The notes beneath the pieces were generated by a model, which was not told the DNA's origin, did no database searches, and was given only the letters and a program-made list of their open reading frames with translations. 32,000 bases of DNA from Synechocystis sp. PCC 6803 substr. PCC-P (lineage in GTDB: Bacteria > Cyanobacteriota > Cyanobacteriia > Cyanobacteriales > Microcystaceae), in contig NC_017039.1 in assembly GCF_000284455.1 (NCBI RefSeq), positions 2,520,001 through 2,552,000 of the forward strand, written 5' to 3'. This document shows, piece after piece, positions 1-32,000 of the stretch. Numbering within the stretch: position 1 is the first letter of the stretch; every line of letters starts with the position of its first letter. A program made the position numbers and the translations under genes.

Positions 1-1563
1 TCGTAGTAACTCCGCCAGCACAATGGAGCCTTTAATTTTCTGTTGGGTATAATCAACAATTTCTTTACCCACTGCATCTTGCTCTTTGATGCGGGTACTG
101 TACAGTCTTTCTTTTTCGGCGGTGATGTTAGCTTGTTTGGTTTGGAATAGGTCCCAACGGCGATCGTCAATTAAGCCAATTTCCCTTCCCAGAGGGGTTA
201 ACCTTTGATCGGCATTGTCGGAACGTAAAATTAAGCGGTACTCGGAACGGCTGGTGAGCATCCGGTAGGGTTCCCGCAAATCTTTGGTGCATAAATCATC
301 AATTAATGTACCCAGATAACTTCCCTCCCGGGAGAAGATGATCAATGATTTTCCTTGACAATGACGGGCCGCATTGATCCCCGCCACCAGACCCTGGGCC
401 GCCGCTTCTTCATAGCCAGTGGTGCCGTTAATTTGCCCAGCACAAAATAGTCCTGCCACTTTTTTGGTCATCAAACTGGGATAACACTGGGTAGCCGGTA
501 AAAAGTCGTATTCCACTGCGTAAGCGGGGCGCAACATGACACAATTTTCCAACCCCGGTAGAGTTTGTAGCATGGCCAATTGCACATTTTCCGGTAGCCC
601 CGTGGAAAAACCTTGAATATACAATTCAGGAATGTCTCGACCTTCCGGCTCGATAAAAATTTGGTGACTTTCTTTGTCAGCGAAACGAACAATTTTATCT
701 TCGATGGAAGGACAATAACGGGGCCCCTTAGAGTCAATAAAACCGCCATAAATGGGAGATAAATGGAGATTATCTTTAATTAATTGGTGGGTCTTAGCTG
801 TTGTTCTGGTCAAATAACAATTCATTTGCTCCCGCTCTACCCACACTTCCGGGTCAAAGCTAAACCAACTTACCTGTTCATCTGGGGGTTGGGGCTCTAA
901 TTTGTCATAATCTACCGATCGCCGATCAACCCTGGCCGGAGTTCCCGTTTTTAACCTGCCAGTTTCAAAGCCCAGTTCATTCAAAGTTTCCGTTAGGCCT
1001 ACTGCCGCAAATTCGCCGGCCCGCCCCGCTGGCATGGACTTATTACCAATCCAAATTTTGCCCCCCAGGAAAGTCCCTGTCGTAATCACCACCGACTGGG
1101 CTCCAAAGCAAGCGCCAAAGTAGGTCTGCACACCTTGAATCTCATCATTGTCCCCCAACACCAAATCCGTCACCATCCCTTCCCGAATGGATAGATTAGG
1201 TTGATTTTCAACGATATTTTTCATCACCGCCGCATATTCCCGCTTATCCGTTTGGGCCCGCAATGCCCACACCGCCGGCCCCCGGGAAATATTTAACACC
1301 CGCTTTTGCAGATAGGTACGGTCGGCCATTTTGCCAATTTCCCCCCCCAGTGCATCCACTTCATGGGTTAACTGGGATTTAGCCGGCCCTCCCACTGCAG
1401 GGTTACAGGGTTGCCAAGCAATGCGGTCTAAGTTGAGGGTTAACAGTAGGGTGCGACAGCCCAACCGAGCCGTGGCCAAGGCCGCCTCACAACCCGCATG
1501 GCCTGCCCCCACCACGATGACATCAAATTGGTCTTGGAATTCCACTGGCGATCGAAGGGTCAT
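1..1563 (-). CDS. mnmG: tRNA uridine 5-carboxymethylaminomethyl modification enzyme MnmG/GidA; the 3' end runs off the window start
   Basis: My own reverse-strand translation from ATG 1563-1561 reads [78 protein letters not shown]... It has an FAD-binding GxGxxG motif and the conserved GidA core. The frame is open to position 1, which explains its absence from the ORF track. Confidence 0.93.
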
Positions 1564-1692
1564 GGCGGCGCACTAAAATGGTAGCAGGGCTAAAAACTAT
1601 ATTTTAGTCTTTAGTTCAACTTTTAGAGAATTAAACTGAATTTCAGACAAATATTAACTAATTGACTTGTTATGGCATTATTAGCCTAATTT

Positions 1693-2372
1693 ATGGATCA
1701 TTTATTTTGGATTTATATACTTGTATTTTTTGCTATTATTTTGTTTAGATATTTTCTAATTGCGGGGGGAACCTATGCTTTTTTTTACTCCCCTTGGGGT
1801 CAATCGTTACTTAAGAACCATTTACCCATTAATATTCCCTCTTCGCAATCAATTCGCAAAGATATAAAACTTTCCATAATTTCAGCAATTATTTTTGCCC
1901 TGGCAGGGGCATTTATTTTGTCGAGCTATGGCGGAAAAATGAATCGTTTATACGTCGATCCATACCAACACGGACTTTGGTATCTGGGAATAAGTTACGT
2001 TTTAATTTTGTTCTTACAAGATACCTATTTTTATTTCACCCATCGCCTTTTCCATCATCCGAGATTGTTTTCTTTGTTCCATAAAGGACATCATCTTTCC
2101 CGTTATCCTACCCCCCTCACTTCCTTTGCCTTTGATCTGCCAGAGGCGATCGTGCAATCATTTTTTTTAATTATTGTTGTTTCCCTTATTCCTCTCCATT
2201 TTTTTACTTTATTAGCGATATTAATGACCATGACAATTTGGTCGGTGATTAATCATTTGGGTATCGATCGCCTACCTTTAGCATTTCCTCATCATTGGTT
2301 AGGGAAATACTTTATTGGCACGGCCCATCATTCCCTACATCACCTCAAATACAATGCCAACTATGGGTTGTA
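1693..2372 (+). pseudogene. Fatty acid hydroxylase / sterol desaturase-like membrane protein, 5' portion, cut by ISY100 at TA 2371-2372. The track ORF 1693..2388 reads a few codons into the IS.
   Basis: His boxes HRLFHH, HKGHH and HHSLHH, plus several hydrophobic segments. The reading frame continues after the IS (see 3319..3408). Confidence 0.8.
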
Positions 2373-3318
2373 TAGTAGTTTCAAATAAAGCTGAGACGCT
2401 AAACGCCACAGTAAGAACGGATAATTTCATCAAGAGACGTGTCAATAGGAGCGTACATTCTAGCTCGTTTCAAGGCACTAAAGTCATGCTCAATATCATT
2501 TAAATCAGGAGAATATTTCGGCAAAAAAAGAACTTCATGACCTGCTTCTTTAGCCAATTCTTTAATGGCAGTTTTACGATGAATAGGAGCATTATCCATT
2601 ATTAATATTGATGGAATGTCGAGGGAGGGTAGCAAATATAATTTTAACCATCCTTCAAAGCCTTCTGCATTCAAACTCCCGGTAAAAACCATCGGCGCAA
2701 TCAAATCTTTTTTTCCTTTTCTTCTCCCTGCTACTAGATTTTCTCTGACTCCCCTTTTTCCTTGTCTATCTCCATAAACTTTTTTTCCTTTTTTTGACCA
2801 GGCATAAATACAAGCCTGGATTGCTTCGAATCCAGATTCATCTATGTAAACTATAGCTTGACTACCATAGAGCTTAATTAGTTCTCTTAACATTCTATAG
2901 TACTTAACTCGTTCCTCCCGGTTTCTTTCTCGATAACGTAGTTCTTTTTTTTTCTGTTTATTTTCATTTTCTTTAATGCGTAATATACGGCACTCGGCCT
3001 CACTCCAAATTTCTTGGCTCTGTCTATCAATCTTGCATCGGGATTTTCTTCTACGTCTTTTTTTAGAGCTTCCCAGTCTAATTTCCTATGGCGACGCTCT
3101 ACTTTTGTTGGGCTTAAATCTACTCTATTTAACCATCTGTATATCGAGGCTTTTCCTATTTTATATATCTTGGAAGCCTCAGTTATTTTTCCTCCAGCTT
3201 CTATATAAGCTACTACCCTTTGCCTTAAATCTAAACTGTAAGCCATTGTTTAAACCTGTTCATTTTGTACACTCCATAATTTTACATTAAATTCTCTCAT
3301 CGTTAATTGAAATGACTA
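2373..3318 (-). mobile_element. ISY100 (IS630/Tc1-mariner family) copy 1, 946 bp, flanked by a TA target duplication (2371-2372 and 3319-3320)
   Basis: Nearly identical to the 947-bp copy at 11860..12806 in reverse orientation. The imperfect 24-bp terminal inverted repeats are TAGTCATTTCAATTAACGATGAGA and TAGTAGTTTCAAATAAAGCTGAGA, with 19 of 24 positions matching by my alignment. It is one base shorter than copy 2. Confidence 0.93.
2399..3246 (-). pseudogene. ISY100 transposase split into two ORFs (2887..3246 and 2399..2893) by a 1-nt deletion in a homopolymer
   Basis: The T9 run at 2945-2953 (A9 on the coding strand) corresponds to A10 at 12225-12234 in the intact copy. Apart from one substitution (Thr here, Ile in copy 2, position 3107 vs 12071), the two ORFs reproduce the 282-aa protein. 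Confidence 0.9.
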
Positions 3319-3408
3319 TATTTCACTTTCTGGGATAAAATTTTGGGCACGGAAGATCCCACATACCAAGAAAAGCTTGGACGAAATCAAACAACAAAAG
3401 AGTATTAA
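3319..3408 (+). pseudogene. 3' remnant of the IS-disrupted fatty acid hydroxylase-like gene
   Basis: Joining 2372 to 3321 across the TA duplication gives ...NYGLYFTFWDKILGTEDPTYQEKLGRNQTTKEY, with stop TAA at 3406-3408. The F-x-x-W-D-x-(I/L)-x-G-T tail is typical of this family. Confidence 0.75.
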
Positions 3409-3425
3409 AATACAAACTAATGGAC

Positions 3426-3457
3426 AAAAAAATCGCATCTCGCTTAAAAGATGCGAT
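3426..3457 (-). terminator. Candidate intrinsic terminator downstream of petE
   Basis: 9-bp perfect stem ATCGCATCT (3432-3440) / AGATGCGAT (3449-3457) with an 8-nt loop. On the minus strand it is followed by a T-run (plus-strand A-run 3426-3431). It lies about 195 nt after the petE stop. Confidence 0.5.
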
Positions 3458-3460
3458 CGC
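3453..3460. repeat. HIP1 palindrome GCGATCGC; one example of many dispersed copies
   Basis: Other exact copies I located are at 4333-4340, 6118-6125, 6461-6468, 7504-7511, 10337-10344 and 31273-31280, with many more present. This density is a signature of Synechocystis-type cyanobacterial genomes. Confidence 0.9.
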
Positions 3461-3652
3461 CAAAACGCAGAAGTTTTTCTAAGTAGATGGCTTGGTCAAG
3501 AATCTGTTTTGTAGACTTTCGATCCGTCCTCCTGAACATCTACTCAGCAAGAGAAACATTATTTGCCTTGCCATTGCGAGAAGCTGAGGGAGTTGGAGAC
3601 AGACCCCGTAGCATTAAGCTTAAATCAACGACACACAGATTGAGCTGGCTGA

Positions 3653-4033
3653 TTACTCAACGACAACTTTGCCTACCATGCCAGCACCCCGGTGGGGTTC
3701 ACAGTAGTAGGTGTAGGTGCCGGGCTCAGTGAAGGTGGAGGTGAAGCTTTCACCAGCGGCAAAGGCCAAGCCTTTGTGGGAGAGCTTAGCAGCGGTGTCA
3801 GCATCCACACCATCGGCGGCAAACACAATGTTATGAGGGGAGAGTTTGTTGTTAACCCATTTGACTTCCTCTCCAGCTTTGATGGTGACGGTGCTGGGTT
3901 CAAAAACTAGGGCACCACTGTCAGAACCCATTTTCACTGTTGCATTGGCAGCGGCAGCGGGGCTCACGGATAAAAAGAAACTGGAGACCACCAGCAGAAG
4001 GCCAGCGAGGATTGTTAAAAACTTTTTAGACAT
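3653..4033 (-). CDS. petE: Plastocyanin precursor
   Basis: 126 aa with a signal peptide ending AAA/ANATV and type-1 copper ligand context: PHNIVF, then [17 protein letters not shown] (Cys-x2-His-x4-Met). Confidence 0.97.
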
Positions 4034-4172
4034 ACTTCTTGGCGATTGTATCTATAGGGACTTGTGGTTGAACGGGCCGGGGTAACGCCCTACTCCGTGC
4101 CCAAAAAGGCGATCAGGGACGTTTTTCCTTTCTTCTGCCCATGGTATCACAATGTTTGACAGCCCGTCGTAG

Positions 4173-4178
4173 ATTATA
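4173..4178 (-). promoter_or_regulatory. Candidate -10 box (perfect TATAAT on the minus strand) of the petE promoter
   Basis: Plus-strand ATTATA at 4173-4178, about 140 nt upstream of the petE ATG. No consensus -35 lies at 17-bp spacing. Confidence 0.4.
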
Positions 4179-4196
4179 CAGCCTCAGCCCCGGGCG

Positions 4197-4225
4197 GATA
4201 GAACAAGCTCATTTCTCGTTCTATC
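4197..4225. promoter_or_regulatory. Inverted repeat GATAGAAC-N13-GTTCTATC overlapping the -35 region of the candidate petE promoter; possible operator
   Basis: Perfect 8-bp arms at 4197-4204 and 4218-4225, read directly from the sequence. Confidence 0.35.
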
Positions 4226-4458
4226 TGAATAGTACTTTGCCGAAAATGCTTGGTTGTTCTAGCTATATTTACTGAACTTTAGATGGGGATTTTTTGCTAC
4301 CCACGGTAATTGCTGAATTTTCTTTGTTTTTGGCGATCGCCGTCATAAAAATTAGCTTGCTATCCCTTCAATGTAGATGATAATGGGAATAGCCCAGTAG
4401 GCCCAGTGGTGTTTTTTGTGGGCTGAAGTCGCTCCCTGAGTTAGATTGGGCAACCGCT

Positions 4459-5907
4459 ATGAATCCTTGCAAATTTTTTCGTTTAATCATTTTTTCCCGC
4501 CGTCGTTCTGCTGATAACGGTGGTTTTGCCTTGCCGATGGCCATTATGGTTGGCCTAGTGCTAACAGTGATTGGCATTGTGATGATGCAAAGGTCAATGT
4601 TTCAGCAAAATGACTCCACCAGCAAAGCGGCCACCGACCAAGCTCAAAATGCCGCCGAAGCGGGCATTACCAAGATAATCAACTTGATGAATACCCCAGC
4701 CAATCGTTTCATCTCTGCCCTGCCAGATTGTCAAAATTGGGACGCTGGCAGTAACACTTGTACCGATACTGGTAGTACCCCTAGCTGGCACAATCTCCCT
4801 AACTTAGGAAGTTGGACAATTACAACTCCCGGTGCGGCCTGTCAGCCGCCAGCAACCACCACCACCGATATAACGGCAACGGCTAGCAATCGAGCTTGGA
4901 AAACCTTACCCCAGGGTGAATTTCGTTTAGTCAGCTATCAATACACCCCAGACACCGCCAACGGAGGGGCGATCGGTCTTGGCCCCGGCACAGGCACCTT
5001 AGTTGTGGAAGGAGCCATTAACCGTAATGCCGCCAATGAAGCTCGGTCTAGGATAGAGGTAAAAATTCCTATCACCCGTCTTCCCAATGATGCTTCCGTT
5101 TCAAGTTTATGGGTTACGGAAACGGCCACCGGGGACGAAATTGTTTCGGGCAATCAAGACGTATATTCAGACATTATCGTTAATGATTGCGATGCTTCCG
5201 TTGACCCGGCTGATTTTCCTAACAGTGAAGTTGCCATTGGTACCTATGAGGCCATTTATAGTAATGTGCCCCAACCCAATCTCCCGCCCTATCCCACTTG
5301 TCCCGCTTCCAATACCTTTGCCACCATGTCCGGGAGTATGACCTTGCCGAGAAGTACCGACGCTAGTACGACCATAACTCTTAATGATGGCACAAATCTG
5401 CCTGCCTATGTTTACTGCATTGACAAAATAGCTTTGGGTGGAAACGATACGATCAATGTACGAACGATTAACCCCACTTCTGGCGAAAGATTTTTAGTTT
5501 TAATGCATGTTAAAGGTGATATCAATGTGAGTGGGAACACCCATTTAAACCATTCTTGTTCCGGAAGTTGCGCCGACTATAAACCAACGGATTTGAATAT
5601 TTTCGGTTATGGACAATCCGCCCATTCTTCCACGCCGCCACAAATATTGGCTTCTGGAGGAAATAATATTGAAGCTTTCATTTTGGCTCCGGACTATGTT
5701 TATGGGGTTAATGGTGGTGGTAATGATGGTGGGGTAACCGGTTCATTAATTGTCAAAAAAGTAATTAACTCTTCTAGTTCCAACCAGATGATCTTTAGCG
5801 ACATTTCTGGATTAACTTGGGAGGAACTTGTAAGTACCATTGTGGCTCCGCCATCCGCACCAAATCTAAATCCAATTTCTGGTTGGTCAACCAAAGCGAC
5901 TAATTAA
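4459..5907 (+). CDS. Secreted or cell-surface protein with a PilX-N-like (type IV pilus minor pilin / pseudopilin-like) N-terminus
   Basis: N-terminus ...NGGFALPMAIMVGLVLTVIGIVMMQRS...AQNAAEAGITKI: a Gly-Phe-Ala-Leu junction, one hydrophobic helix and an AEAG motif, as in PilX N-terminal domains. The remaining roughly 400 aa are Thr/Asn/Gly-rich and I do not recognise them. Confidence 0.6.
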   Translation: MNPCKFFRLIIFSRRRSADNGGFALPMAIMVGLVLTVIGIVMMQRSMFQQNDSTSKAATDQAQNAAEAGITKIINLMNTPANRFISALPDCQNWDAGSNTCTDTGSTPSWHNLPNLGSWTITTPGAACQPPATTTTDITATASNRAWKTLPQGEFRLVSYQYTPDTANGGAIGLGPGTGTLVVEGAINRNAANEARSRIEVKIPITRLPNDASVSSLWVTETATGDEIVSGNQDVYSDIIVNDCDASVDPADFPNSEVAIGTYEAIYSNVPQPNLPPYPTCPASNTFATMSGSMTLPRSTDASTTITLNDGTNLPAYVYCIDKIALGGNDTINVRTINPTSGERFLVLMHVKGDINVSGNTHLNHSCSGSCADYKPTDLNIFGYGQSAHSSTPPQILASGGNNIEAFILAPDYVYGVNGGGNDGGVTGSLIVKKVINSSSSNQMIFSDISGLTWEELVSTIVAPPSAPNLNPISGWSTKATN

Positions 5908-5985
5908 TTAGTTGTTTTTCTAGAAGTTTTCTTGCTACCTCAGATCCGGATCTGGACTACAAGGGTTTGGGGTGACTTTCCCGCC

Positions 5986-6561
5986 TTAGACTTTAGCTTT
6001 AGCAAATAATTCATTAACCGTAAAGCTTAACTGGGGCAATAAATCATCCTCCACCAGTTGGTCTCCTTGATAGGTAAGGGGCGGGCGGTCGGGGGCAAAA
6101 ATAGTCAAACTACGATGGCGATCGCCAATAATCCAGACCCTTTCTACTCCGGCAGCCAGATAATCCAAAGCCTTTTGGGTCATAGCTTCAAAGGATTGAT
6201 CGGGGGAAATAATTTCCACTACCAATTCCGGGGCCACAGGGCAAAAGTCATTTTCCAGGGCGAAGGGAGTCAATTTTTGGTCAGAAATGTAGGTAACATC
6301 AGGCACCGGGGCCCAATCTTGCCCATCCTTTTGCAGACAAATGCCCCATTCGGGATAGGCTTCGCCAGGCAAGGGACAATCTTGGCTATTTCCCCAATCA
6401 GACAGGAGAAAGAGTAACGTTCTTTGGAGACTGGAATGGATTCTTTTTGGTGACATTTTGGCGATCGCCGTTCCGTCTTGCAATTCGTAGTTAACTTCCC
6501 CTTCCGGTAAACAGGAAAATTCCTCCAGGGTGAGGGGAGGCGGAGTGATGGTTTGACCCAT
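5986..6561 (-). CDS. Uma2-family (DUF820) putative endonuclease
   Basis: PD-(D/E)xK-like core: PVPDVTYI ... PELVVEIISP ... K. This is the typical cyanobacterial Uma2 pattern. I prefer ATG at 6561, because the track start at 6591 is a TTG. Confidence 0.75.
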   Translation of the reverse strand: MGQTITPPPLTLEEFSCLPEGEVNYELQDGTAIAKMSPKRIHSSLQRTLLFLLSDWGNSQDCPLPGEAYPEWGICLQKDGQDWAPVPDVTYISDQKLTPFALENDFCPVAPELVVEIISPDQSFEAMTQKALDYLAAGVERVWIIGDRHRSLTIFAPDRPPLTYQGDQLVEDDLLPQLSFTVNELFAKAKV

Positions 6562-6834
6562 GGCAGTGTCCCTTAAACGATTACCTTTCAAACTAGCAAA
6601 TTCGTTATGGTGAATATTTTGCGGTGATCCTCCCGGGGCGAGGGGGTTGTCGTAATTATGAGAATTACGTTACATTTAGTTAAGATTTTGTTACAAAACT
6701 CCGTTGTCAACAAAATTAATCAATTCCACGGCGTCGGGGAGCTAATCCTCCATGACGGAGTCCAGTCTCCGTTCCACAGTTAACCGATTACACTAAATCC
6801 TACGACCGTCTTAACTTTTAAAGTGAGCTAACAT

Positions 6835-8718
6835 ATGAAATTTTCCTGGAGAACTGCCCTACTTTGGTCCCTACCCCTGTTGGTAGTCGGCTTTTTCTTC
6901 TGGCAGGGGAGCTTTGGAGGGGCAGATGCCAACCTCGGTTCCAACACTGCCAACACCCGCATGACCTATGGTCGCTTCCTCGAATATGTGGATGCTGGCC
7001 GCATCACCAGTGTGGATTTATATGAAAATGGCCGCACGGCGATCGTGCAAGTTAGCGACCCAGAAGTAGACCGGACCCTCCGTTCCCGGGTTGACCTCCC
7101 CACCAATGCCCCGGAATTGATTGCCCGTTTACGGGACTCCAACATTCGCCTTGATTCCCACCCTGTCCGCAACAATGGCATGGTTTGGGGTTTTGTGGGC
7201 AACTTGATTTTCCCCGTGCTTTTGATTGCTTCCCTCTTTTTTCTCTTCCGCCGTTCCAGCAACATGCCTGGGGGCCCCGGCCAAGCCATGAACTTTGGTA
7301 AATCCAAAGCTCGCTTCCAAATGGATGCCAAAACCGGTGTCATGTTCGATGATGTGGCCGGTATTGACGAAGCCAAGGAAGAATTGCAAGAGGTGGTAAC
7401 TTTCCTTAAACAGCCCGAACGCTTTACTGCAGTGGGGGCCAAGATTCCCAAAGGAGTACTCTTAGTGGGCCCTCCCGGTACCGGTAAAACTCTCCTCGCC
7501 AAGGCGATCGCCGGGGAAGCCGGAGTTCCTTTCTTCAGCATTTCTGGTTCCGAGTTCGTAGAAATGTTTGTCGGCGTTGGTGCCTCCCGGGTGCGGGACT
7601 TGTTTAAAAAAGCCAAAGAGAATGCCCCCTGTTTGATCTTCATTGATGAGATTGATGCCGTGGGTCGTCAACGGGGTGCTGGTATCGGTGGTGGTAACGA
7701 TGAACGGGAACAAACCCTCAACCAGCTACTAACCGAGATGGACGGTTTTGAAGGCAATACGGGCATTATTATCATTGCCGCCACTAACCGCCCTGACGTG
7801 CTAGATTCTGCCTTGATGCGTCCCGGTCGTTTCGATCGCCAAGTGATGGTGGATGCCCCTGACTACTCTGGTCGTAAGGAAATTTTAGAAGTCCACGCCC
7901 GCAATAAAAAGTTAGCACCGGAAGTTTCCATCGACTCCATTGCCCGCCGTACTCCCGGTTTTAGTGGGGCTGACTTGGCCAATTTATTGAATGAAGCCGC
8001 CATTCTCACCGCCCGCCGTCGTAAATCCGCTATCACTCTGTTGGAAATTGATGATGCCGTGGACCGGGTGGTAGCTGGTATGGAAGGCACCCCCTTGGTG
8101 GACAGCAAAAGTAAGCGGCTAATTGCTTATCACGAAGTAGGCCACGCCATTGTGGGCACATTGTTAAAAGACCATGATCCCGTGCAAAAAGTCACCCTTA
8201 TTCCTCGGGGCCAAGCCCAAGGTTTGACCTGGTTCACTCCCAACGAAGAACAGGGTTTAACCACCAAAGCCCAACTGATGGCCCGTATTGCTGGAGCAAT
8301 GGGCGGTCGAGCCGCTGAAGAGGAAGTTTTTGGCGATGACGAAGTAACCACTGGGGCTGGTGGTGACCTACAACAGGTAACTGAGATGGCTCGCCAGATG
8401 GTAACTCGTTTTGGCATGAGCAACCTTGGTCCCATTTCCCTGGAGAGTTCAGGTGGGGAAGTATTCCTGGGTGGTGGCTTGATGAACCGTTCTGAATACT
8501 CCGAAGAAGTAGCCACCCGCATTGATGCCCAAGTACGGCAATTGGCTGAACAGGGTCACCAAATGGCTCGCAAAATCGTCCAAGAACAACGGGAAGTGGT
8601 TGATCGCCTGGTGGATCTTTTAATTGAGAAAGAAACCATTGATGGGGAAGAATTTCGGCAAATTGTGGCGGAATACGCCGAGGTTCCCGTCAAGGAACAG
8701 TTAATTCCCCAACTATAA
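6835..8718 (+). CDS. ftsH: ATP-dependent zinc metalloprotease FtsH (the thylakoid FtsH2-type copy, from memory)
   Basis: 627 aa with two N-terminal TM segments, Walker A GPPGTGKT, Walker B LIFIDEID, an SRH region and the zinc site HEVGHAI. Confidence 0.97.
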
Positions 8719-8754
8719 AAATTCCCTTCTCCAACCAATTTAGTATGGTCAGCA

Positions 8755-8786
8755 AGGCCCTGATTCTTCGGAACAGGGCTTTTTTC
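8755..8786 (+). terminator. Intrinsic terminator of ftsH
   Basis: AGGCCCTG (8755-8762) pairs with CAGGGCTT (8774-8781). An inner TTC/GAA extension closes a TTCG tetraloop. A T-run runs through 8785. Confidence 0.7.
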
Positions 8787-8793
8787 TTGCGTT

Positions 8794-9438
8794 CTATTCT
8801 TCTGTGCCTAAAACATCTTTCAAGGCGGTGCGGGCGGCGAGGTGGTTGCGGGTGGACATGAGAATTTCCGCTTCCCTTTGTAATCTTTCAGCAGTGTCCT
8901 GCAATTCCAACAAACTTTGTTGTTCACTGGCAACGCCATAAAGATTGCCTGCGACCCAATAGGACAATTCCACCGGCAACACGGGCAAATCATCGGGTAA
9001 TTCCAAGTTCTGATCCGTCAACTTGGCCGACAGGCTAACTACGTCATGCAACAGGCGATCAACTTCCTTGGCCAAGCCATGGAGATCCTGCCCCGTGTAT
9101 TTGTCGTCAATCCATTCCACTAGACCGACTCGGTAGGGCTTTTCCCGCACATATTCCAGCACCCGAAACCGTTGTTGCCCCAGAGTTAAAACCTTCATCC
9201 GGTCATCGGGTAACCTTTGGTAGCGCAATACTTCTGCACAGCAACCCACGTCGGAAATTTCCCCTGTGCTGGGATCAATCATCAACACCCCAAAACGGCG
9301 ATCGTCTTCCAAGATGGTGTTCATCATCATCCGATAGCGGTACTCGAAAATGTGCAAGGGCAGGGGTCGCCCAGGGAAAAGCACAACTTCAGGCAGTGGA
9401 AAAAGAGGAAGTTCCCTAATTGCAACGGAGGATGCCAT
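8794..9438 (-). CDS. Lon N-terminal (LON substrate-binding) domain-only protein
   Basis: LPLFPLPEVVLFPGRPLPLHIFEYRYRMM is the canonical start of the LON N domain. At 214 aa the protein has no AAA+ or protease domain. Confidence 0.85.
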   Translation of the reverse strand: MASSVAIRELPLFPLPEVVLFPGRPLPLHIFEYRYRMMMNTILEDDRRFGVLMIDPSTGEISDVGCCAEVLRYQRLPDDRMKVLTLGQQRFRVLEYVREKPYRVGLVEWIDDKYTGQDLHGLAKEVDRLLHDVVSLSAKLTDQNLELPDDLPVLPVELSYWVAGNLYGVASEQQSLLELQDTAERLQREAEILMSTRNHLAARTALKDVLGTEE

Positions 9439-9491
9439 CTTAATGTTTCGTAATGTTAAGCAACGTACTTCAAATGATAAAGGATTGGGGA

Positions 9492-10256
9492 CTATTTACC
9501 CAGTAAGCGCACGCAACCGATCCCGCCAAAGTAAAGCCCCAGCACTGCCCCAGCTAGAAGGGACTGGGTCAGGGGGTCCGTGGAAGGGGTGAGAATTGCC
9601 CCCAGCACCATCGCCCCCAAAATGACAAAGCGCCAGCCCTTGAGCATTTGTTCGGAGGAAACGATGCCCAAAAAGCCGAGAACCACTTGAATAATCGGAA
9701 TTTGAAAAGCTAGCCCGGTGCTAAACATCAACAACAGCACAAACTCAAAATATTTATCAATCGACCAGAGTTGCTCCACCACATCCGCTCCGTAGCTGAC
9801 AAAAAACTTGAGTGCGGCGGGGATGAGAGCATAGTAAGCAAAGCCCAGTCCAGCAAAAAAAAGTACACTGGAGCCTAGCACCACCGGTCCCAGTAATCGG
9901 CGTTCCCGACGGGTTAGACCGGGTAGAACGAATTGAATAATTTGGTAGAGGATAAAGGGGCTCATCACCAGAATGCCGCTGTAGCCTGCTACTTTGACGG
10001 AAACGAAAAAGAATTCCCCTGGGGAGAGCTGCAGAAATTTAACTGTGCCTGCCGGGACTTGAAGCCATTGCACCAAGGGTTTAACGAAAATAAAGCAGGC
10101 CACTACCCCGACCAAGACCGCCCCCAAAGACAGAAAAATACGAGTTCTGAGTTCGTCGAGGTGATCAAACAAAGACATTTCCACGTCATCGGGCACTTCG
10201 TCCAAATAATCGGGGGCAGTTTCCGCGGAAGTGATGTTATCAAGCTGGGTTGACAT
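9492..10256 (-). CDS. tatC: Twin-arginine translocase subunit TatC
   Basis: The [13 protein letters not shown] motif followed by six predicted TM segments; 254 aa. Confidence 0.93.
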
Positions 10257-10575
10257 GGTTTCAGGGCAAGGAAAACAAGTTGCCCCTATTCTGACATTCT
10301 CCTGGCACTGATTGCGATGACATGGCAGTTAGCTAGGCGATCGCCATTTGCTCGGCTATGACGGGTTTGCCTAAAATTGACCCGCCCTCAGATCAGAATA
10401 ATTGCCCAAAAACGAAAATTTAGGTGCGATAATCTTTAAATTATTCTTGAATATAAAAGGAACAGCAAAAAATATTAAATATTACTGATTTTCTTGATTT
10501 TTATGTTCCAAAATTAATCTCAAATAAAAAAAAAGAAATAAAAGATAAGTCAGAGAAGTGAATTACTATTTTTTA

Positions 10576-10590
10576 TTGACATGCTAGAAT
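10576..10590 (+). promoter_or_regulatory. Candidate promoter elements for the downstream dehydrogenase gene
   Basis: Extended -10 TGcTAGAAT at 10582-10590, immediately preceded by a TTGACA hexamer at 10576-10581 (too close to serve as its -35). It sits in a very AT-rich block about 60 nt upstream of ATG 10649. Confidence 0.3.
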
Positions 10591-10648
10591 GTAATCTTTT
10601 AGTTTTCTCTATATATCATTCTTATTGCTCCAAGCGCCTAGAATTATT

Positions 10649-11521
10649 ATGAACGTTTCCAAAATTGCAGTTTTCGGTTTAGGAGTTATGGGCAGTCCTA
10701 TGGCTCAAAACCTAGTTAAAAATGGTTATCAAACAGTTGGTTATAACCGCACCCTAGAGCGTCCTTCTGTCCAGGAAGCAGCAAAGGCAGGGGTTAAAGT
10801 TGTTACTAGCATTGCGGTGGCGGCGGCAAATGCAGATATTATTCTCACCTGTGTTGGAGATGAAAAAGATGTTCAACAGCTTATTTTAGGTTCGGGAGGG
10901 ATTGCTGAATACGCTAAACCCCAAGCCTTAATAATTGATTGCAGTACCATTGGTAAAACTGCGGCTTATGAACTAGCTACAAATTTAAAACTCCAGGGTT
11001 TACGCTTTTTGGATGCGCCGGTAACAGGAGGTGACGTTGGCGCAATCAACGGTACGTTAACGATTATGGTGGGGGGTGATATTTCGGATTTTGAAGAAGC
11101 TTTACCCGTCCTCAAATCCATAGGAGAAAAAATAGTCCACTGTGGTCCCAGTGGCAGTGGTCAAGCTGTTAAGCTTTGTAATCAGGTACTTTGTGGCATC
11201 CATGCGATCGCCGCTGCGGAAGCTATACAACTTTCTGAGCAGTTGGGGATTGCCCCAGAGTTAGTAATTGATACTTGTGGCAGTGGGGCGGCGGGTTCCT
11301 GGGCCTTGACTAATTTAGCACCGAAAATGTCGGAGGCTGATTTTGCCCCAGGCTTTATGGTCAAACATCTTCTTAAGGATCTGCGCCTCGTCCGGGAAGC
11401 CGCTGAAAATGGCCCATTACCAGGGGTTACGTTGGCAGAAAGCTTGTTTACATCGGTTCAATTATTGGGGGGAGAAGACCAGGGTTCCCAAGCCATTATC
11501 CGTGCCTATCGCGAAGCTTAG
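10649..11521 (+). CDS. NAD(P)-dependent beta-hydroxyacid dehydrogenase (3-hydroxyisobutyrate / 6-phosphogluconate dehydrogenase-like)
   Basis: Rossmann motif IAVFGLGVMGSPMAQNL, then DAPVTGG and the conserved KD (VKHLLKDL) of the family. I prefer ATG at 10649, because the track start at 10625 is a TTG. Confidence 0.85.
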   Translation: MNVSKIAVFGLGVMGSPMAQNLVKNGYQTVGYNRTLERPSVQEAAKAGVKVVTSIAVAAANADIILTCVGDEKDVQQLILGSGGIAEYAKPQALIIDCSTIGKTAAYELATNLKLQGLRFLDAPVTGGDVGAINGTLTIMVGGDISDFEEALPVLKSIGEKIVHCGPSGSGQAVKLCNQVLCGIHAIAAAEAIQLSEQLGIAPELVIDTCGSGAAGSWALTNLAPKMSEADFAPGFMVKHLLKDLRLVREAAENGPLPGVTLAESLFTSVQLLGGEDQGSQAIIRAYREA

Positions 11522-11681
11522 ATTAATTTGGATAAAGTATAAAGAGGAAAAAGGTAGATGCCCACTGAAGCAATTTAGCTTTAATAAATTAAAATTTTAC
11601 TGGAGTAAACATGGATGTTGAAAACTGATTTTACTCCCCATCATTTCAGATTAAAAGGTCCCATCTGCTCAACAATTATTG

Positions 11682-11859
11682 ATGATAAAAACTTTATATG
11701 ATTTTGATCTCAATCAAGGAATTGAATATTTACAATCCCAGGATGACCGACTTGGTACTTTAATTACTGGGTTAGAAGTTTGTTCATTAACCCATCATCC
11801 ACCCCGCACCACTCTCTTGGAGGCGATCGCCTGGGGGATTATCGGTCAACAAATCAATA
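11682..11859 (+). pseudogene. HhH-GPD DNA glycosylase (AlkA-like 3-methyladenine glycosylase II), 5' portion, interrupted by ISY100
   Basis: The frame runs into the IS at TA 11858-11859 and continues in frame after the IS (see 12807..13281). Confidence 0.7.
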
Positions 11860-12806
11860 TAGTCATTTCAATTAACGATGAGAGAATTTAATGTAAAATT
11901 ATGGAGTGTACAAAATGAACAGGTTTAAACAATGGCTTACAGTTTAGATTTAAGGCAAAGGGTAGTAGCTTATATAGAAGCTGGAGGAAAAATAACTGAG
12001 GCTTCCAAGATATATAAAATAGGAAAAGCCTCGATATACAGATGGTTAAATAGAGTAGATTTAAGCCCAATAAAAGTAGAGCGTCGCCATAGGAAATTAG
12101 ACTGGGAAGCTCTAAAAAAAGACGTAGAAGAAAATCCCGATGCAAGATTGATAGACAGAGCCAAGAAATTTGGAGTGAGGCCGAGTGCCGTATATTACGC
12201 ATTAAAGAAAATGAAAATAAACAGAAAAAAAAAAGAACTACGTTATCGAGAAAGAAACCGGGAGGAACGAGTTAAGTACTATAGAATGTTAAGAGAACTA
12301 ATTAAGCTCTATGGTAGTCAAGCTATAGTTTACATAGATGAATCTGGATTCGAAGCAATCCAGGCTTGTATTTATGCCTGGTCAAAAAAAGGAAAAAAAG
12401 TTTATGGAGATAGACAAGGAAAAAGGGGAGTCAGAGAAAATCTAGTAGCAGGGAGAAGAAAAGGAAAAAAAGATTTGATTGCGCCGATGGTTTTTACCGG
12501 GAGTTTGAATGCAGAAGGCTTTGAAGGATGGTTAAAATTATATTTGCTACCCTCCCTCGACATTCCATCAATATTAATAATGGATAATGCTCCTATTCAT
12601 CGTAAAACTGCCATTAAAGAATTGGCTAAAGAAGCAGGTCATGAAGTTCTTTTTTTGCCGAAATATTCTCCTGATTTAAATGATATTGAGCATGACTTTA
12701 GTGCCTTGAAACGAGCTAGAATGTACGCTCCTATTGACACGTCTCTTGATGAAATTATCCGTTCTTACTGTGGCGTTTAGCGTCTCAGCTTTATTTGAAA
12801 CTACTA
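11860..12806 (+). mobile_element. ISY100 (IS630 family) copy 2, 947 bp, flanked by a TA duplication (11858-11859 and 12807-12808)
   Basis: Same termini as copy 1, with an intact transposase ORF. The 947-bp length matches what I recall for ISY100. Confidence 0.95.
11932..12780 (+). CDS. ISY100 transposase, intact, 282 aa
   Basis: N-terminal HTH region (GKITEASKIYKIGKASIYRW) and a DDE/D catalytic region (YIDESGF ... IMDNAPIHR ... YSPDLNDIE). Confidence 0.93.
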   Translation: MAYSLDLRQRVVAYIEAGGKITEASKIYKIGKASIYRWLNRVDLSPIKVERRHRKLDWEALKKDVEENPDARLIDRAKKFGVRPSAVYYALKKMKINRKKKELRYRERNREERVKYYRMLRELIKLYGSQAIVYIDESGFEAIQACIYAWSKKGKKVYGDRQGKRGVRENLVAGRRKGKKDLIAPMVFTGSLNAEGFEGWLKLYLLPSLDIPSILIMDNAPIHRKTAIKELAKEAGHEVLFLPKYSPDLNDIEHDFSALKRARMYAPIDTSLDEIIRSYCGV

Positions 12807-13281
12807 TACTAATACGGCGCAAATGTTATTCCAAAGATTTTTGGACTATGGGCAACCCAAAGGATGGACCGCACAAACCTTAGCTAATGTGGACCCAGAA
12901 TTATTGAGGGAACTAGGTATTTCCCGTTATAAAACTCGCTATTTAAAAACTTGGGCGATCGCCTTACAAAATAATTTTCCTTCTTTACCTGAATTAGAAA
13001 CCTGGGGTGACCGGGCCATCGTTGAACAGTTAACAGCTATTAAAGGAATTGGTCCCTGGACAGCGCAACTATTTCTTCTATTTCGTCTTCGTCGTCAGGA
13101 TATTTTACCTAATCAAGATTTAGGAATTCGGATTGCAATTCAAAAATTGTATCAATTGCCCGATCGCCCTAATCCAAAGCAAGTGTCCGAATACGGCAAA
13201 AACTGGCAGCCCTATCGCAGTCTGGCTAGTTGGTATTTGTGGCGGAGTTTGTCGGCAACGGTTAGCCAGATTCACTTGTAG
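12807..13281 (+). pseudogene. HhH-GPD DNA glycosylase (AlkA-like), 3' portion
   Basis: Removing the IS and one TA gives ...GIIGQQINTNTAQMLFQRFLDYG... in frame. Downstream lie the HhH-GPD hallmark IKGIGPWTAQLFLLF and the catalytic-Asp context NQDLGIR. Confidence 0.8.
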
Positions 13282-13312
13282 GCGTTAGCGCTGAAATTTT
13301 TCTAGTAAAAAC

Positions 13313-14584
13313 CTAACACCATTGTTCCCTGAGAATCTCTGCAATGCGGCGGGCCGCTCCAGCTTGTCCCAGCCTTTCCCGGCCATTACAGGCGATCGCC
13401 TCTAGTCGCTCAACATCATGAAGTACTTGTTGTAAAGCTTCCCCAGTTTGGTCAGGACTATTCAACAAAATTAAGGATTCTCCCAAAAGCCAGGTTTGAC
13501 GGCGCGCAAAATAGGGATTGTATTGGGGGCCTTGTCCGGGAAAACTAATCACTGGTTTCCCCAACCCGACAAATTGTTCTGTGGCGGTACCGGCCATGGC
13601 GATCGCCGCTTGGGCATGGTGCAAACAATCGGCAAACTGCTGTTGGCTAAAAACCAGCCGGGCATGATCTTTTTGGAAAACGGGCCCTTTAATCAAGCAA
13701 GAAACCTTGTTGGTCAAAAGTTCCACGGCATTATCTTCCAGTGGTTGCCAACCTTGGGTTTCCAGTTCAGCCATCAACGTTGGTAAGGGCAAGGAAGGGG
13801 CGATCGCCGCCAGGAAAGTTATGGAAGCATCGGCAAAATGGGCTAACACACTGGTTAAACTTTCCACAATCAAGGCCCAATTGCGTTCCATTTCCGGTGA
13901 TCGGGAACCGGGTAAAAGGGTAATGGTTAAACTTTGTCCTGGCTGTAACGTTTGGGGCTTGTAATCCTGCGGGTTTAAACCGTCCATCATTGGATTGCCC
14001 ACGGCATAACTGGCCACACCTTGGTTTAACAAACTTTCATGGGTGAGGCGATCGCGGGGAAAGACTGCTACGCAATTTTTCCTCGTCATTAACCACCGTT
14101 CCCAAGGATAGTAAGCGCAACCAAGCCATTTTTCCCAAGCTTGGGTACTAGGTAACCATGCCCCAGCGGGGGAGCGCAGATAATATTCCGACTTGGCTGT
14201 GCCCACAAAGGCGTAATCACCTCGGCCCAACCAAGCGAGGGCCAAGGGCACTATGTCCCCCACCGCTAGAACTTTCCCCCCCTGGGCCGTCCATTTTTGC
14301 AAACCGCCTAACTGGGCTTTGGTCAATCCCCATAAGCCTCCCTGAACATCCCGCCATAATTCCCTGGCATCCATGTTGTTAAAGCCGCCGGAGGGCATGG
14401 TTTTCACCGGGCCAATCAAGAGAATATTTAAACGTCGATAACTGTTGCCTTCCCCCACTAGGGGCAATCCCACTAATATTTCCCCAGGCTCCATTCCCGC
14501 CAACTCACTCCAAGCCTGGCCAATACTGACGGCGATCGCATCCTCTCCGTGCCCATTGCTGAGCAGTAGAATCTTCGGCAACAT
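13313..14584 (-). CDS. Lipid-A-disaccharide synthase-related (LpxB-like glycosyltransferase fold) conserved cyanobacterial protein
   Basis: The N-terminus LLLSNGHGEDAIA matches the LpxB-related family I recall as TIGR03492 (family identifier from memory, unverified). 423 aa. Confidence 0.6.
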   Translation of the reverse strand: MLPKILLLSNGHGEDAIAVSIGQAWSELAGMEPGEILVGLPLVGEGNSYRRLNILLIGPVKTMPSGGFNNMDARELWRDVQGGLWGLTKAQLGGLQKWTAQGGKVLAVGDIVPLALAWLGRGDYAFVGTAKSEYYLRSPAGAWLPSTQAWEKWLGCAYYPWERWLMTRKNCVAVFPRDRLTHESLLNQGVASYAVGNPMMDGLNPQDYKPQTLQPGQSLTITLLPGSRSPEMERNWALIVESLTSVLAHFADASITFLAAIAPSLPLPTLMAELETQGWQPLEDNAVELLTNKVSCLIKGPVFQKDHARLVFSQQQFADCLHHAQAAIAMAGTATEQFVGLGKPVISFPGQGPQYNPYFARRQTWLLGESLILLNSPDQTGEALQQVLHDVERLEAIACNGRERLGQAGAARRIAEILREQWC

Positions 14585-14649
14585 CCAACACTCCCATCCG
14601 TTACACTGAAAATAAGCAGAGTATTAAGAATTATTAAATAAGTATCACC

Positions 14650-15306
14650 ATGGGTTGGGAATTTTTTTCGCTAGAGACATTGCAGGAATTGGCCCGCCAA
14701 TATGGTTACGGAGCCGTATTCTTTGGCATTGCCTTGGAAAATGCAGGCATTCCCATCCCTGGAGAAACCATAACCCTGTTGGGGGGCTTTTTGGCCGGCA
14801 GTGGAGATTTAAGTTATGGCGGGGTATTAATCGCGGCGATCGCCGGGGCCGTGTTGGGGGACAGTTGTGGTTACTGGGTGGGACGCTGGGGCGGTTGGCC
14901 CTTACTAACCAGGGCGGCCCAACTGTTCAACATTCCCCAGGAAAAACTAGACCAAGCCCGGCATAAATTTAGTCAGAATGGGGCGGCCGCAGTGTTTTTT
15001 GGTCGTTTTGTTACCCTGTTACGAATTTTTGCGGGGCCCATGGCCGGCATTGTCCGCATGCCCTACGGCAAATTCCTGTTGTACAACATCGGCGGTGCCT
15101 CCGTCTGGGCTGCCATCACCGTTAGTTTGGCTTACTTTTTGGGGCGGGTGGTCACCATCGAGCAAATTATTGCCTGGACGACCCAATTCAGTTGGTTTGC
15201 CCTAGCAGCAGTGGTGGGCATGGTGGGCATTTACTTTGTCTTTCACTTCCTGCAAAAGCGTTTTGATCAAACCATTGAGTCGACCATAGGCGATCGCCCC
15301 CAATAA
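14650..15306 (+). CDS. DedA / SNARE-associated family membrane protein
   Basis: YGYGAVFFGIALENAGIPIPGETITLLGGFLAG is the DedA signature, and the protein has several TM segments. Confidence 0.85.
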   Translation: MGWEFFSLETLQELARQYGYGAVFFGIALENAGIPIPGETITLLGGFLAGSGDLSYGGVLIAAIAGAVLGDSCGYWVGRWGGWPLLTRAAQLFNIPQEKLDQARHKFSQNGAAAVFFGRFVTLLRIFAGPMAGIVRMPYGKFLLYNIGGASVWAAITVSLAYFLGRVVTIEQIIAWTTQFSWFALAAVVGMVGIYFVFHFLQKRFDQTIESTIGDRPQ

Positions 15307-15346
15307 TTGTTAGAACTGGATTAATATCTTTGCGAGGGAAAATACC

Positions 15347-15664
15347 ATGGCCGTCAAAAAACAGTTTGCTAATTTTGCTGAAATGCTGGCCGGTTCCCCC
15401 AAGCCGGTGCTAGTGGACTTTTACGCTACCTGGTGCGGCCCCTGCCAAATGATGGCCCCCATTCTGGAGCAAGTGGGCAGTCATCTACGCCAACAAATCC
15501 AAGTGGTGAAAATTGACACTGATAAATATCCGGCGATCGCCACCCAATACCAAATCCAGTCTTTACCGACCTTGGTGTTATTCAAGCAGGGCCAACCAGT
15601 GCACCGCATGGAAGGCGTACAACAGGCCGCCCAGTTGATCCAACAGTTACAGGTTTTTGTGTAA
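15347..15664 (+). CDS. trxQ: Thioredoxin
   Basis: WCGPC active site; 105 aa. The symbol comes from my recollection of the y-type thioredoxin at this locus in PCC 6803. Confidence 0.9.
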   Translation: MAVKKQFANFAEMLAGSPKPVLVDFYATWCGPCQMMAPILEQVGSHLRQQIQVVKIDTDKYPAIATQYQIQSLPTLVLFKQGQPVHRMEGVQQAAQLIQQLQVFV

Positions 15665-15721
15665 ATACCATTCCGGCGATCGACAACAAACCTTTAGTTA
15701 ATAGTTTCTAAATATATTCAG

Positions 15722-16633
15722 TCAATTCATCTTTTTGCGGATCCAGCCGTTGACTGTGAAGCGACTATGGGCAAATTCCCTAGAAGGACAAACCACAGAC
15801 ATCACTTCGTGGCGACAACGGCTATTAAAAAAGATAATAGAATTATTGATGGGGGTAATGGTTTGAAACTTCGGATGGGTAGTAATGGTGTTATTTTTAA
15901 GCTCCGTGTCGTAGAGCCTTAATTCTCCCCCAGAAAAAGCTTTCGGTTCTTGATAAAAATAATAGACATAGGTAATTTGTCGGCTAGCTGTTTTTTCACT
16001 ACCTGCGTCATTGTGGATTCTATAATAACAACCATCATTATGGGCTGTGAGTTGTAATTCTATTTCTGCAACTTCAAAGGGAGAAAAGTTTAGTTGACCC
16101 AGTAATTCCGGTAACTTTTGTTTGATTCGTTCCCGTATTAAAGCTGATAATGCAGGAATTTTTTGAGAAAAAAGCACGTAGGATTGGCGATATTGATTAG
16201 CTTTAGTAGTAGTGTTAGATTTAATGTATTCTTCTTTTTTATCAATAGCCTCTGTGATGATTTTTTGATTTTCTTCCGGTGATAAGAAGTTTTTAATTTC
16301 TCCGTAGGTACCGGGCAAAAATATTGATTCTGACTGCTGGTGTAATGTCGGTTCCGATAGGCTGAGGTTTATTTGAGGATACTGTGACTGTAATCGCCTA
16401 ATTTTTTCCTCAGCCTTAGCCACTAATTTATCCACTGAGTGATGCTTAAATTCGGTGAAAATCCCTGCCATTTCGAGGATTTTTAGGGCTATCGTTGCTT
16501 TTTCCTGAGGAGAACATTGATCGTTGTCAATAATTGTTTCTAAAGTATCAATGGATTTAGTTAATAACTTTTTTGCTCTAGTTGATAAGGCTAGGTTATC
16601 TCCGTTGGTCTTTACTTTTGCTCCCCTGTTCAT
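15722..16633 (-). CDS. 2OG-Fe(II) oxygenase superfamily protein (prolyl-4-hydroxylase-like C-terminal domain) with a helical N-terminal extension
   Basis: HxD...H facial-triad candidates (RIHND ... RCRHEV) and a YVYYF...GGELRLYD strand pattern. GC content is much lower than in the neighbouring genes. Confidence 0.65.
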   Translation of the reverse strand: MNRGAKVKTNGDNLALSTRAKKLLTKSIDTLETIIDNDQCSPQEKATIALKILEMAGIFTEFKHHSVDKLVAKAEEKIRRLQSQYPQINLSLSEPTLHQQSESIFLPGTYGEIKNFLSPEENQKIITEAIDKKEEYIKSNTTTKANQYRQSYVLFSQKIPALSALIRERIKQKLPELLGQLNFSPFEVAEIELQLTAHNDGCYYRIHNDAGSEKTASRQITYVYYFYQEPKAFSGGELRLYDTELKNNTITTHPKFQTITPINNSIIFFNSRCRHEVMSVVCPSREFAHSRFTVNGWIRKKMN

Positions 16634-16721
16634 TATGCAGTTCCCCTGGGTTACCTAAGGCCAATCACATTTTTTGCTGAAAATTGATGGTTGGAACAAT
16701 TCTAACTGTTTTGAAGCCAAC

Positions 16722-16757
16722 AAAAATCCCCCTCCTAGTTAGTAAAGGAAAGGGGAC
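16722..16757 (-). terminator. Candidate intrinsic terminator of groEL2
   Basis: Imperfect hairpin TCCCC...GGGGA (16727-16756). On the minus strand it is followed by a T-run (plus-strand AAAAA 16722-16726). It lies about 70 nt after the groEL2 stop. Confidence 0.4.
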
Positions 16758-16825
16758 AAAAGGCGACAAAGCCTTCAGATTATTAACAATGGATTGATGA
16801 GTCAATCATGGCAAGGATGGAACGA

Positions 16826-18484
16826 TTACATCATGCCCATGCCGCCCATACCACCCATTCCGCCCATGCCACCCATATCGGGCATAGCGGGAGCCGCAGG
16901 TTCAGGTTTTTCCACTACTAAAGCTTCAGTGGTCAACACCATCCCAGCAATGGAAGCGGCATTTTGCAGAGCAGAACGTACCACTTTAGCGGGGTCGATG
17001 ATGCCAGCGGCTATCAGGTCTTCAATTTTGCCAGTGATGACGTTGTAACCTTGATTGCCAGTAGCTTCTTTAACTTTTTCCACAATGACGGAACCCTCTA
17101 CCCCAGCATTGCTGGCCAACTGGTGCAGGGGAGCTTCCAGGGCTTTGGCGATGATGTCGGCGGCAACCCGCTCTTCATCGTTGCTGAGTTGGGCTTTAAA
17201 GCTTTCAATTTTGCCCGCTAAACGAATTAGGGTTGTACCACCACCGGGAACAATACCTTCTTCCACTGCGGCTTTGGTGGCATTGAGGGCATCTTCAATG
17301 CGGAGTTTGCGGTCTTTGAGTTCGGTTTCCGTTGCGGCCCCGACTTTAATCACAGCTACACCACCGGCTAGTTTGGCAATGCGCTCTTGGATTTTTTCTT
17401 TGTCGTAATCGGAATCAGAAGCAGCATATTCTTTCCGCAACTGCTCAATCCGCTCTTTGACTCCAGCGGAAGCCCGTTTGTCGGCCCCAGCGACGAGGAT
17501 GGTGTTGTCTTTTTCCAAAGTGGCTTTAACGGCTTGGCCCAATTGATCCAAGCTGACGGTGTCGAGGCTCAGGCCAATGTCTTCGGAAATGACGCTACCA
17601 CCGGTGAGGATAGCGATATCTTGCAACACAGCTTTACGCCGATCGCCAAAGGCGGGGGCTTTAATGGCGGCCACGTTGAGTACACCCCGGGCTTTATTGA
17701 CCACTAGGGTAGCAAGGGCTTCTCCTTCAATGTCTTCCGCAATGATTAACAGGGGACGACCGGCCCGGGCCACAGCTTCCAGTACGGGAACCAATTCCGC
17801 AATGGCACTGATTTTTTTATCGGTGATGAGGATTAAAGGATTATCAAACTCCACCAACTGGCGATCGCTATCGGTGATGAAGTAGGGAGAAATATAGCCC
17901 CGGTCGATCTGCATCCCTTCCACCACTTCCAATTCGGTGTTGAGGGATTTGGACTCCTCCACGGTGATGACGCCATCTTTGGTGACTTTGTCCATGGCAT
18001 CGGCAATCATGGCCCCAACTTCGGGATCGTTACCGGAGGATACGGTGGCCACTTGGGCGATCGCCGAACCTTCCACGGGTTTAGCCACAGCCTCAATTTC
18101 TTGAACGAGGAAAGTGGTAACTTTTTCGATGCCCCGACGGAGAGCCACGGGATTAGCACCGGCGGCGACGTTGCGCAGACCTTCCCGCACTAAAGCTTGA
18201 GCAATAATAGTGGCGGTGGTGGTGCCATCCCCAGCAATTTCCTTGGTTTTGGAAGCAACTTCCTGGATTAGCTTAGCTCCAGCATTTTCTTCCGGGTTGG
18301 ACAGTTCAATTTCTTTGGCTACGGTGATGCCATCGTTGACAATCTGGGGAGCACCGTACTGCTTTTCTAATAAAACATTGCGACCTTTGGGGCCGAGGGT
18401 AATCCGCACCGCATCAGCCAGGGCATTAATCCCCGCTTCCAAAGAGCGTCTGGATTCATCCTTAAAGGAAATAAGTTTAGACAT
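16826..18484 (-). CDS. groEL: Chaperonin GroEL (monocistronic cpn60 / GroEL2 type, no adjacent groES)
   Basis: 552 aa, canonical throughout: [22 protein letters not shown], and a C-terminal GGM repeat tail. Confidence 0.98.
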
Positions 18485-18538
18485 AGACTAAAAAGTTACA
18501 AATAACGTCAAAGGTGGCGGACAAGTCCATAAAGCACT

Positions 18539-18565
18539 TTAGCACTCTTGGCAGTGGAGTGCTAA
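18539..18565. promoter_or_regulatory. CIRCE operator (HrcA binding site)
   Basis: Exact consensus TTAGCACTC-N9-GAGTGCTAA, 55-81 nt upstream of the groEL ATG. Confidence 0.95.
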
Positions 18566-18646
18566 GTCAGGTAAGGTTCGGTTTCCCGGTCTTAGAGCTT
18601 GGCGATCGCCCTGGATTTAAATGGGGGAGTAACGGACGTTTAATGC

Positions 18647-19627
18647 TCACTGGCTGGTGGTGATACCCCGTTCTCGCAGTTGGCGGATGAAATAATCTTC
18701 CAGGGAAGGGCGGGCCAGGTTCATGCTGATCAAACGGGCATTAAGACTGGGTAACGCATCCACTAGAGCTTGGACATCCCCTTGGTAATGGCCGTGCCAA
18801 ACATCCTGTTCCTGACTTAAATTGGCTAGATATTTACCCAACGCCTCTTCTTCTCCTCCCTTGAGCACCACTTCATAGCCTTCGTCATTACCTAACACTT
18901 CCGCCAAAGAACCACTGCACAGCAATTCCCCCCGCGCCAAAATGGCAATGCGGTCACAAATTTGTTCCACGTCCGCCAAAATGTGGGAGTTGAAAAAGAT
19001 GGTTTTGCCCTGTTCCTTGAGGGAAAGAATAATTTCCCGCACTTGGTAGCGCCCCAGGGGGTCCAAACCGGACATGGGTTCATCGAGGAAAACGACTTCA
19101 GGATCGTTAATCAATGCCTGGGCCATGCCCACCCGTTGCAACATACCTTTGGAATATTGTCGCAATTGCTTCTTTTTGGCGGTTTTTTGGGCTAACCCCA
19201 CCAGGTCACACATGGCCAGAATGCGCCGTTGTCGTTCCTGTTTCCCAATTTGAAACAGACTGCCGATGTAATCCAAAAATTCCCAAGCGGTTAAAAAGTC
19301 ATAAAAGTAGGCATTTTCCGGTAGGTAGCCCACCCGTTGTTTAGTCTGGCGATCGCCGATGGGTTTGCCTAGTAGAGTACCCCGGCCACCGCTGGCACGA
19401 ATTACCCCCAAAAGAATTTTTAACAGGGTAGTTTTACCTGCTCCATTAGGACCCAGTAAACCAAAGGTTTCCCCTTGCTGTACGGCAATGGACAAAGGTT
19501 TAAGGGACTCCACCTTCTGATTCATCCAAAAGCCGGTGCGGTAGATTTTGCTAATTTCCCAAGTTTCCACCACATTGGCCTGAATCGGTGGCTTTTCCTC
19601 AGCGGCGATCGGAGTTGACACAACCAT
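18647..19627 (-). CDS. ABC transporter ATP-binding protein (ABC-2 / DrrA-like), with no adjacent permease
   Basis: Walker A GPNGAGKTT, signature-like YSKGMLQR and Walker B VVFLDEP. I prefer ATG at 19627, which has GGAGG 9-10 nt upstream. The longer track ORF would overlap the upstream gene. Confidence 0.88.
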   Translation of the reverse strand: MVVSTPIAAEEKPPIQANVVETWEISKIYRTGFWMNQKVESLKPLSIAVQQGETFGLLGPNGAGKTTLLKILLGVIRASGGRGTLLGKPIGDRQTKQRVGYLPENAYFYDFLTAWEFLDYIGSLFQIGKQERQRRILAMCDLVGLAQKTAKKKQLRQYSKGMLQRVGMAQALINDPEVVFLDEPMSGLDPLGRYQVREIILSLKEQGKTIFFNSHILADVEQICDRIAILARGELLCSGSLAEVLGNDEGYEVVLKGGEEEALGKYLANLSQEQDVWHGHYQGDVQALVDALPSLNARLISMNLARPSLEDYFIRQLRERGITTSQ

Positions 19628-19689
19628 TGCTCTTTTTCCTCCCTGAAAAAATCCTGCTCCCAAGAGCGAGTCACTAAATATACTAAATA

Positions 19690-20550
19690 TTAAGTAACAT
19701 CGAAAACGCATTGATCGGTTTCGATCATGGTGGGAAAAGTCTTAAAAATGACTGTGCAGGATTTGACATACTGCTGAGCCCATTGTTGAGCCAACTCAAT
19801 TTGCTTTGGGGTCAACTGTTCCTGCTTGGCCCCTTGATAGTTAAGTTTAACGATCTTTTTATCCACCTCAAACTGGGCAAACCATTCTTGTTTGGGCCGG
19901 GCCGATTGTAGATAACGGCTAGCCATGGTACTGCCCAAATAATGATTACCCAAATTACCTAAATATTCAAAAGTCAACAACAGGTCTTCCACCGTCAAGC
20001 TAGTGGGTAGGGGCGCTGGGGATTGAGTCTGAGCTTCAGTTTGAGGATCAGGAGTAGCGCTCCCTGTTTCTTTAATCAGACCAAAGTTTTCCGGTCTAAA
20101 GCCAGCATCAAACTGGGTTTGTTGATTGTATTTTGCCTTGCTTAACTTTGCTCCGGTTAAGTCTGCCCCCGTCAGCAAGGCTCCATGCAAACAGGCATCT
20201 TCAAGATTAGCCCTGGTTAACAAAGCTCCGGCACAAAGGGCATTGTTTAAATGAGCTCCCTGGAGGTTGACTTTAAGCAAAAAAGTTTTTATTAGAGATG
20301 CTTGCCTTAGGTCCGCCTTAGCTAAATTCGCCCCCGACAGATCTGCATTGTTAAAATAGCATCCCTGTAATTTACAGCCTTGCAAATCCGTTCCTCGCAG
20401 GTTAGCTTCACTGAAGTCCGATCCGCTAAAATCCGCCCCTGCTAGGGTGAAGCCATGGAGGTCAATGTGCCGTAGGGCTAAGTTGGGAAAATTGCGTTCC
20501 CCTACCTGGTACTGACGAAGAATTGCCTGGGCTTGATTATTGTCTACCAT
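19690..20550 (-). CDS. Pentapeptide-repeat protein with an unrelated C-terminal domain of roughly 100 aa
   Basis: About 130 aa of A(D/N)LxG-type pentapeptide repeats (ADFSGSDFSEANLRGTDLQGCKLQGCYFNNADLSGANLAKADL...), then a Pro/Thr/Gln linker and a non-repeat tail. Confidence 0.85.
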   Translation of the reverse strand: MVDNNQAQAILRQYQVGERNFPNLALRHIDLHGFTLAGADFSGSDFSEANLRGTDLQGCKLQGCYFNNADLSGANLAKADLRQASLIKTFLLKVNLQGAHLNNALCAGALLTRANLEDACLHGALLTGADLTGAKLSKAKYNQQTQFDAGFRPENFGLIKETGSATPDPQTEAQTQSPAPLPTSLTVEDLLLTFEYLGNLGNHYLGSTMASRYLQSARPKQEWFAQFEVDKKIVKLNYQGAKQEQLTPKQIELAQQWAQQYVKSCTVIFKTFPTMIETDQCVFDVT

Positions 20551-20793
20551 CGAAAATTTTTCCGCTGCCGAGACTGCCGGTCAATTAAGATTAACCCTAT
20601 CTAGTGCAAACCATAGCATTGAGTGGGTAACTTGTTGTCAACCCTTCATTGTACCTTGCAAATATGGAGCAGGGGTTAGCTTCCATACTCCAGCTAAGTC
20701 CCTCCAAAGTATTGGTATTTGGAGGATTTGGAACTTTCCCTTTGAGCATCAAAAAGAAGGGTGCGACCAAAATTTTTTTCTAGGAGGCCAACT

Positions 20794-21513
20794 ATGGGCA
20801 TATCAAAACTTTCTAAATTTTCTGCATCCGTGCTCTTGTCCGGTGCGATACTCACCACCTTGCCCCCCTCTCCCCTCTGGGCTAACGAAATGCAACAATT
20901 GCTCACTGTCACCGGCCAAGCTTCGGAGTCTGTCCCCACCACCCTAACGGAGGCTCAGCTAACAGTGGAAGTCCAAGCCGATACCGCTGACCAGGTGCAA
21001 ACGGCGATCGCCGAACGGAGTAACCGTCTGGTGGCCTATCTACGCAGTCAAAGGGTGGATAAATTACAAACCCAAGGACTCCAACTCCAACCCAATTATG
21101 TTTACAGCAATAACGAAAGAAGACTGGAAGGTTACATCGGCAGTAACACCGTCAGTTTTCAGTACCCAAGCGACCAAGTGGGAAAAATCCTTGATGAAGC
21201 TGTGCGGGCCGGGGCCAGTCGCATCGATGGTATCCGCTTTATTGCCACTCCTGAAACCCTCAAAGCGGCTGAGCAAAAGGCCCTAGTAGCCGCCACCGCC
21301 GATGCCCAAGCCCAAGCTCGGGTGGTGTTGTCCAGTTTGAATCTAACGCCTCAAAACATTGTCCGTATTGTCATTAACCCTAGCCCGGACCAACCCATGC
21401 CCCTTTTTCGGGGCGCCCTGGCCGCCTCCCCCATGGCAGAGTCTGCTCCCACCCCCATTATTAGCGGTGACCAAACAGTGCAGGCCACAGTAACTTTGGA
21501 AATTGCCTATTAA
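20794..21513 (+). CDS. SIMPL / DUF541 periplasmic protein (26-kDa periplasmic immunogenic protein family)
   Basis: Signal peptide, then LTVTGQASESVPTTLTEAQLTVEV ... ISGDQTVQATVTLEIAY, typical of SIMPL. ATG at 20794 is preceded by AGGAGG, whereas the track start at 20761 is a GTG. Confidence 0.8.
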   Translation: MGISKLSKFSASVLLSGAILTTLPPSPLWANEMQQLLTVTGQASESVPTTLTEAQLTVEVQADTADQVQTAIAERSNRLVAYLRSQRVDKLQTQGLQLQPNYVYSNNERRLEGYIGSNTVSFQYPSDQVGKILDEAVRAGASRIDGIRFIATPETLKAAEQKALVAATADAQAQARVVLSSLNLTPQNIVRIVINPSPDQPMPLFRGALAASPMAESAPTPIISGDQTVQATVTLEIAY

Positions 21514-21550
21514 CTAATGTCAAATGATAAGCCTTATTTTCCTAGATCTG

Positions 21551-22204
21551 TTAAGGAGTGGGGCCATTGGGGGGATTGCCATTACCCGGCTGGACCAAAT
21601 TAGGGGGGTTGCCGGGGTTCCCTTCCGGCTCCCGAATTTCGGGGATGGGCAGCCAGTAGAGCACCAGGGCAAAAACCGCTAAGCCCAAAGCTCCCAAGCT
21701 GGCAGGAATGGCCCGTTGCACAAAGGGTTCATCCGATTGTCGGTGGCGGCGGGACAGGGGCTCCAGGGTAAGGGAAAAATCCGGTAAGGTATGCCGATCG
21801 CCAATAAACTGATCCACCGCTTCCACTAGGTCAAAAAGTTCCACAGTGCTTAGGTCAACGGCGATCGCCTCGGAGGATTCATCGGCCGGCGGATGCCACA
21901 CCAAACGGTGCAGGGCCTGATCCGGCAGGGGCATTAACTCGGCCCATTCCCCATTTTCCCCCTTGGTTTCTGCGGGGTGGGGAATCCCACTCAAACAACC
22001 CTGGGCGTAACTGTTGACCGCCTTGGCCAAGGCTTCCAGAAAAGCCCTCCCCCCCTCTAAACTTTGATTGGTACTGAGAAACTGACAACGGGCATTGAGA
22101 ATGATTTGCAAATCCCCGTTGCTAGAACCGGGGTCAGTGCCGCTGGCCATGCCCTCCAGGGTGAGGGTACAGTTGGGTAGGCGATAGGGTCGTTGAATAT
22201 TCAA
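21551..22204 (-). CDS. Conserved cyanobacterial hypothetical protein (resembles the family I recall as DUF4335) with a C-terminal TM helix and a Pro/Gly/Asn-rich tail
   Basis: The N-terminus (M)NIQRPYRLPNCTLTLEG matches my memory of that family. The only start that keeps it is a TTG at 22204-22202, which overlaps the upstream stop. Confidence 0.6.
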   Translation of the reverse strand: MNIQRPYRLPNCTLTLEGMASGTDPGSSNGDLQIILNARCQFLSTNQSLEGGRAFLEALAKAVNSYAQGCLSGIPHPAETKGENGEWAELMPLPDQALHRLVWHPPADESSEAIAVDLSTVELFDLVEAVDQFIGDRHTLPDFSLTLEPLSRRHRQSDEPFVQRAIPASLGALGLAVFALVLYWLPIPEIREPEGNPGNPPNLVQPGNGNPPNGPTP

Positions 22205-22809
22205 GCTACTTCTCCGTCAAACAAGCTGATCCATAAACGTTCCATGCCAATGGTGCCGGTGCAAAACATCAATTGGTTAAGCAAACCCAGGGCAAAATCG
22301 TCCATGGCCGGTTCCGAAGCCAACAACACCGATACTTTAGCCCGGCGGGGATTCATCCGGCTACTAAAATGGGAACGGAATTGGTCTAGGTAATCCGACA
22401 GTAAAAAATTGGTGCCCACTGGCAACTGTTTGGCTCGCATTTGTCGTTCCGCAATTAGTAATTGCCGCATGGTTACATTTAACGGCTTGGCCTGGTAGTG
22501 GGCGATCGCCGTCAGGGCCTTAGCTTGGTCTAGGGTGAGTAGGGTGCGGTTATAGGAACGTCGCCAGGGGTTAGTACAGCGTAACCGCCACAGGGCTAGA
22601 GCATGGGGAATGATGGATTGCAAACCTAAACTTTCCGCACTGGCTAACATTTTCGACGCCGAGCCCACATCCAAAGCCTCGATCGCCAGTAATAGCAAAT
22701 CAAGGCGTTGCTGTAACTGGCTGGCACACCGCTGATTAGACAGGGGAAAATCCGGCAAAGTTTTTAGCACAGCGGCCTGTTCTTCAACAACAACAGCGGC
22801 ATCAGACAT
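22201..22809 (-). CDS. Conserved cyanobacterial hypothetical protein (resembles the family I recall as DUF3038)
   Basis: Long clean ORF with codon usage like its neighbours. I prefer ATG at 22809 (MSDAAVVV...). The LDLLLLAIEALD motif is recalled from that family. Confidence 0.55.
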   Translation of the reverse strand: MSDAAVVVEEQAAVLKTLPDFPLSNQRCASQLQQRLDLLLLAIEALDVGSASKMLASAESLGLQSIIPHALALWRLRCTNPWRRSYNRTLLTLDQAKALTAIAHYQAKPLNVTMRQLLIAERQMRAKQLPVGTNFLLSDYLDQFRSHFSSRMNPRRAKVSVLLASEPAMDDFALGLLNQLMFCTGTIGMERLWISLFDGEVA

Positions 22810-22948
22810 GGGCGAAGTTAACACAGGCTGAGTTGGGCAAAGGAAAATAACAGTAAAAAGGGCGACCAAAGGATCGGAGGAAATGACCTAAACAACGATC
22901 TAAACTCTGACACTGCCAACCATGGTATCGCATCGGGTCGGACTCCCA

Positions 22949-24208
22949 TCAAAAACCACGGCTGACCAGGAAAAAGCCAGTCTGCAGACCACCAATAATC
23001 AACCCTAGCACTCCCCCCAAGTTGACAATGGCCTGGAGTTCGCTGCGCACAATGGCCTGGACAGCGGTTTCCAGCTCGGCGGCGGGGGTTTCATTAATAC
23101 GGTTGATAATCACCTGGTCAATGGCCAGGATGGGGATAATTTGCTTAACAATTTTTTCTAGGTCATCCTCCAAATACCGTTCCAAAATTGAGGCCAATTC
23201 CTCACTTACCAAGCCCAAGGAGCCGGTTACCGCTGTGGAAGACTGGAGCCGATTGACAATGAGCACCGCCACATTATCCCAATCCACCGAGCTACCAAAA
23301 TCCTTCAGCAATGGTTCCCCCCGCTCCCGAATATAGGTCCGCACCACTTCCCCTGTGGTCCGCCGTAGTTGTCGCACCGTCGAAACCGGTAAATTTTCCA
23401 GGGACAATTGCTGTAGCCAGTCCTTGAGGCGATTCCGAATTTCTAGGGAAAGCAATAATTCCTTCAAGCGTAAATTGGCCGTTTCCTTTTCCTCCAGGCA
23501 AAAAGCCCGCAAACGGGTGAGGGAATTACGCACCCCAAATAAATTGGCCACCACCCAATAGGTGCCACTGGTTTTTTCTCGAAAACCCTCATCAATCACC
23601 TGGATATTGCGATCGCTCAAAAAGTCCACCAACGCCAAACGAATCGTGTCCGGCGGCAACACTGTGCCCAGTAACCAATCAGCAAACTGACGGGATTGTA
23701 ATTCCGACAGCCGAAATTCCAGCAAAATTTGGTCAAAAATACGGTTAATCTGGTCCGAGAGAAAATTATCCTGCCGAGCCAGGGCTTTTAATAGGCGGGG
23801 TAAAGATTCACTAAATAAATCTCGTAAAATATTGGCGAGAATTTGGGCGGTTTTTTGTTGCTTATCTTCCCGAATTTGCTTTAGGGCCAATTGCAATAAC
23901 CATCCTAAAGCTCCCTCTACCCGCTCCCGTTGCAGTAGTTTACGGGCCAGCCGTTGTAGCTCCTCCGGGGTCAGCAAAGAACCCATAATGGTGTCGGAAA
24001 CCCTCTTAGCCAGTCGTTCCTGGTTGCGGGGAATTAATCCAGGAGTAAAGGGGAGTTGATAGGGGCCCAGAAAGAGAGGTTTGTAGGGACGAAAGAGCAT
24101 TTTGATGGCTAAATCGTTGGTGAAATAGCCAATAATTCCCCCCGCAATGGGTGGTAAAGCTAGGGAGAGGAGTAGGGAGTAATTAATCATCATCAAAGGC
24201 AAGGGCAT
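22949..24208 (-). CDS. DUF445 family membrane protein
   Basis: The N-terminus [22 protein letters not shown] is the DUF445 hallmark, and there is a C-terminal TM helix. Confidence 0.75.
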
Positions 24209-24353
24209 GGAATCCCCGACCCAAACTGAACGGTATGGAAGTTTTGTTTAAGTAATGGTTGCGAAAAGGGAAAGTTAAAAGTTCTCGTCAGTGCCAACAA
24301 ACAAATTTCCCCTCCTTCCCAAGGTAGTAAATACTGCAATGGCGGATCAAAGA

Positions 24354-24881
24354 TCACTGTCTCAGCTTTAGTAAATGTTCCTGTACCACCGGTGGTAAAC
24401 GGCGCATAATTTTGCCCTTGGCAGGGTCGATCGCCACTAGGGTAATTTTGCCAGTTACACAGGGTTCCCCGGTTTCCAGACAAACAATTTGATTTTGCCA
24501 TTCCAGCCGCACTTTCTGAATTTCTTGCATTTGCACTTTAATCACTGCTGTTTGTCCCAAGCGGATGGCTCGGTGGTACCGTAGGGCCAGGCTCACCACA
24601 GGTAAATCACAACCCAGCTTGACCAAGTCGGCAAAATCCACTCCAATGGACCGCAAACATTCCACTCGGGCGGTTTCCAGCCAGGTTAGGTAGGTGCCAT
24701 GCCAAACAACGCCGCCGTAATCAGTGTGGTGGGGTTGTACCCGGACCATAATCTCAAACCACTTTTCGGTCACAGCTTCCAGTTCCTGTTGGTGAACTAG
24801 ACAATGGTCTCCCTGGGGGCTTGGGGGTAATTGGGGCTTGGGGGAATCACTCACAGTCAATCTAAAGGGGGCATTAAACAA
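24354..24881 (-). CDS. Hotdog-fold acyl-CoA thioesterase (4HBT / YbgC-like); start uncertain
   Basis: VRVQPHHTDYGGVVWHGTYLTWLETARVECL matches the 4HBT catalytic-Asp region. The track start at 24881 is a TTG, and the first ATG (IMVRV) would clip the first strand. Confidence 0.75.
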   Translation of the reverse strand: MFNAPFRLTVSDSPKPQLPPSPQGDHCLVHQQELEAVTEKWFEIMVRVQPHHTDYGGVVWHGTYLTWLETARVECLRSIGVDFADLVKLGCDLPVVSLALRYHRAIRLGQTAVIKVQMQEIQKVRLEWQNQIVCLETGEPCVTGKITLVAIDPAKGKIMRRLPPVVQEHLLKLRQ

Positions 24882-24893
24882 CGCTGATCCCCA

Positions 24894-25856
24894 TCATACC
24901 GAGTCCGGGGTGGCCTCTGTTATGGGTTCCCTTAGGGGAGCAAAGCCAACGGCATGGTCTGGTAAGTTCCACTTTTGGGCCAGGGCCAACACTTGACCCC
25001 TGGCGATCGCCGTTTCAAACACGGAGGAAAAAATGGCGGGGATGGGATGGGTTTTTAACCAATGGTTCAGTACCCTAGGATTCCCCATGATGGCGGCTTT
25101 GAGGATGTAAAGCCCGGACCAACCTTTATCGTAGAGTTGGGCGAGTTGAGCTAAGCTGCATACCGCTTCGTCTAGGGCGATGGAGGTAGCAAAATCTTCT
25201 TGCAGTCGAAACATCTCGTCAATTTCCCCAGGAGGCAGGGGTTGCTCCAGGTATTGAATTTTGGGCCCAGAATTTTCCCTTTGGCGATCGAGGAGAGTTA
25301 ACCATTGTTGGGCGATGTCCACACTCAAACCGCCGTTGGCATCGAGGCGAATTTGACAGCCTTCCGGTAACCGTCGCCATAACTGCCCATACAAATCCCT
25401 TTCTACAGCAAAATCCCCGACGCCAATTTTCCATTTAAACGTGCTAGCTCCCAACTGGGGATTGGAGGCGAGATAATCCAGGGCGGCCTCCCCTGTAGGC
25501 AAAAGTTGACAGTAACTGAGAGAGTTGGGGGAATTTTCAATCACACTGCCGCTCTCTAACTCCCACTCCGCTGAGCCAAAGGCAAACCCACAACAGGGTA
25601 GGCGATCGCCAATTTTCTCAATTTGCGCGGGGGTAATCCGACCTTTTAAACTGCGGCAAAAATCCGTGGCGCTGGCTAAATCTTCCGTGCCAAACCAGGG
25701 TAGGGGAGCAATTTCTCCTCGGCCCCTGTTACCCCTTTGGTCGGTTAACTCCACAATCAAGCCCCGTCGCCGTTGCCAATGGCCATGGGCTGTTACCACT
25801 GGCTTAGGCAGGGGGAAATTGTAGGAATAAAATTTAACGTGATAGGGTTTATCCAT
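24894..25856 (-). CDS. menC: o-Succinylbenzoate synthase (enolase superfamily)
   Basis: 320 aa with an MLE/OSBS-like pattern: KWKIG, RLDANGG, YLEQP and IALDE metal-ligand and catalytic-Lys contexts. Confidence 0.85.
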
Positions 25857-25959
25857 GGCCCAGGCTGGGATTAACGGCTACATTAATCTCAAAAAATAAA
25901 GAAAAGAGAGGTATTTTTACCTCCCTTAATAAAGTTTCTGACAATGGTTCACTGATTTA

Positions 25960-27102
25960 TCAACTATTGCCGTTAACTAAATTGTCTGCACCGCTAATTA
26001 CTTTGGCGGAAACAATTTTGTCCCCTTCACTCAACTGTTCCAACGTTTCTTTCCCGTCCACCACATAACCGAAGACCGAATAACGGCCATCCATCAAATT
26101 AAACCCCGGTGGAGTTAGCTCGGTATCAAACTTAAAGAAGAAAAATTGGGAAGAACCACCATTGGGTTCCGTTTCCGGCCGAGCCAAGGCGATCGCCCCG
26201 TAGGCATTGAAAGGTAAGGCCAATTCCGGTAAGTACATGCCGGCATCTTCCAAGGTCATGCCATAGATGGGGCCCTCTTCTCCCTTGACCAAAATTTCCA
26301 GGGGAATGGCCCGGTATTCTTTGGTTTGGGGGTCAATAAAGCCCGCTTCTGGCCCTGGGGGATCCCCCGCTTGAGTCACAAAGAAATCTTCCGAACGGAT
26401 AAAAGGTAAACCGTCATAGAATTTGCGTTGCACCAAATCCACAAAGTTACCGGCGTTAATGGGGGCGCTGTAGCCATCCACCACAATGGTCAGGGGACCC
26501 TTATTGGTGGTCATTTCCACCGTGGCCCGGCCCTTGAGTTGAGGAAGATTAGCAAATTCTTCAGGAATGGCAAAGGGGAAATCCGTCACCATCAGGGCTT
26601 CCAAATCCCCGATCGCCGTCAGGGCTGATTTACGGAAGCTAATCACCTGTTCTTTATCCTTAGCCTCTACTGCTTCGGTTAGGGCAGTTAAATCGGTTTT
26701 GATACTGCCCAATAAAGTTTCCGCCTCCGGTTGGCGATCGGCCGGTACCCCAGCAAGAATCTTATCTTCCTTCAAGGTGATGGTCAGATTAGCCGCCCGC
26801 ACATCTTTTTTAATCGCCGGCCAACGCTTAGCCCGGATGTGGTTAGAAATATCTTCCAAGCTGTCCTGCAAGCGCCGCACCTCTGGATTATCGATGGGCA
26901 GAGCGTAGCGCAAAATGGCATTGGGATCCGTAATGGCATTGCCCTGGGCCAAAGCACCCAACAGCATCGGCTGGTTCAAAGGCAAGCTCCATCCCGGCAT
27001 AGCCCATGTCAGAGATAGCATGGTTAGCAACAAGGACAACAAGCTCAATTGCAGGCCCCGTCGGGTAATTATCCCCAGGGGAGTTTTAATAATTTGCATC
27101 AT
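25960..27102 (-). CDS. Cyclophilin-type peptidyl-prolyl isomerase with an N-terminal helical domain (TLP40-like, lumenal or periplasmic)
   Basis: C-terminal cyclophilin domain: GNFVDLVQRKFYDG ... SQFFF ... GRYSVFGYVV. The N-terminal signal contains TRRGLQL. I prefer ATG at 27102 or 27099. Confidence 0.88.
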   Translation of the reverse strand: MMQIIKTPLGIITRRGLQLSLLSLLLTMLSLTWAMPGWSLPLNQPMLLGALAQGNAITDPNAILRYALPIDNPEVRRLQDSLEDISNHIRAKRWPAIKKDVRAANLTITLKEDKILAGVPADRQPEAETLLGSIKTDLTALTEAVEAKDKEQVISFRKSALTAIGDLEALMVTDFPFAIPEEFANLPQLKGRATVEMTTNKGPLTIVVDGYSAPINAGNFVDLVQRKFYDGLPFIRSEDFFVTQAGDPPGPEAGFIDPQTKEYRAIPLEILVKGEEGPIYGMTLEDAGMYLPELALPFNAYGAIALARPETEPNGGSSQFFFFKFDTELTPPGFNLMDGRYSVFGYVVDGKETLEQLSEGDKIVSAKVISGADNLVNGNS

Positions 27103-27214
27103 AATGATTGTGGTTTGTTCTCCAGCATAGGGGGCAACAGCAAAATTTTCCCACTTCAACGCCCCCATCCCCTAGTAGAATGTTGGGTGAACTTTTGAGT
27201 CTTCCTTGGCTTCC

Positions 27215-27778
27215 ATGATATCCAGTAACGATTTTCGCACAGGTACCAGTATTGTGATGGACGGCGCAGTCTGGAAGGTGGTGGAATTCCTCCACGTTAA
27301 ACCAGGCAAGGGTTCCGCCTTTGTGCGGACCAAGCTCAAAAGTGTTCAAACCGGCAACGTGGTGGAAAAAACTTTCCGGGCGGGGGAAACGGTGCCCCAG
27401 GCCAACATCGAAAAATCAGTGATGCAACATACCTATAAAGATGGGGACCAATATGTCTTTATGGATATGGAAACCTTTGAAGAGGTGAGCATTGCCCCCG
27501 ATACCCTGGGAGACAAGGCCAAATTCATCAAAGAGGAGATGGAAGTCAGCGTTGTCACTTGGGATGGCACCATTCTGGATGTGGAATTGCCTACCAGCGT
27601 TGTGCTGGAAATTGTTGAAACTGACCCCGGTGTGAAGGGAGATACGGCCACTGGCGGCACCAAGCCAGCCATTTTGGAAACCGGTGCCCAGGTAATGGTG
27701 CCCCTATTCATTGCCCAGGGAGAAAGGATTAAAGTTGATACCAGGGATGGTTCCTACCTAGGACGGGACAATGCCTAA
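27215..27778 (+). CDS. efp: Elongation factor P
   Basis: [42 protein letters not shown] is canonical EF-P, including the KPGKG loop. The ATG is at 27215, while the track start at 27206 is a TTG. Confidence 0.97.
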
Positions 27779-27885
27779 GCTGTGCTTAACTTGATCAATT
27801 GGGTAGATGGATTTTAACCCGTAGGCTCATTGGTCAGCTCAAGCTTTACTAATCGTATTTTGTTGTATTGGGGGGTGGGTAATTC

Positions 27886-28350
27886 GTGGCTATTAACTTT
27901 ACGGAACTGCGGGAATTGTTGGGGGTAATTTCCCAAAGTAATATCACGGAGTTCAGTCTAAAAAGCGGCGATTTTGAGGTGTCAGTCCGTAAGGATGGTA
28001 TGGCCGGCGGCATCTCCGTTGTCCCTCAGGCGATCGCCCCCCAGCCTGCCCCGGTGGTTTCTGCCTCAGTTCCCTCCCCCGAAGTTGCGGCCCCATCCCC
28101 AGCGGATCAAAAGTGGACGGCGATCGTTTCCCCCATGGTGGGTACTTTTTACCGAGCCCCAGCCCCGGATGAGCCTCCCTTTGTGGAAGTGGGAGATGCA
28201 GTCAGCAAAGGCCAGGGAGTGTGCATCATTGAAGCAATGAAGTTAATGAATGAAATTGAAGCGGAAGTGGCGGGGCAAGTGATGGAGATTGTGGTGGAAA
28301 ATGGGGAGCCGGTGGAATACGGTCAAACCCTAATGTGGATTAAACCCTAG
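27886..28350 (+). CDS. accB: Biotin carboxyl carrier protein of acetyl-CoA carboxylase
   Basis: EAMKLMNEIEA biotinylation motif and a Pro/Ala-rich linker. The start is GTG, and it sits downstream of efp as in many bacteria. Confidence 0.95.
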   Translation: MAINFTELRELLGVISQSNITEFSLKSGDFEVSVRKDGMAGGISVVPQAIAPQPAPVVSASVPSPEVAAPSPADQKWTAIVSPMVGTFYRAPAPDEPPFVEVGDAVSKGQGVCIIEAMKLMNEIEAEVAGQVMEIVVENGEPVEYGQTLMWIKP

Positions 28351-28375
28351 AGGTCCCTTTAAAATGTCCTTTGCC

Positions 28376-28398
28376 CCGAAGTTTGCAAGGAACTTCGG
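28376..28398 (+). other. Perfect 8-bp stem hairpin downstream of accB (CCGAAGTT-N7-AACTTCGG); no T-run
   Basis: Read directly from the sequence. It is followed by a C-run (ACCCCCCCCC), not a U-tract, so a terminator role is uncertain. Confidence 0.3.
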
Positions 28399-28597
28399 TA
28401 AACCCCCCCCCTATCATTTGAGTTTTAGTGGAGCCATTTAGAATAGAAACCCAAATTTCGCGGCACAGGATCTAAACTCCATTCTGCTTGACCCTGGTTC
28501 GAGATACCGTTTGGGTGCTTCCAACTCGGTGGGTTATCATAGAAGGCGATCGCCACAGCGGCCCTGATCTTTTCCAGTTGTGCCGACTTCCCCAACA

Positions 28598-29473
28598 ATG
28601 ACTAGCGTCCCCATTGCCCGTTCCCCGCGCCCCAGTTATCAGCAAATAAATCAACATCAACCCAGTGATAGTGCCCTGGGGTTAGTCTCCACCAGAAGCT
28701 TTCCGGCGATCGTGGGGACAGCAGACATGATGCTGAAATCTTCCCAAGTGACCCTGGTGGGCTACGAAAAAATTGGCAGTGGCTACTGTACCGCAGTGGT
28801 ACGGGGCAAGGTGGCCGATGTGCGCCTAGCAGTGGAAGAGGGGGCCAGAACAGCAGAACAGTTTGGCCAGTTAGTGTCGAAATTGGTTATTCCCCGGCCC
28901 ATGCCCAACCTCCAGGCGGTATTCCCCATCGGTAGTCATCTGGTAGAACTTGCTCAACAGCAACGGGGTTACAGTCGTTTGAGCAATCGATCCATTGGCC
29001 TATTGGAAACCAGAGGTTTTCCGGCTATGGTGGGGGCCGCCGATGCCATGCTCAAATCCGCCGATGTGCAGCTAGCTTCCTACGAAATTATTGGAGATGG
29101 CCTTTGCACCGCCATTGTCCGGGGAACGGTGGCCAATGTGGCCATGGCGATCGAGGTGGGGATGCAGGAAGCAGAACGCATTGGGGAACTCCACGCAGTA
29201 ATGATCATTCCCCGATTGTTAGAGGATTTGGAACATACCCTGCCAGTAGCCACCTATTGGTTGGACGAAAATGAACCTCTACCGATGTTACTGCCCAATC
29301 AAGTCCGGGAAAAACAACGGCAATTGGTGGCCTTACCGGAATTAGAAAAGGCTGTAGTACCCCAACGTCAGGCAAAACCGTTGCCTTTGCAAGAGAAAAC
29401 AGAAGCTCCCTTAGTTCTAGAAAAAGAGGCGGAAAAGCCCATAGTGGAAGTGCTAGGTCCAGAAATTGATTAG
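28598..29473 (+). CDS. ccmO: Carboxysome shell protein CcmO (tandem BMC domains)
   Basis: Two BMC domains: ALGLVSTRSFPAIVGTADMMLKSSQVTLVGYEKIGSGYCTAVVRG and SIGLLETRGFPAMVGAADAMLKSADVQLASYEIIGDGLCTAIVRG. A GTG start at 28580 is also possible. Confidence 0.93.
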   Translation: MTSVPIARSPRPSYQQINQHQPSDSALGLVSTRSFPAIVGTADMMLKSSQVTLVGYEKIGSGYCTAVVRGKVADVRLAVEEGARTAEQFGQLVSKLVIPRPMPNLQAVFPIGSHLVELAQQQRGYSRLSNRSIGLLETRGFPAMVGAADAMLKSADVQLASYEIIGDGLCTAIVRGTVANVAMAIEVGMQEAERIGELHAVMIIPRLLEDLEHTLPVATYWLDENEPLPMLLPNQVREKQRQLVALPELEKAVVPQRQAKPLPLQEKTEAPLVLEKEAEKPIVEVLGPEID

Positions 29474-29508
29474 CTAAACGGGGCGTTAGAGGGCTATTGG
29501 AAGCCGGC

Positions 29509-29994
29509 TTAGGTATTTTGGGCATCAAGGAGATTTCCCTGAAGGGCTATGCTGGGCATTCTGCGGACCTCGATGATTTCCTTGCCCAACTTGTGTATGT
29601 CATCGTCTTCCGAGTAGATGCATGATGCTTTCTGGGCTAGGGCAACAGCTAAGACCATCATGTCAATTTTCATCTTTTCCCGCTGGATGCCTAATTCTTC
29701 CCTCAGCCCCCACTTATTGATATGGATTTTGCCGTATTCAATACTCGCTGGAACGTCAAATGGTACTATTTTGGTCCTTCGAGAAATCTCTTCCATGACT
29801 CTTGGGTTGTCTTGAGGATTGCATCCCATCAGTAACTCGGCAAAAACGGGAGCCGGTATAATGATATGGTTGCGGTTGGCTTCCAGCTGATTCATTAGAG
29901 CTTCTGCCTTTGGGATGTTTTCTTGACGGTCGGAGGATGATTGCCTTTGAATGCCCCACACGACAATATTTGTATCAAGACAAATAATACTCAT
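29509..29994 (-). CDS. PIN-domain ribonuclease (VapC-like)
   Basis: ICLDTNIVVW (Asp7), PVFAELL (Glu), KIDMMVLAVA (Asp) and YSEDDDI (acidic cluster) give the four-acidic-residue PIN layout. 161 aa. Confidence 0.85.
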   Translation of the reverse strand: MSIICLDTNIVVWGIQRQSSSDRQENIPKAEALMNQLEANRNHIIIPAPVFAELLMGCNPQDNPRVMEEISRRTKIVPFDVPASIEYGKIHINKWGLREELGIQREKMKIDMMVLAVALAQKASCIYSEDDDIHKLGKEIIEVRRMPSIALQGNLLDAQNT

Positions 29995-30003
29995 TTCAGT
30001 GCA

Positions 30004-30789
30004 TTAATCTCCATTTTGGCTTTCGGCAAAGTAGGAGACTGGGTCATCGATGTGGGAGAAAGCATCGCTGATACTCTGTTTAAGATGATTAAAGGTCTCT
30101 GTTATTGGGGAGTCTTGGTAGTCCGTGAACTCGATGATTTGAAAAGACTGGATTTCCATGTCATTCATTCTCCATTCGGCGTTCCCCCTGATGCCAACAA
30201 TCTCATACAATCTTTGCCCAGCTTGACGAACGATCGCCTTTTTAGCATCACAGTAGAGTATTTTACCGGACATCATTTTGATCGCAACTTTGGGTTCACT
30301 GCCGCCGACTCGAATGATTTCTCCGTAGAGTGTGGTTTCCCCTTGCATTGTAATAGATGCAGGAATTTCTAATGTTTGATTGATTGAGGTTAGATATTTA
30401 CGACTCCCATTGACGGCATAAAATTCCGTATTAAATCCTCCTTTCTTAGAGAGTTGACGAATCTTGGCAATGCTTTCAACGGTTTTTGAGGGAAGAATTT
30501 CGAGCTTGCGGGTCTCTATGCAATGGGAAACGGCTTCAAAGGCAGGAACCGTGATTTCGGGTAGACTAGGCTCATACTCCAGGATATAGCCATCACCTTT
30601 AACGTTTTTCAGACCGACTATGATGTCATTGGTACGGATCTCGGAATGCTTATCATGAACGTAAGTGCTGATTATTTCTTCTGTCGCTGCAATTAATTCG
30701 CCAATATCCTTCGACCTGACTTTGCCGGGGGATATCCCTGCTCCAGTCAAGCTTGTTTCAATCGTGGTATCTCCATAGCTTTGGGTCAT
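30004..30789 (-). CDS. Hypothetical protein, 261 aa, no family recognised; encoded 9 nt upstream of the PIN gene
   Basis: Clean ORF with an ATG start. GGAGA lies 14 nt before the PIN ATG, inside this gene's 3' end. I could identify no HTH, RHH or AbrB motif. Confidence 0.6.
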   Translation of the reverse strand: MTQSYGDTTIETSLTGAGISPGKVRSKDIGELIAATEEIISTYVHDKHSEIRTNDIIVGLKNVKGDGYILEYEPSLPEITVPAFEAVSHCIETRKLEILPSKTVESIAKIRQLSKKGGFNTEFYAVNGSRKYLTSINQTLEIPASITMQGETTLYGEIIRVGGSEPKVAIKMMSGKILYCDAKKAIVRQAGQRLYEIVGIRGNAEWRMNDMEIQSFQIIEFTDYQDSPITETFNHLKQSISDAFSHIDDPVSYFAESQNGD

Positions 30790-30901
30790 TGTAGGTTGGC
30801 ACGGAGTTGATTGCGTGGCCTCTACAGTGAGAATAACAAGTAATCGACTCTGTGGATAGATGGGAGAGGGTCAGCTTATTTGCTTTTTTTGACACTGCGC
30901 T

Positions 30902-31165
30902 ATGGGATCATTCTGTCTTCCCTTTCTTACTCCGGAGTTGACGGGGCTTTTTCTTGGTGGTAGTCGCCAGTGCTACCGATTAATTGCCGGTGTGATTGAG
31001 TTATGTCCAGAATTGGAATTAATATTAAAGGAAATGAGGCGCTTGGGATGGACTGAAGAACGGGGGAGAGGTTATTTGCAGGAAAATTTTCGCAAGCGTT
31101 CTAGATATGAGTTAACAATTGAGGAATGTCAACTGTTTTTATTTTACCCACAAAATTTGCTGTAA
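30902..31165 (+). CDS. Small hypothetical ORF (87 aa), divergent from the PIN cassette; coding status uncertain
   Basis: ATG start but no obvious RBS. The C-terminal half RLGWTEERGRGYLQENFRKRSRYELTIEECQLFL resembles a short motif I recall from cyanobacterial mobile-element or plasmid proteins (memory only). Confidence 0.3.
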   Translation: MGSFCLPFLTPELTGLFLGGSRQCYRLIAGVIELCPELELILKEMRRLGWTEERGRGYLQENFRKRSRYELTIEECQLFLFYPQNLL

Positions 31166-31321
31166 TTATTTAACCTTGCTAGTGAGTTTTTCCTGAATGA
31201 TTGTTTGCTTATTGAGCAAATCATTTCGCTAGGCATTGGTAACATCTCTACAACTGCAGTTTTTTGATCGTAGGCGATCGCCAAAGGTACAGGTTAATTG
31301 GTTAACAAAAACTTTCTGGTT

Positions 31322-31615
31322 TTAAATAACAGGAAATACTTTGTAATAAATCATCACAAAAATAGTCAAGATATTAATGGCGTAGTTAAATAAAAGGGGC
31401 CACATATTAGCATCAGTTCTTGCCTGCTCATAAAGAACAAACACCAGCGTAAGGACTTCCCCGATAAACCACGATCCTAAAAACAAGGGAGACAAACCGT
31501 TAGCATTGCCATTCAGCCAACATTCGTAGGCCTGGGGGATGCCACAAACTGCCAACATGAAAGCGCCGATCCATCCTATGGCCCTGAGATTTTGATTTGC
31601 TGGTTCTTGTTGCAT
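31322..31615 (-). CDS. PQ-loop, three-TM small membrane protein (SemiSWEET-like)
   Basis: 97 aa with three hydrophobic helices. A PQ motif sits in the first helix (AVCGIPQAYECWLNGNANGLSPLFL), as in PQ-loop repeats. Confidence 0.55.
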   Translation of the reverse strand: MQQEPANQNLRAIGWIGAFMLAVCGIPQAYECWLNGNANGLSPLFLGSWFIGEVLTLVFVLYEQARTDANMWPLLFNYAINILTIFVMIYYKVFPVI

Positions 31616-31787
31616 CGATGCTTTTTTAACGCTGGTTTAACAATGTGGAACGATTATCTGAATTTATCCAAATCCTATTTGCTCTAAAAGTTAATTAACC
31701 TTCCCATTTAGCCATTTTTAACCATTTGTTGACTTTCTCAGACTTTTTGGAGCCATGGGAGATTATTGTCAGTTTTTTGTTTTAGGG

Positions 31788-32000
31788 TCAATAAATTTCC
31801 TCCATTTTCTTGTCCTGGCCTAGGTTAAGCCGTTGGGCATTGGCCACTTCTCCACAACTGCGGGGGGTAGGAAAAAGCTTACCAGGATTAGCTAAGTTAT
31901 CAGGATTAAAACATTGTCTGACCCATTGCATTGTTTCTAAATCTACTTCGTTGAACATATTGGGCATAAAGCAATTTTTATCAATGCCAATGCCGTGTTC
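31788..32000 (-). CDS. glcD: FAD-linked oxidase C-terminal end (glycolate oxidase subunit GlcD-like); the 5' part runs off the window end
   Basis: My reverse translation reads EHGIGIDKNCFMPNMFNEVDLETMQWVRQCFNPDNLANPGKLFPTPRSCGEVANAQRLNLGQDKKMEEIY, with stop TGA at 31790-31788. The EHGIG...K...DP.N.LNPGK tail is typical of the family. Confidence 0.8.
   Translation of the reverse strand, partial: EHGIGIDKNCFMPNMFNEVDLETMQWVRQCFNPDNLANPGKLFPTPRSCGEVANAQRLNLGQDKKMEEIY

Follow-up and report, generated by a model that had tools for sequence, protein, structure and literature searches.

VapBC modules constitute the most abundant class of toxin-antitoxin (TA) systems, and their antitoxins are generally viewed as small DNA-binding proteins. 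In FitAB, Arg68 of FitA reaches into the catalytic pocket of the PIN domain. The gene pair sll0405-sll0406 of Synechocystis shares several traits with VapBC and FitAB: a PIN toxin (sll0406) with four conserved acidic residues, a profile-level likeness to VapC tRNA(fMet) endonucleases and FitB, a bicistronic operon in which the putative antitoxin gene comes first and the genes overlap or abut, a mobile and patchy distribution, and a deleterious effect of antitoxin depletion in CRISPR interference (CRISPRi). By analogy, the acidic C-terminus of the putative antitoxin family, with its conserved Arg, may resemble the C-termini of FitA and VapB that extend to the PIN site. The pair differs from these systems in the partner of the PIN protein, which is about three times as long as VapB (261 aa versus about 70-100 aa), lacks an AbrB, RHH, Phd, or HTH DNA-binding domain, and is predicted to combine a novel alpha/beta domain with an OB-fold. 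Further differences are the lack of a detectable operator-like palindrome and a PIN protein that falls into its own subfamily, carries an additional Asp80, and matches the NCBIfam VapC models weakly.

The locus is not new as a TA prediction, since sll0406/sll0405 was already listed as a predicted type II TA system with a "hypothetical" antitoxin (Kopfmann et al., 2016; PMC4963859). The following sections argue that it is probably a non-canonical, mobile two-gene TA module of the VapC type. All coordinates refer to the window, i.e. the whole stretch of 32,000 nt that was analyzed (Synechocystis sp. PCC 6803 substr. PCC-P, NC_017039.1, positions 2,520,001 to 2,552,000). As part of a model organism, sll0405/sll0406 offers a named entry point to the family for which CRISPRi, transcription start site (TSS), and antisense RNA data exist, and at which the use of a nucleic-acid-binding fold in controlling a putative PIN toxin can be addressed directly.

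Gene organization of the locus and the PIN protein sll0406

Both genes are located on the minus strand. The first, sll0405 (30004..30789), encodes the putative antitoxin of 261 aa; its reading frame extends from the ATG at 30789-30787 to the TAA at 30006-30004, and its identity was established by exact lookup. It is followed by sll0406 (29509..29994, ATG at 29994-29992), encoding a VapC-like PIN-domain nuclease of 161 aa, the putative toxin. The initial annotation had described a same-strand gene pair 9 nt apart, and both reading frames as well as the 9-nt spacer (29995..30003, minus strand) were confirmed. The motif GGAG at 30012-30009, still within the 3'-terminal part of sll0405, may serve as the ribosome-binding site of sll0406. 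With a GC content of 44.3%, compared to 48.4 +/- 5.7% in the other ORFs, the cassette is no compositional outlier.

Upstream of sll0405, a leader/promoter region (30790..30968, minus strand) travels with the cassette; its outer border is the point at which homology to a locus in a Synechocystis metagenome-assembled genome (MAG) ends (30968). A single TSS was mapped 34 nt upstream of the ATG, corresponding to ~30823 of the window (Kopfmann et al., 2016; PMC4963859). A -10-like TATTCT is found at 30835-30830. A consensus promoter scan missed the promoter of the published TSS. No operator-like inverted repeat of at least 7 nt is present in 30760-30960. Since sll0405 harbors no recognizable DNA-binding domain either, classical autoregulation is unsupported for this module. 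Two antisense RNAs are listed for the plus strand, sll0406-as (29844..29947) and sll0405-as (30549..30701) (PMC7125299, supplement). The first 32 nt of each were mapped exactly (29844-29875 and 30549-30580), and the end coordinates are extrapolated from the listed lengths of ~104 nt and ~153 nt, respectively.

The product of sll0406 matches the Pfam PIN domain PF01850 (E=4.9e-14). The residues D7, E53, D111, and D130 and an additional D80 are strictly or almost strictly conserved in 25-29 members of the PIN subfamily, in line with the earlier assignment as a PIN nuclease with all four acidic positions. A profile of the subfamily matches the VapC structures 3zvk (5.5e-6) and 3tnd (4.8e-5) and the FitB structure 2h1o (0.02), relating sll0406 to VapC tRNA(fMet) endonucleases and FitB. 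The relationship to the NCBIfam VapC models is weak (25 bits, with a cut-off of 140). Judged from sequence conservation, PIN proteins of the sll0406 type form a subfamily of their own, denoted by the additional invariant Asp80.

Family and predicted architecture of the partner sll0405

The partner belongs to a large family. An exhaustive profile search (E<=1e-3) yielded at least 1347 clusters at 50% identity, and the length of ~260 aa is constant across the members. A word-indexed protein search returned just 4 partner and 7 PIN homologues, wrongly suggesting a tiny family, and a further indexed search with a 144-sequence profile added little. Searches with sll0405 against Pfam, NCBIfam, PADLOC, and PDB sequences yielded nothing but sub-threshold noise (Gemin7, Lon_C, bL21, RuvA). 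RHH, AbrB, Phd, and HTH motifs were not matched in Pfam, NCBIfam, or PADLOC, which agrees with the earlier statement that the partner is devoid of a canonical VapB DNA-binding motif. Likewise, these searches linked it to no housekeeping family; such a link had been named as evidence against the hypothesis. A dedicated PIN clade has as its only partner a conserved 260-aa protein composed of an OB-fold and a fold-orphan domain, which occurs in more than 1300 clusters from many phyla and is now labeled merely hypothetical by annotation pipelines, with a Pfam or NCBIfam model absent. One metagenomic protein of 368 aa with a partial AbiTii match (P0178) was left unused; it resembles a gene call that is truncated or chimeric, with no clear PIN gene downstream.

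In AlphaFold2 (AF2) models, sll0405 consists of three predicted parts, namely an N-terminal alpha/beta domain, an OB-fold, and a C-terminal tail that is acidic and helical. The N-terminal domain comprises residues 1-136 (30382..30789, minus strand), as delimited by AF2 and conservation. It shows the order b-a-b-b-a-a-b-b and a conserved motif of G16, P21, and E37. The AF2 model, built from a 97-sequence alignment, reaches a pLDDT of 93.4 and a pTM of 0.87. The best Foldseek match in the PDB is generically ferredoxin-like (E=3.4e-3, TM<=0.37), so the modeled domain appears to lack a convincing structural relative. Weak matches to viral DNA ligases had hinted at a ligase-like architecture of a nucleotidyltransferase plus OB domain. 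This candidate was rejected because the confident model of the N-terminal domain matches no nucleotidyltransferase.

The OB-fold (residues 147-222; 30124..30351, minus strand), delimited by AF2, Foldseek, and conservation, is the most conserved part of the protein, with the motif G-E-T-T-x-Y-G-x-I-x-R-V-G-G-x-x-P plus Y195, W206, and F216. The beta-rich C-terminal half noted in the initial annotation takes the form of a five-strand barrel in the model, with strands at 147-162, 167-172, 177-181, 197-207, and 213-222, a helix (184-193) between strands 3 and 4, and a pLDDT of ~79-88. This is the topology of an OB-fold. Foldseek matches include the OB domains of IF1, eIF1A, RPA, ExoVII, and Rpt with a probability of 0.99-1.0, at target-normalized TM-scores of 0.4-0.55. 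sll0405 shares the barrel and the interposed helix with OB-fold single-strand nucleic-acid binders of the IF1/S1 type, and Foldseek matches it to IF1, eIF1A, RPA, and viral SSBs. Further common traits are the conservation of aromatic and basic side chains and the acidic tail behind the OB domain. The last feature is an architectural analogy to bacterial SSB and T7 gp2.5. In contrast to these proteins, sll0405 possesses an extra N-terminal domain and is encoded together with a PIN nuclease, and no relationship is seen at the sequence level. Binding of single-stranded nucleic acid is hinted at by the conservation of Y155, R160, Y195, W206, and F216, a set of aromatic and basic residues.

The tail (residues 223-261; 30007..30123, minus strand) is defined by AF2, charge, and conservation. 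Helices are predicted at 229-258 with a lower pLDDT of ~52, which makes the tail the least confident part of the model. The acidic end that had been noticed in sll0405 is a feature of the whole family, with a net charge of residues 223-261 of -7 in sll0405 and a family median of -5. The tail consensus ends with ...D-V-x-x-[FY]-[IV]-x-x-[LI]-R-x-G, in which the Arg is near-invariant (92% of 144 sequences; 51/59 in a second set). sll0405 itself deviates from the family, with Gln258 in place of the tail Arg and Gly in place of Ser67. The proposal that the tail occludes the PIN active site needs correction: the acidic tail exists family-wide, but the conserved feature is an acidic helix plus Arg (Gln in sll0405), so a model in which an acidic tail by itself plugs the acidic pocket is not the best one.

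Linkage, spread, and genomic surroundings of the gene pair

Genomes and metagenomes were scanned with hand-made degenerate DNA patterns. In the PIN-anchored scan of metagenomes, the partner was found directly upstream in 62/62 evaluable loci, and in the partner-anchored scan of genomes the PIN gene lay downstream in 26/28. In each of the 7 PIN homologues inspected, the partner gene precedes the PIN gene. Since the pair recurs in these independently sampled loci, its architecture is not due to chance, and the pairing is essentially obligate. The intergenic spacing in relatives is mostly -4, -1, or 0 nt, suggesting translational coupling, and the divergence of one protein tracks that of the other (Mantel r=0.89, reached by 0/999 permutations). 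Decay of the cassette is asymmetric: two partner-only remnants (L027 and L030) were encountered and PIN-only loci in 0/62. No third gene recurs beside the cassette.

The initial annotation had suggested looking for the pair in cyanobacterial genomes. Its conservation extends far beyond the cyanobacteria to at least 9 bacterial phyla, in a patchy distribution resembling spread by horizontal gene transfer (HGT). It is present in a small minority of genomes, with 29 true pattern matches in 185,579 species representatives. In the congeneric Synechocystis MAG (locus L037), the cassette resides in a different context, with homology restricted to 29506-30968 of the window. sll0405 was found in no other related strain examined by Kopfmann et al. 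(2016; PMC4963859). By these sequence comparisons, the cassette is a horizontally mobile, accessory, and self-contained unit.

Such a unit could also serve defense. According to this explanation, which is rather unlikely, the pair is a trigger-sensing defense or abortive-infection module: a phage-derived nucleic acid or protein would be sensed by the partner through its OB-fold and N-terminal domain, whereupon the PIN nuclease would be set free to stop the infection. The conserved OB residues named above, typical of binders of single-stranded nucleic acids, would fit this role, as would the patchy, HGT-like distribution across at least 9 phyla. Both proteins match PHROG families (the partner phrog_19868, E=1.6e-10; the PIN protein phrog_21691, E=5e-17), and the pair is present on one IMG/VR contig. 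The full-length model of sll0405 resembles phage proteins in the BFVD (A0A8S5QA00, which contains DUF6575, A0A8S5T657, and Q6NE06 of Leptospira phage LE1) (E between 5.9e-11 and 2.7e-7, alignments of 255-303 columns). The TM-scores are only ~0.4. The DUF6575 domain has been reported for an anti-phage system of E. coli (Vassallo et al., 2022; PMC9519451). sll0405 is connected to that defense protein solely through its structural likeness to a phage protein in which the domain occurs as well. Pfam DUF6575 was matched neither in sll0405 nor in 144 family members (E<=0.1).

Other data speak against a defense role. A tblastn search with three family members against 50,697 GenBank phage records and 72,556 plasmid records gave no matches. 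In PADLOC-DB v2, the partner has no hits and sll0406 has a marginal match alone (PDC-M11A, E=0.0026, 14.5 bits). Among 144 neighboring ORFs from 33 loci, type I restriction-modification (RM) genes occur in 2 loci and Uma2 nucleases in 2, which would favor defense, but the other neighbors belong to diverse housekeeping families. With type I RM near ~2/33 loci and mostly housekeeping neighbors, the suggested location in defense islands was not borne out, and no enrichment is apparent. The defense explanation overlaps with a TA module and differs from it in biological role only.

CRISPRi fitness data and a model of the module

In a CRISPRi screen, repression of sll0405 was costly in each of the 11 conditions, with fitness values between -2.08 and -3.50 that are comparable to those of accB and adjusted p values of 0.0095-0.097 that fall below 0.01 in one condition only (Miao et al., 2023; PMC10615215). 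In the locus-sorted table of significant genes, the row after sll0405 is sll0412, and hence sll0406 was never significant. The canonical pair of ssl1004 (a Phd-type antitoxin) and sll0525 (PIN) displays the same asymmetry. This pattern is expected of an antitoxin and its toxin and provides independent support for an oversized antitoxin. The initial annotation had proposed such an antitoxin with a sensor domain; its antitoxin part is backed by the deleterious repression in 11/11 conditions next to a putative toxin gene that is never significant, and its sensor part corresponds to the doubtful extension discussed below. Since CRISPRi on sll0405 is polar on sll0406, the fitness defect requires an antitoxin that is more labile than the toxin.

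The low scores of sll0405 in all 11 conditions, which equal those of essential genes, together with its well-folded and conserved nature, could instead indicate that sll0405 is itself an essential housekeeping protein and that the fitness defect has nothing to do with the neighboring PIN gene. This is highly improbable, as the family has few pattern matches among the species representatives, is missing from the other related strains examined by Kopfmann et al., always travels with the PIN gene, and resides in a different context in the congeneric strain. A TA module would explain why this otherwise puzzling hypothetical gene behaves as "essential-like" in Synechocystis fitness screens.

PIN nucleases are also known to act with RNA-binding partners: the KH protein Pno1 associates with the PIN nuclease Nob1, and in Dis3 the PIN domain is combined with CSD/S1 domains. 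By this precedent, sll0405 could be an RNA-recruiting or specificity subunit, and the complex an active enzyme of RNA processing or turnover. The IF1/S1-type OB-fold, the strict 1:1 linkage with translational coupling and co-divergence, the strong conservation of a folded 260-aa partner, and the lack of a DNA-binding antitoxin domain are all compatible with a two-subunit ribonuclease. Depletion of the partner is harmful, however, and depletion of the nuclease neutral; a complex that is the useful enzyme should give the reverse pattern. Besides, the module is accessory, mobile, and absent from most relatives, and remnants retain the partner and never the PIN gene alone. Such an enzyme is quite unlikely.

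The non-canonical TA module, regarded here as the probable explanation, would operate as follows. sll0406 would be a catalytically competent, VapC-like PIN ribonuclease, which the obligate, co-translated partner sll0405 keeps harmless. Gene anatomy, family size, fold assignment, obligate linkage, co-divergence, mobility, and the CRISPRi asymmetry are established by the data; beyond these, the model presumes direct binding of the two proteins, inhibition through the tail, toxicity of the RNase, and a target for it. The acidic tail would sit in the RNA-binding groove of the PIN domain as a substrate mimic, and in most members the tail Arg would reach the acidic catalytic pocket, by analogy to Arg68 of FitA. 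This Arg-based mechanism cannot apply literally to sll0405, which has Gln258 instead of the Arg and Gly instead of Ser67. The OB-fold and the N-terminal domain would add binding surface or bind nucleic acid (operator, RNA, or trigger), and such binding may set the timing of PIN release.

A folded, strongly conserved two-domain protein of 260 aa exceeds the needs of an inhibitor, which suggests an extra function that the TA model leaves unexplained. The partner family might represent a new class of sensor antitoxin: a particular single-stranded nucleic acid would be recognized by the OB-fold together with the N-terminal domain, and this ligand would drive the acidic tail out of the PIN groove, so that its detection leads directly to release of the RNase. 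This proposal is tentative and rather unlikely to hold in full; if true, it would reveal a widespread, previously unrecognized trigger-sensing immune or stress module in at least 9 phyla. A phage replication intermediate and damaged or uncharged RNA are conceivable examples of ligands for such an antitoxin.

Anatomy of the gene pair and earlier predictions

The cassette consists of two minus-strand genes of Synechocystis sp. PCC 6803 identified by exact-sequence lookup, sll0405 (BAA10255.1, 261 aa, 30004..30789) and the downstream sll0406 (BAA10254.1, 161 aa, 29509..29994). A gap of 9 nt separates the sll0405 stop codon (30006-30004) from the sll0406 ATG (29994-29992). The product of sll0406 matches the Pfam PIN domain (PF01850, E=4.9e-14), and sll0405 has no significant match in Pfam, NCBIfam, PADLOC or PDB sequences. 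All features described in the initial annotation, i.e. both ORFs, the short gap, the downstream PIN gene, and an upstream protein without a recognizable motif, were found. Both genes share a reading frame with just the TAA and three codons between them (29509-30789, minus strand), and read-through of this one stop codon would yield an sll0405-sll0406 fusion; no fused homologues occur among the top 150 family representatives.

The locus is not new as a candidate toxin-antitoxin (TA) system, since sll0406 (PIN) and sll0405 (“hypothetical”) were already predicted to form a chromosomal type II TA pair (Kopfmann et al., 2016, Toxins 8:228, PMC4963859). In that study, in which the TA status is a prediction only, the antitoxin precedes the toxin, a TSS lies 34 nt upstream of sll0405, “potential asRNA regulation” is remarked, and the pair did not turn up in any of the related strains examined. 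The toxin is of an ordinary kind; what is new is the partner, which represents a large and structurally distinctive family of antitoxins or partners that lacks annotation and is linked to a PIN clade of its own.

Antisense control added to a protein antitoxin would be unusual. Two annotated plus-strand antisense RNAs, sll0406-as (29844-29947) and sll0405-as (30549-30701), lie inside their respective genes (supplement of PMC7125299; the first 32 nt of each map exactly). Under nitrogen starvation, an NtcA ChIP-seq peak (log2 change 1.1) was reported inside sll0405 (PMC5714215). It spans genome positions 2552752-2552901, which convert to ~30579-30728 of the window, overlaps the sll0405-as region, and gives a hint that the cassette could be under nitrogen control.

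The partner family and its PIN clade

A word-indexed search with sll0405 returned only 4 relatives. An exhaustive HMM search of 1.84 billion cluster representatives with the alignment of these 4 yielded 1347 partner-family proteins at E<=1e-3, 881 at E<=1e-10, and 256 at E<=1e-30, nearly all of them 250-275 aa long and aligned end to end. No consistent Pfam match was found across 144 diverse members, nor any match of the family profile to PDB sequences.

In the full-length AF2 model (pLDDT 75), residues 147-222 are predicted to form a five-strand barrel whose strands 3 and 4 are connected by a helix, in agreement with the beta-rich C-terminal half proposed initially. Foldseek relates this barrel exclusively to OB-folds in the PDB (IF1, eIF1A/aIF1A, RPA, ExoVII, and proteasomal Rpt OB domains), with probabilities of ~1.0 and target-normalised TM scores up to 0.55. 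The N-domain (residues 1-137), modelled separately from a 97-sequence alignment, is predicted very confidently (pLDDT 93.4, pTM 0.87) and has no convincing known structural relative in the PDB, the top Foldseek matches being generic ferredoxin-like sandwiches (E=3.4e-3, TM<=0.37). Residues 223-261 are modelled with lower confidence as a helical tail. Conservation peaks in the OB domain (G-E-T-T-x-Y-G-x-I-x-R-V-G-G-x-x-P, L194, Y195, G202, W206, and F216), and G16, P21, and E37 are conserved in the N-domain. The acidic tail noticed in sll0405 (net charge -7) is a family-wide trait (median -5) and ends in a near-invariant Arg (92% of 144 sequences; 51/59 in an independent sample). In sll0405 this Arg is replaced by Gln258, and Gly67 occupies a position where 94% of the family carry Ser. 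The closest Synechocystis relatives share both deviations, with Thr at position 258 in a Synechocystis MAG locus (L037); Limnothrix relatives retain the Arg. These changes at positions 67 and 258 may represent a lineage-specific rewiring of the tail-PIN contact.

Among 25-29 members of the PIN subfamily, D7, E53, and D80 never vary and D111 and D130 hardly ever do, in keeping with the four acidic positions noticed initially. Compared with solved structures, the subfamily profile matches Rickettsia VapC (3zvk, 5.5e-6) and the Shigella/Salmonella tRNA(fMet) endonucleases (3tnd and 5ecd, ~1e-4), with FitB at 0.02. As judged from its sequences, the subfamily is a distinct VapC-like clade with intact catalytic residues.

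Linkage, fitness asymmetry, and a model of action

Directly upstream of every PIN homologue with an examined contig lies a gene of 258-267 aa without Pfam match, whose product aligns with sll0405. A partner-anchored scan of one genome per GTDB species, using a partner-specific degenerate pattern, gave 31 loci, 29 of them true family members. A same-subfamily PIN gene follows immediately on the same strand in 26 of the 29; of the others, one is cut by a contig end and two are PIN-less partner remnants. Metagenome contigs were scanned independently with the PIN as anchor; of the 64 loci obtained, 62 were evaluable, and every one of these has the partner gene directly upstream. The called ORFs are most often spaced by -4, -1, or 0 nt, suggesting translational coupling. 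Pairwise identities of partner and PIN are strongly correlated across 59 complete pairs (Mantel r=0.89; 0/999 permutations reach this value). Hosts in the partner-anchored scan include Cyanobacteria, Chloroflexota, Planctomycetota, Bacteroidota, Verrucomicrobiota, Alpha-, Beta-, and Gammaproteobacteria, Desulfovibrionaceae, Bacillota, and Spirochaetota. Decay is asymmetric, with partner-only remnants present and no PIN-only loci among the 62 evaluable ones. An example of partner-only decay is a truncated 180-aa remnant beside era in a Leptolyngbya MAG (L027, 6356-6898, plus strand), with no PIN gene downstream. A Pseudomonadota MAG (L030, 1762-2334, minus strand) encodes a stand-alone 190-aa derivative, flanked by lpxB and lpxA and far from any PIN gene in the vicinity; of the family architecture it retains just the OB-fold and the tail, preceded by 45 unrelated N-terminal residues.

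An asymmetry is also seen in CRISPRi fitness data (Miao et al., 2023, PMC10615215; Supplemental Data Set 2, sheet “All significant genes”), in which toxins and antitoxins are not discussed by the authors. Fitness of sll0405 ranges from -2.08 to -3.50 in 11/11 conditions (adjusted p 0.0095-0.097), a level similar to that listed there for accB, and sll0406 reaches significance under none of the conditions, since the locus-sorted table jumps from sll0405 to sll0412. For comparison, the Phd-type antitoxin gene ssl1004 is significant and negative, its PIN toxin gene sll0525 is absent from the table, and two further PIN pairs give no signal for either gene (PMC10615215). An “essential-like” gene that is absent from most relatives and adjoins a dispensable nuclease gene has the look of conditional antitoxin essentiality, with the caveat that the partner must be the more labile protein, because dCas9 on sll0405 is polar on sll0406.

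The pair is most likely, and on balance probably, a VapC-type TA module with a non-canonical antitoxin class. In FitAB, Arg68 of FitA contacts the catalytic acids, as do similar VapB C-termini. The acidic tail of the partner would sit in the RNA groove of the PIN protein, and in most family members the conserved Arg would, by analogy with FitAB, touch the catalytic acids. The OB-fold and N-domain might supply additional interface, or nucleic-acid binding that regulates release. This model accounts neither for the need for a strongly conserved two-domain body of 220 aa nor for how the Arg-less sll0405 acts.

Mobility and genomic context

In the window, the cassette has ccmO/accB/efp on one side; its neighbors on the opposite side are a PQ-loop gene and glcD. 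The former of these two encodes a 97-aa membrane protein (31322-31615, minus strand) with a single PQ-loop repeat (PF04193, E=9.6e-12), upstream of the cassette and adjoining the glcD 3' end. Homology between the window and the L037 locus of another Synechocystis is confined to 29506-30968, i.e. the two genes and ~180 bp upstream, and the flanks are unrelated; the cassette is therefore mobile and carries its own promoter. The first ~67 nt of a divergent 87-aa ORF without Pfam match (30902-31165, plus strand) lie inside this conserved block, whose limit is at 30968. Either this ORF is not a real gene or its 5' end is possibly carried along when the cassette moves.

The rarity and mobility of sll0405 argue against its being intrinsically essential, a very improbable explanation of its fitness cost. 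A two-subunit RNase, in which the partner would confer specificity, is somewhat less improbable, and both the accessory, mobile distribution and the CRISPRi asymmetry speak against it. Compatible with the favored TA mechanism, although rather unlikely, is a module for defence or abortive infection in which the OB-fold would act as the sensor. Slightly in its favor, the partner and PIN proteins match the uncharacterised families phrog_19868 and phrog_21691, respectively, in PHROGs, and the whole sll0405 model resembles three uncharacterised phage proteins among viral predicted structures (E=5.9e-11 to 2.7e-7). One of these carries DUF6575, which has been described from an anti-phage system of E. 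coli (PMC9519451); no partner-family member has a DUF6575 sequence match. Type I RM genes at two loci lend similarly slight weight. If the OB-fold were a ligand sensor gating the toxin, the interest of the cassette would be substantially greater.

Neighbors of the cassette mostly belong to housekeeping families; Uma2 nucleases occur at two loci, and an all-against-all comparison of 144 neighboring ORFs revealed no recurrent third gene. With three family members as queries, tblastn gave no match in GenBank phages or PLSDB plasmids. The only viral-collection contig with the pair is IMG/VR UViG_3300013103_001596 (L039, the same contig as L051; 2623-3938), where the two genes overlap by 4 nt and lie among small HTH-like genes and a gene for a 922-aa protein, suggesting occasional carriage by a phage or other mobile element. 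In one lineage (GCA_036681025.1 and two Logan contigs), a same-strand gene for a 175-aa MICAH-domain protein (PF27546) follows the PIN gene at ~24 nt (L004, 6495-7022; L005, 2087-2614; L006, 1923-2450) and may be a lineage-specific third component.
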